NCBI GenBank assembly: GCA_934183155.1
Contig: CAKPSB010000007.1
Location: 5,768 to 69,767 of the forward strand
DNA from: an uncultured Bacilli bacterium
GTDB taxonomy: Bacteria > Bacillota_I > Bacilli_A > RF39 > UBA660
DNA: 64,000 nt
Direction: 5' to 3'
Shown: positions 1 through 64,000 of the stretch, in pieces
How the letters are laid out: every line of letters begins with the position of its first letter
Numbering within the stretch: the first letter of the stretch is position 1
Position numbers and translations under genes: made by a program
Notes under the pieces: model-generated
What the model was told of the DNA's origin: nothing
The model's database searches: none
The model's input: the letters and a program-made list of their open reading frames with translations, nothing else

Positions 1-626
1 ATTCTCGGACAGATATCATTTAACTTATCCACATATTTTTTCCGCATTTGATAGATAAAAACACTTTTATTTATTAAATAATCAGTTAGAATATCAAAGT
101 AATTTAAATCAATTTTTATACTTGCATTTAAATCTTTTAAAAATTCATTTCTGATTTTTAATAGTTTGTTAAAATCAATTAAAGTCTGATAATAATTTTT
201 TGAGATTTGTGATAGTTCAAGGTTGAAATATTTTCTTCTAACTCCCGGAAAGCCTTTTATTAAATCTAAATCTTCAGATGAAAAGATAATAATATTCATT
301 TTTTCAATATAATCTGATAATTTTGTTATAACTTTATTATCTATTTTAACTGTTTTGCTTTTTTTTGATAATTCTATTTCCAGGTTATATGACATTTCTT
401 TTTTTATTTTACCTTTAATATTGGCTTTCGTTTCACCTTGCTTTATCAAATTATCTGAAGTGAATGAGCGGTGGGAAGAGGTGAGGGCAAGTACATATAT
501 ACTTTCCAACAAATTTGTCTTCCCTTGACCGTTTTGACCATAAATTATGTTTAACTTGTCAGCGAAGTCTATTTTTAAATTGTCATAGTTGCGAAAGTTG
601 TTGACTGTTAACTTGTTTATGATCAT
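1..626 (-). CDS. recF: RecF DNA replication/repair protein, N-terminal part (3' end runs off the window)
   Basis: Not in the ORF track (no stop in window). Minus-strand translation from the ATG at 626-624 gives MIINKLTVNNFRNYDNLKIDF..IYGQNGQGKTNLLESIYVLALTSSHRS, the RecF N-terminus with Walker A. GAGGT RBS upstream. dnaA-dnaN-x-recF synteny. Confidence 0.9.
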   Translation of the reverse strand, partial: MIINKLTVNNFRNYDNLKIDFADKLNIIYGQNGQGKTNLLESIYVLALTSSHRSFTSDNLIKQGETKANIKGKIKKEMSYNLEIELSKKSKTVKIDNKVITKLSDYIEKMNIIIFSSEDLDLIKGFPGVRRKYFNLELSQISKNYYQTLIDFNKLLKIRNEFLKDLNASIKIDLNYFDILTDYLINKSVFIYQMRKKYVDKLNDICPR

Positions 627-759
627 ATTTTACCTCATTTCGGTTTTTAACCTCTTTTTTTTTGATTTATAGTATTTTGCATACTCCTATACCTCATAAA
701 CATTATATCACAAAATGGGCTAAAATAAGCAAAAATAAGCTTTTTTTGAGCTTATTTAT

Positions 760-1209
760 TTAACTTTTTCGTTTTTTTAAAATTAGTAGTAGTTGCATTG
801 CTCTAAATATTTGATTTTCAAGGGATGAAAACGATATATTTAGTATTATTTCTAAACCATTTGAAAATATTATTTTACTTTTGTCTTCGCATTTTTCATA
901 TTTTAGAATGTTGTTTAAAGAAATCCATGAACATCTATTTGTTTCAACTGCATTTGTGGGAAAAAAAATCAATTCACGTGTTTCTTCTACTATTATAGGC
1001 AATTTATATTTCATGCCTAAGGCATATTTTGAAGCTTCAATTCTTCCAGTTAAGGAACTACCATAATATCTGCAGTTATATCTTAATACTTCTCTAACTG
1101 ATTTATCCATTATTATTGTTTCTGCTGATGATATTATTTTTGATGTTTTTTTATTTTCTGGAATAATTGCATATGTTTCACTACTAATTTCATATTCTTC
1201 TATGAGCAT
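760..1209 (-). CDS. ComK-family competence transcription factor-like protein
   Basis: 149-aa ORF. CRYYGSSLTGR, KLPIIV..ELIFFPT, RCSWISL and FSNGLEIILNISFSSLENQ match the conserved core of Bacillus ComK (CRFFGSSYAGR, KPPIMV..IFLFPT, QCGWIS, FSNGKTMELPISYNSFENQ). The C-terminus is shorter than in B. subtilis ComK. Confidence 0.7.
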   Translation of the reverse strand: MLIEEYEISSETYAIIPENKKTSKIISSAETIIMDKSVREVLRYNCRYYGSSLTGRIEASKYALGMKYKLPIIVEETRELIFFPTNAVETNRCSWISLNNILKYEKCEDKSKIIFSNGLEIILNISFSSLENQIFRAMQLLLILKKRKS

Positions 1210-1312
1210 AATTTTCCTCCTTTGAAAAAGATACCTCTCTTATACTCAAGTTTAATGTCGAATTTCGTTGTATTTTGTCGTAAAAGGTAATTTTTTTAAA
1301 AAAAAAGAACTT

Positions 1313-2434
1313 TTAATAAGTTCTTATTGGTAAAATGAGTTGAATCAAGTCATCACTTTCGACATTTTTTAAAATTATTGGTTTGATTTCGCCATTAAAC
1401 ATTAATTCAATTTCTTCGGCTTCTAATGATTTAATGGCATCCATCATAAACTTAGAATTGAAGGCTATTTTTATTTCACTATTATTATTTTTTTCCACAG
1501 CTATTTTTTCTTCAACAGTTCCTATTTCAGGAATATTTGATGATATTAATGCTGTATTTGTTGATGTTTCAAATTTTATAGTATTTTTATCACTTTCACT
1601 TGTAAGTAGGGATGCTCTATCAATGGCACTATATAAATCATCATATTTTACTTTCATTGTTAATTCATAGTTTTCAGGAAGTAATTTTGATGTATCTGGA
1701 TAAGTTCCACTTATTAATCTTGTCATCATTGTTATTGTGCCAAATTTAAAGACAACTTTATTTGCAAAAATATGCATTTCGACGTTACTTTCATCATCAT
1801 TCATTAATTTAACAAATTCATTTAAATTTTTTGTTGGGATAATTATATTTGAATTTTCGGCTGCTTTTTGGTTTAAAACAATTGTTTTTACAGCAAGACG
1901 GTAAGAATCTGTAGCTGTGCATTTTATTATATTATCATCTATTTTGAAATTAATTCCTGTTAAAACAGGTCTTGTTTCTGATGTAGATGTTGCAAATGCT
2001 GTTTGGTTAATAATTGTTTTAAAAAGTTTTTGATTTAAAATTATTGGATTTTGATTAAATTCTAATTCTAAGTCAGGAAATTCACTTACATTACTACAAT
2101 TTAGTGTAAATGATGAATTAGTGGTTGTAATATAAAGCTTAGAATCTATTACTTCTTCTAAACTAATTAATTCATCAGGTAGTTTTTTTATTATTTCATA
2201 TATATATTTTCCTGATACTACAATTTCTCCTTTAGTATCTATATTATTTATATATTTTTTATCAATAAATGTTTTTATAGAAATGTCACTATCAGTACTC
2301 ATTAAATATAGGCCTTCATCTTGTAATTCAAATTTTATACAATTTAAAATAGGTCTTAAGTTTTTATTTGATATACCTCTTATTACATAATTTAGGTGTT
2401 CTAAAAGAACATTTTGTTTAATTTCTAATTTCAT
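1313..2434 (-). CDS. dnaN: DNA polymerase III beta sliding clamp
   Basis: 373-aa ORF of typical clamp length and N-terminus (MKLEI..LLEHL..V......RPIL), immediately downstream of dnaA. Confidence 0.95.
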   Translation of the reverse strand: MKLEIKQNVLLEHLNYVIRGISNKNLRPILNCIKFELQDEGLYLMSTDSDISIKTFIDKKYINNIDTKGEIVVSGKYIYEIIKKLPDELISLEEVIDSKLYITTTNSSFTLNCSNVSEFPDLELEFNQNPIILNQKLFKTIINQTAFATSTSETRPVLTGINFKIDDNIIKCTATDSYRLAVKTIVLNQKAAENSNIIIPTKNLNEFVKLMNDDESNVEMHIFANKVVFKFGTITMMTRLISGTYPDTSKLLPENYELTMKVKYDDLYSAIDRASLLTSESDKNTIKFETSTNTALISSNIPEIGTVEEKIAVEKNNNSEIKIAFNSKFMMDAIKSLEAEEIELMFNGEIKPIILKNVESDDLIQLILPIRTY

Positions 2435-2483
2435 AAAAATTCTCCTTTATTTTTTATATATTAATGTTATTTTTTATTATTAG

Positions 2484-2557
2484 TGTGGAAAAAGTGGAAA
2501 AGTGGATAAAACCTTTATAATATAAGGATTTTTCTATTGTTTACACTATGTGGAAAA
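2484..2557. promoter_or_regulatory. DnaA-box cluster in the dnaA-dnaN spacer (second oriC half)
   Basis: TGTGGAAAA 2484-2492, AGTGGAAAA 2493-2501, AGTGGATAA 2501-2509 and TGTGGAAAA 2549-2557. These are 1-2 mismatch versions of TGTGGATAA/TTATCCACA. Confidence 0.7.
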
Positions 2558-2582
2558 AGTGTTTAAAAATTAAAGTTTTACA

Positions 2583-3923
2583 CTATTTAATTTGGTTAAT
2601 TATTTTTGAAATTTCGACTTCTAAGTTTTTATCCTTTTTTAATTCACTTTTTATTTTAGCAACAGAATGCATAACAGTTGTATGATCTTTTCCACCAAAT
2701 TCACTACCTATTTTAGGTAATGATTCTTTTAGATGTACTCGGCATATATACATTCCAATTTGTCTTGGTACGGCTATTTTTGATAGTCTTTTTTTAGATT
2801 TTATATCTTCTACGGTTATATTGTAATTATTGGCTACTAATTGGATTACTTGGTCTATTTTATTTCTTGAAATGATATTTTTACCGATGTAATCTTTTAG
2901 AGCTTCTATAGCTAATTCTAAGGTAATTTCTGAGCCATTCATTATTGTAGCGTAAGCAAATACGCGGGTTAGAGCACCTTCTAGTTTTCTGATATCGGTG
3001 GTGCAATTATTGGCTATGTATTCTTTTACTTCCATAGGAACAAAGCTACTGATATTATGGGCTTCTATTTTTTTATCTAGTATAGCTAGTCTAAGATCTA
3101 ACTCTGGTGGCAGAATGTCAATGGTTAAGCCCCAATTAAATCTGGTTCTTAATCTATCTTCAAGTTTTTTTAAATCATCTGGTGAACGATCGGATGATAT
3201 AATTATTTGTTTATTTTTTGTGTGTAATTCATTAAATGTGTTGAAAAATTCCTGTTGTGTTTTACTAGCTATTTCTAAATATTGAATATCATCTATCATT
3301 AGTACATCAATGTCGCGATATTTTCTTTTGAAGTTATCGACAGCTTTAAAATTACTTGTTTCGTTTTTTCTATATATATTAAGAAAATCATCAACAAATT
3401 TTTCACTTGTTACATATAGTACTTTTTTGTTAGAAGTTGAAACAATATAATTTCCAATAGCGTGCATTAAGTGTGTTTTTCCAAGTCCGCTTGATCCATA
3501 GATGAATAATGGATTATACATAGCACCTGGTTTTTCAGCAACAGCAAGACCTATGGCTTTGGCGAATTTGTTTGATTCTCCGGCAATAAAATTGTCAAAA
3601 GTATATTTGCTATCAAGGCCACTTTCAAAGACAGCTTCATTATTTTCTGTTGTTTCTGTTTTAATTTCGTCTGATGCTTCATTTGGCGTAACGTATTTAA
3701 ACTTAAAAATAGAGCCAGTTACTTCCATAAATGTTTCTTTAATTATTTCACCATAGTTTTCTTGTAGATGCTTTTTGTGAACATCAAGTGGAACTTCTAT
3801 AATGGCATATTCATTGTTTAAATCGATTAATTTTGTTTCTTTAAACCATGTTTGAAATAAAACTGGTTTTAATTTTAGTTCAATTTTTGATAAAAAAACA
3901 GCCCACATGCTTTCTAAATCCAT
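2583..3923 (-). CDS. dnaA: Chromosomal replication initiator DnaA
   Basis: 446 aa. AAA+ Walker A GSSGLGKTHLMHAIGN, box VII, and C-terminal DNA-binding signature GGKDHTTVMHSVAKI. Confidence 0.97.
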   Translation of the reverse strand: MDLESMWAVFLSKIELKLKPVLFQTWFKETKLIDLNNEYAIIEVPLDVHKKHLQENYGEIIKETFMEVTGSIFKFKYVTPNEASDEIKTETTENNEAVFESGLDSKYTFDNFIAGESNKFAKAIGLAVAEKPGAMYNPLFIYGSSGLGKTHLMHAIGNYIVSTSNKKVLYVTSEKFVDDFLNIYRKNETSNFKAVDNFKRKYRDIDVLMIDDIQYLEIASKTQQEFFNTFNELHTKNKQIIISSDRSPDDLKKLEDRLRTRFNWGLTIDILPPELDLRLAILDKKIEAHNISSFVPMEVKEYIANNCTTDIRKLEGALTRVFAYATIMNGSEITLELAIEALKDYIGKNIISRNKIDQVIQLVANNYNITVEDIKSKKRLSKIAVPRQIGMYICRVHLKESLPKIGSEFGGKDHTTVMHSVAKIKSELKKDKNLEVEISKIINQIK

Positions 3924-3998
3924 ACTATTCCCCCCATTGTGCTTTTATAAACACTCAATAACATTTTACATTATTTTTACATTTTTTTCTATAAAAAC

Positions 3999-4222
3999 TG
4001 TGGAAAAATAGCAAAAAAGTTTTAAACAAGAAATTATTGTCGAAATATGAAGGCTTTAGAGTTATTTCCACATCATGTGTGGATAAATATTTTTGCACAA
4101 ATGTGGACAATTATTTTTTTTGCACAACTGTTGAAAAGTAATTTTAATACATTTTTACAAATATTTTTTTTGTGTGGAAAACTCAAAAAAAGAAAAATGA
4201 AAAAAATTATACTGTGGAAAAC
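3999..4222. promoter_or_regulatory. oriC DnaA-box cluster between divergent dnaA and rpmH
   Basis: TGTGGAAAA 3999-4007, perfect TGTGGATAA 4078-4086, TGTGGACAA 4102-4110, TGTGGAAAA 4173-4181 and 4214-4222, in an AT-rich spacer. Gene orientation switches here. Confidence 0.8.
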
Positions 4223-4288
4223 TCAATTGTTGCATTTAGCTTTTGTTTGTGTTATAATGGTTGAGATTTTTTTATTTGTATTAATAAA

Positions 4289-4317
4289 TTGACATTTTTG
4301 TTTTTTGTCTATATAAT
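4289..4317 (+). promoter_or_regulatory. rpmH promoter (sigma-A type)
   Basis: TTGACA 4289-4294, 17-nt spacer, TATAAT 4312-4317, both consensus. Confidence 0.7.
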
Positions 4318-4355
4318 TTATTAAGCAATGTGAATTTATTTTAGGAGGTGGATTT

Positions 4356-4481
4356 ATGTCTAAAAGAACTTTTCAACCAAATACTCGCAGAAGAAGTAAA
4401 AAGATGGGATTTTTTGCAAGAATGAAAGCTGGTATTGTTAACAGAAGAAGAAACAAAGGCCGCAAGGTATTATCTCATTAA
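4356..4481 (+). CDS. rpmH: 50S ribosomal protein L34
   Basis: Not in the ORF track (41 aa). AGGAGG RBS, then ATG at 4356. MSKRTFQPNTRRRSKKMGFFARMKAGIVNRRRNKGRKVLSH is the L34 signature. Confidence 0.95.
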   Translation: MSKRTFQPNTRRRSKKMGFFARMKAGIVNRRRNKGRKVLSH

Positions 4482-4484
4482 ATT

Positions 4485-4520
4485 GCCACTGCTGGCGTAA
4501 GCGGTGGTTTTGTTTTTTTT
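4485..4520 (+). terminator. Intrinsic terminator/attenuator after rpmH
   Basis: Stem CCACTGC (4486-4492) pairs with GCGGTGG (4501-4507), followed by TTTTGTTTTTTTT. Confidence 0.6.
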
Positions 4521-4534
4521 ATAGGGGTGATAAG

Positions 4535-4879
4535 GTGAAAAAGATTAATGTTGTTAGAGAAAATCGAGAATTTACACGTATTATTCAAAAAAATAAACCT
4601 TTTAGATATAAGGACTATGTTATATATATAGATAAAAGGGAACCTAGTGTTTATAAGTTTGGACTTTCAGTTGGTAAAAAAGTTGGTAATGCAGTTGTTC
4701 GTAATAAAATAAAAAGGCAATTACGTAGTATTCTTGATAAAAATGACTATAAAAATAATTTTGATTGTATTATAATAGTTGGCAGAGGCATTTTAAAACG
4801 AAGTTTTTTAGAAATGCAGGATAATTTAAATTTTGCTTTAAAAAAGTTAGATGTTATGAAGGAGCGAGAAAATGCGTAA
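4535..4879 (+). CDS. rnpA: Ribonuclease P protein component
   Basis: 114 aa, basic, with the motif GLSV.KKVGNAV.RNKIKRQLR. Follows rpmH. GTG start. Confidence 0.9.
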   Translation: MKKINVVRENREFTRIIQKNKPFRYKDYVIYIDKREPSVYKFGLSVGKKVGNAVVRNKIKRQLRSILDKNDYKNNFDCIIIVGRGILKRSFLEMQDNLNFALKKLDVMKERENA

Positions 4880-5873
4880 AAAGTTTTTTATGATTGTGGC
4901 GATGATGTTTTTAACTTTATCGTTATCTGGATGTACGAGTTATGTTAAAGATAGTAAGGGTTCACCAGTTAAAGAACCAACTACTGGGCAAACACTTACT
5001 TCAAATATTTTATGTAGGCCTACTAATAAGGATGTAATTAAAACTTATAAGAGTAATAAAGTTAAAATTGATAAGTTGCCTGAATGTTCAAAGTTTACCC
5101 CAGCTTCTGGTAGTTATGGTGGTATTTGGGAAACTATTTTTATTAAGCCTTTGAGTTATTTTATTATTCAAATTGGGAAAATACTTGGTAATTATGGTTG
5201 GGCCATTATTGCTGTAACTTTGCTTATTCGTTTAATTATTTTCCCATTAAGTAAAAAGTCAGCTTTGATGAGTGAAAATATGAAATTTGCTCAAAAAGAT
5301 TTGGAAAAACTTGAGAAAAAGTATCGTGGACGTGAGAGCCAAGAAGATCAGATGATGAAAGCACAGGAAATGATGACGATTTATAAAAAATATGATATTA
5401 ATCCAATGTCTGGTTGTTTATTTGCTTTTATTCAGATGCCACTTTTCTTTGCTTTCTTAGAAAGTTTGAATAGATTACCAATTGTATTTGAAGGTAAATT
5501 TTTAGGATATAAATTAGGTACTAGTCCATTTGTAGCTTTGTTTGGTAGTAATTTTGATTTTGGAAAACTTATTTCTAGTTTTAGCAATGGTAATTTTATA
5601 TATTTAATTTTACCAATTGTTGTTGCTTTGACGACATTCTTGTCATTTAAGTTGAATTCTGGAGTTAGTAGTGGTTCTGATGAACAACAATCTCAGATGA
5701 AGACAATGATGAATGTTATGCTTGTTTTTATTGTATTTACTTCGTTTACAATGCCTGTTAGTATTATTTTATACTGGGTTACTGGTAGTTTATTTACAAT
5801 TATTCAAGCTGAAATCATTAGGAGGATGAAAGAAAATGGAAGTAGTAAAGTTCGAATCAAAAAACAAAGATGA
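4872..5873 (+). CDS. yidC: Membrane protein insertase YidC (lipoprotein type)
   Basis: Lipobox LSLSGC at the N-terminus. YidC/Oxa1 core (ITLLIRLIIFPL, Y..Y.INP..GCL..FIQMP.F). rnpA-yidC-jag synteny. Confidence 0.9.
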   Translation: MRKKFFMIVAMMFLTLSLSGCTSYVKDSKGSPVKEPTTGQTLTSNILCRPTNKDVIKTYKSNKVKIDKLPECSKFTPASGSYGGIWETIFIKPLSYFIIQIGKILGNYGWAIIAVTLLIRLIIFPLSKKSALMSENMKFAQKDLEKLEKKYRGRESQEDQMMKAQEMMTIYKKYDINPMSGCLFAFIQMPLFFAFLESLNRLPIVFEGKFLGYKLGTSPFVALFGSNFDFGKLISSFSNGNFIYLILPIVVALTTFLSFKLNSGVSSGSDEQQSQMKTMMNVMLVFIVFTSFTMPVSIILYWVTGSLFTIIQAEIIRRMKENGSSKVRIKKQR

Positions 5874-6447
5874 GGCTCTTAATAAATGTTTAGAAAAATT
5901 AAATGTTAATTTATCAGAGGTTTATTATTATATTGAAGAAGGGGAACCTGGTTTATTTGGCAAAGTGAAGTATACTTCATGGGTTGTTACTAAATATGAT
6001 GTTAAAAATTACGTTAAAGATTTTTTAAATGATTTAGCTTATAATATGAATACTAAGTTTGACCTTGAAATTAATGAGAATGATGGTGTTATTACTTGTA
6101 TTATTGTTTGTGATGATAGTAATGTTATAATTGGTAAAGAGGGTAGATGTTTAAATGCTATTCAGTCTGTTTTAAGGCAATCATTACGTAAGTATGGTAG
6201 GTTTGATATTAAAGTTAATTTAGATATTGCGGGTTATAAAGAAAAAAGACAACGTAATATTGAAAGAGAAGTAAAGAAACTTGCTAAGGAAGTTTTATCA
6301 AGTGGAGTTTCAGTTAAGCTAGATCCTATGAATTCTTTTGAGAGAAGAATAGTTCATAATGCTATAAGTGAGTTTGATGGCTTGTTTACTCGAAGTGAGG
6401 GAGAAGCCCCTAATAGATATGTGGTTATTATGATTAAGGAGGATTAA
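5836..6447 (+). CDS. jag: Jag/KhpB RNA-binding protein (Jag_N-KH-R3H)
   Basis: KH-like IIGKEGRCLNAIQ and R3H-like LDPMNSFERRIVHNAI motifs. AGGAGGA RBS 10 nt upstream. Confidence 0.85.
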   Translation: MEVVKFESKNKDEALNKCLEKLNVNLSEVYYYIEEGEPGLFGKVKYTSWVVTKYDVKNYVKDFLNDLAYNMNTKFDLEINENDGVITCIIVCDDSNVIIGKEGRCLNAIQSVLRQSLRKYGRFDIKVNLDIAGYKEKRQRNIEREVKKLAKEVLSSGVSVKLDPMNSFERRIVHNAISEFDGLFTRSEGEAPNRYVVIMIKED

Positions 6448-6578
6448 TTCTTCTTTTTTTTTCAATTTAATTATTATTTGAAATGTAAGATTCAGTTTTT
6501 AATAGTTTTTTCCTTCGTTTTAAATGCTATGATTTTTGTTTTGAATATGTTATAATTTTGGTAGAAAAGGGCGATATT

Positions 6579-7121
6579 ATGAAAAAGAATATTACTAAGG
6601 AAATATTAAATGATGATGAATATTTAGATATTGTTAGTGATATTTTGGATAATTGTGAGTTTCAAAAAAGAAAACAATGGAAACATCATGAAAATTGTTC
6701 TTTATACGAGCATTTATTAGCGGTTTCTTATTTGTCTTATAAAATTTGTAAAAAAAAGAGATTGAATTATAAGGATGCAGCGATTGGTGGATTATTGCAC
6801 GATTTTTATACTGAGCCGTGGCAAGAACATTTGAATGAAAAAAAGCCTTTTTTTAAGCAGCATGGTTTTGTTCATGCTCATGAGGCTATGGTTAATGCAT
6901 ATAAATTTTTTCCTAATTTAATGAATGATAGAATTTCAAATATTATTGAAAGACATATGTTTCCTTTAAATATTATTCCTCCAAAATATAAAGAGGGTTG
7001 GATTGTTAGTTATGTTGATAAGCGTTTAAGTATGGATGTTATTATTAATGTTAAAGCTTTACCAAAATATTTTGGGTTAACAAGATTTATTAATAAGGTT
7101 AAAAAAGTTTTTAGAAGGTGA
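6579..7121 (+). CDS. HD-domain phosphohydrolase
   Basis: H..(LLHDF) HD motif and later HEA/ERHMFP histidines. Start moved to the ATG at 6579 because an extended -10 (TGtTATAAT, 6548-6556) overlaps the track start at 6558. Confidence 0.6.
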   Translation: MKKNITKEILNDDEYLDIVSDILDNCEFQKRKQWKHHENCSLYEHLLAVSYLSYKICKKKRLNYKDAAIGGLLHDFYTEPWQEHLNEKKPFFKQHGFVHAHEAMVNAYKFFPNLMNDRISNIIERHMFPLNIIPPKYKEGWIVSYVDKRLSMDVIINVKALPKYFGLTRFINKVKKVFRR

Positions 7122-7126
7122 TTTGA

Positions 7127-8476
7127 ATGAATGATACTATTTGTGCTATTTCTACAGCTCAAGGTGTTGGAGCTATTTCAATTATTAGGGTTAGTGGAGA
7201 TGACGCTATTAAAATTGTAAGTAATATTTTTTCTAATAAAGATTTTTTCAATGCTCCTTCACATACTATTCATTATGGTTATATTTTGGACGGTGAAGAG
7301 AAGATTGATGAAGTTTTAGTTAGTATTATGAGGGCTCCTAAAACGTTTACTAAGGAGGATGTTGTCGAAATTAATGCTCATGGTGGTATTATGACTACTA
7401 ATAAGATATTAGAGCTTTTACTTGTTAATGGTTGTCGTCTTGCGGAACCTGGTGAATTTACTAAAAGAGCTTTTTTAAATGGCAGAATTGATTTGACTGA
7501 GGCCGAAGGAATTATGGAACTTATTAATAGTAAAACTGATGTTTCTAGAAAAATAGCGTTGAATCAGGTTAGTGGTAAGGTTAATTTAATGATTAAAAAG
7601 TTGAGGGAAGAGCTTATTCAAATTATTTCTAATATTGAAGTCAATATTGATTATCCAGAATATGAGGATATTGAAGAAGTTACTACTTCTAAAATAAAAG
7701 TTAGTTTAGGGGATTTAAAAGATAAAGTATGTAAAATTCTTAATGAAAGTAATAATGGAAAAATTTTAACTAGTGGTATTAAAACAGCTATCGTTGGTAG
7801 ACCAAATGTTGGCAAAAGTAGTTTACTTAATAAATTGATTGGTGAAGATAAGGCTATTGTTACAAATATTGAGGGTACTACTAGAGATAGTGTTGAGGCA
7901 ACTTTAAGAATTGATAATATAATTTTAAATTTAATTGATACAGCGGGCATTAGAGATACTTCTGATGTTGTAGAAAGTATTGGCGTTGATAAAAGTTTAA
8001 GCTTAATTGATGAAGCTGATTTAATTTTATTTGTAGTTAATTATAATGAAATGTTGGACAAGGATGATTATAAGATTATTGAAAAATTAAAGAACAAAAA
8101 ATACATTACTATTGTTAATAAAATTGATTTAGATAAAAAAATTGATGATAGTGATTTAAAAAATGTTGTTTATGTTAGTGCTTTAAAGAACAATAATATT
8201 GATAAAATTAGCAAGAAAATTAAAGAATTATTTAATTTAGAGCAAATTGAAATGACTGATTTAACTTATTTGACAAGTGCAAGAAGTTTAGCTATTTTAA
8301 GAAAAATTTTGTTAGCGGTTGATGAAGTTAATGATGGTATAGAAAATAACAGTCCTATTGATATGATTGAAATTGATTTAAAAAATATTTGGACTTTGCT
8401 TGGTGAAATAATTGGTGAAAGTTATGATGAGGAACTTTTAAATCAGATATTTAGTAGATTTTGTGTTGGAAAGTAG
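7127..8476 (+). CDS. mnmE: tRNA modification GTPase MnmE
   Basis: DTICAISTA..GAISIIRVSG N-terminus, G1 motif GRPNVGKSSLLN, C-terminal FCVGK. Confidence 0.95.
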   Translation: MNDTICAISTAQGVGAISIIRVSGDDAIKIVSNIFSNKDFFNAPSHTIHYGYILDGEEKIDEVLVSIMRAPKTFTKEDVVEINAHGGIMTTNKILELLLVNGCRLAEPGEFTKRAFLNGRIDLTEAEGIMELINSKTDVSRKIALNQVSGKVNLMIKKLREELIQIISNIEVNIDYPEYEDIEEVTTSKIKVSLGDLKDKVCKILNESNNGKILTSGIKTAIVGRPNVGKSSLLNKLIGEDKAIVTNIEGTTRDSVEATLRIDNIILNLIDTAGIRDTSDVVESIGVDKSLSLIDEADLILFVVNYNEMLDKDDYKIIEKLKNKKYITIVNKIDLDKKIDDSDLKNVVYVSALKNNNIDKISKKIKELFNLEQIEMTDLTYLTSARSLAILRKILLAVDEVNDGIENNSPIDMIEIDLKNIWTLLGEIIGESYDEELLNQIFSRFCVGK

Positions 8477-8559
8477 ATTTATTTCTACTTTTATTTTTTG
8501 GTTTCTTTTTAATTGTTAAAAAAAATGTTATAATAATTGCTGGAAATGTTGGTGATTTT

Positions 8560-10413
8560 ATGGAATATGAAATTATTGTTGTTGGTGGTGGTCATGCTGG
8601 GTGTGAAGCAGCTTTGGCTAGTGCTAGAATGGGTCATAAAACGTTACTTGTTACGGGAAATATTAATAATGTAGCTGATATGCCTTGTAATCCATCAATT
8701 GGAGGAAGTGCAAAAGGTATTGTTGTTCGTGAGATAGATGCTTTAGGTGGACAGATGGGAAAGAATGCTGATAGGAGCTTATTACAAATAAAAATGCTTA
8801 ATACAGCTAAAGGTCCTGCTGTTAGAGCATTGAGAGCACAGGCTGATAAAATAACTTATCCTAAAAATATGCTTGATACGCTTATTGAAACTAAAGATTT
8901 AGATATTAAAGAGGCATTAGTTAAGGATGTTATTACTGTTAATAATAAGGCTACTGGTATTTTACTTGAAAATGGTATTACGATTAAATCTAAGGCTGTT
9001 ATTTTAACGACAGGTACTTATATGAATGCAGATATTTTAGTTGGTAATACTCGTCATCGAGAAGGTCCGCATGGTGAAAAACCGTCTAATTATTTAAGTG
9101 ATAATTTGGCAAAAAAAGGTTTTAAAATTATTAGATTAAAAACAGGAACACCACCTAGAATTGAAAGAAGTAGTATTGATTTCAGTAAAACGAAAATTGA
9201 AAATGGGGATAATGTTTATAGAACTTTTTCTTTTGATGATAAACCTTGTTATGATATTGATAGTCAAGTTCCATGTCATTTAATTTATACTAATGAAAAT
9301 ACACATAAATTAATTTTAGACAATTTAAATAAGTCTAGTATGTATGGTGGTTTATCTGATATTAAAGGTGTTGGCCCTAGGTATTGTCCTTCTATTGAAG
9401 ATAAAGTTGTTAGATTTAAAGATAAAGATAGACATCAGTTATTTTTAGAGCCTGAAAGTTTATATTATGATGATATTTATTTGCAAGGATTTTCGACAAG
9501 TATGCCTCATGATATTCAAGAAAAAATGGTTCATAGTTTATCTGGTCTTGAGCATGCTAAAATATTGAGGTATGCTTATGCTATTGAATATGATGCAATT
9601 TATCCTACACAATTAAAATTTAATTTGGAAACTAAGTTAATTGAAAATTTGTTTACAGGTGGGCAAATTAATGGTACAAGTGGTTATGAAGAGGCTGCTT
9701 GCCAAGGTTTAATGGCGGGTATTAATGCGGCTTTGAAAATTGAAGGAAAAGAACCTTTTATTTTAAGAAGAGATGAGGCTTATATTGGTGTTTTAATTGA
9801 TGATTTGATTACTAAAGGCATTAGTGATCCTTATAGATTACTTACATCAAGAGCTGAGTATAGGTTGCTTTTGAGAAGTGATAATGCTGATTTGAGATTA
9901 CGTGAATATGGACATAAATTTGGATTAGTTAGTGATGATAAATATGATGAATTTTTGAAGAAAAAAGAAGATATTGATAATGCTATATTGGAATTTAAAA
10001 AAGTTAGAGTAACGCCTAAAGATAATGAATTATTAAATAGCATTGGAACTAAAAGTTTAAATTCTGGTATTTCTTTATATGATTTGCTCAAGAGACCGGA
10101 AATTGATGTGGAAAGTCTTATTAGATTTTTAAATAATGATTATTCTTTTGAGGTTTTAGAACAAGTTAGTATTACAGCTAAGTATGAAGGTTATATTAAA
10201 AAAGCAATGCATGAGGCTGAAAAATTAAAACATTTAGAAAGCAAAAAAATTCCTGTTGATATTGATTATGATTCAATGCATAATTTAGCTAGTGAAGCTA
10301 AGCAAAAGTTGAAAGAGGTAAAGCCTCTTACTTTAGGGCAGGCTATTAGAATTAGTGGTGTAAATCCTGCTGATATTTCTATTTTATCGATGTATTTGAA
10401 AAGGGGTAAATAA
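8560..10413 (+). CDS. mnmG: tRNA uridine 5-carboxymethylaminomethyl modification enzyme MnmG (GidA)
   Basis: MEYEIIVVGGGHAGCEAALASARMG FAD motif at the ATG at 8560. The track start at 8461 adds a non-homologous hydrophobic extension. Confidence 0.95.
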   Translation: MEYEIIVVGGGHAGCEAALASARMGHKTLLVTGNINNVADMPCNPSIGGSAKGIVVREIDALGGQMGKNADRSLLQIKMLNTAKGPAVRALRAQADKITYPKNMLDTLIETKDLDIKEALVKDVITVNNKATGILLENGITIKSKAVILTTGTYMNADILVGNTRHREGPHGEKPSNYLSDNLAKKGFKIIRLKTGTPPRIERSSIDFSKTKIENGDNVYRTFSFDDKPCYDIDSQVPCHLIYTNENTHKLILDNLNKSSMYGGLSDIKGVGPRYCPSIEDKVVRFKDKDRHQLFLEPESLYYDDIYLQGFSTSMPHDIQEKMVHSLSGLEHAKILRYAYAIEYDAIYPTQLKFNLETKLIENLFTGGQINGTSGYEEAACQGLMAGINAALKIEGKEPFILRRDEAYIGVLIDDLITKGISDPYRLLTSRAEYRLLLRSDNADLRLREYGHKFGLVSDDKYDEFLKKKEDIDNAILEFKKVRVTPKDNELLNSIGTKSLNSGISLYDLLKRPEIDVESLIRFLNNDYSFEVLEQVSITAKYEGYIKKAMHEAEKLKHLESKKIPVDIDYDSMHNLASEAKQKLKEVKPLTLGQAIRISGVNPADISILSMYLKRGK

Positions 10414-11111
10414 TGAATATTGATGAATTTAAGAATGAAATAAGTAAACTTGGTATTGAATATGATAATGATAAACTTTTAAAGTTAGAAAAATATTATG
10501 AACTTTTAATTGACTGGAATAATAAAATAAATTTGACGGCGATTGTAGACAAAGAACAGGTTTATTTGAAACATTTTTATGATAGTTTAACTTTGTTTAA
10601 AATAGTTGATTTAAATAAGGTTGATTCATTATGTGATTTAGGTACTGGTGCAGGTTTTCCTGGTATTGTAATTAAAATATTTTTTCCTAATATAAAAATT
10701 ACTTTAGTTGATGCATTAAATAAACGTATTAATTTTTTAAATGAGGTTGTTCAAAAATTAAATTTAAGTAATGTTACTTTAATTCATTCAAGAGCAGAAG
10801 ATTATGGTAGGGATCATAGAGAATGTTTTGATGTTGTAACGGCACGGGCATTATCTAGTTTACCAGTTTTACTTGAATATGGTGTTTCATTACTTAAAAT
10901 TAATGGTACGCTTTGTGCAATGAGAGGAAATGATGATAGTAGTGATAGTTTAAATGCTATTTCGCAACTTAATGTTTCTTTGGAAAAGGTTGTACATTTT
11001 CAATTACCATATGAGAAAAGTAATAGAACTTTGATTTTATTTAGAAAATTATCTAAAACGAATATTAAATATCCTAGAAGATTTATAGAAATAAAGAAGA
11101 AACCTCTTTAA
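10413..11111 (+). CDS. rsmG: 16S rRNA (guanine527-N7)-methyltransferase RsmG (GidB)
   Basis: NLTAI....V..KHF.DS and DLGTGAGFPGI SAM motif. Follows mnmG. Confidence 0.92.
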   Translation: MNIDEFKNEISKLGIEYDNDKLLKLEKYYELLIDWNNKINLTAIVDKEQVYLKHFYDSLTLFKIVDLNKVDSLCDLGTGAGFPGIVIKIFFPNIKITLVDALNKRINFLNEVVQKLNLSNVTLIHSRAEDYGRDHRECFDVVTARALSSLPVLLEYGVSLLKINGTLCAMRGNDDSSDSLNAISQLNVSLEKVVHFQLPYEKSNRTLILFRKLSKTNIKYPRRFIEIKKKPL

Positions 11112-11220
11112 TTGTTTGATTTTTGATTTGTAGAAGTGGCATTATATATGTCTCTTTTTTTATTGTTATATTGTTATTTGTAAATTGTTTTTTCCTTTAT
11201 AAATATTTCTTTTAAAATAG

Positions 11221-11249
11221 TTGAATTATTTTAAAAAAAATAGTATGAT
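11221..11249 (+). promoter_or_regulatory. Putative promoter of the parB-like gene
   Basis: TTGAAT 11221-11226, 17-nt spacer, TATGAT 11244-11249. Confidence 0.45.
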
Positions 11250-11280
11250 AAAATAAAAGAATAGAGGGGAGGGGTAGATT

Positions 11281-12963
11281 GTGCAAGAAAATGGAAAACT
11301 TACTGTTTTAAGCATGCAAGATATTTTGCCAAATAGATTTCAGCCAAGATTTAAATTTGATGAAGAAAAATTAGAAGAACTTGCTTTATCTATTAGTAAA
11401 TATGGTGTTATTCAACCAATTGTTGTAAGACCAGTTAGTAATAAATATGAAATTATTGCTGGTGAACGTAGGTTTAAAGCCAGTAAACTTGCAAATAGAT
11501 CTACTATTCCTGCTATTGTAATTAATTTATCTGATAAAGATAGTGAAGAGATTGCTTTACTTGAAAATGTACAAAGACAACAATTAAATCCAATTGAAGA
11601 AGCCGTTTCATATAAACGGATTTTAGACATGGGATATATTACGCAAGAAGAACTTGCTAAAAAAATTGGAACATCTCAATTGGCAATTGTGAATAAAATA
11701 AAACTTTTAAGTTTGAGTGATGAGGTTCAAAGTTATTTGTTAAATAATAAGATTTCTGAAAGGCATGCAAGAAGTTTACTTAGAGTTACTGATAAAGAAA
11801 TGCAAGTTCAATTGCTTTACCGAATTGTTAAAGAAAGACTTACCGTTAAACAAACAGATAAAGAAATTGCTAAAATTAAAGAAAATGAAAATAAATTTGA
11901 AATGTCAAAACAAAATATTAATTCTAATCAAGAGGTTAAAAAAATAGTTGAACCGATTGAAACAGAGTCAATTGAAAGTTTATTTGATGAAAGCGAAAAT
12001 TTAGAAAGGGGTAATCATATGGATATTGATAAGATTATGCGTGAGGCAAAAGATATAAATGTTCCAACGAAAGAAGAACCAAAAGATATTTCTAATCTTA
12101 TGGTATCAGGCGTGGATGTACAAAGTGAACCTATTGTTAGACAGGAATCTGCTTCGGCACCTCTTGAACCAGGAAAGTTTATTAATGTTCAACCTCAAGC
12201 ACAAGTTCAGGAAAAGCCAATAAGCCCAGTTCAAACTGACAGCGTAACTTTTGATAGTGTATTTAATCAGGGGTTAATGGATACTCCAAATAAAACTGTT
12301 TCTCAGCCTATAAACGATTCGCAAAATAATGTTAATTCTCAAACTTTTGTGAAGCCTCAAGCTTCTATTAATTCGTCAGCTTCTTCTGATTTAAGTTCAA
12401 AGGCCGAACCTCAACATAATACTTTTATAAATAGTAATTTGCAAAATAATTCATCAGTTTCTGATTCAGTTGTACAAGCAGGGCCAAGTGTTCCTAATGT
12501 TTCAGATTCAGTGGAAATTTCAGATGATACAAAAAATAAAATATCAAATGCTGTTGCTATGGCGTTGAAAGGATATAATAGTAGAAAATCTGGTATTGGA
12601 CAAGCTTCTACTGCAGCTGATAAATCTGTTCAGAGTAATGTTTCAAGTAATTTTAATGCGCAGCCTCAAGGTGTACCAGCAAAGCCAGTAATGCCTCAAA
12701 CTAATAATATACCAGATGTCGATATTATTTCAGATAATAATATTAATGATTATATTGCTCCAACACCTACTGGTGATAGTACAATAGCGGCTTCAATGAG
12801 TCAAAGCATAAAGCCTGTTAATAATCATGCCCATTTTGCTCAAATTGTTAAAATGCTTAGAGATTGTGCAGACAAAATTGAACAAGAAGGATATTTTGTT
12901 AATGTTGATGAAATGGATTTAAATGATAAATATAAGGTAATATTTACGATAAATAAAGAATAA
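11281..12963 (+). CDS. ParB/Noc/Spo0J-family protein with a very long low-complexity C-terminal extension
   Basis: The N-terminal ~200 aa carry ParB motifs (ILPNRFQPRFKFDEE, YEIIAGERRFKAS, LENVQRQQLNPIEEA, HTH, ISERHARSLL). About 300 aa rich in Q/S/N/P/V follow, then a ~45-aa structured-looking tail. GTG start after a GGGGAGGGG RBS. Confidence 0.85.
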   Translation: MQENGKLTVLSMQDILPNRFQPRFKFDEEKLEELALSISKYGVIQPIVVRPVSNKYEIIAGERRFKASKLANRSTIPAIVINLSDKDSEEIALLENVQRQQLNPIEEAVSYKRILDMGYITQEELAKKIGTSQLAIVNKIKLLSLSDEVQSYLLNNKISERHARSLLRVTDKEMQVQLLYRIVKERLTVKQTDKEIAKIKENENKFEMSKQNINSNQEVKKIVEPIETESIESLFDESENLERGNHMDIDKIMREAKDINVPTKEEPKDISNLMVSGVDVQSEPIVRQESASAPLEPGKFINVQPQAQVQEKPISPVQTDSVTFDSVFNQGLMDTPNKTVSQPINDSQNNVNSQTFVKPQASINSSASSDLSSKAEPQHNTFINSNLQNNSSVSDSVVQAGPSVPNVSDSVEISDDTKNKISNAVAMALKGYNSRKSGIGQASTAADKSVQSNVSSNFNAQPQGVPAKPVMPQTNNIPDVDIISDNNINDYIAPTPTGDSTIAASMSQSIKPVNNHAHFAQIVKMLRDCADKIEQEGYFVNVDEMDLNDKYKVIFTINKE

Positions 12964-12981
12964 TTTTGTTCTTTATTTTTT
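12952..12981 (+). terminator. Weak AT-rich intrinsic terminator after the parB-like gene
   Basis: AATAAAGAA (12952-12960) pairs with TTCTTTATT (12969-12977), followed by TTTT. Confidence 0.4.
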
Positions 12982-13034
12982 GACTTTTTACTAAATATAA
13001 TGTAAAATTAGGTGAATTATTGAGGTGATTATAA

Positions 13035-13895
13035 ATGATTGAATTTACTAAAATGGAAGGTATTGGTAATGATTATATATATGTTGATGTTCAAAAAAAT
13101 AGGATAGATAATCCAAGTGAAATTGTAAAAAAGTTAAGTGATAGACATTTTGGAATTGGTTCGGATGGGCTTATTTTGATTGATAAAAGTGATAAGGCCG
13201 ATTTTAAAATGAGTATTTATAATACTGATGGCAGTGAAGCTGAGATGTGTGGTAATGGAATTCGCTGTGTTGGTAAATTTGTTTACGATAAGGGGTTGAC
13301 TGATAAAACTGTTTTTACGGTTGAGACTTTAGCGGGAATTAAAACTTTGAATTTAACGCTTAAAAATGGTAAAGTTAGTTTGGTTAAAGTAGATATGGGT
13401 GAACCTATATTGGAAAGTGGTTTGATACCGGCAATTAATACATTTAATGCTGTGTCTAAAGATGGGTTTAAATATTCTAAAGTAAATTTAAATTTTTTAG
13501 ATGTTAAAACTGATTTTACTTGTGTTTCAATGGGTAATCCGCATGCGATTTGTTTTATTAAAGATATTTCTAATTTAGATATTTCATTGGGTACTTTGAT
13601 TGAAAATAATAATCATTTTCCTAATAGAACAAATGTTGAATTTATTGAAGTTATTAATTCTAATGAAATTAAGATGCGTGTTTGGGAACGAGGTGTTGGC
13701 GAGACTTTAGCTTGTGGTACTGGTGCTTGTGCTTCGGCTGTTGCTAGTATTTTAAATGGTTATACTAATAGATGTGTTCAAGTTGATTTACTTGGTGGTA
13801 ATCTTTATATTGAATGGGGATTAGATAATCATGTTTATTTAACTGGGCCAGCTAAAATTGTATTTGATGGAGAAATTGACATTAATTCTTTATAA
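13035..13895 (+). CDS. dapF: Diaminopimelate epimerase
   Basis: [15 protein letters not shown], catalytic CGNGIRC, and a second Cys in [11 protein letters not shown]. Confidence 0.92.
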
Positions 13896-13961
13896 TGTCT
13901 TTTTTTATGTAAAGTTTAGATTTTAATTCTTGACTTATGGTATGGTTTTGGTAGTAGAATA

Positions 13962-14498
13962 TTGTATGGAATAGTGGTGATTATTTTGAAAAGTTTAGTT
14001 ATTTATTTTTCACGAAGTGGTGAAAATTATGTTGATGGTAAGATTAAGAATATTGATAAAGGAAATACAGAAATTGTTGCTGAAAAGATTAGTGAAATAA
14101 CTGGGGCTTCATTATTTAAAGTTAATCCTGTAAAAGATTATCCTTTTGATTATAGGGAGTGTTGTAAAGTTGCTAATCTTGAATTTAATAATAATGAAAG
14201 ACCTTTGATTAAAGAAAAAATTGATATTAATGGTTATGATGTTATATACATTGGTGGTCCTATTTGGTGTGGGCATTATCCTATGTGTTTATTTACGGCT
14301 TTAGAAAATCTTGATTTTAAAGGAAAAATAGTGAATCCGTTTGTTACGCATGAAGGCTCTTTGTTTGCTAATACGAAAGAAGATATTGAATATTTATGTC
14401 CTGGAGCTATTATTAATGGACGTTTAGCTATTATTGGAAGTAAGGTGCTTGATTGTGATAAGATTATAGAAATGTGGTGTGAAGATGTATTTAGATAA
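13962..14498 (+). CDS. Flavodoxin-like protein
   Basis: VIYFSRSGENY N-terminal flavodoxin-type motif. The real start may be the TTG at 13986 after GGTGA. The 3' end overlaps dxs by 20 nt. Confidence 0.55.
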   Translation: MYGIVVIILKSLVIYFSRSGENYVDGKIKNIDKGNTEIVAEKISEITGASLFKVNPVKDYPFDYRECCKVANLEFNNNERPLIKEKIDINGYDVIYIGGPIWCGHYPMCLFTALENLDFKGKIVNPFVTHEGSLFANTKEDIEYLCPGAIINGRLAIIGSKVLDCDKIIEMWCEDVFR

Positions 14499-16230
14499 AA
14501 TTAATGACGTAAAAGATGTTAAAAAAATTGATTTGGATAAATTATCTATTTTATCTGATGAAGTAAGGCAAGCTATTATAAATAGAGTTAGTAAGATTGG
14601 AGGACATATAGGTCCTAATTTAGGCGTTGTTGAATTAACTGTAGCATTACATTATGTATTTAATTCGCCTTTTGATAAAATTGTTTTTGACGTTTCACAT
14701 CAATGTTATGCTCATAAAATTTTAACTGGTAGAAAAGAAGCTTTTTTAGATGATAATCATTTTAATGATGTAACTGGTTTTACTAATCCAGAAGAAAGCA
14801 AACATGATATATTTAAAATAGGTCATACATCTACTTCAATTTCTTTAGCTTTAGGTTTGGCTTTAGAAAGAGATTTAAAAAAGACAAATGAAAATGTTAT
14901 TGCGGTTATTGGTGATGGGTCTTTAACTGGTGGTGAGGCTTTAGAGGCTCTTAATTATGCTGGTGAATATAAAGGAAATTTGATTATTATTGTTAATGAT
15001 AATAATCAAAGTATTGCAGAAAATCATGGGGGTATTTACAAAAATTTAAAATTACTTAGAGAAAATAATGGAAAATGTGATAATAATTTTTTTGAAAGTT
15101 GTGGGTTTGAATATCATTATTTAGATGATGGAAATGATGTTTTAAAACTTGTTAAGTTATTTAAGAGTATTAAAAATGTTGATTATCCAGTTGTTTTGCA
15201 TATTCATACAATTAAAGGCAAGGGTTTAAAATTTGCTCAGGAGAAAAAAGAAATTTATCATTCTGGTGGTCCTTTTGATGTTGTTAGTGGGAAATATAAA
15301 TTTTTACCTAAGCAAGATGATACTGTTTTTGATAGCTTGAAAAATTTACTTGATAGTGATGATAGAGCTATAGTAGTTAATGCGGCTACACCAATGGTAC
15401 TTGGTTTTACTTGTGATAAAAGAAAAAAATATGTTGAAAGTGGGCAGTTTGTTGATGTTGGTATTGCTGAGGAAAATGCTGTTGCTATGGCTGGTGGAAT
15501 TGCTAGGGAAGGAGGAACGGCTGTTTTTGGAACGACAACTACTTTTATGCAAAGAGTTTATGATCAAGTTTCTCATGATGTTTGTTTAAATAATTTACCA
15601 GTAACTTTTCTTTTGTTAAGAGGAGGAGTTTATGGAATGAATTCGGATACTCATTTGGGTTTGTGTGATATTCAGCTTTTTGCTCATATTCCTAATTTGA
15701 TTTATGTGTCACCATCTACTAGAGGTGAGTATATAAATGCTTTGAAGTTTGCGACAAGTCAAAAAAATCATCCGGTAGGTATAAGAGTGCCTGCTAAATT
15801 TAGTGATATTAAAGATGATAAGTTTAGTCTTAGTAATAAGGTATTGTTAAAAGGCGAAGGTGTAGCTATATTTGGGGTTGGCAAAATGATTGATATGGCA
15901 ATGGCCGTTGCGACTAGATTAAAAATAGATAATATTAGTGTTACAGTTATTAATCCACTTGTTTTGTCTAATTTAGATACACCTTTACTTAATGAGCTTA
16001 AGTTAAAACATAAATTAGTTATTACTTTAGAAGATGGGGAATTATTTGGCGGTTATGGAACAAATATTGCTTCTTTTTACGGTAATGATAATATGAAAGT
16101 TTTAAATTTTGGTATTTCTAAAAAATTTCATACTGACTTTGATCCTGATGAATTGTTAGAAGAGTGTGGAATGTCTGTTTCAAATATTTGTAATGTAATT
16201 TATAAATTTTTAAATTCTAAATCTGATTGA
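14479..16230 (+). CDS. dxs: 1-deoxy-D-xylulose-5-phosphate synthase-like (transketolase family)
   Basis: DVSHQCYAHKILTGR, IGHTSTSISLALGLA, GDGSLTGGEALEALN, VNDNNQSIAEN. These DXS motifs appear in canonical order. Confidence 0.8.
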   Translation: MKMYLDKINDVKDVKKIDLDKLSILSDEVRQAIINRVSKIGGHIGPNLGVVELTVALHYVFNSPFDKIVFDVSHQCYAHKILTGRKEAFLDDNHFNDVTGFTNPEESKHDIFKIGHTSTSISLALGLALERDLKKTNENVIAVIGDGSLTGGEALEALNYAGEYKGNLIIIVNDNNQSIAENHGGIYKNLKLLRENNGKCDNNFFESCGFEYHYLDDGNDVLKLVKLFKSIKNVDYPVVLHIHTIKGKGLKFAQEKKEIYHSGGPFDVVSGKYKFLPKQDDTVFDSLKNLLDSDDRAIVVNAATPMVLGFTCDKRKKYVESGQFVDVGIAEENAVAMAGGIAREGGTAVFGTTTTFMQRVYDQVSHDVCLNNLPVTFLLLRGGVYGMNSDTHLGLCDIQLFAHIPNLIYVSPSTRGEYINALKFATSQKNHPVGIRVPAKFSDIKDDKFSLSNKVLLKGEGVAIFGVGKMIDMAMAVATRLKIDNISVTVINPLVLSNLDTPLLNELKLKHKLVITLEDGELFGGYGTNIASFYGNDNMKVLNFGISKKFHTDFDPDELLEECGMSVSNICNVIYKFLNSKSD

Positions 16231-16380
16231 TTTTAATTTACGTTTCGTTTACAGCTTAGTTTAATTTCAAATTATTTTTTTAAAATATTACCTTATACTT
16301 ACGCAAAAGCATACTTTAATTCTAATTGCTTTTACTTATTAAATTTATTATTTATTTAAATTTTATTATAATTAGATAAT

Positions 16381-16408
16381 TTGACAAAAATATTAATTTG
16401 TTTATAAT
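16381..16408 (+). promoter_or_regulatory. Promoter of the orphan gene 16437-16889
   Basis: TTGACA 16381-16386, 16-nt spacer, TATAAT 16403-16408. GGGGGA RBS before the ATG. Confidence 0.6.
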
Positions 16409-16436
16409 ATATCACTGTTTTAAGGGGGAATATTAA

Positions 16437-16889
16437 ATGTTTAAACTTATTAATAAAGCTGGTGTTGGTGTATTTGATTTAGAAAATAAAATTGCGGATG
16501 TTGCTGTTGATTATTGGGTTGATGCTATTAATAAAGCTGGTGATTTAAATAATTCTGATTTTTTACAGATAGCGGATGTTTTATCAAATGAACATATTAC
16601 TTTATCTGACAAGTCTCTTTTGAAATTTAAGTGTTTTATGAAAAAAAATATTATTTCAAAATTTCCTAAAAAAAATGATTATATGATGATTTGGACTGGT
16701 GACGGTAGAGAAATGAATGATGGAACAAGATTGATTGGTGATTTTGGTATTATTAATTGTTCTAAAAAAGCGAACATTCCTTTAGAGTCATTACCTAAGG
16801 ATATTTGTATGTGGATAAGACCTGATAGTGTTTCAGTAGAAAACTGTTTTCAATTTGATGAAATATATAGAAAAAGTAAAATTAAATAA
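16437..16889 (+). CDS. Hypothetical protein (no recognisable family)
   Basis: 150-aa ORF with its own consensus promoter, RBS and terminator. No motif recognised. Confidence 0.6.
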   Translation: MFKLINKAGVGVFDLENKIADVAVDYWVDAINKAGDLNNSDFLQIADVLSNEHITLSDKSLLKFKCFMKKNIISKFPKKNDYMMIWTGDGREMNDGTRLIGDFGIINCSKKANIPLESLPKDICMWIRPDSVSVENCFQFDEIYRKSKIK

Positions 16890-16895
16890 GTTTGT

Positions 16896-16925
16896 ATGAC
16901 TATCCATTGGATAGTCATTTTTAAT
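16896..16925 (+). terminator. Intrinsic terminator
   Basis: ATGACTATCCA / TGGATAGTCAT perfect 11-bp stem (16896-16918), followed by TTTTTAAT. Confidence 0.75.
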
Positions 16926-17017
16926 ATTGTATATTAATGTTAATATGTAATAAATTGGTTATAATATTATTTGAAGATTTTAATTATGATGATTGAAATT
17001 ATAATATTGAGGTTATT

Positions 17018-17330
17018 ATGTTTAAATTATAATCAAAATATAAGCCTGTGGAGATCAACTGCGAGCAATTAAAAAATTGTCTGATGGAATTAAGAAATAT
17101 AAAAAATAATAAGATTTATAGGGTATATGCTTTTTTCAATACTGAAGTGTTACACGTTAAAGTTAAATTAGCACGATATAAATTTGTGGAAGAAGTATAA
17201 TAATGATGGTATAATTTATTTTGTAGGTCATCTTTATAACTAATTTATGTAAATGAAGTTGATGGAATATCAAAAGATTATATAGAAGATGATGAAAAAG
17301 CGACTTATTTTGAAGTGGTTGATAGTGCAT
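17018..17330 (+). pseudogene. Heavily decayed remnant of a uvrB 5' region
   Basis: ATGTTTAAATTATAATCAAAATATAAGCCT-GTGGAGATCAAC.. aligns with the intact uvrB start ATGTTTAATTTAATGTCAAAATATATACCTAGTGGTGATCAAC.. It has a 1-nt deletion and a TAA at codon 5. The shifted frame reads GDQLRAIKKLSDGIKK (UvrB GDQP.AI..L..GI..G). The upstream TGAGGTTATT resembles the uvrB RBS region. Later colinear anchors are TATTTTGT (17217) and Y-I-E-D-D (17279). The extent beyond ~17100 is uncertain. Confidence 0.5.
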
Positions 17331-17432
17331 GATGTACAAAAGATAAAGTGTGCTAGAGATAAGTTTATAAATACAGTAATGAACACTGAATTTTAAGGTA
17401 AAAAGAAATATTTTTATGGAGTTGATAAATAT

Positions 17433-17951
17433 ATGAATAATAATGAAGTTTTAGCAAGAAATTATTCTGAAGGAAGTGTTGAATTATATAATTGTTTATT
17501 AGAACTATGGAAAAATGATTTTGAAACAATTGGATGCTGTATAGGACATAATGGCAATACTCAATATATAGGATTAAATAGAAATAATAATGATAAACTT
17601 ATAAAGTTTTTATCTTTGATTAATAAGGATGATATTGTTATTTCTTTTCTTAATAATCATATTAGTATTAAGAAGAATAAAAACAAAGATATATATAATA
17701 GTGTATTAAATTCTATAAAAAAACTAAATGAAAATGATATTGCTTCCAAGGATAAAGAAATAGAAGACGTAATTAATTTTATTGATAATAATAATTACAA
17801 ATATGCTAATATTCGCTATTATTATTATAAAGGTACATTAAAAAAATATATTAATACAAGTGATTTAGATTTAATAAATATTCTAAAAGGAAAATATAAG
17901 TATAAAGTATTAAATGAAAAATTGCCAATGTATCATTTTATAATAGATTAG
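17433..17951 (+). CDS. Hypothetical protein (no recognisable family)
   Basis: 172-aa Asn/Lys-rich ORF with a GGAG RBS, located between two uvrB 5' fragments. Confidence 0.5.
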   Translation: MNNNEVLARNYSEGSVELYNCLLELWKNDFETIGCCIGHNGNTQYIGLNRNNNDKLIKFLSLINKDDIVISFLNNHISIKKNKNKDIYNSVLNSIKKLNENDIASKDKEIEDVINFIDNNNYKYANIRYYYYKGTLKKYINTSDLDLINILKGKYKYKVLNEKLPMYHFIID

Positions 17952-18078
17952 TGGTAAATTTATGAATTCAAAAGAAAATTATAATTGTAGATTTATACCA
18001 AAAAGTGATTTTAATTTATAGTTATATTTTTAAAAATCTTAAAAAAATAACAAAAAGTTATAAAGGAGGGAGGAAAAA

Positions 18079-18387
18079 ATGTTCAAAATTCACTCAAAAT
18101 ATATGCCTAGTGGTGATCAACCGGAGGCAATAAATTCATTAGTTAAAGGAATTAAAAATGGTGAGAAGTATCAAGTTTTACTTGGAGCAACGGGGACTGG
18201 AAAAACTTTTACAATTGCAAACGTAATTGAAAAAGTGAATAAACCAACATTGCTACTTGCACATAATAAAACTTTAGCTGGGCAACTTTATGCAGAGCTT
18301 AAAGAGTTGTTTCCAGAGAATCATGTATGCTATTTTGTTTCTTATTATAGGAACGCCTCTAAAACTGCTTTATTTAATACCTTTTAG
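18079..18387 (+). pseudogene. Truncated duplicate of the uvrB 5' end (codons 1-90, then 12 unrelated codons and a stop)
   Basis: 18079-18348 aligns without gaps to uvrB 21297-21566 (about 90% identity by hand count, last ~70 nt identical). The translation carries the UvrB N-terminus with Walker [10 protein letters not shown]. Homology stops abruptly after ..VSYY. Confidence 0.9.
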
Positions 18388-18491
18388 TTTTATTTAACCC
18401 CTTAAAAATATCATAAAAAGCCTAAATAAGACTAGTTAATAAAATGTAATTTTGTGGCTGAAATTTGTATCCATTCGTGTCCACTAAAAAA
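18383..18491 (+). repeat. Left copy of the imperfect direct repeat flanking the cassette
   Basis: TTTAGTTTTATTTA (18383-18396), a ~54-nt insert, then TTTGTGGCTGAAATTTGTATCCATTCGTGTCCACTAAAAAA (18451-18491). Compare 21148-21208. Confidence 0.7.
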
Positions 18492-18555
18492 TTAATAAAT
18501 ATCAAGATAATATAATTTATAAATTAATGTTTTTAGATAAAAAGTCATATTTTAA

Positions 18556-18564
18556 TGTTATAAT
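18556..18564 (+). promoter_or_regulatory. Extended -10 element upstream of the cassette
   Basis: TGtTATAAT 27 nt upstream of the GAGGTGA RBS and the ATG at 18592. No good -35 seen. Confidence 0.45.
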
Positions 18565-18591
18565 ATAAATGTATATGTGAGGTGATAGGGT

Positions 18592-19179
18592 ATGTTAGTT
18601 ATTTTTGAAGGATTAGACAATTGCGGTAAAACTACATTAGTACAAATGATAAAAGATTATTATTTAAAATTAGGAATAGATGCAGAAATTTCTAAAGAAT
18701 TTGAAACTAATATAGGTAAGGAATTAAAGAAAATGGCAAAAGAAGGAACTTTAGATCCTATCTTAAAAGCATATCTGTTTGCAACTGATAGATATATAAG
18801 AATGAAAAATATAGATCAAGAAGATTTAAAAAATAAAATAATGTTATTTGATCGATACGTTCCGTCTGCTCTTGCTTATCGTATGGCGGAAGGTGTTGAT
18901 AAAAATTGGGTAACTAATATAAATTCAGTTTTTCCAAAAGCTGATATAGGATTTTTTATTGATATAACGCCAAATGAATCTGTTAACAGAAATACAGATG
19001 CCAAATTTAATATAAAAGCAACACCTGAGCATTTAGGAAAAGTTAGAAGTGCATATTTGTCTATTCTTGATGAAAATAATCTTATTTATATTAATGGAAT
19101 GCAACCGATTGAAAATATATTTGGTGAAGTTATTGATAAAATAGAGGAGTTTAGAAAAAAGAATGAGAGAAAATTTTAA
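18592..19179 (+). CDS. Thymidylate kinase-family (dNMP kinase-like) protein
   Basis: 195 aa. P-loop VIFEGLDNCGKTT, DRY motif LFDRYVPSALAY, Tmk-like length and LID region (NESVNRNTD). Confidence 0.75.
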   Translation: MLVIFEGLDNCGKTTLVQMIKDYYLKLGIDAEISKEFETNIGKELKKMAKEGTLDPILKAYLFATDRYIRMKNIDQEDLKNKIMLFDRYVPSALAYRMAEGVDKNWVTNINSVFPKADIGFFIDITPNESVNRNTDAKFNIKATPEHLGKVRSAYLSILDENNLIYINGMQPIENIFGEVIDKIEEFRKKNERKF

Positions 19180-19795
19180 TAATCTATTAGAAAATTTAAA
19201 AAAGTGTGAAATTTGTAAAGAAAAATTTGGATTTCAGCCTCATCCTATATTTTTAGGTAATGTTAATTCTAAAATAGTTCAAATTAGTCAGGCACCATCT
19301 GCCACTGTCCATGAGACATTAAAACCATTTACAGATCAAAGTGGAAAAAAATTAAAATATGAGTGGTATAAGATTGATGATGAAACATTTTACAATCCAG
19401 ATAATTTTTATATTGCAGCGCTTGCACATTGTTATCCTGGAAAAGATAAAAATGGTAACGATAGAATGCCACCAAAGGTTTGTTATGAAACTTGGATAAA
19501 AGAAGAACTAAAATATATAAACAATAAACTTTATATAATAATTGGTGCAAAAGCAGCAAGAGTTTTTTTTCCAAATGAAAAATTTAATGAATTGATTTTC
19601 AAAAATAATTTTATTAATGAAAAATTAGCAATTGTATTACCACATCCATCACCACTTAATATAAAGTGGTTTAAAGAGCATCCCGAATTTATGAAAAAAA
19701 GAATATTTGAAATAAGAAAAATAATAAATGAAGTATTGGAGGAAGAAAAAAATGATAGATTTGAAACAAATACAAAAAGATGTTTATCAAAATAA
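19163..19795 (+). CDS. Uracil-DNA glycosylase superfamily protein (probable 4Fe-4S type, atypical motif A)
   Basis: 210 aa. KIVQISQAPS (motif A position), KPFTDQSGKKL, LPHPSPLN (motif B). Cys15-x2-Cys18 plus Cys90 and Cys107, as in family 4/5 Fe-S UDGs. Start overlaps the upstream stop by 17 nt. Confidence 0.7.
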   Translation: MRENFNNLLENLKKCEICKEKFGFQPHPIFLGNVNSKIVQISQAPSATVHETLKPFTDQSGKKLKYEWYKIDDETFYNPDNFYIAALAHCYPGKDKNGNDRMPPKVCYETWIKEELKYINNKLYIIIGAKAARVFFPNEKFNELIFKNNFINEKLAIVLPHPSPLNIKWFKEHPEFMKKRIFEIRKIINEVLEEEKNDRFETNTKRCLSK

Positions 19796-20066
19796 GTTGG
19801 ATAAAGGTTTTAATGTTACAGATATTAATAAAGAGTTTTGTTTAACATATGGTGAAGTAGCTGAGGCATATGAAGCGTGGCGTAAGAAAAAAGATGATGT
19901 TGGAGAAGAAATAGCTGATGTTGTGATTTATCTACTAGGATTATCTGAGATTTTAAATGTTGATTTGGAAAGTGAAATTTTAAGGAAAATTAATAAAAAT
20001 AAACACAGAGAGTACAAAATAATTGACGGTGTAAATACAAGAGTTAAAGAATATGAAGAAAATTAA
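19752..20066 (+). CDS. MazG-like nucleotide pyrophosphohydrolase (small all-alpha NTP-PPase)
   Basis: 104 aa from the ATG at 19752 (GGAGGAAG RBS 19738-19745). E-x2-E ... E-E-x2-D metal motif (GEVAEAYEAW..VGEEIADVVIYLL). The track start at 19728 is less likely. Confidence 0.7.
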   Translation: MIDLKQIQKDVYQNKLDKGFNVTDINKEFCLTYGEVAEAYEAWRKKKDDVGEEIADVVIYLLGLSEILNVDLESEILRKINKNKHREYKIIDGVNTRVKEYEEN

Positions 20067-20994
20067 TATATATTTGGCTACAAAATTATATAGTTTTTTT
20101 GATAGAAAAACATCTGTAATTATGTATAATAGCATTTTAAATAGTAAAAAATTCAGAAACGATAAGATATATTTACCATTTAAGGATAGTAATATGAAGG
20201 TTAGTACAGACGGAAATGTTGCTAAAAATATATTTGAAGCAGATATAAATTCGTTAAATAATACTGATATATTTATAACAAGACTTGACGGAATGTCTTA
20301 TGATGCAGGTGTTGGATTTGAAATTGGATACTGTTTAGCTAAAAGTGTTCCTCTTTATATTTTTAATACTGATTTCTATAAAAATAAATTATTAAGTAAC
20401 TTTGAATATAAGTTATCACCTATAATTGATAAAATTGCCAATGTATTTAAATATGAATATATAAATGATAGTAAATTGGAATATGAGGATGAATTGGATT
20501 TTAATATTAATTTGTTTTCTAAATTTGTCTATGAAAAAATAAACAATACAAAAGAAAAAATATATGAATATACTGATGGCAATGAGAAATTTGACGTTTT
20601 TATAGATTTATTAGGTATGAAATATGAATGGAATAAAATAATAATTGATAAAATAACTAAAATATTAGATGAAAATAGTATTACGTATTGGATTAGTAAT
20701 AGATATTCATCAGGATATTCAGTTGATGTTGATTTGAAAAATTTAAAAAATAGTAAGATTTATTTAACATGTTATGATGAAAATGAACCAGATATAGATT
20801 CTGCTATTTTACAAGGATTTGCTTATTATAATAAATTAAATATTATTGGATATGAATCAAATCCTGTTAAATATTATGTTGAAGGAAAGCAAGAATTTGG
20901 TGTTACATTAATGTTAGAGCAGTCATGTTCTACATTAACAAAAAGTATAGATAAGAGTATAAAAGTGATAATCAATAATATAAAGCATAATTGA
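20053..20994 (+). CDS. Tandem nucleoside 2-deoxyribosyltransferase / DNPH1(Rcl)-fold protein
   Basis: 313 aa. The N-terminal half has IYLATKLYSF..IFEADINSL..DIFITRLDG..YDAGVGFEIGYCLA (NDT signature with nucleophile Glu). The C-terminal half repeats the pattern (FIDLLG..IYLTCYDENEPDIDSAILQGFAYY) with Gln in place of Glu. Confidence 0.65.
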   Translation: MKKINIYLATKLYSFFDRKTSVIMYNSILNSKKFRNDKIYLPFKDSNMKVSTDGNVAKNIFEADINSLNNTDIFITRLDGMSYDAGVGFEIGYCLAKSVPLYIFNTDFYKNKLLSNFEYKLSPIIDKIANVFKYEYINDSKLEYEDELDFNINLFSKFVYEKINNTKEKIYEYTDGNEKFDVFIDLLGMKYEWNKIIIDKITKILDENSITYWISNRYSSGYSVDVDLKNLKNSKIYLTCYDENEPDIDSAILQGFAYYNKLNIIGYESNPVKYYVEGKQEFGVTLMLEQSCSTLTKSIDKSIKVIINNIKHN

Positions 20995-21015
20995 TACCAT
21001 AATGGTATCTATTTT
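20993..21015 (+). terminator. Intrinsic terminator of the cassette
   Basis: GATACCA (20993-20999) pairs with TGGTATC (21003-21009), followed by TATTTT. Overlaps the stop codon. Confidence 0.55.
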
Positions 21016-21147
21016 AATGTAATTTAAATATTTTAGAAGAAGATAAAAGAATTTAAATTATGAAAATATTTAGAATGAACCTTGATAATTGAAATGGCTT
21101 CATTGTTTTATTGTAAAATAAGTGTTAAAATAGGTTATTAGAAAACA

Positions 21148-21208
21148 TTTAGTTTTATTTAGTAAATTTGTGGCTGACATGTGTGCCCTATGCGTGTCTA
21201 CAAAAAAA
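21148..21208 (+). repeat. Right copy of the imperfect direct repeat flanking the cassette
   Basis: TTTAGTTTTATTTAGTAAATTTGTGGCTGACATGTGTGCCCTATGCGTGTCTACAAAAAAA. The core matches 18451-18491 at about 34 of 42 positions (hand alignment). Confidence 0.7.
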
Positions 21209-21296
21209 TGACCTATCAGTTAAGTTCTAGGCCATGAATTTTTGCTGATTGGACATGAATTTGTTGGTTGATATTGGTCATGATAAGGAGGTAGTT

Positions 21297-23246
21297 ATGT
21301 TTAATTTAATGTCAAAATATATACCTAGTGGTGATCAACCAGAGGCAATAAATTCATTAGTTAAAGGAATTGGAAATGGTGAGAAGTATCAAGTTTTACT
21401 TGGAGCAACGGGGACTGGAAAAACTTTTACAATTGCAAATGTAATAGCTCAAGTTAATAAACCAACTCTAGTTTTAGCTCATAATAAAACCTTAGCAGGG
21501 CAACTTTATGCAGAGCTTAAAGAGTTGTTTCCAGAGAATCATGTATGCTATTTTGTTTCTTATTATGATTATTATCAACCAGAGGCTTATGTAGCTAAAA
21601 CAGATACTTATATTGAAAAGGATGCTTCTATTAATGATGAAATAGATGAGCTTAGACATTATGCAACGGCTAGTTTATTAGCACATAAAGATGTTATTGT
21701 TGTCGCTTCTGTTTCTTGTATTTATGGTATTGGTGAAATTGAGGATTATGAGAAAAAAGTATTGTTTTTAAGCGTTGGTGAAACGGTAGATAGAGATAAA
21801 ATTATTGAAAAATTAATTGATATGCTTTATGAAAGAAATGATATTGATTTAAAAAGAGGCTCTTTTAGGGTTAGAGGCGATGTTTTAGAAGTTGTTCCGA
21901 TAGGTCAGCACACACATGGAATTAGAGTTGAATTTTTTGGTGATGAAATTGATAGAATAAGTGAATTTGATTTAGTTACAGGGAGTTTGGTTAATGATAA
22001 AAAAACTTATACTTTGTTTCCGGCAAGTCATTTTGTTACGAGTGAGGATAAGCTTAAAATTGCTATTAAAAATATTAGAAGTGAACTTGATGAACAACTT
22101 AAAAAATTTAAAAGTGAAAATAAATTACTTGAGTATCAAAGATTGAAAGAAAGAGTTAATTATGATTTAGAGATGCTTGAAGAAACTGGCTTTTGTAGAG
22201 GTGTTGAAAATTATTCAGCGCCGCTTGCTTTGAGAAAACCTGGAGATATGCCAACTACGTTAATTGATTTTTTTGGTGATGATTTTTTGTTAGTAGTTGA
22301 TGAATCACATGTTACTTTACCACAGGTTAAAGCGATGTATAATGGTGACAGAGTTCGTAAAGAGTCGCTGGTTAATTATGGCTTTAGGCTTCCGAGTGCA
22401 CTTGATAATAGACCTTTAAAATTTAATGAATTTGAAAGTAAAATTAGACAAGCTATTTTTGTTTCGGCTACTCCTGGTGATTATGAACTTGAAAAATGTC
22501 ATCATAAGTATGTTTCACAAATTATTAGACCAACTGGGTTGCTTGATCCGGTTATTACAGTTAAATCAACAAAAGGTCAAATTGATGATTTAGTTAGTGA
22601 AATTAATAAACAAATTAATAATAATGAAAGAACATTGATTACTACTTTAACTATTAGAATGGCTGAGGAATTGTCTGGTTATTTAAAAAAACTTGATATT
22701 AAAGTGGCTTATCTTCATAATGAAGTTAAAACTTTAGAAAGAATGCAGATAATTCATGATTTAAGATGTGGTAAATATGATGTGGTTGTTGGTATTAATT
22801 TGTTACGTGAAGGTATTGATATTCCTGAAGTTAGTTTAATTGCTATTATGGATGCTGATAAGCAAGGATTTTTACGTAGTGAAAGGAGTTTATTACAGAC
22901 CATTGGTAGAGCTGCTCGTAATGCTAATGGTAGAGTTATTATGTACGCTGATGGTATGAGTCAGGCGATGAATGTGGCTATAAGTGAGACTAATCGTAGA
23001 AGAAGTATACAAATGGCTTATAATGAGAAAAATGGAATTGTTCCTAAAACAATTGTTAAAGAAATAAGAGATGTAATTTCTAATAAGTTTGAGATTAAAG
23101 ATAAAAACAAGAAGCTTTCTAAAAAAGATAAGGAAAGTTTAATGTCTGATTTAGAAAGAGAAATGAAATTAGCTGCTAAGAATCTTGATTTTGAAAGAGC
23201 TATGGAACTTAGAGATGCTTTATTTGAGTTGCAAAGTGAAGACTAG
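21297..23246 (+). CDS. uvrB: Excinuclease ABC subunit B
   Basis: AAGGAGG RBS, then the ATG at 21297 (the track start at 21249 adds 16 aa). [26 protein letters not shown], helicase motifs, C-terminal UVR domain ([16 protein letters not shown]). Confidence 0.97.
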
Positions 23247-23266
23247 TTTTAGTCTTCTTTTGTTTT
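23238..23266 (+). terminator. Intrinsic terminator after uvrB
   Basis: GAAGACTA (23238-23245) pairs with TAGTCTTC (23250-23257), followed by TTTTGTTTT. Confidence 0.7.
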
Positions 23267-23305
23267 AGCATTTGGAATATGCTATAATGTAGGTGGTGAA
23301 GAAAT

Positions 23306-23725
23306 ATGATAAAAAAAAGAATTATTAAAGTGTTTGATTGGGGTTTAAGAATAGTTAGTTATACTATTGTTTTGATGCTTATGACGCTTATTTTTAAAAA
23401 TACTCTATATATCGATAATTCTTTTTATGGTATTTGGTGTTTAGTAGCTTCGCTTTTAATCTATTTACTTAATAAAACAATTAAACCTTTTTTAATTTGG
23501 TTAACGATTCCAATTACTGGAATTACGTTGGGGTTGTTTTATCCTTTTGTTAATTTGATTATTTTGAAAATAGTTAGTTTAATTTTAGGAGATCATTTTA
23601 TTATTTATGGTGTTTGGTATGCTTTATTTGTAGCTATATGTATTTCAGTTATTAATGTTGTTTTAGATATGACTGTTTTTAAATCTTTGACATTTAAGGA
23701 GGATAAGGATGAGTCCAATAATTAA
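23306..23725 (+). CDS. YvlD-type 4-TMS membrane protein (phage holin family IV-like)
   Basis: 139 aa, four hydrophobic segments. IKPFLIWLTIPITGITLGLF..VN..IL resembles the YvlD/PF04020 pattern. Confidence 0.6.
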   Translation: MIKKRIIKVFDWGLRIVSYTIVLMLMTLIFKNTLYIDNSFYGIWCLVASLLIYLLNKTIKPFLIWLTIPITGITLGLFYPFVNLIILKIVSLILGDHFIIYGVWYALFVAICISVINVVLDMTVFKSLTFKEDKDESNN

Positions 23726-24497
23726 TTTAGGTTTTATTTCTATTCATTGGTATTCTATTATGCTTTTTTTAGCTATTTTGTTTGGCTCTAATGTGGCTAC
23801 TGATGAAGCTAAAAAACATGGATTTAGTGAAGATTTTATGGTTAATATGCTTTTCTTAACTATTGTTTTAGGTATTGTTGGCGCAAGAGCTTATTATGTT
23901 ATTTTTAATTTTGATTACTATTTAATGAACCCACTTGAAATTTTTGAAATTTGGAATGGAGGACTTGCTATTCATGGAGGAATTTTATTTGGCCTTATTT
24001 CTGTTTATGTTTATTTGCATAAAAAGAATGTTAGTTTTGTTAAAATTTTAGATTATGTGGTTGTTGGATTTATTTTGGCTCAAGCAATAGGACGATGGGG
24101 TAATTTTTTTAATGGTGAAGCTCATGGTGAGGTATGTAGTTTGGCTTTTTTGAAAAGTTTACATTTGCCTTCTTTTATTATTAATGGTATGTATATTGAT
24201 GGTAATTATTATGTTCCAACTTTTTTGTTTGAATCTATTTGGTGTTTAATTGGGTTTGTTATTATGATTATTTTTAGAAGAAAAAAATTTATAAAAGTTG
24301 GTTATTTGAGTAGTTTTTATTTAATTTGGTATGGTTTTGAAAGATTTTTCGTTGAAGGTATGCGAACTGATAGTTTAATGTTTTTTTCTTTAAGAATAGC
24401 TCAAATAGTTTCTTTATTTATGATGTTATGTGGAATTATTTTGTTTATTTATAGTTATAAGAAAAAAATAGGATATGGAGATGATTTGAATGAATAG
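23709..24497 (+). CDS. lgt: Prolipoprotein diacylglyceryl transferase
   Basis: IHWYSIM, GARAYYV, IWNGGLAIHGG, GRWGNFFNGEAHG. Confidence 0.93.
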   Translation: MSPIINLGFISIHWYSIMLFLAILFGSNVATDEAKKHGFSEDFMVNMLFLTIVLGIVGARAYYVIFNFDYYLMNPLEIFEIWNGGLAIHGGILFGLISVYVYLHKKNVSFVKILDYVVVGFILAQAIGRWGNFFNGEAHGEVCSLAFLKSLHLPSFIINGMYIDGNYYVPTFLFESIWCLIGFVIMIIFRRKKFIKVGYLSSFYLIWYGFERFFVEGMRTDSLMFFSLRIAQIVSLFMMLCGIILFIYSYKKKIGYGDDLNE

Positions 24498-25368
24498 ATG
24501 TGTAATTATTGGAGCTGGTCCTGGTGGTATGAGTGCAGCTTTGTATTTAAAAAGATCTGGTATTATGCCTATTATTATTGATGATATGCCTGGTGGTGAA
24601 CTTTTGAAGCTTGGAAAGATTGATAATTATTTAGGTTTACAGACAGATGGAATTACTTTAGCTATGAATATGATTAATCAGCTTAAAGAAAATGGTATTT
24701 CAATTGTTAAAGATAGAGTTACCTTGGTTTCTAAGTGCTCTTCTGGTTTTAAAGTTTGTTTAAAAAAAGGCGGAGATATATTTTGCTCTAAGGTTATTTT
24801 ATCTAGTGGTAAGAAGCCGAAGCTTTTAGGTATAAATGGAGAAGATAAGTTAATTGGACATGGGATTAGTTATTGCGCTGTTTGTGATGGGGCATTTTAT
24901 AGAGGCAAAGATGTTTGCGTTGTTGGCTCTGGTGATGGTGCTTTTTCGGAGGCTTTGTATTTATCTAAATTATGTAATAAAGTTTATATTTTAGCTAGAA
25001 GTGATCTTAGAGCTTCAAATGATCTTATTTCTAAAACGTCGAATAGTAATATTTTTGTTTTAAAAAATAGTAGTATTGCTTCTTTTATTTATGAAGATAG
25101 TATTAGTGGTGTTATTCTTAGTGATGGTAAACAATTAGAAGTAAGTGGAATTTTCGTATCTATTGGTGGAGTTCCACAAAGCAATATTTTAGATTTTTCT
25201 GTTGATATGAAAGATGGATATATTATAACTGATGAAAATATGGAAAGCAGTGTTAAAGGATTTTATGCGATTGGTGATGTTAGATTAAAAAAGTTTTATC
25301 AAATTTCTATTGCTGTAGCTGAGGGAGCTATTGCAGCGCTTAATGTAGGTGATGATGTAGATGTTTAA
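24490..25368 (+). CDS. Thioredoxin reductase-like flavoprotein
   Basis: VIIGAGPGGMSAALY FAD motif, redox CAVC, second GxGxxA (VVGSGDGA), FYAIGDV. The NADPH HRRxxxR motif is altered (see findings). Confidence 0.75.
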   Translation: MNRCVIIGAGPGGMSAALYLKRSGIMPIIIDDMPGGELLKLGKIDNYLGLQTDGITLAMNMINQLKENGISIVKDRVTLVSKCSSGFKVCLKKGGDIFCSKVILSSGKKPKLLGINGEDKLIGHGISYCAVCDGAFYRGKDVCVVGSGDGAFSEALYLSKLCNKVYILARSDLRASNDLISKTSNSNIFVLKNSSIASFIYEDSISGVILSDGKQLEVSGIFVSIGGVPQSNILDFSVDMKDGYIITDENMESSVKGFYAIGDVRLKKFYQISIAVAEGAIAALNVGDDVDV

Positions 25369-26311
25369 ATTAGCTGTTTTAGGTGGTGGTAGTGGATTAA
25401 GCCAATTACTGAGAGGATTAAAAAAATTTCCTTTTGATATTTCAGCTATTGTTTCGGTTTGTGATGATGGTAGTAGTACAGGACGATTACGTGAGGAATT
25501 TCATACGCCGGCAGTTGGTGATATTCGTAAAGTTTTAATTAGTTTGTCTGAAAATGAGGAAGAAGTTAAAGAGCTTTTTGATTATAGATTTTCAACTTCT
25601 AGTGATTTAGATGGACATGCTTTAGGTAATTTACTTTTAACTGGAGCTAGTAAGGTTAAAGGTAATATAACTTCTGGTATTGAACTTGTTAATTCTCTTT
25701 TGAATTTAAAAGGAAAAGTTATACCTCTTACTGAGGATTATGTCACACTTATGGGTAAGATGTCATCTGGTAAGGTTGTTTTAGGAGAACATAATATTAC
25801 GGAATGTAGGGATAAGATTAAATATGTTTATTATAAAAAGCCGCCGAAAGTTAATGAGGATGTGTTGAGTTCTATTAGACATGCGGACGCTATTATACTT
25901 AGCATGGGTAGTTTGTTTACAAGTATTATTCCTAATTTACTTTGTCGTGATGTTATTTTAGAGCTTGATAAAAGCCCCGCAAAAATAATTTATGTTTGTA
26001 ATATAATGACACAACCTGGTGAAACCGATGGTTTTAGTGCTTATGATCATGTTAAACTTTTAAATAAATATTTAGGTAAACATAAAATTGATGCTGTTAT
26101 TTTGAATAATGGATTTATTGAAGAAAGCATTCTTAAAAATTATGAAACAAGTGAACAGAAAGATTTGGTGTGTTTTGATGAAAATAAGTTTTTAAAGAAT
26201 GATATAACGGTTATAAGTGGTGATTATATTAAAATTTTTGATGGTGTTATTCGTCATAACAGTTTGAAAGTAGCACTTGATATTATGTCTTATTTATTAG
26301 ATTTGAGGTGA
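25361..26311 (+). CDS. yvcK: Gluconeogenesis factor YvcK (CofD-like)
   Basis: LGGGSGLSQLLRGLK, VCDDGSSTGRLR. Followed by whiA. Confidence 0.9.
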   Translation: MFKLAVLGGGSGLSQLLRGLKKFPFDISAIVSVCDDGSSTGRLREEFHTPAVGDIRKVLISLSENEEEVKELFDYRFSTSSDLDGHALGNLLLTGASKVKGNITSGIELVNSLLNLKGKVIPLTEDYVTLMGKMSSGKVVLGEHNITECRDKIKYVYYKKPPKVNEDVLSSIRHADAIILSMGSLFTSIIPNLLCRDVILELDKSPAKIIYVCNIMTQPGETDGFSAYDHVKLLNKYLGKHKIDAVILNNGFIEESILKNYETSEQKDLVCFDENKFLKNDITVISGDYIKIFDGVIRHNSLKVALDIMSYLLDLR

Positions 26312-26316
26312 TTATT

Positions 26317-27234
26317 TTGAGTTTTACAGCTTTGGTTAAAGATGAAGTTAGCAAGCTTGATATTATGGAAACAGAAAAGATTTCGGAATTGTCAGCTATT
26401 GTTCAAAATAATTATTTTGATGATGTGTTGATTAGGATTACTACGGAAAACAATTCAGTAGCAAGACTTACTTATTCTCTTTTTAAAGATTTATTTGGAA
26501 TTTATCCTAAGGTAAGTGTGCGAAAAGGATATAATTATAATAAACATTTATTATATGTTTTGGAAATAAAAAAAGGCATTTTTGAGGTATATAAGTCTTT
26601 AGGTATTGAGGGGTTAATACCAGATGAGTTTATATATGCGGATGATGGATTAATGAGAGCATATTTGCGAGGGGTCTTTTTAACTAAAGCTAGTGTGAAT
26701 GACCCTAAAACCTCTAGATATCATTTGGAGTTTAATTTAGAAAATGAAGAATATGCTAAATTTATTTTGAAGAGTTTGAATGGTTATTATTTGAATAGTA
26801 AATTTTTGAGGCGTGAAAATAAATATGTTGTTTATATTAAAGGGGCGGAGAAAATTGGTGATTTTTTACGAATTATTGGGGCAAATAAAGCAGTTTTATA
26901 TTATGAGGATATTAGGATATATAGGGATCATAAGAATATGACAAATAGACTTAATAATTGTGAACAGGCTAATGTTGATAAAATCATTGAAACGGCTAAT
27001 GAGTATGTTAAAAATATTTTATTTTTGAAAAAAGAGGATGTTTATGATTTGCTTTCTTTAAAGGAAAAAGAGGTTTGTGAGTATAGAATTAAGTATCCAG
27101 ATGCATCTTTAATAGAGCTTTCAGAAATTATTAGTATAGAAACAGGTAATAAAATTACTAAATCTGGGGTTTATCATCGTCTTAATAAAATTAAAAATTT
27201 AGCTAATAAAATAAGAGAAAAGAAGAAAGTATAA
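26317..27234 (+). CDS. whiA: DNA-binding protein WhiA
   Basis: MSFTALVKDE.. from the TTG at 26317 (GAGGTGA RBS). LAGLIDADG-like middle region and C-terminal HTH. yvcK-whiA synteny. Confidence 0.88.
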   Translation: MSFTALVKDEVSKLDIMETEKISELSAIVQNNYFDDVLIRITTENNSVARLTYSLFKDLFGIYPKVSVRKGYNYNKHLLYVLEIKKGIFEVYKSLGIEGLIPDEFIYADDGLMRAYLRGVFLTKASVNDPKTSRYHLEFNLENEEYAKFILKSLNGYYLNSKFLRRENKYVVYIKGAEKIGDFLRIIGANKAVLYYEDIRIYRDHKNMTNRLNNCEQANVDKIIETANEYVKNILFLKKEDVYDLLSLKEKEVCEYRIKYPDASLIELSEIISIETGNKITKSGVYHRLNKIKNLANKIREKKKV

Positions 27235-27406
27235 AAATTTGTTTGATAAATTTATATATAAGTAAAAATATAGATTTTTTCAAAAAGGTTTTTAGACTTT
27301 TTTAAAATAGTTGAATTTATAAAAAATGTTGATATCTTAAAATTTTATTTTGAGTGAACAAGACATTATTGCAGTTTTATAGTATAATGAATAAGAGGCT
27401 GATATT

Positions 27407-28390
27407 ATGAAAGAACTTTTTAAACAATTGGATGAAAATATAAATAGTCATGATGAGATTGTTATTATGACACACGCCAGAAGTGATTTGGATGGTATGG
27501 GTAGTGCAATTTGTTTGTCTGAAATTGTATCGTTTAAGGGTAAAAAATGTTGTATTGTTAAGCCTTATGAAAAAATAAATAGATCTTTAAAAAAAGCTTT
27601 TAAATATTTAGAAAGTAATAATATTGAAATTAAATTTAAAAGTGAAGAAGAAATTTTGAATGATAATGGGAATAAATTACTTATTATTGTTGATACGCAA
27701 AAAAGTGATTTTGTTGAAAGTGAAAAAGTTTTAAATAGTATTTGTGATAAGATTGTTATTGATCACCATATTGATGGAATAGATAGTATTTGTGATGTTA
27801 TATATAAGTATAATGATATTAATAAATCTAGTGTTGTAGAGATTATGGGTGAGTATTTAAACTATTTAAAGCTTGCCTTTAATCCTTTTATTATGACGGT
27901 TATGCTTGGAGGCATGGTTACTGATACTAGCAGTTTTAGCTTGAAAGTTACTTATAAAACTTTTGAAGTAGCTTCGTTTTTAATTAAAAATGGGGCGAGT
28001 ATGGACTCTGTTGGTTTTATGCTTAAAGAACCTAGGGAAGAGATGACTGACAGATATGAGTTTATTAAAAATTCTAAAGAAGTAATGAATAATGTTTTAC
28101 TTTGTCAGATGGATGATAAAATACATAGTAATGTTGATATTGCTATGTTGGCAAAGGAACTTTTAAAATTTGAAAATGTTAAAGCGTCATTTGCTATTGG
28201 ATTTTTATCTAAAAGAGTTATTGGTGTTAGTGCCAGATCAGTTAATGATATTAATGTTGGCAAGATTATGGAAAGTTTAGGCGGCGGTGGTCGGGCAACT
28301 GATGCAGCTTGCCAGATTAAAGATAAAAGTATTAGTGAGGTAGCATTAATGGTTATTAATGCCTTAAAGGAGGAAGAGAAATGCGAGTAA
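27407..28390 (+). CDS. DHH/DHHA1 family phosphoesterase (stand-alone, in the gdpP position)
   Basis: HARSDLDGMGS, VIDHHI and LGGGGRATDAA motifs. Precedes rplI-dnaB, as gdpP/yybT does in Bacillus, but lacks the TM/PAS/GGDEF parts. Confidence 0.8.
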   Translation: MKELFKQLDENINSHDEIVIMTHARSDLDGMGSAICLSEIVSFKGKKCCIVKPYEKINRSLKKAFKYLESNNIEIKFKSEEEILNDNGNKLLIIVDTQKSDFVESEKVLNSICDKIVIDHHIDGIDSICDVIYKYNDINKSSVVEIMGEYLNYLKLAFNPFIMTVMLGGMVTDTSSFSLKVTYKTFEVASFLIKNGASMDSVGFMLKEPREEMTDRYEFIKNSKEVMNNVLLCQMDDKIHSNVDIAMLAKELLKFENVKASFAIGFLSKRVIGVSARSVNDINVGKIMESLGGGGRATDAACQIKDKSISEVALMVINALKEEEKCE

Positions 28391-28827
28391 TTTTACTTGA
28401 AGATGTTAAAAAAAAAGGAAAGAAAAACGAGATTATTACTGTAAAAGATGGTTATGGTATGTTTTTAATTAATAATAAGTTAGCTGTTAAAGAGACTAAA
28501 GGTAGTAGTTTGGTTTTGCAAAAGCAAAATGAAGAAGCTTTGCTTAAAGAAAATTTAGTGATTAAAGATTGTGAGAGTATAAAAGAAAAATTAGAAAAAA
28601 TGACTATTTCTTTTACAGTTAACACGGGTAAAGATGGTCAAGTTTTTGGACAAGTAAGTACTAAGCAAATTGCTTCTTCTCTTAAAGAAAAAGGTTTTGA
28701 TATAGATAAACGTAAAATTAAGTTAGATGTTCCTATTAATACACTTGGAGTAACTAATGTAACAATAATTTTACATAAAAAGGTGGAGGCTACGTTAAAG
28801 GTACGATTGAAAAAAGCAGGTGATTAG
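28381..28827 (+). CDS. rplI: 50S ribosomal protein L9
   Basis: MRVILLEDVKKKGKKNEIITVKDGY is the L9 N-terminal signature. Confidence 0.95.
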   Translation: MRVILLEDVKKKGKKNEIITVKDGYGMFLINNKLAVKETKGSSLVLQKQNEEALLKENLVIKDCESIKEKLEKMTISFTVNTGKDGQVFGQVSTKQIASSLKEKGFDIDKRKIKLDVPINTLGVTNVTIILHKKVEATLKVRLKKAGD

Positions 28828-30174
28828 ATGAACGAAAGGGTTATGCCACAAAAAATTGATGCTGAACAAGCTATTCTTGGCTCAATGTTTTTAAGCGAAA
28901 AGGCATTAGAGAGAGTTTGTGAAAGCTTAAATAAAGATATGTTTTATTTGGACAATCACAAAAAAATATTTGAAACTATTAAAAATTTATTTGATAATAA
29001 AGTTCCTATTGATATTACAACTGTTACTGCTGAACTTGATAGGAAAAAGATTTTAAATCAAGTTGGGGGTGTTGAATATTTAACCCAGATTGTTAATATT
29101 GTTCCTACAGCAGCAAATTGTGAGGAATATATTAAGATTGTTGAGGAAAAATTTTTAAGACGTAATTTGATTGAAGCGGGAACTGATATTGCTAATGCGG
29201 GTTTTTCTTCAACTGATGATATTGGTGAAATTCTTGATGATGCGGAGAAGAAAATTTTTGATGTTGTTAAGAATAGAAGAGGATCTGAATTTAAAACTAT
29301 TCAAGATGTTTTATTTAAAGCACAAGCTGATTTAGAAAAGTTATCTTCTTTAAAAGGAGAAATTACAGGAGTACCTTCTGGTTATTATGATATTGATAAA
29401 CTTACAGCTGGTTTTCATGAAAATGAACTTATAATTGTTGCGGCTCGTCCGGCTATGGGTAAGACGGCTTTTGCAGTTAATATGGCGGTTAATATGGCTT
29501 TAAATTCCAAAAAAACAGTAGCTTTGTTTAATATGGAAATGGGTGCGGAGCAGCTTATATCACGTATGCTTTCTTCTGTTGGTCAAATTGAAGCTAATAA
29601 GCTACGTACAGGAAAACTTGAGCATCAAGACTGGAAGAGAGTAAATGAGGCTATTAGTAGGCTTGCAGATACGAAGATTTTTATCGATGATACCCCTGGA
29701 ATGACTGTTAGTGAGATTAGGGCAAAATGTCGAAGACTTGCTAATAGTGCAGATGGATTGGACGTTGTTATTATTGACTACTTGCAGCTTATCAGTGGGT
29801 CGGCTAAATATGCTGGTCAAAGGCAACAAGAAGTATCAGAAATTTCACGTAGTTTGAAAACAATGGCAATGGAACTTAATATTCCTGTTATTGCTCTTGC
29901 TCAACTTTCACGTAGTGTTGAAGGTCGTGAAGATAAAAGGCCACTTTTGTCTGATTTAAGGGAGTCGGGTTCTATTGAACAAGATGCTGATATTGTAGCT
30001 TTTCTTTATAGGGATGATTATTATAATAAAGAAAGTGCAATTGATGAGAATACTAGTAAGAGTGAATTTATTATTTCTAAGCATCGTAGTGGGCCAACTG
30101 CTAGTGTTAATTTAATTTTTAAACGTGATACTAGTTCATTTTTTAACATGGAAAATAGTCAAGTGGGTGAATAG
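28828..30174 (+). CDS. dnaB: Replicative DNA helicase
   Basis: PQKIDAEQAILGSM, Walker A ARPAMGKTAF, IIDYLQL, SRSVEGREDKRP, LRESGSIEQDADIV. Confidence 0.96.
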   Translation: MNERVMPQKIDAEQAILGSMFLSEKALERVCESLNKDMFYLDNHKKIFETIKNLFDNKVPIDITTVTAELDRKKILNQVGGVEYLTQIVNIVPTAANCEEYIKIVEEKFLRRNLIEAGTDIANAGFSSTDDIGEILDDAEKKIFDVVKNRRGSEFKTIQDVLFKAQADLEKLSSLKGEITGVPSGYYDIDKLTAGFHENELIIVAARPAMGKTAFAVNMAVNMALNSKKTVALFNMEMGAEQLISRMLSSVGQIEANKLRTGKLEHQDWKRVNEAISRLADTKIFIDDTPGMTVSEIRAKCRRLANSADGLDVVIIDYLQLISGSAKYAGQRQQEVSEISRSLKTMAMELNIPVIALAQLSRSVEGREDKRPLLSDLRESGSIEQDADIVAFLYRDDYYNKESAIDENTSKSEFIISKHRSGPTASVNLIFKRDTSSFFNMENSQVGE

Positions 30175-30175
30175 A

Positions 30176-31645
30176 ATGAAGAAAATTTCAATATATTTGA
30201 TGATTGCAATTGTCTTTTTGGGTTTATTTACTTTAGGTTTTGGTTATAAAAATTCACCAGAACCTAATAATTATTATGAGGTATATCTTAATGATGAATT
30301 ACTCGGTGTTATAAAAAATGAAAAAACTTTAGAGAGTTATATTGATAAAAATGGTGATTATTATAAGCAAAAATATAAGGTAAATAAAGTTTTTTCTCCT
30401 AAGGGTCTTCATGTCAGAAAACTTACAACATATAATGGTAAAACCTCTTCGGTTAGTTCTATTTATAATAAAATAGCAAAAAAAGAGGATTTTACAATTC
30501 GAGGATATGAGTTTATTATTAAAAGGCAGAATGATGATAAGGTTGAAACTCAAAACATTTATGTTTTAGATAAAAAAATATTTAAAAAAGCAATTGAAAC
30601 ATTAATTGATACATTTGTTGGTAAAGATCAATATAAAGCTTATATTGATGATACACAAGTTAAAATTACTTCAACTGGTGAAAATATTCAAAATGTGTAT
30701 ATTGATGATGATATAACTGTACGTGAAACTAATATTTCTGTTAATGAGAAGATATATATGGATGATTCTTCTTTGGCTCATTTTCTTTTGTATGGAGATA
30801 ATGCAGTTTCATCTGAATATGAAGTCAAAGCAGGGGATACTATTGAAAATGTTGCTTTTAATAACAAAATAAGTCCAGAGGAGGTTTTGATTTCTAATCC
30901 AAGTCTTACTAGTACAAATAATTTACTTTATCCTGGTCAGAAACTTAAAATTATTGAAACTAATCCTCAAATTAATGTTGTTGAAGAGTCATATGTAGTT
31001 AAAGATGTTGAAAGTCAATATAAAACTGAGGAAAGATATGATAATAATGCTGTTATTGGTCAAGATAAGGTAGTTCAAGAAGGTGTGAATGGTCTTGAGC
31101 GAGTATCTCAAAAAGTAAAAAAAGTTAATGGAAATATTAATTATGTTGATCCTCAAGGTAAACAGGTTATAAAGGAACCTATAAATAAAGTTGTTATAAA
31201 AGGTAATAAATATGTTCCGACTGTTGGTAGTATGACTGGATGGGGATGGCCTACTGATAGTGGTTGGACTATGAGTAGTGGTTATTCTTATCGTTCTAGT
31301 CCGTTTGGCAAAGGTCGTGAGTTACATACTGGTTTAGATATTTCTGGTACAGGATATGGTTCTAAGATATATGCAACAAACAATGGTGTGGTTGAAATTG
31401 CTGAATATCATTATAGTTATGGTAATCATGTTGTTATTAACCATAATAATGGTTATATGACTTTATATGGTCACATGAGTAAAATAGCTGTTAAAAAAGG
31501 ACAAACGGTTGCTAAAGGACAAGTTATTGGTTATGTCGGTATGACTGGGTCTGCTACTGGTCCACATGTTCATTATGAAGTTTGGAAAGGATGCAAATAT
31601 TGTCATGTTAATCCATCTGTTTTGTATCCTAATGGATATCGTTAA
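30176..31645 (+). CDS. Membrane-anchored LysM/G5-like/M23 peptidoglycan endopeptidase
   Basis: Signal anchor MKKISIYLMIAIVFLG. LysM (YEVKAGDTIENVA..LYPGQKLKI). M23 motifs HTGLDI, YGNHVVINHNNGYMTLYGH, TGPHVHYEV. Confidence 0.85.
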   Translation: MKKISIYLMIAIVFLGLFTLGFGYKNSPEPNNYYEVYLNDELLGVIKNEKTLESYIDKNGDYYKQKYKVNKVFSPKGLHVRKLTTYNGKTSSVSSIYNKIAKKEDFTIRGYEFIIKRQNDDKVETQNIYVLDKKIFKKAIETLIDTFVGKDQYKAYIDDTQVKITSTGENIQNVYIDDDITVRETNISVNEKIYMDDSSLAHFLLYGDNAVSSEYEVKAGDTIENVAFNNKISPEEVLISNPSLTSTNNLLYPGQKLKIIETNPQINVVEESYVVKDVESQYKTEERYDNNAVIGQDKVVQEGVNGLERVSQKVKKVNGNINYVDPQGKQVIKEPINKVVIKGNKYVPTVGSMTGWGWPTDSGWTMSSGYSYRSSPFGKGRELHTGLDISGTGYGSKIYATNNGVVEIAEYHYSYGNHVVINHNNGYMTLYGHMSKIAVKKGQTVAKGQVIGYVGMTGSATGPHVHYEVWKGCKYCHVNPSVLYPNGYR

Positions 31646-32403
31646 TGAAAGTTTGTATTTTAGCTAGTGGCAGTAAGGGTAATTGTGCTTATATTGAAAC
31701 TGATAAAACAAGGTCTCTTGTTGATTTGGGAATGAGTGCAAGTTATATTAGTAAGTCTTTGAAGAACATAGGGGTTGACCCTTTTTCTATTCAAAGGGTA
31801 TTTATTACTCATACACATAGTGATCATGTGGCTGGTCTTAAAGTTTTTATTAAGAAATATCATCCTATTATTTATTTAACTGAGAAGATGGATAATGAGC
31901 TTGATTTTGATATTGAAGATAAGGTTTACATTGATAAAACAACAGTTATTGATGATTTAATGGTTGATGTTTTTAAAACTTCACATGATGTGGCTGATAG
32001 TAATGGCTATGTTTTTGAAAGTAATGGTAAAAGTGTTGTATATGTTACAGATACAGGATATATTCATGTTAAAAATTTTAATAAATTACGTAATAAAAAC
32101 ATGTATGTTTTTGAAAGTAATCATGATGTAAGAATGCTTAAAGAAGGAAGGTATCCATATCATTTGCAGCAAAGAATTTTAGGCGACAAGGGACATTTGT
32201 CTAATAAGGATAGTGCTTATTATTTATCAAAGTTAATTGGGGATAAAACAAAAAAGATTATTTTAATCCATTTAAGTGAAGAAAATAATAAACCAGAAAT
32301 TGCTTTAAAAACATTATTAGATACTTTGAACAAAAATGATTTGCCAATACCAGACATTGAGATTGCTTGTCAGAAAGAAAGTACGGAGCTTGAGGTTTTA
32401 TGA
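31645..32403 (+). CDS. MBL-fold metallo-hydrolase (WalJ/YycJ-like)
   Basis: LASGSKGNC, ITHTHSDHVAG. Position upstream of rlmH, as yycJ in Bacillus. Confidence 0.8.
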   Translation: MKVCILASGSKGNCAYIETDKTRSLVDLGMSASYISKSLKNIGVDPFSIQRVFITHTHSDHVAGLKVFIKKYHPIIYLTEKMDNELDFDIEDKVYIDKTTVIDDLMVDVFKTSHDVADSNGYVFESNGKSVVYVTDTGYIHVKNFNKLRNKNMYVFESNHDVRMLKEGRYPYHLQQRILGDKGHLSNKDSAYYLSKLIGDKTKKIILIHLSEENNKPEIALKTLLDTLNKNDLPIPDIEIACQKESTELEVL

Positions 32404-32846
32404 AAATAATATGTGTTGGTAAGATTAAAGAAAAGTTTTATAAAGATGCAGTTTGTGAATATTTAAAAAGAATTAGTAAATATTGTAAACTTGAAATTAT
32501 AGAAATTTCTGATGAATCTTTAGAGGTGCTTGCACCTTTAAAAGAGGGTGAAAAAATACTTTCTAAAATTAAGGATAATGATTATGTTATTACTTTGGAA
32601 ATTGATGGAAATAGTTTAAATTCTTTGGAATTTGCTAAAAAAATAGATTGTAATTTTAATTCTAATAAGAATTTAGTTTTTGTTGTTGGCGGGTCTTATG
32701 GGCTTTCTGATGATGTTAAAAAACGTAGTGATTATAAATTATCTTTTTCGTCTTTTACATTTCCTCATCAGTTATTTAGAATTATTTTACTCGAGCAAAT
32801 TTATAGGTCTTTTAAAATAAATCATAATGAAAATTACCATAAGTGA
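32400..32846 (+). CDS. rlmH: 23S rRNA (pseudouridine1915-N3)-methyltransferase RlmH
   Basis: MKIICVGKIKEKF..EY.KR, FVVGGSYGLS and FPHQL.R..L.EQ.YR SPOUT motifs. Confidence 0.9.
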   Translation: MKIICVGKIKEKFYKDAVCEYLKRISKYCKLEIIEISDESLEVLAPLKEGEKILSKIKDNDYVITLEIDGNSLNSLEFAKKIDCNFNSNKNLVFVVGGSYGLSDDVKKRSDYKLSFSSFTFPHQLFRIILLEQIYRSFKINHNENYHK

Positions 32847-32894
32847 ATAAATTTATAATAAATTACCCACTATTAATTAGAGGGTGATTTTTTT

Positions 32895-33422
32895 ATGAAG
32901 AAAATTATTTGTTTGTTAATTGGTATTTTTATATTTTATGTTTTTATTTCTAATAGTTTGGCTAAAAGTCTAACTATACCAAACGATGCTATTAGAATTA
33001 GAATTATTCCTAATAGTAATTCTTCTTTTGATCAAGATATTAAAAAAAAGGTTAAGGATAAAATCGAAATAACGATGTATGATTTGCTTAAGGATGCGAA
33101 AAGTTCTAAAGAAGCTTACGATATTATTGAAAATAATTTGGAGTTAGTTGACAAAGATGTACAGAAGGTGTTGAACTTTGAGAACTATGATAAAGGTTAT
33201 AATGTTAATTTTGGAAAAAATTACTTTCCTCAAAAGGAATATAAAGGCGTTAAATATGAGGAAGGATATTATGAATCTTTACTTATTACGCTTGGTAAGG
33301 GAGAAGGCGATAATTGGTGGTGTGTTTTGTTTCCACCTTTGTGTTTAATCGAAGGTGAGGAGAATGATAGTGTCGAGTATAAGTCAATTGTAATGGAAAT
33401 TCTTAACAAATATTTACCATAA
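32895..33422 (+). CDS. spoIIR: Stage II sporulation protein R
   Basis: IRIRIIPNSNS..DQ..K..V and GDNWWCVLFPPLC are the SpoIIR signatures. N-terminal signal anchor. Confidence 0.8.
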   Translation: MKKIICLLIGIFIFYVFISNSLAKSLTIPNDAIRIRIIPNSNSSFDQDIKKKVKDKIEITMYDLLKDAKSSKEAYDIIENNLELVDKDVQKVLNFENYDKGYNVNFGKNYFPQKEYKGVKYEEGYYESLLITLGKGEGDNWWCVLFPPLCLIEGEENDSVEYKSIVMEILNKYLP

Positions 33423-33461
33423 ATTTTTGATTAGTGTCATAGTTTTTTTTAGGAGGCTTTT

Positions 33462-33983
33462 ATGGCACTAGTTTTTTTAATGGCTATTAGTTTAAGTATG
33501 GATGCTTTTTCGCTTTCTTTAATTTATGGCGCTTTGGGTATGAGCAGTAAAGAAAATTTGTTTTTGTCTATGGTTGTTGGAATATTTCATTTTGTGATGC
33601 CTTTTTTAGGAATGTTTATATCTAAATTTGCTTTTGATTTATTTAAATTTGATATGGATATTTTAACAACTTTTATTTTATGTTTTATAGGATTAGAGAT
33701 GATTATTTCATCTTTTAATAAAAAAAACAAAGTATATTATTTGAAATTTAAGGATTATTTTTTATTTGGATTTGCGGTTAGTGTTGATAGTTTTTCTGTT
33801 GGCATTACTCTTTTAAATATTAAAAATGGGATGTTTGCGCCAGTTATTTTTTCTTTAACTAGTTTTTTATTTACTTTTATTGGCTTATCTTTAGGTAATA
33901 AAGTCGAAAAATTACTTGGAAAAGTGGCGACTCTTTTTGGCGGGACTATTTTGTTTATTATTGGGATTATTTATGTCATGTAA
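33462..33983 (+). CDS. MntP/YtaF-family membrane protein (DUF204 repeats)
   Basis: Two SMDAFS / SVDSFS(V)G repeats in a 6-TMS 173-aa protein. Confidence 0.7.
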   Translation: MALVFLMAISLSMDAFSLSLIYGALGMSSKENLFLSMVVGIFHFVMPFLGMFISKFAFDLFKFDMDILTTFILCFIGLEMIISSFNKKNKVYYLKFKDYFLFGFAVSVDSFSVGITLLNIKNGMFAPVIFSLTSFLFTFIGLSLGNKVEKLLGKVATLFGGTILFIIGIIYVM

Positions 33984-34052
33984 ATGTAAAGTACTTAAAA
34001 AAGTGAAAACAAAGAAAATATATGGTGGTAAAATAATTGATAAGGTGATTTT

Positions 34053-35303
34053 ATGGATAAAATAAAAGTTATTGGTGGTCAAATTTTGAGCGGTCAAATT
34101 CATATAAGTGGCTCAAAAAATAGTGTTGTTTCTTTGATACCTGCGGCAATTTTGTCAGACAAAGTTAGTATTTTTAGTATTCCACATATTTCAGATGTTT
34201 ATAATTTGGAAAGTATTTTGAAATATTTAAATGTTTCTTTTGATTATAAGGAGGATATTTTAAATATTGATGTTTCAAATATTCAAAATAAAAAAATTAC
34301 TTTAGAATATTCTAGTAAATTACGGGCTTCTTATTATTTTATGGGAGCTTTATTAGCAAAATTTGGTAGAGTTGAAATTAGTTTACCTGGTGGGTGCTCT
34401 ATTGGCGCTAGACCAATTGATTTTCATTTAAAAGGTTTTGAAAAAATGGGTGCACGGGTAACTATTAAGGATTCTTTTTATATTATTGAGGCTGATTTTT
34501 TAAAGGGAGCAGAGCTTAATTTACCTTTTCCTAGTGTGGGAGCAACGGTTAATTTATTATTAGCGGCTGTTAAAGCTAGAGGTACAACTGTTATTAGTAA
34601 TGCAGCTTGTGAACCAGAAATTGGTAATTTGATTGATTTTTTAAATAGTATGGGGGCTAAAATAAAAGGTAAAGATACAAACAGGTTAGTTATTGATGGT
34701 GTTTTAAATTTATCTGGTGGTTTTGTTAAGGTTATTCCTGATCGGATTGAAGCAGGAACTTATATTTTGGCTGGTGTTATGAATGGTAAAAATTTAGAAA
34801 TTTGTAATGTTAATAAGGATCATTTAAAGAGCTTTTTTGACAAATTAGATGAAATGGGCGCAGATTATAAAATAGTTGGTGATAAAGTTATTACTAACAA
34901 GGTTTCTCATTTACGTCCATGTCATATTGAAACGGCAGTATATCCTGGATTTGCAACTGATTTACAACAACCAATAACAACGCTTTTGTTACTTGCTGAT
35001 GGTGAAAGTACAGTCCGTGAGACAATTTATGAAAATAGATTTCAAAACACTAAATATTTAAATGAAATGGGTGCTAATATTAAAGTTGATGGTGATACTA
35101 TTCATGTTTATGGCCCTACTAAATTAAATGGAAAACTTGTTAGAACTAGTGATTTAAGAGCTGGTGCAGCGCTTGTATTAGCGGCTTTGTCTGCTAGGGG
35201 AGAGACAACAATTACTGATATTAAACATTTGCTTAGAGGTTATAGTGATCTTATTGAAAAGTTTACTAATGTTGGAGCTAAAATATGGCTTATCGATGAA
35301 TAA
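34053..35303 (+). CDS. murA: UDP-N-acetylglucosamine 1-carboxyvinyltransferase
   Basis: V.GG..L.G...ISGSKNS, active-site loop PGGCSIGARPID, TDLQQP, LLRGY. Confidence 0.95.
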   Translation: MDKIKVIGGQILSGQIHISGSKNSVVSLIPAAILSDKVSIFSIPHISDVYNLESILKYLNVSFDYKEDILNIDVSNIQNKKITLEYSSKLRASYYFMGALLAKFGRVEISLPGGCSIGARPIDFHLKGFEKMGARVTIKDSFYIIEADFLKGAELNLPFPSVGATVNLLLAAVKARGTTVISNAACEPEIGNLIDFLNSMGAKIKGKDTNRLVIDGVLNLSGGFVKVIPDRIEAGTYILAGVMNGKNLEICNVNKDHLKSFFDKLDEMGADYKIVGDKVITNKVSHLRPCHIETAVYPGFATDLQQPITTLLLLADGESTVRETIYENRFQNTKYLNEMGANIKVDGDTIHVYGPTKLNGKLVRTSDLRAGAALVLAALSARGETTITDIKHLLRGYSDLIEKFTNVGAKIWLIDE

Positions 35304-35363
35304 TAAATAATTTTGTTAATATATTTAAGTAGATTTATTTCTACTTTTTTTATAGGTGATTTT

Positions 35364-36002
35364 ATGAAAAAGATTTTATTTTTGGGAATTGTTTTAATTA
35401 TTATTTTTATTATATATTTGTGTAATATTGATAAGAAAGTTTATTATGTGGCATTGGGTAATGGGACTGATATGATTGATGGTAATTATAATTATCCACA
35501 TTATATAAAAGATTATTTAAAAAAAAGGAAAGTTTTAGAAAAATATTTAGATGATTTTTCAGAAAGAAATGTTAAAATCACAGATATTATTAACGATATT
35601 AATGATAATAGGAAGATGATAACTAATAAGGGAAATTTTACAATGAAAAATGTTTTAATAAAAGCTGATTTGGTTACTATTAGTTTTGATGTTAAGGAAG
35701 TTTATTTTATGAAAAAAGGAGGTTTTTCTTCAGATGAAGTTTATAATTACATCGATGAGTTAGTTAAAGATGCGGCGGATTTGTTTAAACTTATAAGACA
35801 GTATTGTAAGGAAGATATTATTTTTATTGGATTTAATGGTAATGATAAATTTATTAATTATTTGAATAGGCGTTTTAAAAAAATATGTGATGTTAATGAT
35901 ATTGAGTATGTTTATGTAAATGATTTAAAGAAAAATGATTTTGAAAAAGTAGCGAATAGAGTTATAAAAAAAATTGATAAAAAGGTTTTTATGGATAAAT
36001 AG
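35364..36002 (+). CDS. Hypothetical membrane-anchored protein
   Basis: ATG at 35364 (MKKILFLGIVLIIIF signal anchor). No confident family. ALGNGTD resembles a degenerate GDSL block. Confidence 0.5.
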   Translation: MKKILFLGIVLIIIFIIYLCNIDKKVYYVALGNGTDMIDGNYNYPHYIKDYLKKRKVLEKYLDDFSERNVKITDIINDINDNRKMITNKGNFTMKNVLIKADLVTISFDVKEVYFMKKGGFSSDEVYNYIDELVKDAADLFKLIRQYCKEDIIFIGFNGNDKFINYLNRRFKKICDVNDIEYVYVNDLKKNDFEKVANRVIKKIDKKVFMDK

Positions 36003-36032
36003 TTGATTTTTTTCCTTTAAATGTGTTATTAT
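36003..36032 (+). promoter_or_regulatory. Putative rpmE promoter
   Basis: TTGATT 36003-36008, 18-nt spacer, TGtTATTAT extended -10 (TATTAT 36027-36032). Confidence 0.45.
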
Positions 36033-36087
36033 ATATTCGCATAAATTTCTATGACTTATTTTAGTCATGGCGGAAGGAGAAGATAGA

Positions 36088-36300
36088 ATGAAAAAAGAAA
36101 TTCATCCTAATTATATGGACACAAAAGTAACTTGTGCTTGCGGTAATACTTTTACAGTAAGATCAAATAAACCTGAGTTAGAAGTTGAAGTTTGTGATAA
36201 ATGTCATCCTTTTTTTACTGGAAAACAAGGAACAGTTAAGAAGGCTGGTCAAATTGAAAAATTCAACAAAAAGTATGGTATTTCTAAAGAAAGCAAATAA
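36088..36300 (+). CDS. rpmE: 50S ribosomal protein L31 (Zn-binding type A)
   Basis: MKKEIHPNY.. from the ATG at 36088 (GGAAGGAGAAG RBS). Cys pairs CAC and [10 protein letters not shown]. Confidence 0.95.
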
Positions 36301-36326
36301 GAATTTACTTTTTATTAATGTGATTT

Positions 36327-36355
36327 CGTCTTCTGAAAATGGAGACGCTTTTTTT
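36327..36355 (+). terminator. Intrinsic terminator after rpmE
   Basis: CGTCTTC (36327-36333) pairs with GGAGACG (36341-36347), followed by CTTTTTTT. Confidence 0.7.
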
Positions 36356-36361
36356 AAAAAA

Positions 36362-36391
36362 AATTGTAACTTTATTTTGGTTACAATTTTT
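36362..36391. terminator. Bidirectional hairpin between convergent rpmE and gpsA
   Basis: AATTGTAAC (36362-36370) pairs with GTTACAATT (36380-36388), flanked by an A-run upstream and a T-run downstream. Confidence 0.6.
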
Positions 36392-36403
36392 AATTATTAT
36401 TTA

Positions 36404-37375
36404 TTATGGTTTTTGAATTAAAAATTCAATTAGTTTTTCTGGCTTTTCTTTGTTATAAATTATTTGTTCTATTAAATCTATGATTGGCATGGATACATCT
36501 TTATTTACGACTAATTGTTTTACTGATTTTAAAGTATATAATCCTTCAATTGTAGTATTTTTTATATAATTGTTTATTTCTTTTTCATCTTTTTTTGTTC
36601 CAATCATATGACCTAAAGTATAATTTCGACTTTTTGGTGATGTTGCGGTAAGGAGCAAGTCACCAAAACCAGCGTATGATAAAACGGTGTCACCATTACC
36701 ACCTAAGCCTTTAATTAAACTTTTAATGTCATGTAGGGATTCAGTTATAAGCATGGCTTGGGTTGATTCTGAAGCATTTAATCCAGCGAGCATTCCGGCT
36801 GCTATGGCAATAATATTTTTAACTGATCCACATATTTCAGTACCAATTATGTCTGGTGTTTTTCTTAATTTGAAATGGTTATTTGAAAGAGCTTTGAATG
36901 TTAGCTCAATGGTTTCTTTATTCTGACAAGCTAAGGTTAGACCAACAGGATTATTTTGAGCTATATCAATGGCAAATGATGGCCCTGAAATGACAGCTAT
37001 TTTTTCAGTTTTTAGTATATTTTTAACAATGTCATATACAAAAAGATTACTGTCTTGTTCAATGCCTTTAGTGGCTATACAAATAGGGGTGTTTGTATAA
37101 TATTTTTTAACTTCTTTGATTGTTTTTTTTAGAAATTCTGTTGGTATGGCAATGATAATTAGATCAGTTTTTTCTAAAACTTGTTTTAGATTTGAGGTTA
37201 TTTTGATATTTTCATTTATTTTGATATTTGGTAGTTTTTTTGTTTGTCTTGTTTTTTTTATGGCTTCAACTTCACTTTCTATTGGACTATAGAGAGTTGT
37301 TTCATGTTTGTTTTCGTTTGTTATTTGGGCAAGAGCATATCCGTATGCTCCGGAGCCTAGTATTGTTATTTTCAT
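36404..37375 (-). CDS. gpsA: NAD(P)H-dependent glycerol-3-phosphate dehydrogenase
   Basis: MKITILGSGAYGYALA Rossmann motif, GPSFA, K(N)IIAIAAG, and the GDL..T core. Confidence 0.92.
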   Translation of the reverse strand: MKITILGSGAYGYALAQITNENKHETTLYSPIESEVEAIKKTRQTKKLPNIKINENIKITSNLKQVLEKTDLIIIAIPTEFLKKTIKEVKKYYTNTPICIATKGIEQDSNLFVYDIVKNILKTEKIAVISGPSFAIDIAQNNPVGLTLACQNKETIELTFKALSNNHFKLRKTPDIIGTEICGSVKNIIAIAAGMLAGLNASESTQAMLITESLHDIKSLIKGLGGNGDTVLSYAGFGDLLLTATSPKSRNYTLGHMIGTKKDEKEINNYIKNTTIEGLYTLKSVKQLVVNKDVSMPIIDLIEQIIYNKEKPEKLIEFLIQKP

Positions 37376-37485
37376 TTAAATCACCATTTGTGATTTTAAC
37401 ATTTATTTGATAAATAGTAAATAAAATTTACCTAGTAAATTATATTTTGGTGTGGTATAATTGTGATGATAGAAAGGTTGATAAT

Positions 37486-37803
37486 ATGAAAGAAAGTTTG
37501 GAGAATATAATGCTTATGGGGCTTGGCGCTATGGCTTATACTGGGGAAAAAGCAAAAGAAATAAAAGCTGATTTACTTAAAAAAGGAACAGAAGCTTATA
37601 AACATGGTCAAGCTTTAAATGAGGAGCTTAAACATAATATTAGTGAAAAGATTAAAGAAAATGTTACGGTAACAGTAGAAAAAGCTGATTTATCTAAAGA
37701 AGAGCTTGCTTTAGAAATAGAAAAACTTAGTGAAGAAGAAAAACGTGAAATTTTAAATTTGTTGAAGGTGTCAAAGAGGGACAATAAAAAGAAAGATGCT
37801 TAG
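37486..37803 (+). CDS. Small coiled-coil protein (phasin-like, COG3937-type)
   Basis: ATG at 37486. LMGLGAMAYTGEKAKE.. followed by a charged helical sequence. Weak family call. Confidence 0.45.
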   Translation: MKESLENIMLMGLGAMAYTGEKAKEIKADLLKKGTEAYKHGQALNEELKHNISEKIKENVTVTVEKADLSKEELALEIEKLSEEEKREILNLLKVSKRDNKKKDA

Positions 37804-39361
37804 TGGTAAAGATAGATTATTTGAAATAGCAGGAATTATAAAGAAATATGATTTGCTAAAAAATCCAACACCTGTTAATTTGCGATTGGCTATTGAACAA
37901 CTTGGACCTACTTTTATAAAATTGGGTCAAATACTTGCTTCACGTGATGATATTATTCCAAAAGATTATTGCACGGAACTTTCTCATTTACGAAATCAAG
38001 TAAAACCAATGCCTTATGAGAAGGTTTGCGAAATTTTAAATAAAGAATATCAAGGAAAATTGAATGATATATTTTTAAGTATTGATAGAAATCCTATTGG
38101 TTCGGCATCAATTGCCCAAGTACATAAAGCTATATTAAAGGATAATACAGAAGTTGTTATTAAAGTCCAAAGAGAAAATATTTATGATTTAATGGCGTTG
38201 GATGTTAAAGTTTTAAAGAAATTAATTAGTTTATTGAAAATTGATAAAATATTTAATTCAGTAATCAATTTTAATGATGCTATTGATGAAATGTTTGATA
38301 CAGCTAAAGAAGAGATGAATTTCTTAATTGAAGCTTCTCATACACAAGAATTTTATGAAATGAATAAGGATGTTGCTTATATAAAATCACCAAAGGTTTA
38401 TTTACAGTATACTACAAGTAAGGTTTTAGTAATGGAGTATATGAGTGGTATTAAGATAAATGATTTTGCTTCATTGGATGAAAATGGTTATGATCGTGAT
38501 GAAATTGGTAAGAAACTTGCCGCAAATTATATTAAACAAGCAATAACAGATGGTTTTTTTCATGCTGATCCACATACAGATAATTTAAAAATTTCTGATG
38601 GAAAAATTGTTTATTTGGATTTTGGAATGATGGGAAGGCTTTCTAAAAGAGATCGCGCTCTTTTAAGTGCTTGTATTGTGGCTATTTTAAAAGAAGATAT
38701 TACAGAAGTTTCACATATATTGCTTACGCTTGGTACTGTTCAAGGACAGCCAGATTATATGGCTTTAAAAAACGATATTAAAAAGGTACTTGATAAGAAT
38801 ATGAGTCAGGATGCTAGTGATATTAATATTAAGGCTTTTTTAAATGATTTTCTTTCTATGTTAACTGGTAATCATATTACTCTTCCAAAAGATGTAACAA
38901 TGCTTATGCGCGGTATTATAGTTATTGAGGGTGTTTTAAAAGAGGTAAGTCCAAAGATTAATTTGATTCAAATTTTGAGTACTTATGTAGTGCCTAATAA
39001 TTTAATTGATAAGAAAAAAATAGAAAATTTTTTGGAGAAAAGTGTTTCAAATGGTAGTGATTTGATGTGTTTACCAAATGAGGTTTTGTCTTTCTTTAAA
39101 GGCATTAATAATGGCGAGCTAAGATTTAATATTGAGCTTAATGATTCTAAACATCAGATGAGGAATTTAGAACAGCTTGTTCATTTAATAATGATTACTA
39201 TTTTAGATGTGGCTTATATTTTGGGCACAAGTTTAATTGTTATGCAAAAAAATGATAATTTACCATTTATATTTTATATTTATTTAATTATGGGTGGAAC
39301 GTGCACATTATGGATTTTTTATAAACTTTTTGTAAGTAGAATAAGGAATAGGAGAAGATAG
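37796..39361 (+). CDS. ABC1/UbiB-family atypical kinase
   Basis: LGPTFIKLGQILASRDDIIP, IGSASIAQVHKA, FHADPHTDNL, and two C-terminal TMS. Confidence 0.88.
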   Translation: MLSGKDRLFEIAGIIKKYDLLKNPTPVNLRLAIEQLGPTFIKLGQILASRDDIIPKDYCTELSHLRNQVKPMPYEKVCEILNKEYQGKLNDIFLSIDRNPIGSASIAQVHKAILKDNTEVVIKVQRENIYDLMALDVKVLKKLISLLKIDKIFNSVINFNDAIDEMFDTAKEEMNFLIEASHTQEFYEMNKDVAYIKSPKVYLQYTTSKVLVMEYMSGIKINDFASLDENGYDRDEIGKKLAANYIKQAITDGFFHADPHTDNLKISDGKIVYLDFGMMGRLSKRDRALLSACIVAILKEDITEVSHILLTLGTVQGQPDYMALKNDIKKVLDKNMSQDASDINIKAFLNDFLSMLTGNHITLPKDVTMLMRGIIVIEGVLKEVSPKINLIQILSTYVVPNNLIDKKKIENFLEKSVSNGSDLMCLPNEVLSFFKGINNGELRFNIELNDSKHQMRNLEQLVHLIMITILDVAYILGTSLIVMQKNDNLPFIFYIYLIMGGTCTLWIFYKLFVSRIRNRRR

Positions 39362-39362
39362 T

Positions 39363-40178
39363 ATGGATGAGAATAATTTAGATGATATTACGTCATTAAA
39401 CAATATGAATGCTTTTTTTAATAAAAACGAAAAACATAAAGATTATAAAGCTACTTTTATTTTAGTTGGAATTATTGTGGTTCTTTTAATTGCTTTATTT
39501 GTTTTGGCTTCATTTAAGAAAAAAACGATTGTTAAAGAAGTTGACAGAAAACTTACTTTAGATGAAATTTCTATTAAGTTAACTGATTATATTAAAGAAG
39601 AAAAGTTAGATGCTTTAGATGCTTATGGCATGGATGGTTTGGAGAGGGTAGCTATTAATAAAATTTGTACGGGCGTTTATGAATGCAAAAAAATATATGG
39701 TAGTGCCGTTTCTGATTATATTAAAGATGTATTTAATAAAAGTATAAATTTAACTGATATTAATTGTAATTATAATGATGGTGTTTTATATTCTTATGAT
39801 ACAAATAGTGGCTTGTTTGTTTGGAATGATGGTCATGCAGTGCATCCTTCTTTACCAACTGTTCCTATTTATACTAAGGTTAATAGTATAAGAAAGAAAG
39901 ATGATAAATATATTCTTGTTCTTAATAAGCTTTATTATAATCCTTCTTTTAGTGAGTATATTACAAGTGAACCTTCAAGTATTAATCAAATATATAATGC
40001 CAATAATTATATGCATACAACGGATAATGGTGAAGAAATTGATTTAGTTAAATTGAAAGCAAATTATGAAAATGATTATGATAGCTTGAAAAACAAAGGT
40101 ATTAAGTATCGTTATACTTTTGGGGTTAAAGGTAATAGTTATTATTTAGAGAGGTATGAAGTATTAGATGAGGGTTAG
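39363..40178 (+). CDS. Hypothetical single-pass membrane protein
   Basis: 271 aa with one TMS (ATFILVGIIVVLLIALFVLASF). No family recognised. Confidence 0.5.
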   Translation: MDENNLDDITSLNNMNAFFNKNEKHKDYKATFILVGIIVVLLIALFVLASFKKKTIVKEVDRKLTLDEISIKLTDYIKEEKLDALDAYGMDGLERVAINKICTGVYECKKIYGSAVSDYIKDVFNKSINLTDINCNYNDGVLYSYDTNSGLFVWNDGHAVHPSLPTVPIYTKVNSIRKKDDKYILVLNKLYYNPSFSEYITSEPSSINQIYNANNYMHTTDNGEEIDLVKLKANYENDYDSLKNKGIKYRYTFGVKGNSYYLERYEVLDEG

Positions 40179-40227
40179 ATAGTTTTTAACTATCTTTTTA
40201 TTTTGAGTATTTTTTTCTTTAAAAGTA

Positions 40228-40389
40228 TTGCTTTTTTGACAAAATACGTGTATACTTTTGAATGTGTGGCGTGCTTAGATGTGTGAGGTTGCCGATACAC
40301 CAGGTTAAGTTGTTATAAATTTAATCTTTAAATCGGGTTTTTACACGGAGCAAGTCTATACTAGATATAGGCGAGAGGAGGATACAATA
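40228..40389 (+). promoter_or_regulatory. Putative S10-operon promoter and structured leader
   Basis: TTGCTT 40228-40233, 17-nt spacer, TATACT 40251-40256. About 130 nt of comparatively GC-rich leader (GGCGTGCTTAGATGTGTGAGGTTGCCGATACACC..) before the rpsJ RBS. Confidence 0.35.
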
Positions 40390-40695
40390 ATGTCAAAAAA
40401 AGTTCGTATTAGATTAAAATCTTTTGAACACAAAAATTTGGATATGGCATGCGCTAAAATCGTTGATACAGTTAAAAGATCTGGCGGCGAAGTAAGCGGA
40501 CCTGTACCACTTCCAACAGAAGTTGAAAAGATTACAATCTTAAGAGCTGTTCACAAATACAAAGATTCACGTGAACAATTTGAAAAGAGAACACATAAAA
40601 GACTTATTGATGTCAATAATCCAAGCAAGGAGACTATAGATGCTTTATCACATCTAGATATTCCAAGCGGTGTTGATATTCAAATCAAATTATAA
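40390..40695 (+). CDS. rpsJ: 30S ribosomal protein S10
   Basis: [13 protein letters not shown]...KIVDT, first gene of the S10 operon. Confidence 0.97.
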
Positions 40696-40710
40696 TAGGA
40701 GGATGGAAAT

Positions 40711-41415
40711 ATGAAAGGAATCTTAGGTCGTAAAATAGGTATGACTCAAGTGTTTGACAATGACGGCAAATTAACCCCTGTTACTGTTGTTGAAGTTACT
40801 CCAAATGTGGTAACACAAGTTAAAACAAAAGATAACGACGGTTATGAAGCTATTCAACTTGCATTTGATGATAAAAGAGAAAAATTAGCGACAAAAGCTT
40901 CTACTGGTATTACTAGTAAAGCTAATACGACACCTAAGCGCTTCTTTAAAGAAATCAGAGGTGTAGACGTTAACGAATACAAACTTGGAGATGAAGTTAA
41001 GGCGGATATCTTTGAAGTTGGCGAGGTTGTTGACGTAACTGGAACTACAAAAGGTAAAGGGTTCCAAGGAAATATCAAAAAATATAATCAAAGTAGAGGA
41101 CCTATGGGTCACGGTTCTAAATATCATAGAGGCGTGGGTTCACTTGGTACAATGCTTCCAAAACGTGTATTTAAAGGTAGAGGACTTCCAAGTCACATGG
41201 GAGTTAATACTGTAACTATCCAAAACTTAGAGATAGTAGCTGTTGATTTAGAAAACAATGCTATTTTAGTAAAGGGAAATATTCCTGGACCTAAAAAAGC
41301 TATGGTTATGATTAGAAGCTCAGTTAAAAATAATGGCAAAGTAAACAAACGTGCAGAACTAACTAACTGGAGTAAATCTCAAGAAGTTGCTGAAACAACA
41401 GAGAGTGCTGAATAA
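40711..41415 (+). CDS. rplC: 50S ribosomal protein L3
   Basis: [23 protein letters not shown]. About 25-aa C-terminal extension. Confidence 0.97.
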
Positions 41416-41429
41416 TAGGAGGAATAGTC

Positions 41430-42053
41430 ATGAAGAAAAATAGTGTTATTAATCTTAAAGGCGAAAAAGTTAGTGATATTGCTTTAAACGAAAATGTTTG
41501 GGGAATTGAACCAAATGATGCCGTTTTATATGATGCAATTACTTTAGCTCAAGCTTCTCAAAGACAAGGAACAGCTGATACAAAAACACGTAGTGAAGTA
41601 AGTGGCGGAGGAAGAAAGCCATGGAGACAAAAAGGTACTGGTAGAGCTAGACAAGGTAGTACTAGAGCTCCACATTGGTATCATGGTGGTATTGTTTTTG
41701 GACCACATCCAAGAACTTATGGCAAGAAAATGAACCGCAAGGAAAGAGTTTTAGCTTTAAAATCAGCGTTAGCTTATAAAAAAGCTGAAAACGAAATGAT
41801 TATTTTAGACAGTTTTGAATTAAATACTAATAAGACAAAAGATATGCTTCAAATCTTAAAAGACATTAAAGCTCCTAAAAAGACTTTAATTGTTGTTGAT
41901 GAATTAACTGATAATTTAATTTTAGCTACTCGTAATATTCAAAAATTAGAATTATTAGAAGCAAATGAAATTAATGTTTTAGATATTATAGGTAGTGACT
42001 GCTTAGTTATTACAGAAAAGGCAGTTAAACAAATTGAGGAGGCGTTAAAATAA
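41430..42053 (+). CDS. rplD: 50S ribosomal protein L4
   Basis: SGGGRKPWRQKGTGRARQGS motif. Confidence 0.97.
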   Translation: MKKNSVINLKGEKVSDIALNENVWGIEPNDAVLYDAITLAQASQRQGTADTKTRSEVSGGGRKPWRQKGTGRARQGSTRAPHWYHGGIVFGPHPRTYGKKMNRKERVLALKSALAYKKAENEMIILDSFELNTNKTKDMLQILKDIKAPKKTLIVVDELTDNLILATRNIQKLELLEANEINVLDIIGSDCLVITEKAVKQIEEALK

Positions 42054-42331
42054 TGGAAAATTACAGAGACATTATCAAAGCTCCAATAATCACTGAGAAA
42101 ACTCATGATTTAGCTAGCAATAATACTTATGTGTTTAGCGTTGATACAAAAGCTAACAAAGTTCAAATTAAGCAAGCTATTGAAAAAATATTTAATGTTA
42201 AAGTATTAAGTGTTAATACTATTAATACTTATGCAAAAAGAAAAAGAGTTGGACGTTACTTCGGTAGAGCCAACAAGGTTAAAAAAGCAATTGTTAAATT
42301 ACAAGAAGGAAGTTCAATCGAACTTAATTAA
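42053..42331 (+). CDS. rplW: 50S ribosomal protein L23
   Basis: I.KAPIITEK.., operon order. Confidence 0.96.
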   Translation: MENYRDIIKAPIITEKTHDLASNNTYVFSVDTKANKVQIKQAIEKIFNVKVLSVNTINTYAKRKRVGRYFGRANKVKKAIVKLQEGSSIELN

Positions 42332-42349
42332 TCTTAAGGGAGGACGAAT

Positions 42350-43180
42350 ATGGCAATAAAATCATATAGACCAACGACTAATGGTAGACGTGGTATGACA
42401 ACTTTAGTTAATGAAGAAGTTACTAAAACTACTCCTGAAAAATCATTAGTTGTTACAGTAAAAAAATCAGGTGGTCGTAATAATCAAGGCAAAATCACTG
42501 TAAGACATCACGGTGGTGGAGTTAAGAGAAAATACAGAATTATCGATTTTAAAAGAAATAAGGATGGTGTTATTGGAACAGTAGATTCAATACAATACGA
42601 TCCAAATAGAAGTGCTAACATTGCTTTAATAAATTATGCTGATGGAGAAAAAAGATATATTATTGCTCCTAAAGGCTTAACAGTAGGAATGAAAATTGAA
42701 AGTGGCGATAGCTGTGATATCAAAGTTGGTAACAATATGCCACTTGCAAATATTCCTGAAGGAACTTTAGTTCATAATATTGAATTAAATCCTGGAAAAG
42801 GTGGCCAAATGGCTAGAAGCGCTGGCGCTAGCGTTCAAATATTAGGCCGCGAAGGAAATTATACTTTACTACGTTTAACTAGTGGTGAAGTTAGAAAAGT
42901 TTTAAGCGTTTGCCGTGCTACAATCGGTGAAGTTGGAAATGAAGATTACAGCTTAGTTAATTATGGTAAAGCTGGTAGAAAAAGACATATGGGTATTAGA
43001 CCTACAGTTCGTGGTTCTGTTATGAACCCTAACGATCACCCACATGGTGGTGGTGAAGGTAGAGCTCCAGTTGGTCGTAAACATCCAGTTACACCTTGGG
43101 GTAAACCTGCTTTGGGCTTTAAAACTCGTAATAGAAAAAAAGCTTCAAGTAAATTAATTGTTCGCTCAAGAAAAAAATAA
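42350..43180 (+). CDS. rplB: 50S ribosomal protein L2
   Basis: [32 protein letters not shown]. Confidence 0.98.
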
Positions 43181-43197
43181 GAAAGGATGACTTATAA

Positions 43198-43470
43198 ATG
43201 GCTAGAAGTGCTAAAAAAATGCCTTTTGTCGATGAACATTTGATGAAAAAGGTAGAAAAAATAAATGAATCTGGTAAAAAAGAAGTAATTAAGACTTGGT
43301 CTCGCCGTTCTACAATTTATCCTGTATTTGTTGGACACACATTTGCTGTACATAATGGTAAAGAATTTATTCCTGTTTATGTGACAGAAGATATGGTTGG
43401 ACATAAATTAGGAGAATTCGCCTTAACACGTAAATTTGGTGGCCATGGCGACGATAAGTTAAAAAAATAA
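43198..43470 (+). CDS. rpsS: 30S ribosomal protein S19
   Basis: [20 protein letters not shown]. Confidence 0.97.
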
Positions 43471-43488
43471 CCGGAAAGGATGATATAA

Positions 43489-43824
43489 ATGGAAGCTAAA
43501 GCAATTGCTAAAGATATAAGAATTTCACCTAGAAAAATGCGTTTATCTGTTGATTTAATTCGTGGAAAAGACGTTACTGAAGCTGACACGATTTTAGCAA
43601 ATTTAAATAAAGATGCTGCTAATGTTATTCGCAAGGTTTTGAAATCTGCTGTAGCTAATGCAGAAAACAATTTAGAATTAAAAAAAGAAAATCTTTATGT
43701 AAGCGAAGCTTATATTAATGAGGGCAAAACTTTAAAAAGAGGACGTGCTGGTGCGAAAGGAAGCCCTAAACCAATATTAAAAAGATCAAGCCATGTTACA
43801 GTGGTTGTAAGTGAAAGAAATTAA
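43489..43824 (+). CDS. rplV: 50S ribosomal protein L22
   Basis: [18 protein letters not shown]. Confidence 0.97.
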
Positions 43825-43841
43825 ACAAAGGAGGATATAAC

Positions 43842-44555
43842 ATGGGTCAAAAAGTTAGTCCAGTCGGACTTAGAATTGGCATTAATAAAACTTGGGAATC
43901 TAAGTGGTATGCTGGTAACCAAGATTTTGCTAAATTTTTAAATAACGACTATAAAATTCGTAAGTTTTTGGACAAGAAATTAAAAGACGCCGCTGTTGCA
44001 AGTATTCTTATTGAAAGAACTGCTGATAAGACCGAAGTTGTTATAAATACTGCTAAACCAGGAGTGGTAATTGGTCATGGCGGAGATGAAATTGAAAAAC
44101 TTAAAAAAGAGCTTGATAAGTTAACAGGTGAAGATGTTCACATTTCAATTAAGGAAATTAAAAACCCTAATTTAGTGGCAGCACTTGTTGCAGAAAATAT
44201 AGCTCATCAAATTGAAAACCGTGTTTCTTATAAAATTGCACAAAAGAAAGCAATTAGAAATGTTATGAAATCAGGTGCTAAAGGTGTTAAAACATTAGTG
44301 TCTGGTAGATTAAACGGTGCTGAAATTGCAAGAGGAGAAGGTTATACTGAAGGTAAAGTTCCTCGTCATACTTTAAGAGCTAACATCGATTATGCTTTAA
44401 AAGAAGCTGACACAATTTATGGTAAAATCGGTGTTAAAGTATGGATTTATAAAGGTGAAATTCTTGGAAATGGTGTTAAACCTGAAAGAGAAAAAAAGCC
44501 TGTAAGAGCTAATAAGGGAGGTAAGGACAATGGCAGTTATTCCAAAAAGAACTAA
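43842..44555 (+). CDS. rpsC: 30S ribosomal protein S3
   Basis: [16 protein letters not shown] domain, [10 protein letters not shown]. Confidence 0.98.
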
Positions 44556-44961
44556 GTATCGTCGTCCTCACCGTCTACCATATGATGGTGTAGCTCGCGG
44601 AAACAGAACTGTTTCATTTGGTGAATATGGTTTACAAGCTATGGAAGGTGCTTGGATAAGCCAACAACAAATTGAAGCTGCTCGTGTAGCGATGACTCGT
44701 TACATGAAGCGTGGTGGTAAAGTATGGATTAATATTTTCCCACATTTATCTTTAACTGCTAAAGGTATCGGAATGCGTCAAGGTAAAGGTAAAGGTGCAC
44801 CTGATAAATGGGTAGCAGTTGTTAAAAAAGGAAAAGTTATGTTCGAAATTGCCGATGTTGATGAAGCTACTGCTAGAGAAGCATTTAGACTTGCTATGCA
44901 TAAATTACCAATTAAATGTAAATTTGTAAAAAAAGAAAGTGGTGAGGCAGATGAAAATTAA
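44530..44961 (+). CDS. rplP: 50S ribosomal protein L16
   Basis: [17 protein letters not shown]. Confidence 0.97.
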
Positions 44962-45145
44962 TGAACTAAGAGAATTAAGCAATGAAGAATTAATTAAAAA
45001 AATTGATGAAACGAAAGCTGAACTTTTTAATTTACGTTTTAGCCAAGCTACTGGTAGTCTTGAGAGGCCAGCTAGAATTAATGAGCTTAGAAAGGCTGTT
45101 GCTAGAATGAAAACCATTCTACGCGAACGTGAATTACAAGACTAG
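44951..45145 (+). CDS. rpmC: 50S ribosomal protein L29
   Basis: [14 protein letters not shown]...I...K.ELFNLRFQ from the ATG at 44951 (track start 44939 is a GTG extension). Confidence 0.95.
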
Positions 45146-45153
45146 GAGGATTT

Positions 45154-45411
45154 ATGGAAAATATTAAAAGAGAATTAGTTGGTAAAGTTGTAAGTGTTAA
45201 AAATAATAAAACTATTACAGTTTTAGTTGAAACTTACATTATGGATAAAAAATATGGTAAAAGAGCTATGTATTCTAAAAAATATGCAGTTCACGATGAA
45301 CATAATGAAGCAAAGTTAGGCGATAAAGTTAGAATTGCTGAAACTAGACCTATATCTAAGACTAAGCATTATCGTTTAACACAAATAGTAGAGAAAGCAG
45401 TTATTTTATAA
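45154..45411 (+). CDS. rpsQ: 30S ribosomal protein S17
   Basis: GKVVS.K..KTI.V.VE, I.E.RP.SK.K. Confidence 0.96.
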
Positions 45412-45435
45412 CTAGCTGGAAGGAGGATTTAATAT

Positions 45436-45804
45436 ATGATTCAACAAGAAAGCCGTTTAAAAGTAGCTGATAACTCTGGTGCTCGTGAACTTTTAGTAAT
45501 TAGAGTACTTGGCGGAAGTAAAGTTAAAACTGGCAATATTGGAGATATAGTTGTAGGTACAGTTAAAAAAGCAACACCTAATGGACAAGTTTCAGAGGGT
45601 AAAGTTGTTAAAGCTGTTGTTGTAAGAACTAGACGTGGAGTTAGAAGAGAAGACGGGTCTTATATTAAATTTGATGATAATGCATGCATTTTAATTAAAG
45701 ATGATAAGACACCTGTTGGAACACGTGTATTTGGACCAGTAGCTCGTGAGATAAGAGAAGATGGATATTTAAAAATTGCCTCACTTGCTAAAGAGGTTTT
45801 ATAA
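45436..45804 (+). CDS. rplN: 50S ribosomal protein L14
   Basis: [18 protein letters not shown]. Confidence 0.98.
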
Positions 45805-45822
45805 TCGTTTGGAGGAAATAAT

Positions 45823-46131
45823 ATGAAAATAAAACAAGGAGATAAAGTTATAGTTATCGCTGGCAAAGATAAAGGTAAAGAAGGAACTGTTACTAAAACT
45901 TTGAAAAATGATAACAAAGTCATCGTTGAAGGCGTTAATATTGTTAAAAAGCATATTAAACCAAACGGTGGAGAAAATGGTAGAATCGCCGAAGTTGAAG
46001 CACCAATTCATGTTTCTAATGTAATGATGCTTGATCCTAAGACTAAAAAGGGAACAAAAATCGGATACACTACTAATAAAGATGGAAAGAAAATAAGAAT
46101 GTCAAGAAAATCTAATGAAAAACTTGACTAA
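45823..46131 (+). CDS. rplX: 50S ribosomal protein L24
   Basis: [24 protein letters not shown] motif. Confidence 0.97.
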
Positions 46132-46150
46132 ACCTGAAAGGAGGGTATCT

Positions 46151-46690
46151 ATGAACCGCCTACATGAAAAGTATAATAAGGAAATCGTACCTAGTTTAAG
46201 AGAAAAATATAATTATAAAAGTTTAATGGCAATACCTAAGCTTGACAAAATTGTTGTTAATATGGGTGTTGGTGATGCTACTAGTAATAGTAAATTATTA
46301 GATGCTGCTGTAAGTGATTTAAAAGAAATTACTGGACAACAACCTATTGTTACTAAAGCTAAGAAAGCAGTTGCAAACTTTAAAGTTCGTGAAGGCCAAG
46401 GAATTGGTTGTAAAGTTACTTTAAGAGGAGAAAATATGTATAACTTTTTAGATAAATTAATTAGTATTACATTACCTCGTGTTCGTGATTTTAGAGGTAT
46501 TAATCCAAAATCATTTGATGGTAGAGGTAACTATACTTTAGGACTTACTGAACAATTAATTTTCTCAGAAATAGATTATGATAAAGTTGTTAAAGTACGC
46601 GGAATGGATATTGTATTTGTTACAACAGCCAAAACCAATGAAGAAGCTTTAGACTTATTAAAAGGCTTCGGTATGCCTTTTAGAAAATAA
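46151..46690 (+). CDS. rplE: 50S ribosomal protein L5
   Basis: [14 protein letters not shown] from the ATG at 46151 after a GGAGGG RBS. The track start at 46115 overlaps rplX. Confidence 0.97.
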
Positions 46691-46707
46691 TGAATTAGGA
46701 GGAAATT

Positions 46708-46893
46708 ATGGCAAAAAAAAGTATGATTGTCAAAGCTAATCGTGAGCCTAAATTCAAAGTACGTAAATATACAAGATGTAAAATTTGTGGTAGACCACAT
46801 TCAGTACTTAAAAAATATGGAATTTGCCGTATTTGCTTTAGGGAATTAGCTTATAAAGGACAAATACCTGGAATTACAAAATCAAGTTGGTAA
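46708..46893 (+). CDS. rpsN: 30S ribosomal protein S14 type Z (zinc)
   Basis: 61 aa, CKICGRPHS...CRIC. Confidence 0.96.
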
Positions 46894-46909
46894 GAAGGGA
46901 GGATTAAAT

Positions 46910-47305
46910 ATGGTAGTATCAGATCCAATAGCTGATATGCTTACGAGAATCCGTAATGCAAATCAATTAAGATATAAAGAAGTTGAAATGCCATCTTCAA
47001 AAATGAAAGAAGAAATCGCTAGAATTTTAAAAGAAGAAGGCTTTATTGCAAATTATAAAGTAAGTGAAAATGGTGCTGAGAAGCAAATCGTTTTGACTTT
47101 AAAATATGTTAAGAAACAAAGAGTTATCACTGGTCTTAAAAGAATTTCAAAACCTGGTTTACGTGTTTATGCGAAAGCTGATGAAATTCCAAGTGTTTTA
47201 AATGGATTAGGAATTGCTATCGTGTCTACATCAATGGGTGTTATGACTGGTAGAGACGCTAAGAAAAAGTCACTAGGTGGCGAAGTGTTAGCTTACGTTT
47301 GGTAG
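46910..47305 (+). CDS. rpsH: 30S ribosomal protein S8
   Basis: [13 protein letters not shown]. Confidence 0.97.
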
Positions 47306-47321
47306 AAAGGAGAAAGTTTAT

Positions 47322-47852
47322 ATGAGTCGTATAGGAAATAGAGTACTTTCAATACCTGCAAATGTTACAGTAACTATTAATGGTAATGTTGTTACAGTTA
47401 AAGGTCCTAAAGGTGAACTTTCTACTGAAATTAACAAAAATATTGCTGTTGAAGTTAAAGACAGTGAAATTGTAGTTACAAGAAAAAGTGATGCTTTTAA
47501 AAATTTTCATGGTACAGCTAATGCTAATATTAGTAATATGCTTATTGGTGTAACTGAAGGTTTTGAAAAGAAACTTGAAACAGTTGGTGTTGGTTATCGT
47601 TTTAATGTAGCTGGTAACAAATTAACTGTTACTGCTGGTTATTCTCATCCTGTTATTGTAGAAGTTCCTGCTGGTCTTACAGCTGAATGTCCTAGTAATA
47701 CTGAACTTATTATTAAAGGATGCGATAAACAATTAGTTGGTGAATTTGCGGCTAATGTTAGAAAAATTAGAAAACCAGAACCATATAAAGGTAAAGGTAT
47801 TCGTTACCAAGATGAACACATCATCAAAAAAGTTGGTAAGAAAGCTGCTTAA
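47322..47852 (+). CDS. rplF: 50S ribosomal protein L6
   Basis: MSRIGN..L.IP..V.V.I.GN.V.VKGPKG. Confidence 0.97.
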
Positions 47853-47872
47853 TTGGAAAGGAAGAAGAGATT

Positions 47873-48235
47873 ATGATAAAGAAAGTTAATCGTAATGAAG
47901 TACGTCAAGCAAGACATACTAGAGTTAGAAATAAATTATCTGGAACTAGTGAAACACCTAGACTTAATGTATTTCGTTCTAACAGCAATATTTTCGCTCA
48001 AATTATCGATGATACTAAAGGTGTAACTTTAGTTTCAGCTTCTTCAATTGATAAAGAGTTGAAGCTTGAAAATGGTGGAAACGTCATTGCAGCTAAAAAA
48101 GTTGGCGAATTAATTGCTAAAAGAGCTAAGAAAGCTAAAATAAAAAATGTTGTATTCGATAGAGGCGGATACTTATACCATGGACGTGTTAAAGCTTTAG
48201 CTGAAGCAGCACGTGAAAATGGTTTAGAATTCTAA
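47873..48235 (+). CDS. rplR: 50S ribosomal protein L18
   Basis: R..RH.RVR.K..GT...PRL.VFRSN..I.AQ, FDRGGY.YHGRVKA. Confidence 0.97.
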
Positions 48236-48249
48236 AAGGAGGGAAAATA

Positions 48250-48753
48250 GTGGATACAAAAAGAAGAGAACCCCGTCCAAAGTTATTTGACGAAGAAGTT
48301 ATCAGTATCGGTAGAGTTACAAAGGTAACTAAAGGTGGTCGTCAGTTACGTTTTGCGGCTACTGCTGTTGTTGGTGATCACAAAGGACGAGTTGGTATCG
48401 GTTCTGGTAAAGCTGCCGAAGTACCAACTGCTATTAAAAAAGCTGTGGCTGCAGCTACTAAAAATGTTACTAACGTTGCAATCGTTGGTGGCAATACTAT
48501 CCCACATGAAGCTACTGGAAGAAGAGGCGCTAGTAAAGTTTTATTAAAACCTGCTTCTAAAGGTACTGGAGTTAAAGCTGGAGGTGCTGTTAGAGCTGTA
48601 TTAGAACTTGCAGGTGTTAAAGATGTATTATCTAAATCACTTGGTTCAAATACAAAAATTAATATGGCTTATGCAACTTTTGATGCTTTAAAACAACAAA
48701 GGACTGCTGAAGAAGTAGCTAAATTACGTGGTAAAAAAGTGGAGGAATTATAA
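48250..48753 (+). CDS. rpsE: 30S ribosomal protein S5
   Basis: I.RV.KV.KGGR...F.A..VVGD..G.VG.G.GKA. GTG start. Confidence 0.97.
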
Positions 48754-48754
48754 T

Positions 48755-49198
48755 ATGAAGTTACATACAGTAAAACCAAATCCATATGCTACAAAAGCTA
48801 AAAAAAGAGTTGGACGTGGACCTGCTAGTGGTACTGGTAAAACTGCTGGTCGTGGTGAAAACGGACAAAATTCACGTAGTGGCGGAGGCGTTAGAGTAGG
48901 TTTCGAAGGTGGTCAAACTCCTTTATTTAGAAGATTACCTAAGAGAGGTTTTTCTAATGCTAAATTTAAAAAGGTGTATGCAGTTGTTAATTTATCAGAT
49001 TTAAATAAATTTGATAATGGTGCTGAAGTTACTCCAGAAATATTAAAAAATATGGGATTAGTAAAAAATACTTTAGATGGTATTAAAGTTCTTGGAAATG
49101 GTAAGTTAGAAAAGAAGTTAACTGTTAAAGCAAATAAATTTTCTGCTTCTGCCTTTGAACAAATAGAAAAATTGGGTGGAAAAGCAGAGGTGATCTAA
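48755..49198 (+). CDS. rplO: 50S ribosomal protein L15
   Basis: MKLHTVKP from the ATG at 48755, 1 nt after the rpsE stop. GRG..SG.GKT.GRG..GQ. No L30 gene between S5 and L15. Confidence 0.96.
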
Positions 49199-50449
49199 TT
49201 GTTTGAAAAAGTTAAACAATTTTTTAGCCAAGATAATAAAGATTTAAGAAAAAAAGTTTGGTTTACATTTGCGATGCTCTTTGTTTTTAAACTTGGAACC
49301 GCAATTGTAGTGCCAGGCGTTAACGAAGATTTAAATGTTGGATTTTTAGAGCTACTTAATATTATGGGTGGCGGAGCTATGAAGAATTTTTCAATTTTTG
49401 CTTTGGGTGTTATGCCTTATATTACAGCATCAATTGTTATTCAATTATTACAGATGGACATTGTTCCTTATTTCACAGAGCTTTCTAAACAAGGTCAGAC
49501 TGGAAGAAATAAAATTAATCAGATAACAAGAGTACTTGGTATTATACTTGCTTTTGTTCAGGGTTATATGTTTTCGTTTGCTTTTATTCAAAACGGAACG
49601 GTATCTGATTATCTTGAAGCTTCTTTGGTTATGACAGCTGGTACTTCATTACTTCTTTGGATTGGTGATGAAATTACTAAAAAAGGTTTGGGTAATGGAA
49701 CTTCTATGATTATTATGGCTGGTATTTTAGCCAGTACACCATATATGTTTAGTCAAGCATGGTCTGGTCTTGTTACAACTTCTAATGGAAGTTTAGGAGT
49801 ACTTTACTTTGTTTTGTTTATTCTTCTTTATTTAGCTATTGTACTTGGAGTTTTATTTGTTCAACTTGCTGAAAGAAGAATTCCTATTCAATATGCTAAT
49901 AAAACGGATAATGTTTATGGTGGTAAAAAAACATATATTCCATTTAAATTAAATTCAGCTGGAGTTGTGCCTGTTATTTTTGCATCAGCTCTTATTTCGG
50001 CCCCAGCTTTAATAGCTCAATTTTCTAAAAATGAAGGTATGATGAAGTTTGTTAATAAATGGCTTAGCTTATCTTCAACAACTGGATTTTTGTTATTTAT
50101 TATATTTATCGTTGCTTTCTCTTTCTTTTATACTTTTATTGTTATTAAACCGAAAGAAATGGCTGAAGATTTGCAAAAATCAGGTGGTTATATTCCTGGG
50201 GTTAGACCAGGGGAAGAAACGATTAAGTTTGTTAGTAAGACTTTAGTTAGACTTACAGTTGTTGGTTCAATCTTTTTAGCTGTTATTGCAGGGCTTCCAT
50301 ATGTGTTTAGTATGGTTTCTAAATTACCAACAACAGTATCACTTGGTGGTACAGGTTTACTTATTGTTATAGGTGTTATATTAGATACTTATAAGCAGCT
50401 TGAAAGTAATTTGATTAGTCGTAGTTACAGACGTAAGAGGATGTACTAA
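49199..50449 (+). CDS. secY: Preprotein translocase subunit SecY
   Basis: 10-TMS protein, FALGVMPYITASIV.QLL, GG.IPG.RPG. TTG start. Confidence 0.96.
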   Translation: MFEKVKQFFSQDNKDLRKKVWFTFAMLFVFKLGTAIVVPGVNEDLNVGFLELLNIMGGGAMKNFSIFALGVMPYITASIVIQLLQMDIVPYFTELSKQGQTGRNKINQITRVLGIILAFVQGYMFSFAFIQNGTVSDYLEASLVMTAGTSLLLWIGDEITKKGLGNGTSMIIMAGILASTPYMFSQAWSGLVTTSNGSLGVLYFVLFILLYLAIVLGVLFVQLAERRIPIQYANKTDNVYGGKKTYIPFKLNSAGVVPVIFASALISAPALIAQFSKNEGMMKFVNKWLSLSSTTGFLLFIIFIVAFSFFYTFIVIKPKEMAEDLQKSGGYIPGVRPGEETIKFVSKTLVRLTVVGSIFLAVIAGLPYVFSMVSKLPTTVSLGGTGLLIVIGVILDTYKQLESNLISRSYRRKRMY

Positions 50450-51078
50450 TGGGTATTACTCTTATTTCTGCACCAGCGGCTGGTAAAGGTTTGCTTTCTT
50501 CAATGGTTTCTAAGGAATATGGTTATCCACATATTTCTATTGGTGATTTGCTTAGAAATGTTGATGATGAAGCTGTTAAAGATAAGTTAGCAAATGGGAA
50601 ATTTGTTGATAATGATATAGTTGAAGCATTGCTTGTGAAAAGGTTAGGCAAACCTGATTGCAAAAATGGTTATATATTGGATGGATTTCCTAGAATAGTT
50701 TCACAAATACCTATTTATGAAAAAATTTGTGGCGATGATAATTATATTGTTGTACTTGATATACCTAAAGAAATTGGTGAGGCAAGAATTACTGGTAGAC
50801 GGGTATGTTTAAATTGTGGTGAGGTTTATAATGATTTGATTGAAAGTAGCAAGTCTAAGGTTTCTGGTGTATGTGATAATTGTGGTCATAAACTTATTAA
50901 AAGAAGTGATGACAATTTAGAAACATATGGTGATAGATATAGTACTTATTTAAAGGAAACTGTACCAATTATCCACTATTTTGAATCTAAAGGTAAAGTT
51001 TATCATATTGATGCTTCTGGTGATAAAATGGTTACTTTTAGGGAGTTGAAAAAAATTATAGGAGGCTATGATGATTAG
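50449..51078 (+). CDS. adk: Adenylate kinase (zinc-lid type, divergent P-loop)
   Basis: ISIGDLLR, GYILDGFPR, TGRRVCLNCGEVY..CDNCGHKLIKRSDDN. P-loop reads SAPAAGKGL instead of GxPGxGKGT. Confidence 0.88.
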   Translation: MGITLISAPAAGKGLLSSMVSKEYGYPHISIGDLLRNVDDEAVKDKLANGKFVDNDIVEALLVKRLGKPDCKNGYILDGFPRIVSQIPIYEKICGDDNYIVVLDIPKEIGEARITGRRVCLNCGEVYNDLIESSKSKVSGVCDNCGHKLIKRSDDNLETYGDRYSTYLKETVPIIHYFESKGKVYHIDASGDKMVTFRELKKIIGGYDD

Positions 51079-51817
51079 TATTAAATCAGAAAGAGAAATT
51101 GAACTTTTACGTATAGCTGGTGAGATTACTGGTAGTACTCATAAATATTTGATACCCTTTATTAAACCAGGTGTTACTACTAAAAAGTTAGATGAATTAG
51201 CCGAAGAATATATTTTAAAAAGAGGAGCAACCCCATCATTTAAGGGTTATGATGGTTTTCCAGCAACGATATGTGCATCTGTAAATGATGAAGTTGTACA
51301 TGGTATACCGGATAATCGAGTTTTAAAAGAAGGAGATATTATTTCTTTGGATATTGGAGCTTGTTATAAAGGTTATCATGGAGACTCTGCTTGGACATAT
51401 CCTGTTGGTAAAATTGATGATAAAAAGAAGTATTTACTTGAACATACTGAAAAATCTTTATTTAAAGGATTAGGCGCTATTCATGATGGATGTCATGTTG
51501 GTGATATCGGTTATGCGGTTAGTAAATATGCTGAAGAACATAATCTTGGTGTGGTTAGAGAGCTTGTTGGCCACGGTGTTGGAACTGATGTTCATGAAGA
51601 TCCAGATGTACCTAATTATGGTGCAAGACATACTGGTCCAGTTTTAAAGGAAGGTATGGTCATTGCTGTTGAACCAATGCTTAATTTGGGTACTAGAAAA
51701 GTTTATATTTGTGATAATGATTGGACTATTATTACAGCCGATGGCAAACCTTCAGCACACTTTGAACACACTGTATTAGTTACAAAAGATGGGTATGAAA
51801 TTTTAACCAGGAGGTGA
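51068..51817 (+). CDS. map: Type I methionine aminopeptidase
   Basis: [13 protein letters not shown], metal ligands D..D (ISLDIGA..GYHGDS), HG.G, EPM, FEHT. Confidence 0.96.
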
Positions 51818-51821
51818 TACA

Positions 51822-52043
51822 ATGGCTAAGGAAGATGTCATTGAAGTAGAAGGCGTAGTTACAGAGATTCTTCCCGGTGGAGGATTTAAGGTAAAACTAG
51901 AAAACAATCACGTTATTAAGGCCCACATTTCTGGTAAAATGCGTTTACATCGTATTCGTATTTTACTAGGCGACAAAGTGAAAGTTGAATTATCACCTTA
52001 TGATTTAACATGTGGGCGTATAACCTATAGAGTGACAAAGTAG
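51822..52043 (+). CDS. infA: Translation initiation factor IF-1
   Basis: [15 protein letters not shown]...F.V.LEN.H...AHISGKMR...IRIL.GD.V.VE.SPYDL..GRI.YR. Confidence 0.98.
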
Positions 52044-52055
52044 GAGGATGAAAAT

Positions 52056-52172
52056 ATGAAAGTAAGACCATCAGTCAAAAAAATGTGTGATAAATGTAAA
52101 ATTATCAGACGTAATGGAAAAGTAATGGTAATTTGTGATAATCCAAAACACAAACAAAGACAAGGTAAATAG
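52056..52172 (+). CDS. rpmJ: 50S ribosomal protein L36
   Basis: Not in the ORF track (38 aa). [48 protein letters not shown]. Confidence 0.96.
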
Positions 52173-52183
52173 GAGGTGTTTTA

Positions 52184-52549
52184 ATGGCACGTATTAAAGG
52201 TGTAGATATACCAAATAATAAGAGAATTGAAATTGCTCTTACTTATGTTTATGGTATTGGTAGAAGTTTATCTCAAAGAATATTAGCAGATGCTAAAATT
52301 GATTTAAACAAAAAAGCGGGCAGTTTGGATAATGAAGAATTAGCTCGTATAAGAGAAGAAGTTAATAAATATTTAACTGAAGGTGATTTACGTCGTGAAG
52401 TTAATATGAATATTAAAACTAAGATGGAAATCAACTCTTATCAAGGTACTCGTCATAAAAAAGGTTTACCAGTTAGAGGTCAAAGAACTAGTAGAAATGC
52501 TAGAACTCGTAAAGGTAAAGCTAAGACAATAGCAAATAAGAAAAAATAG
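52184..52549 (+). CDS. rpsM: 30S ribosomal protein S13
   Basis: [23 protein letters not shown]. Confidence 0.98.
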
Positions 52550-52571
52550 GAAACTATAAAAGGAGGATATT

Positions 52572-52955
52572 ATGGCTTATAAAGCAAGAAAACGTAAGGT
52601 TAAAAAGAATGTCCCAGAAGGTAGAGCATTTATTCATTCAACGTTTAATAATACTATCGTAACTCTTACTGATAAAGAGGGTAATGCGGTTAGTTGGGCA
52701 TCAGCTGGAACTTTAGGATTTAAAGGTAGTAAAAAATCAACACCTTTTGCGGCTGGTATGGCGGCTGAAGCTGCTGGTAAAGCTGCTGTTGAAATGGGTA
52801 TGAAAAAAGTTGAGGTATATGCTAAAGGTTTAGGTTCTGGAAGAGAAACAGCAATTCGTTCTTTACAAACAGCTGGTTTAGAAATTACTTCAATTTCAGA
52901 TGTCACACCTATGCCACATAATGGATGTCGTCCACCAAAACGACCACGTGGATAA
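52572..52955 (+). CDS. rpsK: 30S ribosomal protein S11
   Basis: [17 protein letters not shown]...W.SAG..GFKGS.KSTPFAA. Confidence 0.98.
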
Positions 52956-52972
52956 AAGGAAAGGAGACCTTT

Positions 52973-53920
52973 ATGAATTTTGAAAAACCAGATTACAAAA
53001 TAACAGATTATGTTGAAAATAATAATTATGGTAAGTTTGAATTAGAACCTTTAGAAAGGGGATTTGGACTTACTATTGGTAATGCACTTAGAAGAGTTAT
53101 GCTTTCTTCAATGCCAGGTAGTGCAATTGTTGCCGTTAAGATTGATGGCGTTATGCATGAATTTCAAACTATGGAAGGCGTTATTGAAGATGTTACAGCT
53201 ATTATTTTGAATTTAAAAGGTGTAGTTATTAGAAATCATTCTAATGAAGTTAGGACTGCTCATTTATCTGTAAATGAGGAGAGAGTTGTAACTGCGGGTG
53301 ATATTGTTTGTGATAATGATGTTGAAATTATTAATAAAGATCAAGTGATTGCTACTTTAGCTAAAGGCGGTAAACTTGATATGGAATTCATCATTGCTAA
53401 TGGTAGAGGTGCTGCTTTATCTCAAGAAAATAAAAAATATATTGAAGATACAACTTTAGGTTATATACCTATTGATGCACTTTATTCACCAATTGAAAGA
53501 GTTAGTTATGAAACTGATAAAGCTCGTGTTGGTCAAGATGCTTCTTATGATAAGTTAATTATGGAAGTTGAGACTAATGGTTCTCTTCGTCCAGAAGAGG
53601 CTATGGCACTTGCTGCTAAGATTTTAATTGAACATTTAAATATTATTACTAATTTAGATGAAATAGCTGATGTTACTGGTATTATGAATGCTAAACAAGA
53701 GGATAATAAGCTTAAAAAATTAGAAACGTCTATTGATGATTTAGATTTTTCTGTAAGAGCTTATAATTGCTTGAAGAGAGCTAACATTAATACTCTTGGT
53801 GATTTAACTGAAAAATCAGAATTAGAAATGATGAAAATTCGTAATTTAGGAAAAAAATCTTTAAAAGAAGTTATGGATAAAATTAAAGATATGGGTCTTA
53901 AATTCCGTGATGAAGATTAA
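52973..53920 (+). CDS. rpoA: DNA-directed RNA polymerase subunit alpha
   Basis: ATG at 52973 after GGAAAGGAG. GKFELEPLERGFG.T.GNALRR..LSS.PG, and C-terminal domain LDFSVRAYNCLKRANI.T.GDL. Confidence 0.97.
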   Translation: MNFEKPDYKITDYVENNNYGKFELEPLERGFGLTIGNALRRVMLSSMPGSAIVAVKIDGVMHEFQTMEGVIEDVTAIILNLKGVVIRNHSNEVRTAHLSVNEERVVTAGDIVCDNDVEIINKDQVIATLAKGGKLDMEFIIANGRGAALSQENKKYIEDTTLGYIPIDALYSPIERVSYETDKARVGQDASYDKLIMEVETNGSLRPEEAMALAAKILIEHLNIITNLDEIADVTGIMNAKQEDNKLKKLETSIDDLDFSVRAYNCLKRANINTLGDLTEKSELEMMKIRNLGKKSLKEVMDKIKDMGLKFRDED

Positions 53921-53936
53921 TAGTTAGGAGGATATT

Positions 53937-54293
53937 ATGGCTTATAGAAAATTAGGACGCGATAATAAACACAGAAGAAGTATGCTAGCAAATCTAACTA
54001 AAGATGTCATCAATAATGAAAAAGTAGTTACAACTGAGACTAGAGCTAAAGAAGCTCGTAAGTTTGTTGACAAAATGATTACTTATGGTAAAGATGGTTC
54101 ATTAGTTGCTAGAAGAAAAGCTTTAGCTTTCTTACATAATGATAAAGATACTGTTAAAAAAGTATTTGATGTTTTAGCTGTTCGCTATGCTAAAAGAAAT
54201 GGCGGATATACTAGAATTTCAAAAATTGATGAAAGAAGAGGAGACGACGCTTTAATGGTTGTTTTATCTCTTGTTGAAGAAGACGCTAAATAG
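53937..54293 (+). CDS. rplQ: 50S ribosomal protein L17
   Basis: YRKLGR...HR..ML.NL, GGYTRI.K...RRGD.A. Confidence 0.97.
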
Positions 54294-54305
54294 GCGTTTT
54301 TTTTT
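54279..54305 (+). terminator. Intrinsic terminator after rplQ
   Basis: AAGACGC / GCGTTTT stem (with a G-T pair) around a TAAATAG loop, running into a T9 tract. Confidence 0.55.
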
Positions 54306-54573
54306 ACTTTAACATAGTTTAATGATATATATAGTGGTGATATTATGAGTGAACAGGAAGTTAAAGCTTTTTGTGATTTTAGATATATTTAATTTGTTTT
54401 TAAGTTAGCAAATATGTTTTTTTATTTGTTTTGGTTATGAGGAAGATTCTGTTAAACATTGTAAATTTAAATAAATTTGTTTTAGTTTATTATCTTTCAA
54501 AAAAAATTACTTTTAAAAAACTATTTATATACTGATGTTTATAATAATTGTTTGCATCAATATTAAATAGTTT

Positions 54574-55032
54574 TTATTTTTTTAATGAAAGTACCCATTT
54601 TTCATAGCTTTTTTCATATGTGTCATGATATTTTTTTGCTTCTTCTTCGTTTTTTATTTGTTCGAATATTTCGTCTGGAAAATATGGTGCAATTTTATCA
54701 CCGTGAATTATGTACATTATTTCTATAAATTTATCGTCATATTTTTCATTTGTTGGTACTAGATTTATGGCTTCTGGTGAGTGTAGTAGCATTATTTCTA
54801 ACTCTTCATAGCTTATATAATTTTTATCTTTTTCTTGATGTTTTGTGATTTGCTTGTGGATGATTTTTTCATACATTTGATATGGAATGTAGGGAATAAT
54901 TTCGTCACCTAAAATGAGATATAATGTTTCAATTAAGTTTTCATTATATTTTTCTGTTACGGGTAATGTTGTTATTAATTTTGGATTTCTTAGTATAGCC
55001 CCAAAAAATTCTGCTTCATCTTTATATTCCAT
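54574..55032 (-). CDS. Hypothetical protein with two ~65-aa internal repeats
   Basis: 152 aa. Repeat 1 NPKLITTLPVTEKYNENLIETLYLILGDEIIPYIPYQMYEKI. Repeat 2 SPEAINLVPTNEKYDDKFIEIMYIIHGDKIAPYFPDEIFEQI. Confidence 0.55.
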   Translation of the reverse strand: MEYKDEAEFFGAILRNPKLITTLPVTEKYNENLIETLYLILGDEIIPYIPYQMYEKIIHKQITKHQEKDKNYISYEELEIMLLHSPEAINLVPTNEKYDDKFIEIMYIIHGDKIAPYFPDEIFEQIKNEEEAKKYHDTYEKSYEKWVLSLKK

Positions 55033-55130
55033 TTTTTACCTCTTTGATTTTATAATAATTTATTTAAATGTTTTTGTCAATTGATTTACAAATGTTTTGG
55101 CATATTATATAATGAATTTAGGGTGATTTT

Positions 55131-55883
55131 ATGAAGGCATTAATTACGGGCGCTAGTAGTGGCATGGGCGCTGATATGGCTAGATGTTTAGTTAATGAGG
55201 GTTATGAGGTTATATTAGTTGCTAGAAGAAAGGGAAGACTAGAGAAGTTAGCAAAGGAATTAGGAAATAAGGCTACTTTTATTGTTAAAGATATTTCTAG
55301 TACATTTAATTGTATGGAACTTTATAATGAAGTAAAAAAAGAAAATATTGATATTTTGATTAATAATGCTGGATTTGGTGTTTTTGGTGAATTTTATAAG
55401 ACTAGTTTGGATAAGGAACTTGATATGATTGATTTGAATGTAAAGTCATTACATACTTTAACCAAATTATTTTTAAAGGATTTTATTAAGAAAGATAGAG
55501 GATATATTTTAAATGTAGCTTCTTCTGCTGGATTTATGGCTGGACCTTTGATGGCTAGTTATTATGCTACTAAAAATTATGTTGTTAGTTTAACAAGTGC
55601 AATTTATGAAGAGCTAAAAAAAATGGGAAGTAATGTTTCCATTAGTGCTTTTTGTCCTGGCCCTGTTGATACGGAATTTAATAAAGTGGCAAGGGTACAT
55701 TTTTCAATTAAAGGTTTAAATAGTTTTGATGTATCTAATTATGCTATTAAAAAAATGTTTGATGAAAAGATGATTATTGTTCCTGGTTTTAAAATGAAGG
55801 TTGGGCTTTTTTTGACAAGATTTATTCCTAGAAAATTACTTTTGAAAATTAGTTATAAAATTCAAAATGGTAAAAGGAAATAA
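55131..55883 (+). CDS. Short-chain dehydrogenase/reductase (SDR)
   Basis: ALITGASSGMG cofactor motif, NNAG, catalytic S..YxxxK (SSAG..YYATK). Confidence 0.88.
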   Translation: MKALITGASSGMGADMARCLVNEGYEVILVARRKGRLEKLAKELGNKATFIVKDISSTFNCMELYNEVKKENIDILINNAGFGVFGEFYKTSLDKELDMIDLNVKSLHTLTKLFLKDFIKKDRGYILNVASSAGFMAGPLMASYYATKNYVVSLTSAIYEELKKMGSNVSISAFCPGPVDTEFNKVARVHFSIKGLNSFDVSNYAIKKMFDEKMIIVPGFKMKVGLFLTRFIPRKLLLKISYKIQNGKRK

Positions 55884-55920
55884 ATATTTATTTTAACATA
55901 AACTTAATAGAGGTGAGTTT

Positions 55921-57093
55921 TTGAGACGATTATTAGACTTTGAAGAAATGAATGAGATTTTGTCTTCACTTAATAATAAAGTTATTAGGAAAGAAAAACC
56001 TATTGGATATACGTTTTTTAATTATCCTATTGATCATTATGTGTATGGTCATGGGAAGTATCATGTTATTATGACGGCTGGTACTCATGCAGCGGAACTT
56101 ATTAGTAATGTTTTTGTAGTTAGATTTATGGAGATGCTTTCTTTGGGAAAGATAGATATTGATGATAATTTATATACTATTCATTTTATTCCTTTTGTTA
56201 ATCCTGAGGGAACTATTATTGTTACTGAGGCTATTAGGACTTTGATTACTAGAGATATGAGTGAAGAAGAGGTTCAGACATATTTACTTGCTTATTATAG
56301 AAATTGTCATATAGAAAGTGATTATGCTTTAAAGTATGGTTTAAGAGATAATAAACTTCAACATTATATGTTTAGACATGCATCACCGGCTATTTTAGAA
56401 AAGAAACATAAAGCTCTTTCTGAGAGTTTGAAAAGGATATTTAAAGAAAGTAATTTACCTGATGGCTGTATGATTAATTGGTCTAATAATGGTCGAGGCG
56501 TTGATTTAAATTCTAATATTGAAAGCAGTCATTTTATTGACAGAGTAGTAAATGGCGAGGAAATATATGGTAAGTTTCATTTAAATAATATTAGGAGAGA
56601 TAAGTTAGGACCTACGGGATGTCCATTTTATAGATTTGGTGAAATTGAAAAAGAAAATATAGCTCTTTTAAATTTCTATGATGAGATAAAAAATAATTAT
56701 GATTTGATTGGCTCTTTTATTTATCATAGCTGTGGAAATATAGTTTATTATTTAGGTGAAGATAAGGAAAAAAATCCATGGGTTGATTTGACTGAAAAGA
56801 TGAAAAGTGATAATAAAAGGTGTGCTTTAGCGTATGCTGGCAGATCAAAATATAAAATAGATGGTTTAGATATTTATACGACGATGGATGCGAAGATTAA
56901 AAGTTTATTTCCAGTAACTTTATTGATTGAACTTGGGGGTGTTAGAGCTACGCCACTTTCACAGTTTATGGATCTTGATTTAGATGGCAGTGATACTTCT
57001 TTTAGGCATGTTTATAGTAAGATAATTAATGATAATGTTCAAGCTGTTTTAGCAACTATTGAAGAAATGCTTGATATTTATATGGAAAAATAG
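55921..57093 (+). CDS. M14-family zinc carboxypeptidase-like protein
   Basis: TAGTHAAELIS (HxxE zinc motif), PFVNPEG (NPDG-like). 390 aa. TTG start after GAGGTGAG. Confidence 0.55.
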   Translation: MRRLLDFEEMNEILSSLNNKVIRKEKPIGYTFFNYPIDHYVYGHGKYHVIMTAGTHAAELISNVFVVRFMEMLSLGKIDIDDNLYTIHFIPFVNPEGTIIVTEAIRTLITRDMSEEEVQTYLLAYYRNCHIESDYALKYGLRDNKLQHYMFRHASPAILEKKHKALSESLKRIFKESNLPDGCMINWSNNGRGVDLNSNIESSHFIDRVVNGEEIYGKFHLNNIRRDKLGPTGCPFYRFGEIEKENIALLNFYDEIKNNYDLIGSFIYHSCGNIVYYLGEDKEKNPWVDLTEKMKSDNKRCALAYAGRSKYKIDGLDIYTTMDAKIKSLFPVTLLIELGGVRATPLSQFMDLDLDGSDTSFRHVYSKIINDNVQAVLATIEEMLDIYMEK

Positions 57094-57155
57094 TTTTTGC
57101 TATTTTTTTTCTTTTTTAATTGTAAATTGTTTTTTTCTATATTATAATATCAGAT

Positions 57156-57926
57156 ATGGTGAGGCGTATGGATGCAATTAAAGTTAAAAACTTAAATTTT
57201 AATTATGGAGAAAAGGTGATTTTTAAAAATTTTAATTTAACTATTAAAAAAGGTGATTTTGTAACTATTTCGGGGAAAAATTGCTCTGGTAAAAGTACGC
57301 TTTGCAAAATAATTTATGGTGATTTGAAATATAATGGTGAAGTTTATATTTATAATGATCTTGTTAATTTTAAAAATGTTAAAATTTTTCAAGAAAATAT
57401 TGCTTTTATTTATGATTTTTATGATGAATTTTCTTTTTCTTTAAGTGTTCATGATGAATTTTATCAAGTTTTAAATAATGAAGATAGGATTGTTGAAATG
57501 GCTAAACTTCTTGGACTTTTTAAAGATTTGTATATTAATTGTTTTGAACTATCATTTAAAAAAAGAAAACTTGTCGCATTAGGCATAGCTTTACTTAAAA
57601 GGTCATCAATTTTAATATTAGATAATGCTTTTGAAGGTATTGATGAGAAAATAAAGAAAAAAGTAATTAATATTATTAAAAAAAATAAGGTGACAGTTTT
57701 AAATGTAACACATGATGTTGAAGATTTTTTAATTAGTGATCGAATTGTTATTATTGATAATGGTATTAAATTTGAAGGGACTTATAAGAGGTTTTTTAAT
57801 GAAAGTTTAACTGATTTTGAAATGCCATTTATTGTAAATTTATCATATAAGTTAAAATTTTATGATTTGATTGATAAAATTTATTATTCTGAAAAGGCTT
57901 TGGTGGATGACTTGTGGAAAATGTAA
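57156..57926 (+). CDS. EcfA-like ABC ATPase with degenerate signature and catalytic residues
   Basis: Walker A GKNCSGKST is intact. The signature reads LSFKK (not LSGGQ). Walker B is ILILDN (Asn replaces the catalytic Glu). H-loop VTHD. Syntenic position of ecfA1 (rplQ..ecfA-ecfA-ecfT-truA-rplM). Confidence 0.7.
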   Translation: MVRRMDAIKVKNLNFNYGEKVIFKNFNLTIKKGDFVTISGKNCSGKSTLCKIIYGDLKYNGEVYIYNDLVNFKNVKIFQENIAFIYDFYDEFSFSLSVHDEFYQVLNNEDRIVEMAKLLGLFKDLYINCFELSFKKRKLVALGIALLKRSSILILDNAFEGIDEKIKKKVINIIKKNKVTVLNVTHDVEDFLISDRIVIIDNGIKFEGTYKRFFNESLTDFEMPFIVNLSYKLKFYDLIDKIYYSEKALVDDLWKM

Positions 57927-58588
57927 AGGGTGAGATAACGGTTGTTATTGGTCATTTTAATAGTGAAATTTTGAAAATGCGTTTTAATGATGATAATTGT
58001 AGAAAAAAAGTTTATTTTAATGTTTTTGATAATGATTTTTTTTGTAATACTATTTATGACGATTTGCTTTTGACTTTAAAAGGGATGAAGTGCAAAAAGC
58101 CTTTTGAGAAAATAATTAAATCTTTGAAAATGGTTGATTTGGATATTTCTTTTTTAAACTATTCATTTGATTGTTTAAGTTATGGTAGTAAAAGTAAATG
58201 TTTACTGGCTAAGGAGCTTATTAAAAATCCTAAAGTATTTTATTTAGATGAACCTTTTTTGGGACTTGATCAGAGTAGTAAGAGAAAAATTGTTAGACTT
58301 TTTAAGATGATGAAAATTAAATATGGCAAAAAATTTTTAATTGCTTTGGATGATATTGATTTAGCCTTTGAGGTAGCAGATAATTTAATTGTTTCGGATG
58401 ATGATGGGGTTGTTTATAGTGGTGATAAATATAAGTTTTTTACAAGTGATTTATATTTGAAATATGGTTTTTCACTTCCTAAAATTGTTTTTTTTGTAAA
58501 TTATGTTAGAAAAACTAAAAATGTTAAATTGAATTACCGAGATGATATTAGTGATTTAATGAAGGATATTTATAGATTTGTTAGGTGA
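57914..58588 (+). CDS. EcfA-like ABC ATPase remnant lacking Walker A
   Basis: GTG start. GEITVVIGHFNSEILK lies where G..GSGKST is expected. Signature LSYGS, Walker B FYLDEP, and no H-loop His (IALDD). N-terminally shorter than normal ABC ATPases. Confidence 0.6.
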   Translation: MENVKGEITVVIGHFNSEILKMRFNDDNCRKKVYFNVFDNDFFCNTIYDDLLLTLKGMKCKKPFEKIIKSLKMVDLDISFLNYSFDCLSYGSKSKCLLAKELIKNPKVFYLDEPFLGLDQSSKRKIVRLFKMMKIKYGKKFLIALDDIDLAFEVADNLIVSDDDGVVYSGDKYKFFTSDLYLKYGFSLPKIVFFVNYVRKTKNVKLNYRDDISDLMKDIYRFVR

Positions 58589-58659
58589 TTTTAATAGTGA
58601 AATGTGTTACAATGATATAGCGAAGTATTAATTTAGTTAATACTGAAAGGAGTAATAGT

Positions 58660-59403
58660 ATGAGATATTTGATAACATTTTCTTATGATGGTTCAAAATA
58701 TAAGGGTTATCAAAAACAACCAAAGGAAAAAACTATTCAAGGTGAGCTTGAAAAAGCTTTAAAAACAATTAATGGTCATAAGAAGGTTGGTGTATATGCT
58801 TCTGGAAGGACTGATGCGGGTGTGCATGCTTATAATCAAAAAGCTCATTTTGATTTAGATATAAAACATATAACGCCAGAAAAGTTAAAAGAAGGACTTA
58901 ATAGTTTATTACCAGATGATATATATATAAAGAATGCTGAGATAGTTAATGATGATTTTCATGCGAGGTTTAATGTTAAGGCTAAAGAATATATTTATAT
59001 GATTAATATGGGTGAATATAGTCCAATTGAAAAGGATTATATATATCAATATAATAAAAAGCTTGATGTTGTAGAAATGGAAAGAGCACTTAAATATTTA
59101 GAAGGTACGCATAATTTTAAATCTTTTACAAAATCTGATGATGAGAAAGATGATTATGTTAGGACAATTGTTCAAACTAATTTGATTAGAAATTTAAAAA
59201 ATGTTAATAAAATTACTTTGAGTTTTTTGGGAACTGGTTTTATGAGATATCAGGTTAGAAATATGATTGGAACGCTTATTGAAATTGGTGAGGGAAAACG
59301 TAAGAGTGAGGATATTATTGATATTTTAGCGGCGGAAGATAGAAGAAAAGCTGGTAAAACAGCTAATCCGGAAGGACTTTACTTAAAAGACGTATTATAT
59401 TAG
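58660..59403 (+). CDS. truA: tRNA pseudouridine(38-40) synthase
   Basis: Y.GS.Y.G.Q.Q, catalytic GRTDAGVHA, and F.GTH.F..F. Confidence 0.95.
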   Translation: MRYLITFSYDGSKYKGYQKQPKEKTIQGELEKALKTINGHKKVGVYASGRTDAGVHAYNQKAHFDLDIKHITPEKLKEGLNSLLPDDIYIKNAEIVNDDFHARFNVKAKEYIYMINMGEYSPIEKDYIYQYNKKLDVVEMERALKYLEGTHNFKSFTKSDDEKDDYVRTIVQTNLIRNLKNVNKITLSFLGTGFMRYQVRNMIGTLIEIGEGKRKSEDIIDILAAEDRRKAGKTANPEGLYLKDVLY

Positions 59404-59504
59404 TTTAAAGGTAATGTTTTTCTAAAATAATTTTGTTTTTACTTAGTGTTGTAAACTATTTATAAAAGAAGTCAACAATTTGTATATAAATTAGTGTTAT
59501 TTTG

Positions 59505-59532
59505 TTGACTTTTATAGTGTTTTTGATATAAT
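59505..59532 (+). promoter_or_regulatory. rplM-rpsI promoter
   Basis: TTGACT 59505-59510, 16-nt spacer, TATAAT 59527-59532. Confidence 0.6.
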
Positions 59533-59539
59533 TATTACT

Positions 59540-59600
59540 GGTACATTTATTTATCCCACATGCGTAAGTCCTGGGAAAACTTACAAATGTAATGGAGAAA
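59540..59600 (+). promoter_or_regulatory. Putative L13 (rplM) autoregulatory leader
   Basis: Nested pairing: TACATTT (59542-) with AAATGTA (59585-), enclosing TCCCA..TGGGA (CCCACATGCGTAAGTCCTGGG). Located directly before the rplM RBS. Confidence 0.35.
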
Positions 59601-59610
59601 GGAAAAGAAA

Positions 59611-60042
59611 ATGAAAACATACATGCAAAGAAAAGAAGATGTCACTAGAACATGGTATGTTGTCGATGCTGAAGGTCAAACTTTAGGTCGTCTAGCTACT
59701 AAAGTGGCTAATGTATTAAGAGGTAAACATAAACCTACTTATACGCCACATGTTGATGGTGGAGATTATGTTATTGTTGTAAATGCTGATAAAGTAGTAC
59801 TTACTGGTAACAAATTAAATGATAAAATTTATTATAATCACAGTAGATATACTGGTGGTTTACGTGAAAGAACAGCTAAAGAAATGGTGGAAAATTATCC
59901 AGTTGAAATGATTGAAAGAGCTGTTAAAGGAATGCTTCCAAAAGGTAGATTAGGAAGACAAATGTATAAAAAATTATTTGTATATGCAGAAGGAAATCAT
60001 CCACATAGTGCACAACAACCTGTTGCACTAAAGATGGACTAG
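59611..60042 (+). CDS. rplM: 50S ribosomal protein L13
   Basis: W.VVDAEGQ.LGRLA..VA..LRGKHKP.YTPH.D.GD.VIV.NA. Confidence 0.98.
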
Positions 60043-60052
60043 GAGGATTTAA

Positions 60053-60466
60053 ATGACTGATAGAAAATTTGTAGGAACTGGTAGAAGAAAAGCTTCAATC
60101 GCTAGAGTACAAATGGTACCTGGTAAGGGTAAAATTACTGTTAATGGTAGAGACGTTAGAGAATTTTTCCCTTATGAAACTAATATTATGGATTTAATGC
60201 AACCTTTAGTTGCAACAAATAATGAAAATACATTTGATATCACTGTTAAAGTTAACGGTGGAGGATTTACTGGTCAAACTGGTGCTATCCGTTTGGGTAT
60301 AACTAGAGCTTTACTTGTTTATGATAAAGATAATGAAGGTAAAGAAGATAGTTATAGAAAAACTTTAAAGAGAAATGGTTTTGTTACTCGTGATCCTAGA
60401 AAGAAAGAGAGAAAGAAACCTGGTCTTAAAGGTGCACGTAGAGCTCCACAATTTAGTAAGAGATAA
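60053..60466 (+). CDS. rpsI: 30S ribosomal protein S9
   Basis: GTGRRK...ARV...PG.G.I.VNG, C-terminal [17 protein letters not shown]. Confidence 0.98.
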
Positions 60467-60481
60467 TAAATTTTATTATAA

Positions 60482-60511
60482 GACATTGAACTTAGTTTCA
60501 ATGTTTTTTTT
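60482..60511 (+). terminator. Intrinsic terminator after rpsI
   Basis: ACATTGAA (60483-60490) pairs with TTCAATGT (60497-60504), followed by T7. Confidence 0.8.
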
Positions 60512-60593
60512 GTAATGTTTATTTATTAGTTTGTAGTTTATAAAAATTAATGTAAATTTTGATGTAAAGTTGTTTTTTATTTTTTCTTTTATA

Positions 60594-60622
60594 TTGTTAA
60601 ATTTTTTTTCTTTACATATAAT
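60594..60622 (+). promoter_or_regulatory. Orphan sigma-A-type promoter
   Basis: TTGTTA 60594-60599, 17-nt spacer, TATAAT 60617-60622. Confidence 0.5.
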
Positions 60623-60627
60623 GTTAG

Positions 60628-60684
60628 TATAAGGTTGGAAGCAATAAGGGGGCTGGCATGTGCCAATTCATTCCAACTTTTTTT
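60628..60684 (+). ncRNA. Candidate short transcript / attenuator hairpin ending in an intrinsic terminator
   Basis: GTTGGAA (60634-60640) pairs with TTCCAAC (60671-60677), enclosing TGGCA-TG-TGCCA (60654-60665), followed by T7. Starts a few nt after the promoter at 60594-60622. Class unknown. Confidence 0.3.
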
Positions 60685-60690
60685 ATAGAT

Positions 60691-60718
60691 TGTAATAGTA
60701 AAATATTACAGTTTTTTT
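60691..60718 (+). terminator. Second hairpin plus T-tract
   Basis: TGTAATA (60691-60697) pairs with TATTACA (60704-60710), followed by GTTTTTTT. Confidence 0.45.
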
Positions 60719-60741
60719 ATGTTTAAATTTAAGAGGTTATT

Positions 60742-60770
60742 TTGTTCTTTTTTTTATTTTTTGTTATAAT
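60742..60770 (+). promoter_or_regulatory. Promoter of the methyltransferase-rluA pair
   Basis: TTGTTC 60742-60747, 17-nt spacer, TGtTATAAT (TATAAT 60765-60770). Excludes the track start at 60742. Confidence 0.5.
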
Positions 60771-60792
60771 GTTAGTTGAAAGCGGTGAGAAT

Positions 60793-61665
60793 ATGCTTAA
60801 AGTAAGTAATGATTGGAAAGATTATGAGTGTTTAGATGCTGGTAATGGTGAGAAACTAGAACGTTGGGGTAATGTTATTTTGAGAAGACCTGAACCGCAG
60901 GCTATGTGGGAGATTTTGTTTGATAAGCACTGGGAAAAGGTTGATGGTTTTTATCATCGTTCTAATCAAGGTGGAGGCTACTGGGAATTTAAAAATAATT
61001 TACCTGAATATTGGACGGTTAATTATAAAGATTTGACGTTTAAGGTTACGCCTACTAATTTTAAACATACTGGTTTGTTTCCTGAACAAGCTGTGAATTG
61101 GGATTTTATGATGGATAAAATTAAGAAGGCTAATAGGGAAGTTAAGGTTTTAAATTTATTTGCTTATACGGGTGCTGCTACGATGGCTTGCGCTAAAGCT
61201 GGGGCTAAGGTTGTACAAGTTGATGCTTCTCGTGGAATGACGCAGTGGGCTAAGGAAAATAGGGATTTATGTGGTCTTGGTGATCATGAAATAAGATTTA
61301 TTGTTGATGATTGCTTAAAGTTTGTTTTGCGTGAATATAGAAGAGGTCACCGATATGATGGAATTGTTATGGATCCGCCTAGTTATGGTAGAGGTCCTAA
61401 TAAGGAAGTTTGGAAATTTGAAAAAAACATGGCTGTTTTATTGGATGCTTGTTTGAAAATTTTAAGTGATAAACCATTATTTTTGCTTATTAATGCTTAT
61501 ACTACGGGTATTAGTAATATTGTGCTTGCTAATATGCTTAAGACGATGATGTTACCACTTTATCCTAATGGTAAGATTACATCTGGGGAAGTTAGTTTAC
61601 CTATTAAAAAAAATGATATGGTTTTACCTTGTGGAATATATGGGAGATGGGAAAGCAATGATTAA
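60793..61665 (+). CDS. Class I SAM-dependent methyltransferase (RlmI/RlmK-like catalytic domain, no PUA)
   Basis: ATG at 60793. KLERWG.., HTGLFPEQ, VLNLFAYTGA (SAM motif I), IVMDPPSYG (motif IV DPPxF/Y). Confidence 0.7.
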   Translation: MLKVSNDWKDYECLDAGNGEKLERWGNVILRRPEPQAMWEILFDKHWEKVDGFYHRSNQGGGYWEFKNNLPEYWTVNYKDLTFKVTPTNFKHTGLFPEQAVNWDFMMDKIKKANREVKVLNLFAYTGAATMACAKAGAKVVQVDASRGMTQWAKENRDLCGLGDHEIRFIVDDCLKFVLREYRRGHRYDGIVMDPPSYGRGPNKEVWKFEKNMAVLLDACLKILSDKPLFLLINAYTTGISNIVLANMLKTMMLPLYPNGKITSGEVSLPIKKNDMVLPCGIYGRWESND

Positions 61666-62314
61666 TGTTATTTATGAAGATAATCATTTATTAGTTGTTG
61701 AAAAGCCTATTAATGTTCCTTGTCAGGCTGATAGTAGTGGTGATGAGGATTTACTCACAATGTTAAAAAAATATTTGAAAAAAAAATATGATAAACCTGG
61801 TGATGTTTACTTGGGACTGGTTCATAGGCTTGATAGACCTGTTGGGGGTGTTATGGTTTTTGCAAAAACCAGTAAGGCCGCTAAAAGGTTATCTAAACAA
61901 ATACAGAATCATGAATTAAAAAAGATTTATTATGCCGTTATTGAAGGCAGAGTTCCAGATGGGGGAGTTTTAAAGGATAAATTATTAAAGGATGAAAAGA
62001 CTAATATGACTATTGTTTCTCCTTTAGGAAAAGATGCTGAGTTAAGTTATAATTTAATTTCTTTTATTAATAATTTATCTTTAGTTAGAATAAATTTGAA
62101 AACAGGACGTTCTCATCAAATTAGGGTTCAATTTTCATCTAGAAAGTTACCTTTATATGGTGATCAAAGGTATAATCCGAAAGCTTTAAAAGATCAAATT
62201 GCTTTATTTGCTCAAAAGTTAGAATTTGTTCACCCTGTTACTAAAGAAATTATGTCGTTTGAACTTCCGCTTCCGGAGAGATATCCTTTTATTTTATTTA
62301 AGGAGTTAGATTAA
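61658..62314 (+). CDS. RluA-family pseudouridine synthase (no S4 domain)
   Basis: ATG at 61658 (8-nt overlap with the upstream stop). EDNHLLVVEKP, catalytic HRLDRPVGG, GRSHQIRVQ. Confidence 0.88.
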   Translation: MINVIYEDNHLLVVEKPINVPCQADSSGDEDLLTMLKKYLKKKYDKPGDVYLGLVHRLDRPVGGVMVFAKTSKAAKRLSKQIQNHELKKIYYAVIEGRVPDGGVLKDKLLKDEKTNMTIVSPLGKDAELSYNLISFINNLSLVRINLKTGRSHQIRVQFSSRKLPLYGDQRYNPKALKDQIALFAQKLEFVHPVTKEIMSFELPLPERYPFILFKELD

Positions 62315-62977
62315 ATGAAAAATTTAAAAAGATTTTTAATTATTGTTTTTTCTTTATTACTTTGTGTCTTTATATTTTTGAAGTTTGTTGATAGGCCTAA
62401 TTTAAAACCAGTTAAAGGACAAATTAAAAACATTGATTTGAATGGGATTGATAATTTAATGATTGTTTCACATCCGGGTGATGAAAGTGTTTTTGGTGGA
62501 GCGGATTTAAGCAAATATAATTATTTAGTTGTTTGTGTTTCTTGTGGTTATAATAAAAATATGGAAGATAAATTTATTAAGGCTATGGATATTAGCCGTG
62601 ATAGATTTATTATGATGGGATATTCTGATAAGCTTTATACTTCTGGTGATATTAAGAAAATTAAAAAACAGCTTGTATATATTTTAAATTATAGGAGATG
62701 GAATAAAGTTGTTACCCATAATTTGAATGGGGAATATGGTAATTATCAACATATTCAAATTAGTAAAACTGTTAGTAATTTATATGATGATGTTTATTAT
62801 TTTGGAAAATATTATGATAAGAAAACAGCAAGTAGAATAGATAAAGATATAAAAATTGATAAGCAAATTTTGAGTAATAAAATTAATATGGTTAAGGTTT
62901 ATGGACATATTTATAATGATTATGAACATATTTTACCTTATGAACAGTTTGTTAGAGGTAGTAGATGGAAAAGTTAG
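62315..62977 (+). CDS. LmbE/PIG-L-like deacetylase-family protein (variant motif), membrane anchored
   Basis: N-terminal TMS. MIVSHPGDESVFGG resembles AHPDDE..G.GG with the first Asp replaced by Gly. A later H..N..GEYGNYQH block is present. Confidence 0.45.
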   Translation: MKNLKRFLIIVFSLLLCVFIFLKFVDRPNLKPVKGQIKNIDLNGIDNLMIVSHPGDESVFGGADLSKYNYLVVCVSCGYNKNMEDKFIKAMDISRDRFIMMGYSDKLYTSGDIKKIKKQLVYILNYRRWNKVVTHNLNGEYGNYQHIQISKTVSNLYDDVYYFGKYYDKKTASRIDKDIKIDKQILSNKINMVKVYGHIYNDYEHILPYEQFVRGSRWKS

Positions 62978-64000
62978 ATAAGAAAGATAGATTTAATTTA
63001 TTTTGGATCATTATTGTTTATTTGGGTATAGCTCTTACTATTACGCATGGTGAATACATTTTTGGCTCTAAAATTGATTGGGGTTTTCAACATTTTGCTT
63101 TTCCGGATTATTTTAGAAAGCTTTTTTATAAAACAGGTAATGTTTTTCCTAATTTTGCTTTAAATATTGGTGGAGGACAAAATATTTATTATTTTGCTTA
63201 TTATGGTCTTTTAAGTCCTATTGTTTTTATTTCTTATTTACTACCTTTTGTACCTATGAGTTTTTATATTGCTTTTATTTCTCTTGTTTTAGGTGTTATT
63301 TCGATTTGGCTTTTTTATAAGTGGATAAAGGGATTTAATTTTGATAGTGATTTGTGTTTAGTTTTGAGTTTGATTTTTGCTTGTGCAAGCCCTTTGCTGT
63401 TTCAAAGTCATAGACACATTATGTTTGTAAATTATATGCCGTTTTTGCTTTTGGGTTTAATTGGAGTTAGGAAATATTTTTCAGATGGCTCTAAATTTTT
63501 AATGATGATTAGTATTTTTTTAATGATTATGACAAGTTATTTTTATAGTGTTGGGGGAATAATTTGTTTGACTATTTATGGTATTTATGAATATTTGAAA
63601 AGGAATGAATTTAATTTTCAAAGTTTTTTTAAGGAAGGTTTTTTATTTGCTGGTTATGTAATTATTTCAGTAATGATGGCAGGGGTAATTCTTTTACCAG
63701 TGATGTATGCTTTAAAAAATGGCAGAGCTGATAGTTTATCTCATATTTCTTTTTTGAAAGCTATTACTCCTTCTTTGAATTTTGATTTTTTACTTTATAA
63801 GTCTTATTCTGTGGGACTTCCGGCAATTAGTTTGTTTTCGGTTATTTATTTGATTTTTAAAAGGAAAGATAGATTTTTAGGTATTTGTTTATTTTTAATG
63901 ATTATTTGTCCTTTGGTAGTTTATATGCTTAACGGGGCTTTATATTTAGATGGTAAGGCTTTAATTCCTTTTTTACCTTTGTATGTGCTTGCGATAGGAT
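62965..64000 (+). CDS. Polytopic membrane protein, YfhO-like (putative glycosyl-transfer/envelope), 5' part
   Basis: Not in the ORF track (no stop before the window end). ATG at 62965 overlaps the previous gene by 13 nt. Frame open for 345 codons and strongly hydrophobic (FWIIIVYLGIALT.., HRHIMFVNYMPFLLLG..). Confidence 0.6.
   Translation, partial: MEKLDKKDRFNLFWIIIVYLGIALTITHGEYIFGSKIDWGFQHFAFPDYFRKLFYKTGNVFPNFALNIGGGQNIYYFAYYGLLSPIVFISYLLPFVPMSFYIAFISLVLGVISIWLFYKWIKGFNFDSDLCLVLSLIFACASPLLFQSHRHIMFVNYMPFLLLGLIGVRKYFSDGSKFLMMISIFLMIMTSYFYSVGGIICLTIYGIYEYLKRNEFNFQSFFKEGFLFAGYVIISVMMAGVILLPVMYALKNGRADSLSHISFLKAITPSLNFDFLLYKSYSVGLPAISLFSVIYLIFKRKDRFLGICLFLMIICPLVVYMLNGALYLDGKALIPFLPLYVLAIG

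Follow-up and report, generated by a model that had tools for sequence, protein, structure and literature searches.

Tandem cassettes at codon 90 of uvrB in an uncultured Bacilli bacterium suggest accretion of recombinase-less mobile elements

Three copies of the uvrB 5' end

How did an intact uvrB gene come to lie downstream of two further copies of its own 5' end, each followed by other genes? The locus belongs to a 64-kb stretch of DNA from an uncultured Bacilli bacterium (the window), and its three copies share one orientation within 4.5 kb. From the sequence comparisons below, we consider it likely that the locus is a tandem array to which elements were added site-specifically, at an attachment point within uvrB. 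Its features, with the evidence in parentheses, are as follows.

16982..17105, + strand: copy 3, decayed uvrB 5' remnant, probably the oldest (blastn, shuffles, L099 match)
17106..18078, + strand: body of putative cassette E1, with orphan gene and right end; left end eroded
17433-17951, + strand: orphan gene in E1, 172 aa (no family match)
about 18018-18078, + strand: E1 right end with GGAGGGAGG ribosome-binding site (likeness to the right end of the L094 element)
18079..18348, + strand: copy 2, intact in-frame uvrB codons 1-90 (243/270 nt, 90%, identical to 21297-21566)
18331..18357, + strand: left-junction core, TATTTTGTTTCTTATTAT / AGGAACGCC (alignments with other elements)
18446..18492, + strand: motif M, left copy, ~12-nt tandem units with GTGGCTGAAATTTGT (81% identical to 21162-21209)
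18551..21081, + strand: cargo module of putative cassette E2, four-gene operon (Pfam, NCBIfam; terminator)
18592-19179, + strand: dTMP kinase (Pfam/NCBIfam)
19163-19795, + strand: UDG-superfamily protein (Pfam/NCBIfam)
19752-20066, + strand: MazG-like protein (Pfam/NCBIfam)
20053-20994, + strand: nucleoside 2-deoxyribosyltransferase-like protein (Pfam/NCBIfam)
20993-21009, + strand: terminator of the E2 operon
21010..21296, + strand: E2 right end, probably an element-supplied uvrB upstream region (terminator position; L111 identity)
21162..21209, + strand: motif M, right copy (GTGGCTGACATGTGT), 127 nt upstream of the uvrB ATG
21297..21566, + strand: current uvrB 5' module, codons 1-90, apparently delivered by E2 (window vs. 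sister strain L094)
21549-21566, + strand: attachment core TATTTTGTTTCTTATTAT closing the current uvrB 5' module
21567..23246, + strand: resident host part of uvrB, codon 91 to stop (UvrB domains; sister-strain identity)

The intact gene starts at 21297, as originally predicted: this ATG is preceded by AAGGAGG, is the start chosen by gene callers in public assemblies, and opens a 649-aa product in which a Pfam search finds the full UvrB domain set. The gapless match of copy 2 to the current 5' end, estimated beforehand at about 90%, is equally clear in blastn (92.2% over 18094-18348, E = 8e-106) and tblastn (91% over residues 1-90), and copy 2 has a ResIII Pfam match too. It has, as proposed, its own ribosome-binding site and an abrupt end: homology to uvrB stops exactly after codon 90, and the ORF runs for 12 more codons to a stop at 18387. 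The mosaic of differences was also recovered, with changes concentrated at nt 6-15, 27-77 and 144-201.

A third, decayed copy had been claimed to reach about 17300. The copy is real, shows the single-nucleotide deletion and, at codon 5, the TAA attributed to it, and comprises ~37 nt of upstream region plus codons 1 to ~28. By blastn, 16982-17059 is 74.7% identical to 21258-21339 over 83 nt (3 gaps, E = 1e-8); the local alignment score is 52, against 18.7 ± 2.5 (maximum 31) in 1000 shuffles; and 17012-17119 also finds a match, 75% over 110 nt (E = 1e-11), in the uvrB 5' end of L099, a relative. However, the copy can be shown only as far as ~17105: beyond this there is no significant similarity to uvrB, and the weaker colinear anchors suggested at 17217 and 17279 fell away (tblastn E = 0.9-3.4). 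Cassette E1 most likely displaced an original host 5' end, of which copy 3 is the remnant. About 20 independent metagenome contigs show the arrangement of the window, which is therefore not an assembly artefact.

Two cassettes with different cargo

Together with its uvrB module, the older cassette (E1) extends over about 17106-18348, and its cargo is the one orphan gene, whose product has no match in Pfam, NCBIfam or PADLOC. The E1 right end is nearly identical in alignment to that of the L094 element; by blastn, the whole span 18018-18348 is 74.9% identical to L094 7786-8116. The right attachment site is intact, while the left one is decayed and not demonstrable; no significant resemblance links the E1 left end to those of other elements, so that family membership of this end cannot be demonstrated. 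Copy 2 is the 5' end brought in by E1 and later displaced by E2.

The younger cassette (E2) spans 18349-21566 and carries a nucleotide-metabolism operon. Since this operon closes with a terminator, the uvrB promoter must lie in 21010..21296. A LexA-box-like sequence is present in the uvrB promoter of some elements. Both E2 attachment sites are kept: core, left end and motif at 18331-18492, and motif, uvrB 5' module and core at 21162-21566. The gene content of E1 and E2 includes no integrase, excisionase, conjugation or mobilisation genes (Pfam/NCBIfam), and ORF content and tblastn with the family integrase revealed no recombinase in 16982-21566. The original prediction had seen no integrase in the window, and tblastn with the L059 integrase (see below) found no relative of it in the 64 kb; the window's own species, covered here by those 64 kb, has thus yielded no integrase of the family.

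The E2 module is 88-90% identical in L103, L105 and L110, in differing contexts, and the E2 right end with the uvrB 5' region is 85% identical to L111. In L105, a distantly related host whose proteins are just 39-60% identical to those of the window, the E2 body is 88% identical and the cassette lies in physical linkage with a fragment of uvrB codons 1-90, the kind of arrangement for which a search had been suggested. The L105 copy is pseudogenised and lacks motif M, and the E2 copies in L105 and L111 are decayed. Between hosts, the uvrB 5' modules that accompany E2 share only about 78% identity, which implies either that the module is overwritten quickly by conversion or that the model is incomplete.

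Strain comparisons and gene conversion

A search of close relatives for other cargo at this junction had been proposed, and in sister strain L094 the same junction and motif enclose a different cargo, of 7.6 kb. Window and L094 uvrB are 74.8% identical over nt 1-270 and 99.7% identical over nt 271-600, and the host part of the gene (21567..23246) is 97.9-100% identical to sister strains. The L094 cargo, this break at nt 270 and the cassette linkage in L105 uphold the proposal that integration recurred at a single site in the 5' region of uvrB, each event supplying a replacement 5' end and upstream region. The expected polymorphism among relatives is thus seen in L094, but not among contigs with the window's exact flanking proteins (19-23 per look-up), all of which have the same arrangement, contig breaks aside, so that current mobility in the window strain is unproven; neither an excised E2 circle nor an empty site was seen.

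A one-gene, 1.45-kb leucine-rich-repeat (LRR) cassette, unrelated to E2, is 90-98% identical between L033 and L076 over most of its length, although their uvrB flanks are only about 50-85% identical. The E2 and LRR cassettes appear to have spread horizontally between distantly related hosts with the same junction. L001 shares 99.86% identity with the window across 11 kb, and its intact uvrB agrees with copy 2 at 16/16 variable sites in nt 144-201, where the window uvrB differs. This is a between-strain gene-conversion tract that copied the displaced fragment into the live uvrB, and ectopic gene conversion between the repeats is the better explanation for the mosaic pattern of copy 2 and uvrB.

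A common junction and a flanking motif

The attachment-site core inside uvrB, TAYTTTGTNTCNTANTAY, covers codons 85-91 and encodes the highly conserved YFVSYY motif. At the left junction, uvrB homology ends at 18348, and the first bases of the E2 left end are a degenerate copy of uvrB to the right of the crossover; copy 2 and the sequence after it would be the attL (left attachment site) of E2. The junction TAYTTTGTNTCNTA, followed by a related left end, is common to L033, L076, L092, L094 and L105. Fragments of uvrB (residues 1/2 to 88-90) lie upstream of an intact uvrB in L033 (Acutalibacteraceae), L076 (Clostridia), L092 and L105; the L094 fragment is cut by the contig start and has the same 3' end point. 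A family of integrative elements thus occupies uvrB codon 90 and is widespread in gut Firmicutes.

The left copy of motif M lies 106 nt after the E2 left junction. The motif GTGRCYNNNATTYGT occurs 101-114 nt past the junction in 5/6 elements, and motif M 111-151 nt before the uvrB ATG in 9/12, integrase-bearing ones included; the window cassettes have the junction and flanking 15-nt motif of the integrase-bearing elements without the integrase. Present on both sides of the core, GTGRCYNNNATTYGT is a candidate arm-type binding site of the integrase. For the right-hand motif M a role as promoter or operator is also conceivable, since the motif precedes cargo genes and uvrB at promoter-like distances as well; at ~400 nt from the core, it is far for an arm site.

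Integrase-bearing relatives

A tyrosine integrase of 428-430 aa is encoded immediately upstream of uvrB in 9/9 loci examined (L059, L089-L093 and L113-L115). The L059 integrase (430 aa) has Phage_integrase and SAM-like domains, with an Arm-DNA-bind_4 match of 21.3 bits, just below the Pfam cutoff of 22.3; its homologues P0007, P0015 and P0095 (83%, 77% and 66% identity, respectively) are each directly upstream of uvrB. Where neighbouring genes were inspected, in L089-L092 and L113-L115, the integrase is accompanied by a further tyrosine recombinase, an excisionase-like HTH_17 protein or a relaxase/NikA pair, and the two tyrosine recombinase genes are adjacent. In this gene content, full-size members are built like integrative and mobilizable elements (IMEs).

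L089 and L092 are identical at 11864/11868 nt through the integrase and uvrB nt 1-270, and part at TTTGT[G/C]TCCTA[C/G]TAC, from which one contig runs on into the rest of uvrB while the other enters the left end of a different element. TTTGTNTCCTANTAC marks this switch of partner at codon 90, which takes place within about 10 nt. This integrase family is a strong candidate for the missing recombinase of the window cassettes.

Proposed mechanism and alternatives

The comparisons show that an element's right end carries an upstream region of its own plus uvrB codons 1-90, so that insertion rebuilds a complete uvrB and shifts the previous 5' end leftwards, where the conserved element left end follows it. 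In the window, two integrase-less members are stacked in order of arrival, first E1 and then E2, and the 270-bp direct repeats exchange sequence by gene conversion after insertion, giving the mosaic and chimeric UvrB N-termini. As for the mobilising function, which the original prediction took to be lost, supplied in trans or homologous recombination, the tyrosine-integrase family probably acted in trans, or the cassettes were left by decay. In the first case the integrase would have come from a co-resident element or through tandem co-transfer; in the second, E1 and E2 would be deletion derivatives of integrase-bearing ancestors.

Alternatively, the integrase-less units (1.2-7.6 kb) might be specialised hitchhikers like integron cassettes or ccr-less staphylococcal cassette chromosome (SCC) elements, kept minimal rather than decayed. 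An integrase encoded in the chromosome or on an element would then move them as a matter of routine, and uvrB would be the platform for such cassettes. Five different integrase-less cassettes at the site speak for this (E1, E2, the L094 element, the LRR cassette of L033/L076 and the decayed E2 of L105/L111), two of the five occurring in distantly related hosts with the same boundaries, and in the small sample examined they are about as frequent as integrase-bearing members. We nevertheless regard a dedicated system as rather unlikely: no cognate integrase was located in any cassette-bearing genome fragment, the pseudogenised, motif-less L105 copy looks like decay, and co-transfer in cis with a larger element accounts for the spread equally well.

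Much less credible is homology-facilitated uptake, in which foreign DNA acquired by natural transformation recombined homologously with the uvrB 5' region at one side and was closed by an illegitimate joint at the other, an option that the original prediction had left standing as one-sided anchoring. The conversion tracts do testify to homologous exchange on the 270-bp repeats, and each carrier's uvrB 5' module is mostly of host type. Yet the codon-90 end point, left-end sequence and flanking motif are conserved across distantly related hosts, a dedicated integrase family occupies the same site with a partner switch within ~10 nt, and illegitimate joints would not repeat at one nucleotide. Least plausible of all is that the uvrB 5' region was duplicated locally in tandem and diverged without any mobile element, the unrelated genes being later insertions. 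This would fit three same-orientation copies so close together but is contradicted by the identity step at nt 270 between sister strains, by the same cassette beside uvrB fragments in hosts with such divergent proteins, and by the near identity of the copy 2 upstream region to another element's right end.

Relation to known mobile elements

Cis-mobilizable elements (CIMEs) have lost their integration and transfer genes and kept both attachment sites (PMC5704250). Tandem accretion of ICEs/IMEs is known, e.g., of ICESt1/ICESt3-related elements at fda in Streptococcus thermophilus, where the newest element abuts the intact gene, and the window arrangement fits the three-step scheme of that work (PMC5704250). 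E1 and E2 lack integration and mobilisation genes, keep attL and attR (both in E2, only the right one in E1), and have an attachment site in common with the integrase-encoding L059, L089-L093 and L113-L115. By these features they appear CIME-like, a known kind of element with a target that we did not find described in the literature searched: the ICE/IME papers retrieved do not mention uvrB in their texts, and publications matching the integration and insertion phrases searched for uvrB included none on a natural element. An autonomous ICE or IME would have its own recombinase, which E1 and E2 lack, although target-derived direct repeats do flank E2 (18079-18348 and 21297-21566). In contrast to accretion at fda, the target is the 5' rather than the 3' end of the gene, and the direct repeat takes in ~270 bp of the coding sequence together with the upstream region that replaces the old one, compared with 12-54 bp in streptococcal ICEs. 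Several uvrB cassettes are also very small (1.2-3.2 kb), and two occur in distantly related hosts, which is indirect evidence that a helper element could mobilise them.

Streptococcal ICEs target the 5' end of ftsK, rbgA or ebfC via a tyrosine integrase and may replace the upstream region and promoter of the target gene; the protein N-terminus is unchanged, with repeats that overlap the start region (PMC4701971). The uvrB elements resemble them in using a tyrosine integrase at the 5' end of a conserved housekeeping gene and in replacing its upstream region, but the uvrB crossover lies 270 nt inside the ORF, so that 90 codons are swapped and a chimeric UvrB results.

Other likenesses are analogies only. 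SCC and pseudo-SCC cassettes stack in tandem at rlmH (orfX) in staphylococci, some without a recombinase and served in trans; these resemble the uvrB cassettes as tandem cassettes at one conserved-gene site, some recombinase-less, and differ from them in their serine recombinases, 3'-end target and short repeats. Integron cassettes are likewise small recombinase-less units of one to a few genes, placed serially by an integrase encoded elsewhere. However, no IntI was found: integron-integrase models gave 22-42 bits against cutoffs of 265-435 on the second recombinase of L089 and no match on the L059-type integrase. The uvrB integrases have an N-terminal SAM-like and a borderline arm-binding domain, their site is a coding-sequence core with direct-repeat motifs, and each unit brings a gene fragment. 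Tn554-like elements, with adjacent TnpA and TnpB tyrosine recombinases plus TnpC, use one chromosomal site without target duplication; the two adjacent recombinase genes of the integrase-bearing uvrB relatives make them a lead only.

Implications

A broader reading, which we offer as speculation, is that uvrB codon 90 serves gut Firmicutes as a cassette platform. If so, a module of two recombinases acting in trans would carry minimal cassettes without a recombinase between hosts that are only distantly related. With each insertion UvrB would receive new residues 1-90, Walker A region included, and its gene a new promoter. The LexA-box-like promoters of some elements would couple expression of the element and of the host's uvrB to DNA damage, and the stacked 5' fragments would remain as a store on which gene conversion could draw to diversify an essential component of nucleotide excision repair.

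The uvrB 5' end as a reused insertion site

The AT-rich window comes from an uncultured human-gut bacterium; the nearest GTDB species representatives, uncultured Erysipelotrichaceae/Bacilli MAGs, share only 68-72% UvrB identity with it. Sequence comparisons show an insertion site inside uvrB, its reuse and a uvrB 5' module that the elements themselves carry; they also show an integrase family linked to the site, polymorphism between sister strains, and distantly related hosts that have integrase-less cassettes in common. The relevant features of the window are as follows.

~16982-17105, copy 3, displaced uvrB 5' fragment
~17106-18348, E1, older cassette with one orphan gene
18079-18348, copy 2, displaced uvrB 5' fragment
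18349-21566, E2, newer cassette with a four-gene operon
18446-18492, motif M, left copy, 106 nt past the copy 2 junction
18551-21081, operon (dTMP-kinase, UDG-superfamily, MazG-like and double deoxyribosyltransferase-like genes)
21162-21209, motif M, right copy, 127 nt 5' of the uvrB ATG and 81% identical to the left copy
21297, ATG of uvrB, encoding a 649-aa protein with the complete UvrB domain set

Copy 2 is, as originally predicted, a truncated duplicate of the uvrB 5' end. It aligns without gaps to 21297-21566 (243 of 270 nt identical; blastn E = 8e-106), has its own GGAGGGAGG ribosome-binding site, and its homology to uvrB ends exactly past codon 90. The E2-type 5' module at 21297-21566 has a TTTAATTTAATG variant at nt 6-15. 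The third copy is also real but shorter than proposed: 16982-17059 aligns to 21258-21339 with 74.7% identity (E = 1e-8) and a local score of 52, against 18.7 ± 2.5 for 1000 shuffles, and 17012-17119 also matches the uvrB 5' end of a relative (E = 1e-11). Its supposed extension to ~17300 through colinear anchors, TATTTTGT at 17217 and YIEDD at 17279, was dropped, as neither is significant (tblastn E = 0.9-3.4). The same arrangement occurs in ~20 independent metagenome contigs.

Copy 2 lies in an intact 102-aa ORF (18079-18387) with a strong ribosome-binding site and a retained Walker A motif (GATGTGKT), and may yield a truncated N-terminal UvrB peptide. Public contigs of the species (L002, L004, L005, L006 and L007) end within or beside the 270-bp repeat, a sign of ambiguous assembly and perhaps also of strain heterogeneity left unresolved at the uvrB locus. 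Between dxs and copy 3, a 150-aa ORF (16437-16889) has no family hit and was not found in the fetched loci L094-L098 (sister strain) and L099-L102 (relatives with 88% identical UvrB); it could be host DNA or the remnant of a still older cassette. Downstream, a conserved 252-aa metallo-beta-lactamase-fold gene (31645-32403) has an Anti-Pycsar_Apyc1 Pfam hit in public gene tables, and is probably a housekeeping gene because it is also present in the syntenic downstream block of L094.

Cassette ends

E2 is flanked by a second repeat that the original prediction did not list, the ~45-nt motif M, built of tandem ~12-nt units with the core GTGRCYNNNATTYGT. Those of the 80 GTDB loci and of L099-L102 that have no insertion signatures lack motif M 5' of uvrB, which rules it out as a native uvrB regulatory site and makes it part of the inserted DNA; we infer that it would serve as an integrase arm site. 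Every element left end opens with a degenerate version of what uvrB has on the right-hand side of the core (WTAYRAnn versus TTATGATT), as expected for core-type binding sites. Rfam gave no match at E ≤ 1 for the intergenic element ends. A putative E1 left end with motif remnants at 17110-17200 looked plausible in a MAFFT alignment, yet local scores fall inside the shuffle range. The sequence 5' of copy 2 differs very little from the right end of the sister-strain element (L094), so the E1 right end belongs to the uvrB-element family, although the left end is eroded. There is a terminator at 20993-21009, and uvrB therefore now relies on a promoter within the E2 right end; no LexA-box-like sequence lies upstream of uvrB in the window.

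Polymorphism and crossover point

Different cargo at this junction, which the original prediction proposed to look for in relatives, is found in the sister strain (P0121; loci L094, L096 and L098), whose UvrB is 96% identical overall and whose 7.6-kb insert is without an integrase. Its layout in L094 is as follows.

123-266, uvrB fragment
~362, left motif M, GTGRC core 105 nt past the junction
cargo: ParA-like fragment, 787-aa protein, DUF5305 protein, S26 peptidase and YitT-like gene
~7690, right motif M, core 151 nt before the ATG
7847, uvrB start

Identity between the uvrB genes of L094 and the window rises from 74.8% in nt 1-270 to 99.7% in nt 271-600, and is 97.9% further on; this step at codon 90 is the clearest single proof of an imported 5' module. 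Relatives with 88% identical UvrB (L099-L102) have no fragment and no motif M within 10 kb; the closest GTDB relatives (L009-L012; UvrB 68-72% identical) have no fragment or cargo and are too distant to provide a clean empty site.

The crossover is delimited by L089 and L092, two uvrB loci that share one integrase-bearing element, match at 11864 of 11868 nt up to uvrB nt 270, and part ways at TTTGT[G/C]TCCTA[C/G]TAC. After this core L089 continues into uvrB, and L092 into the left end of another element, with motif M 114 nt further. Two of the four mismatches are within the core, where strand exchange would leave differences.

The same junction in other bacteria

Of the 80 uvrB loci scanned in GTDB species representatives, those of two MAGs of Clostridia, L033 (Acutalibacteraceae) and L076, have a uvrB fragment ending ..EYFVS, i.e., at codon 90, followed by the conserved left end, motif M, a 289-aa leucine-rich-repeat gene, motif M and a new uvrB start. 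This 1.45-kb cassette is 90-98% identical between the two over most of its length, versus only ~50-85% for their uvrB flanks. Within each genome, fragment and live gene differ mainly in the first ~10 codons and are nearly identical in the middle of the repeat, with further differences in L076 in the last 40 nt ahead of the junction; such a pattern would be expected for an element-borne 5' copy partly homogenised with the host copy.

Gene conversion is also visible in the window's own species. L001 has the window's arrangement (99.86% identical over 11 kb). At each of the 16 variable sites in nt 144-201, its live uvrB agrees with copy 2 and not with the uvrB of the window. The mosaic pattern noted earlier between copy 2 and uvrB is thus accounted for by ectopic conversion, still ongoing, of the live gene and the displaced fragment; this process also explains the tendency of 5' modules to resemble host sequence in each carrier.

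The four-gene cargo

A metagenome scan with the deoxyribosyltransferase-like protein recovered the operon in ten loci. The cassette is physically linked to a uvrB 5' mimic in L105, where the operon lies between a codon 1-90 fragment (3902-4171) and intact uvrB (7078), behind the same left-end sequence as in E2. Host proteins of L105 and the window are only 39-60% identical, versus 80-97% for cargo proteins, and the cassette body has 88% DNA identity to E2. The L105 copy is decaying, since two genes are frameshifted and motif M is lost. A variant with deletions adjoins uvrB in L111, and the operon or variants, some without the UDG gene, also occur in L104, L106-L108 and L112. At L103 (4500-7027) and L110 (1502-3528) the operon is ~90% identical to that of the window and sits among IS3-type transposase genes, not near uvrB; the cargo is therefore a separate module taken up by the uvrB-targeting backbone. 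Nucleotide-pool sanitation or phage defence are guesses as to its role; PADLOC matches were weak and confined to the kinase, and assignment to a defence system was rejected.

In L103, two rpiB (LacAB_rpiB) ORFs with identical Pfam scores (2277-2720 and 8508-8951) bracket the operon and an IS3-type transposase, which suggests another insertion duplicating a flanking gene, or an assembly repeat.

A uvrB-linked integrase family

A motif M match 134 nt 5' of uvrB in locus L059 led to a 430-aa ORF ending ~270 nt before uvrB, with Phage_integrase and N-terminal SAM-like domains and an arm-binding-domain match of 21.3 bits, just below the 22.3-bit Pfam cutoff. The family comprises 1236 proteins at E ≤ 1e-20, and every member whose context was examined, L059 and the following three, lies directly 5' of uvrB.

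P0007, 83% identical to the L059 integrase, loci L089-L092
P0015, 77% identical, locus L093
P0095, 66% identical, loci L113-L115

A second tyrosine recombinase occurs near the integrase in L089-L092 and L113-L115 (full length at 395-399 aa, but in L115 reduced to a 155-aa remnant). An HTH_17 protein is encoded in most of this group, and a relaxase together with a NikA-like protein in L089-L092 and L115; the L093 neighbourhood has only a 227-aa recombinase remnant. Such a gene make-up is that of integrative and mobilizable elements (IMEs). Adjacent recombinase genes of 395-399 and then 428-430 aa (L089-L092, 8812-11293; L113-L114, 6800-9287), preceded by a small ORF with an HTH_17 match in L113/L114, resemble in layout two-recombinase transposons of the Tn554 type. 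The fetched flanks did not extend to the left ends of the integrase-bearing elements. Most of their right ends have motif M 123-128 nt before uvrB, and a LexA-box-like GAACnnnnGTTY lies 249-285 nt before uvrB (L059, ~1372; L089, ~11315; L093, ~4253; L113/L115, ~9318). The box is within the upstream region that the element supplies, so that an SOS-type operator would arrive together with the new start of uvrB.

A prophage origin was rejected: IMG/VR yielded no integrase relative, which argues against prophages, and no E2 junction. Matches of the 90-aa fragment in phage and plasmid records (tblastn) were mostly to entries annotated with complete uvrB, or unannotated.

Mechanism and implications

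The uvrB-linked tyrosine integrase family would catalyse insertion, and the window cassettes would have been mobilised in trans, or carried in cis by a helper, and not stranded by deletion. Because E2 has kept both its ends intact and copy 2 still provides an open 5' end in frame, E2 excision would restore a functional uvrB; E1 is locked in, since copy 3 is broken. Streptococcal ICEs and IMEs are known to integrate, decay to cis-mobilizable elements (CIMEs) and receive new elements at an attachment site holding a gene end (PMC5704250); here, by contrast, the target is uvrB and minimal cassettes are unusually prominent. At ftsK, rbgA and ebfC, integration is known to occur at the 5' end of the gene, involving 12-54-bp repeats and leaving the protein N-terminus unchanged (PMC4701971), whereas the uvrB crossover is deep in the ORF and exchanges 90 codons. 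Full-text literature searches returned no paper naming uvrB as an ICE, IME or prophage target, nor did the papers searched describe an attachment site 270 nt inside a core DNA-repair gene with its integrase family.

The promoter and first 90 codons of uvrB thus effectively behave as mobile DNA, open to exchange, in many gut Firmicutes. As practical consequences, sequences from the uvrB 5' end are unreliable for strain typing or phylogeny in the Firmicutes concerned, assemblies break at the repeat (L002, L004-L007), and short 'ResIII/helicase' ORFs 5' of uvrB are markers of cassettes. The four-gene nucleotide-metabolism cargo is a portable module in its own right, and the locus is a small natural model in which to study how integrase-less cassettes are mobilised in trans and how a pseudogene fragment and the live copy undergo gene conversion.

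Follow-up and report, generated by a model that had tools for sequence, protein, structure and literature searches.

In Lactobacillus-type deoxynucleoside salvage, bases are exchanged on deoxyribose by nucleoside 2-deoxyribosyltransferases (NDTs), known as single-domain homo-oligomers, and the products are then phosphorylated. Uracil is excluded from DNA by the pair of a dUTPase and a uracil-DNA glycosylase (UDG). The dUTPase is absent in many Firmicutes and most Tenericutes; genes of uracil metabolism often lie on mobile elements, which commonly bear dUTPases or UDG inhibitors, arguably against damage from uracil-DNA repair in transfer (PMC5122711). In the mammalian axis of DNPH1, SMUG1 and the thymidylate kinase DTYMK, which deals with 5-hydroxymethyl-dU, DNPH1 and SMUG1 police the nucleotide pool and the DNA, and UDG-superfamily enzymes excise 5-FU and hmU (PMC10603095). 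The UDG fold also occurs in single-gene phage defences: Brig1 acts on glucosyl-hmC (PMC11078745), and Brig2 targets thymidine-hypermodified phages. Homologues of Brig2 number in the hundreds, Bacillota among their hosts, and 41% of them lie close to a mobile element or a defence system (bioRxiv 10.1101/2025.10.29.685425).

A locus that combines parts of these systems was found in the window, the whole 64,000-nucleotide stretch of DNA that was analysed. Four overlapping genes on the plus strand, A to D (18592-20994), are preceded by an extended -10 element and followed by a terminator hairpin (Table 1). The earlier note had described a single operon with these signals and both parts of the description were borne out. 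The ATG of gene B is 17 nt ahead of the stop codon of gene A, gene C starts within gene B and is preceded by GGAGGAAG, and the ATG of gene D is 14 nt ahead of the stop codon of gene C. The 104-residue start of C is backed by homologues opening with MIDLK. The -10 element was absent from the list of a promoter scanner that needs a -35 hexamer, and terminator-like sites numbered three against 0.5 expected. The -10 element falls in a unit common to L003, L005, L007 and L011 that starts at about 18496, and the hairpin in the unit common to other genomes that ends at about 21080.

Table 1. Features of the cassette and its insertion site in the window
Feature	Position	Strand	Detail
Truncated duplicate of host uvrB 5' end, left border	18069..18348	+	RBS and about 90 codons; PF04851 ResIII N-terminal match
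Left junction region of transferred segment	18349..18495	+	identity jump relative to L013; motif copy
Extended -10 promoter element TGTTATAAT	18556..18564	+	sequence reading
Gene A, thymidylate (dTMP) kinase-family P-loop kinase	18592..19179	+	195 aa
Gene B, Fe-S UDG-superfamily DNA glycosylase	19163..19795	+	210 aa
Gene C, small MazG-like (all-alpha) NTP pyrophosphohydrolase	19752..20066	+	104 aa
Gene D, tandem nucleoside 2-deoxyribosyltransferase-fold protein	20053..20994	+	313 aa
Intrinsic-terminator-like hairpin GATACCA-TAA-TGGTATC, then TATTTT	20993..21015	+	7-bp stem, 3 GC pairs
Right junction, second copy of motif region	21135..21210	+	about 130 nt upstream of uvrB start
Intact host uvrB, outside cassette	21297..23246	+	649 aa; complete UvrB domain architecture in L001

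The families proposed for the four products were upheld, all scoring above curated profile cut-offs. Gene A matched PF02223 (101.5 bits, 6e-29) and TIGR00041 (104.3 bits, cut-off 83.25) and its nearest solved structures were bona fide thymidylate kinases (Tmks) such as 3hjn (4e-15). All of its genome relatives with at least 79% identity were in cassettes and the next match down was at 24%, and by this measure the lineage appears confined to these cassettes. Gene B matched PF03167 (77.8 bits, 1e-21), and its cysteines (Cys15, Cys18, Cys90 and Cys107) aligned with those of the Fe-S cluster in 1ui0, a family-4 UDG from Thermus, in agreement with the UDG-superfamily call and the four cysteines already noted. 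Among solved structures the uncharacterised 3IKB came nearest (4e-16), ahead of family-4 UDGs whose four cysteines line up with those of B. Motif A of B is an atypical SQAPS and motif B is HPSPLN, and the protein scored under the family-4 cut-off (TIGR00758, 125.3).

Gene C matched PF12643 (32.6 bits, 1e-7, cut-off 27), PF03819 (1e-4) and the phrog_3301 pyrophosphatase family (2e-14), and has the acidic motifs E35-x2-E38 and E52-E53-x2-D56. Its closest solved structures were 4qgp and DCTPP1/RS21-C6, and DCTPP1-type enzymes, which prefer modified dCTPs, were as near to C as any dUTPase in the structure-database comparison. Genes B and C resemble the dUTPase and UDG pair in that an all-alpha pyrophosphohydrolase and a glycosylase are co-encoded on a mobile element; however, C is a small MazG/DCTPP1-like protein, no recognised trimeric or dimeric dUTPase, and B is a divergent Fe-S UDG.

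Gene D matched PF05014 over residues 6-114 only (60.6 bits, 2e-16). The best fold matches of the whole-protein model (pLDDT 90.4, pTM 0.92) were NDT/PDT structures, and the C-terminal half modelled alone had an NDT/TIR-type fold (pLDDT 87.8) with NDT structures as its top matches (TM 0.64-0.70). The earlier description of two fused NDT/DNPH1-like halves stands as to the NDT fold of both and not as to the DNPH1-like character. In the N-terminal half the catalytic set Tyr7, Asp64, Asp84 and Glu90 is conserved and aligns with NDT/PDT crystal structures, and this half is predicted to be catalytic. Leu253 lies opposite Glu90 in a half-versus-half alignment with weak statistics, and the second half probably keeps the fold without the nucleophile and would be non-catalytic. 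In DNPH1 and MilB the 5'-phosphate is held by a Ser six residues before the nucleophile, a pocket that is absent in NDTs (PMC10603095). Asp84 of D replaces this Ser, so that D should act on nucleosides rather than dNMPs, with what reads as a nucleoside-type NDT site and not the phosphate pocket of DNPH1; with the full NDT catalytic set kept, the dNMP-cleaving pool arm suggested before is unlikely. The tandem family did not appear in literature searches.

The operon is a horizontally transferred unit of 2.6-2.8 kb with about 25 other genomic contexts, and the unit at about 18496-21080 was present in at least five contexts. Cassette genes were 85-97% identical at the nucleotide level where uvrB was only 68-74% identical, and the cassette was absent at the uvrB locus in the four closest relatives, supporting the proposal that it is horizontally acquired cargo. 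Elsewhere it was often flanked by serine recombinases together with Mob_Pre relaxases, by a tyrosine integrase or by IS elements. Eroded copies were frequent, a decay that shows the benefit to be conditional, in line with defence genes and accessory metabolism alike. These signs of transfer, the mobile flanks, the absence in close relatives and the eroded copies argue for accessory cargo.

It is conceivable, though quite unlikely, that the module serves the mobile element itself, by boosting or repairing the dNTP supply and excluding uracil from the element's DNA in transfer or replication, or by countering host defences that deplete or deaminate dNTPs, such as a dCTP deaminase producing dUTP. 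In several elements the genes immediately next to the cassette encode serine recombinases and Mob_Pre relaxases, a MazG and a UDG together with resynthesis by salvage would neutralise a dUTP surge, and the frequent carriage of dUTPases and UDG inhibitors by mobile elements is a precedent (PMC5122711). However, in the window and several other genomes it persists in the absence of any recombinase or relaxase and has its own promoter and terminator, and searches of phage and plasmid collections did not find it, although on both such functions would be of greatest use.

A gene-neighbourhood census showed that core genes are conserved as neighbours in many genomes, as expected of the functionally linked module envisaged in the earlier note. 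The conserved core of the gene-order variants consists of the tandem NDT, the Tmk-like kinase and a UDG-superfamily gene, which stayed adjacent down to 35% identity of D and in at least eight gene orders, one with a kinase-NDT fusion; the UDG was present in every multi-gene variant. Partners that varied were the MazG, a CodB-like nucleobase permease, a deoxynucleoside kinase and a cytidine/dCMP-type deaminase. In L009, L010, L021, L022 and L033 an NCS1 permease (PF02133) overlaps the stop codon of D; against the cytosine permease model NF008241 the permease scored 308 bits, under the 326 cut-off, and it was truncated or frameshifted in L008 and L031. The L015 variant also encodes a deoxynucleoside kinase (dNK, PF01712) and a CDA-fold deaminase. 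Neither the combination of Tmk, UDG, MazG and tandem NDT nor the NDT-UDG-Tmk linkage was found in literature searches, in keeping with the claim of an undescribed composition.

Three unrelated UDG lineages were recruited by cassette variants, namely the B type, an alternative termed UDG2 and, in L015, a canonical family-4 UDG (TIGR00758, 155 bits against the 125.3 cut-off). B and UDG2 belong to large, mostly stand-alone families, with core housekeeping neighbourhoods for the UDG2 lineage only. Relatives of the B type at 77-82% identity were stand-alone chromosomal genes, and UDG2 had an 87% identical relative beside the Suf operon and Ddl and a 68% identical one inside an rpsU-yqeY...rpoZ-tyrS block. 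The module would therefore need an ordinary glycosylase activity, and the view of the glycosylase as a specialised invention is not supported.

The reading that we favour, at roughly even odds, is a portable route of pyrimidine base and deoxynucleoside salvage with built-in uracil proofing, carried as an accessory by small integrative or mobilizable elements in uncultured gut Firmicutes. Free base would be imported by the co-transcribed CodB-like permease in many variants, and D would transfer deoxyribose from any available deoxynucleoside to it, giving thymidine or deoxyuridine-type nucleosides. The monophosphate would come from a deoxynucleoside kinase of the host or, in one variant, of the cassette, and the diphosphate from the Tmk-family kinase A. 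Since NDTs, nucleoside kinases and Tmk poorly separate U from T, dUTP would arise as a by-product; this dUTP, or a related pyrimidine dNTP, would be removed through hydrolysis by C, and B would strip uracil-type bases that still reach the DNA. Which base or bases are used, which way the flux runs, what C hydrolyses and that B acts on uracil are inferences. It counts against this reading that the window variant has no permease or nucleoside kinase of its own in the cassette and so would have to rely on host functions.

Salvage is suggested by the recurrent partners, which are salvage genes (permease, deoxynucleoside kinase and deaminase), by the NDT-type active site of D and by the adjacency of NDT, Tmk and UDG as a conserved module, and uracil exclusion by the lack of dUTPase in many Firmicutes and most Tenericutes (PMC5122711). 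As in the Lactobacillus-type route, the N-terminal half of D has the NDT fold and a complete catalytic set and variants add a dNK-family kinase and a permease. Unlike that route, D is a two-domain fusion with a putatively non-catalytic second half and the cassette is a compact mobile operon, always with UDG and Tmk. A UDG is not, to our knowledge, a usual companion of ordinary salvage genes, and salvage therefore explains the UDG in every multi-gene variant only loosely. The cassette resembles the DNPH1/SMUG1/DTYMK axis (PMC10603095) in outline, with an NDT-fold protein, a UDG-superfamily enzyme and a thymidylate kinase for a single pyrimidine pool. Unlike DNPH1, D has Asp84 and no phosphate-binding Ser, and the importer and anabolic kinases among the partners point to net salvage more than to sanitation alone. 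Counting against salvage are the separate lineage of A, which could instead point to a non-canonical substrate, the likeness of C to DCTPP1, the atypical SQAPS motif, and the defence- and toxin-rich contexts of L021 (AIPR, RES, SocA_Panacea and SIR2-nSTAND3) and L015 (a restriction-modification system).

Such neighbours, the mobile, patchy and often eroded distribution typical of defence genes and the precedents of Brig1 and Brig2 would also fit a two-arm system against phage or other foreign DNA, in which the UDG cuts uracil or 5-substituted pyrimidines from phage DNA and the MazG and NDT-fold enzymes destroy or divert the matching non-canonical nucleotides or nucleosides of the pool. The cassette-specific A, which had weak P-loop matches only among PADLOC models (PDC-M51B and VakA), and the proximity of C to enzymes active on modified dCTPs point the same way. 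Like the Brig proteins, the glycosylase is a UDG-superfamily member often found on mobile elements and in AT-rich acquired DNA, and Brig2 acts on thymidine-derived modifications. However, Brig1 and Brig2 work as single genes, while the cassette UDG is always accompanied by nucleotide-metabolism genes and is diverged by 13-32% at most from stand-alone genes, in core contexts for UDG2, or is canonical family-4 in L015. PADLOC models gave no matches to B, C or D, which favours salvage over defence. The cassette contains no sensor, toxic or abortive effector or nuclease; the base importer, deoxynucleoside kinase, dTMP-type kinase and deaminase have no obvious immune role; D appears to be a nucleoside-type NDT and no dNMP hydrolase; the promoter seems to be constitutive, and no leader element of a known kind precedes the operon. 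A defence system, the framing of the earlier note, is thus weakened and considered unlikely, while uracil-type pyrimidine sanitation, the other half of that framing, is probably part of the role.

Every component is pyrimidine-centred and resistance genes typically travel on mobile elements, which would also suit tolerance to toxic pyrimidine analogues encountered in the gut, for example 5-fluorouracil-type drugs or modified bases set free when phage or dietary DNA is degraded. The NDT might strip the analogue base, the MazG hydrolyse the analogue dNTP and the UDG excise it from DNA, in line with the excision of 5-FU and hmU by the UDG superfamily and the DNPH1 and SMUG1 precedent (PMC10603095). 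This is very unlikely as the import permease and anabolic kinases would raise analogue incorporation, and the UDGs are of types found mainly as stand-alone genes, which for UDG2 include relatives in core contexts.

The hmU and Z-genome phages use a dedicated dNMP kinase and a dNTP pyrophosphatase, a logic paralleled by the cassette, and A, C and D match PHROG families of thymidylate kinases, pyrophosphatases and NDTs. A captured phage module that puts a non-canonical pyrimidine into DNA, with the MazG removing the competing dNTP and the UDG the canonical base, might also account for the cassette-specific kinase lineage. Yet searches of 2.9 million viral contigs and 50,697 phage records turned up neither the cassette nor the tandem-NDT gene, leaving this alternative of the earlier note without support there, and phage NDTs were only 27-34% identical to D, over its N-terminal half. 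No variant encodes a hydroxymethylase or transferase as base-modifying enzyme, the UDGs come from large, mostly stand-alone families, and genome-wide base replacement by an eroding accessory cassette is implausible, making this reading scarcely credible. In Lactococcus phage PMBT69 the NDT adjoins a transporter, a PnuC-like protein, an arrangement that lends support to salvage.

The surroundings of the cassette in the window are core and origin-proximal, as previously described, with the order gidA, gidB, parB ... uvrB, lgt, trxB, whiA, dnaB, and the host UvrB shares 68-77% identity with that of related MAGs. The insertion had been thought to have duplicated the 5' end of uvrB and the duplication was confirmed (18069-18348 against 21287-21566, 280 nt, 89% identity). 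The fragment derives from the host and was not carried by the element, since the copies are host-specific: identity to the resident uvrB is 89% in the window and 93% in L013, and only about 74% between hosts. At 18345-18350 identity to L013 changes abruptly from some 75% to 90% or more, and cassette-level similarity to it fades within 21135-21210. A motif of about 40 nt, TTTGTGGCTGA...CGTGTCCAC, at 18451-18490 otherwise lies upstream of uvrB, with two copies in the window, and is also upstream of uvrB in L004, L006 and L013. Positions 18370-18396 resemble 21135-21161, and a third, decayed uvrB remnant lies at about 17001-17200.

The four overlapping plus-strand ORFs at 18592-20994 described in an earlier note were recovered as reported, encoding a Tmk-like kinase (A), a UDG-superfamily protein (B), a small MazG (C) and a tandem NDT (D). 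The start of gene C was backed by its homologues, which share the same MIDLK beginning. The promoter scanner demands a -35 hexamer and the promoter element was therefore absent from its list, while an Rfam search of 16200-21400 returned no riboswitch or other known leader ahead of the operon at an E-value ≤1. Paralogues of A-D were not found elsewhere within the 64-kb window. Gene B reads approximately 15 codons longer in the window than in most homologues (210 aa versus 195 aa, region 19751-19795) and as a result overlaps C by 44 nt; outside the window, B stops ahead of C or barely within it.

Coordinates of the cassette, its signals and the uvrB-derived sequences (window positions unless a contig handle, L plus number, is given)
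Feature	Position	Strand	Remarks
Gene A	18592-19179	+	ORF
Gene B	19163-19795	+	ORF; ATG 17 nt ahead of the A stop
Gene C	start 19752, within B	+	preceded by GGAGGAAG
Gene D	20053-20994	+	ORF; ATG 14 nt ahead of the C stop
Promoter element TGTTATAAT	18556-18564	+	read in the sequence
Hairpin	20993-21015	+	7-bp stem and T-tract; end of operon
~40-nt motif TTTGTGGCTGA...TGTG.CC...CGTGTC.AC, then A-run	18451-18490, 21167-21205; L004:1142, L006:4441, L013:8334 and 10613		
uvrB 5' duplication	18069-18348 versus 21287-21566		280 nt, 89% identity
Third uvrB 5' remnant	~17001-17200		decayed
Orphan ORFs	16437-16889, 17433-17951		150 aa, 172 aa

The family assignments proposed for the four products were all above curated thresholds in profile searches. 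Gene A matched PF02223 (Thymidylate_kin, 101.5 bits, cut-off 27) and the NCBIfam dTMP-kinase equivalog TIGR00041 (104.3 bits, cut-off 83.25), and its translation carries a P-loop of the GxxxxGK[ST]T type (G7-LDNC-G12-K13-T14-T15) and a DR[YH] motif (F86-D-R-Y89), both of which align with the Tmks 3hjn and 2pbr; solved thymidylate kinases were matched along the full length. All relatives of A with at least 79% identity lie within cassettes and the next match is only 24% identical, suggesting that A is not simply the housekeeping tmk of its hosts. Gene A was also disrupted in contigs L006, L007 and L131, and the cassette was absent from the uvrB locus of the four closest relatives by UvrB (uncultured Erysipelotrichaceae/Bacilli MAGs, 68-72%), which together would argue against A being a housekeeping copy. 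Gene C matched PF12643 (32.6 bits, cut-off 27) and PF03819 (23.0 bits, cut-off 22) and is a minimal all-alpha MazG with 4qgp and DCTPP1/RS21-C6 as its nearest solved relatives. The paired acidic metal-binding motifs (ExxE ... ExxD) are E35-VA-E38 and E53-IA-D56 in the translation and align with 4qgp and DCTPP1. No match of C to a recognised dUTPase family was found, and dUTP or a related dNTP is its presumed substrate.

Gene-order variants of the cassette across reference genomes and metagenome contigs
Gene order	Contigs	Remarks
A-B-C-D	L003, L005, L006, L007, L011, L013, L125-L128	80-97% protein identity
UDG2-A-C-D +/- permease	L008, L009	
A-C-D-permease-UDG2	L010, L031	
UDG2-A-D-permease	L021, L033-L036	
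Kinase::NDT fusion, permease, UDG2	L022	
D, family-4 UDG, dNK, Tmk, CDA-fold deaminase	L015	D just 35% identical
D alone	L018	one lineage

Homologues of A-D were kept adjacent in other genomes. The stable core of the variants comprises the tandem NDT, a Tmk-like kinase and a UDG-superfamily gene, with MazG, a CodB-like permease, dNK and a deaminase as optional partners. The permease, which usually overlaps the D stop codon, scored 308 bits against NF008241, under the 326 cut-off. L022:7001-8302 encodes a naturally fused protein (P0065, 433 aa) in which a P-loop kinase (AAA_28/AAA_18) is joined to the tandem NDT. The permease and UDG2 come after it, and the fusion is independent evidence of joint action by kinase and NDT. 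The upstream side of the fusion gene is abutted by an ORF of 161 aa without annotation.

Gene B scored 77.8 bits against PF03167 (cut-off 24.3) and 32.5 bits against the family-4 model TIGR00758, far under its 125.3 cut-off. Its residues C15, C18, C90 and C107 align with the [4Fe-4S] cluster cysteines of the Thermus UDG 1ui0 and its motif B is HPSPLN, with His161 as the histidine, while motif A reads SQAPS in place of the family-4 GE(A/G)PG. The closest structure was the uncharacterised Streptococcus UDG-fold protein 3IKB, on which literature searches found nothing relevant, with family-4 UDGs next. Three unrelated UDG lineages are used by the cassette variants, namely the B type, UDG2 and the L015 enzyme, the last being a canonical family-4 UDG over the curated cut-off. 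The B family is large (965 matches) and its 77-82% identical members are stand-alone chromosomal genes. The UDG2 family is larger still (4,509 matches), with relatives 87% and 68% identical that neighbour the Suf operon and Ddl and lie within an rpsU-yqeY...rpoZ-tyrS block, respectively. The repeated capture of widespread, mostly stand-alone UDGs suggests that the module needs ordinary uracil-type excision, and argues that a new specificity like that of Brig1/Brig2 is probably not what its UDG supplies. Brig2 has 274 homologues in Bacillota.

The tandem NDT encoded by gene D has few relatives (75 matches, from metagenomes and MAGs). Its N-half matched PF05014 (Nuc_deoxyrib_tr, 60.6 bits, cut-off 28.8) and the catalytic set Tyr7, Asp64, Asp84 and Glu90, which is invariant or nearly so in the family, occurs in the N-half only and aligns with 7o62, 7m5h and 8qc0. 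The predicted structure (pLDDT 90.4, pTM 0.92) consists of two alpha/beta halves linked by a long helix, and its best fold matches were NDT/PDT crystal structures. An internal duplication was insignificant by sequence (hhalign probability 3%; BLAST E-value 0.028) and the second NDT fold was visible from structure only. The C-half modelled alone (residues 170-313, pLDDT 87.8) returned NDTs first (8pqt, 7o62; TM 0.64-0.70) and TIR domains after, which bears out the tandem NDT reading of the earlier note. Leu253 occupies the position of the nucleophile Glu in an alignment that is statistically weak (hhalign probability 3%) and whose register fits the predicted strand/helix pattern; the C-half also has conserved acidic residues of its own. 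The second half may be a built-in pseudo-subunit completing one active site, and D would represent an NDT family of a new type, fused and pseudo-dimeric. Nucleoside analogues are made with NDTs as biocatalysts, a setting in which a two-domain single chain with a single active site may find use.

A DNPH1-like character had also been proposed for D. The alignment used what we take to be the DNPH1 sequence, and no DNPH1 chain was among the PDB sequence matches of D. In DNPH1 (S98, E104) and MilB (S97, E103) a serine six residues before the nucleophile grips the 5'-phosphate, and NDTs are without that pocket (PMC10603095). Gene D has Asp84 at this position (Glu90 minus 6) in place of the phosphate-binding serine, so a DNPH1-type assignment was not upheld and D appears to be a nucleoside-type NDT.

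The cassette is a genuine module, conserved and mobile, and a new form of nucleoside salvage with uracil exclusion is its best reading, ahead of a new kind of immune system. In the mechanism that we consider most likely (probability of roughly 0.5), a base would be taken up, in many variants by a permease that is presumably co-transcribed, D would swap this base onto deoxyribose, and the product would be phosphorylated by a nucleoside kinase and then by A. Uracil would not be excluded by such a route; dUTP or a related dNTP would be cleared by C, and misincorporated uracil by B. The analysis establishes the families, motifs, fold, co-occurrence and mobility, and we infer the substrates of this route and the way in which flux runs through it. 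The other partners of the core (importer of bases, nucleoside kinase, deaminase) have salvage functions. Several features count against salvage with proofing. It accounts only loosely for the obligatory UDG and for a second Tmk specific to the cassette, C is no closer to any dUTPase than to DCTPP1, B has an unusual motif A, and the contexts in some genomes are defence-rich. Two other functions for the same genes were considered, of which tolerance to toxic pyrimidine analogues is a long shot and DNA modification via an imported base is very improbable. Should salvage with proofing be correct, gut mobile elements would trade complete nucleotide-acquisition pathways, beyond defence and resistance genes, and the passage of scavenged pyrimidines into DNA would pose a uracil risk that selected a linked UDG at least three independent times. 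The cassette is also a testable case for Tmk and UDG paralogues riding mobile elements. Literature searches for the gene combination found nothing relevant.

The earlier note had favoured a two-arm anti-phage or nucleotide-sanitation system. Such a multi-gene immune or nucleotide-policing system would act against uracil- or 5-substituted-uracil DNA, with the UDG-fold enzyme attacking phage DNA while the kinase, MazG and tandem NDT reroute or destroy the non-canonical pyrimidine nucleotides of the phage, and would be spread by integrative mobilizable elements. It would be the bacterial counterpart of the mammalian DNPH1/SMUG1/DTYMK axis and the first multi-gene system joining a DNA glycosylase with nucleotide-pool control. 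The defence-rich surroundings of some cassettes are in keeping with it, but B, C and D matched no PADLOC-DB v2 model, the partner genes are of the salvage type and the UDGs come from widespread, mostly stand-alone families, which leaves the defence framing unlikely. Gene A gave weak PADLOC-DB v2 matches only (PDC-M51B, 27 bits; VakA, 26 bits; AriA, 16 bits), and literature searches on PDC-M51/VakA found nothing relevant.

The DNA unit from promoter to terminator (~18496-21080) was approximately 90% identical at the nucleotide level in at least five different settings. Cassette genes were 85-97% identical in nucleotide sequence between hosts with uvrB just 68-74% identical, and UvrB protein identity to the compared relatives was 68-77%. 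A serine recombinase, with or without Mob_Pre, was near the cassette in six contigs (L003, L008, L009, L015, L031 and L127) and a tyrosine integrase in L010. The relaxase genes are of the Mob_Pre type, large serine recombinases are among the recombinases, and IS3 and IS110 transposases also occur as neighbours. This adjacency elsewhere, the variable sites and the signature of horizontal transfer point to the cassette being cargo of integrative mobilizable elements. No recombinase or relaxase was recognised among the neighbouring ORFs in the window, and the window copy therefore looks like an immobilised remnant. Many cassette copies were eroded, with D disrupted or missing in L007, L011, L013 and L126-L128 and B deleted in L128. 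A function for the mobile element itself, or in counter-defence against dNTP depletion, is a somewhat fainter prospect than the anti-phage system. A phage origin was rejected, as scans of viral contigs with D, B and the D alignment gave nothing related beyond one marginal match (33% identity, 48 residues). Phage records yielded weak matches to the D N-half only and no DNA match, and plasmids yielded distant single-domain NDTs only.

The 5' duplication of uvrB and the core, origin-proximal surroundings reported earlier were both borne out, the latter by the gene order gidA, gidB, parB ... uvrB, lgt, trxB, whiA, dnaB. Four species, namely the window organism, L004, L006 and L013, have the cassette ahead of uvrB. 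In the window and L013, the transferred segment begins exactly at the end of the truncated uvrB copy (~18349) and ends at the conserved ~40-nt motif approximately 130 nt upstream of uvrB (~21160-21200). This motif occurs 100-130 nt upstream of uvrB in cassette-bearing genomes, with a second copy ahead of the cassette inside the transferred segment; no copy was found ahead of uvrB in the relatives L037-L040, which lack the cassette, and Rfam gave no match to it. An operator, a leader and a recombination site are candidate roles for this motif. Plausibly, a site-specific insertion took place at the motif long ago, and the inner segment was later exchanged through homologous recombination. An element carrying the uvrB 5' fragment with it was rejected, given that the left fragments match the uvrB of their own host best (89%, 93%) and are approximately 74% identical across hosts. 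Similarity boundaries likewise did not fit a simple att-site or Campbell-integration origin of the duplication.

The region between dxs and the truncated uvrB copy (16230-18068) contains two orphan ORFs with no match in Pfam, NCBIfam, PADLOC or PHROG. These flank the decayed uvrB remnant, and a partial AAATTTGTGG motif follows at 17183; the region looks like serial insertions at one uvrB-proximal hotspot. A 139-aa Phage_holin_4_2-family membrane protein is encoded at 23306-23725 and overlaps the lgt start. The position of this gene after uvrB and before lgt is kept in L006 and L038-L040, making it a core gene and not a prophage remnant.

Several other contexts were of interest. The cassette surroundings in L021:1-13999 include AIPR, RES, SocA_Panacea, DUF6941, SIR2_2 with nSTAND3 and a DprA/SLOG-like gene, and look like a defence or toxin island. 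In Lactococcus phage PMBT69 a single-domain NDT also adjoins a transporter; on L133 (PMBT69 53692-66111) this NDT lies between a Mom-family protein (PF25680, 3.7e-58) and the transporter, which is PnuC-like (PF04973). The surroundings also encode a 4Fe-4S/radical-SAM protein (PF13353) and an RNA ligase of the RtcB type, and for most of these genes the annotation says no more than hypothetical. Two elements lie in tandem in L003:1-8408, and both have a serine recombinase and a Mob_Pre relaxase; the second has its recombinase cut to 131 aa and the upstream one carries a different cargo of a 411-aa protein without a Pfam match and 194-aa and 232-aa ORFs. A conserved 93-aa ORF without a family match, 36-63% identical between copies, adjoins cassette-bearing elements (L003:6385-6666, L008:6474-6755, L009:4464-4745, L126 and L127). 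Wherever a serine recombinase gene is present, this ORF immediately precedes it, and it may encode a directionality factor or regulator.
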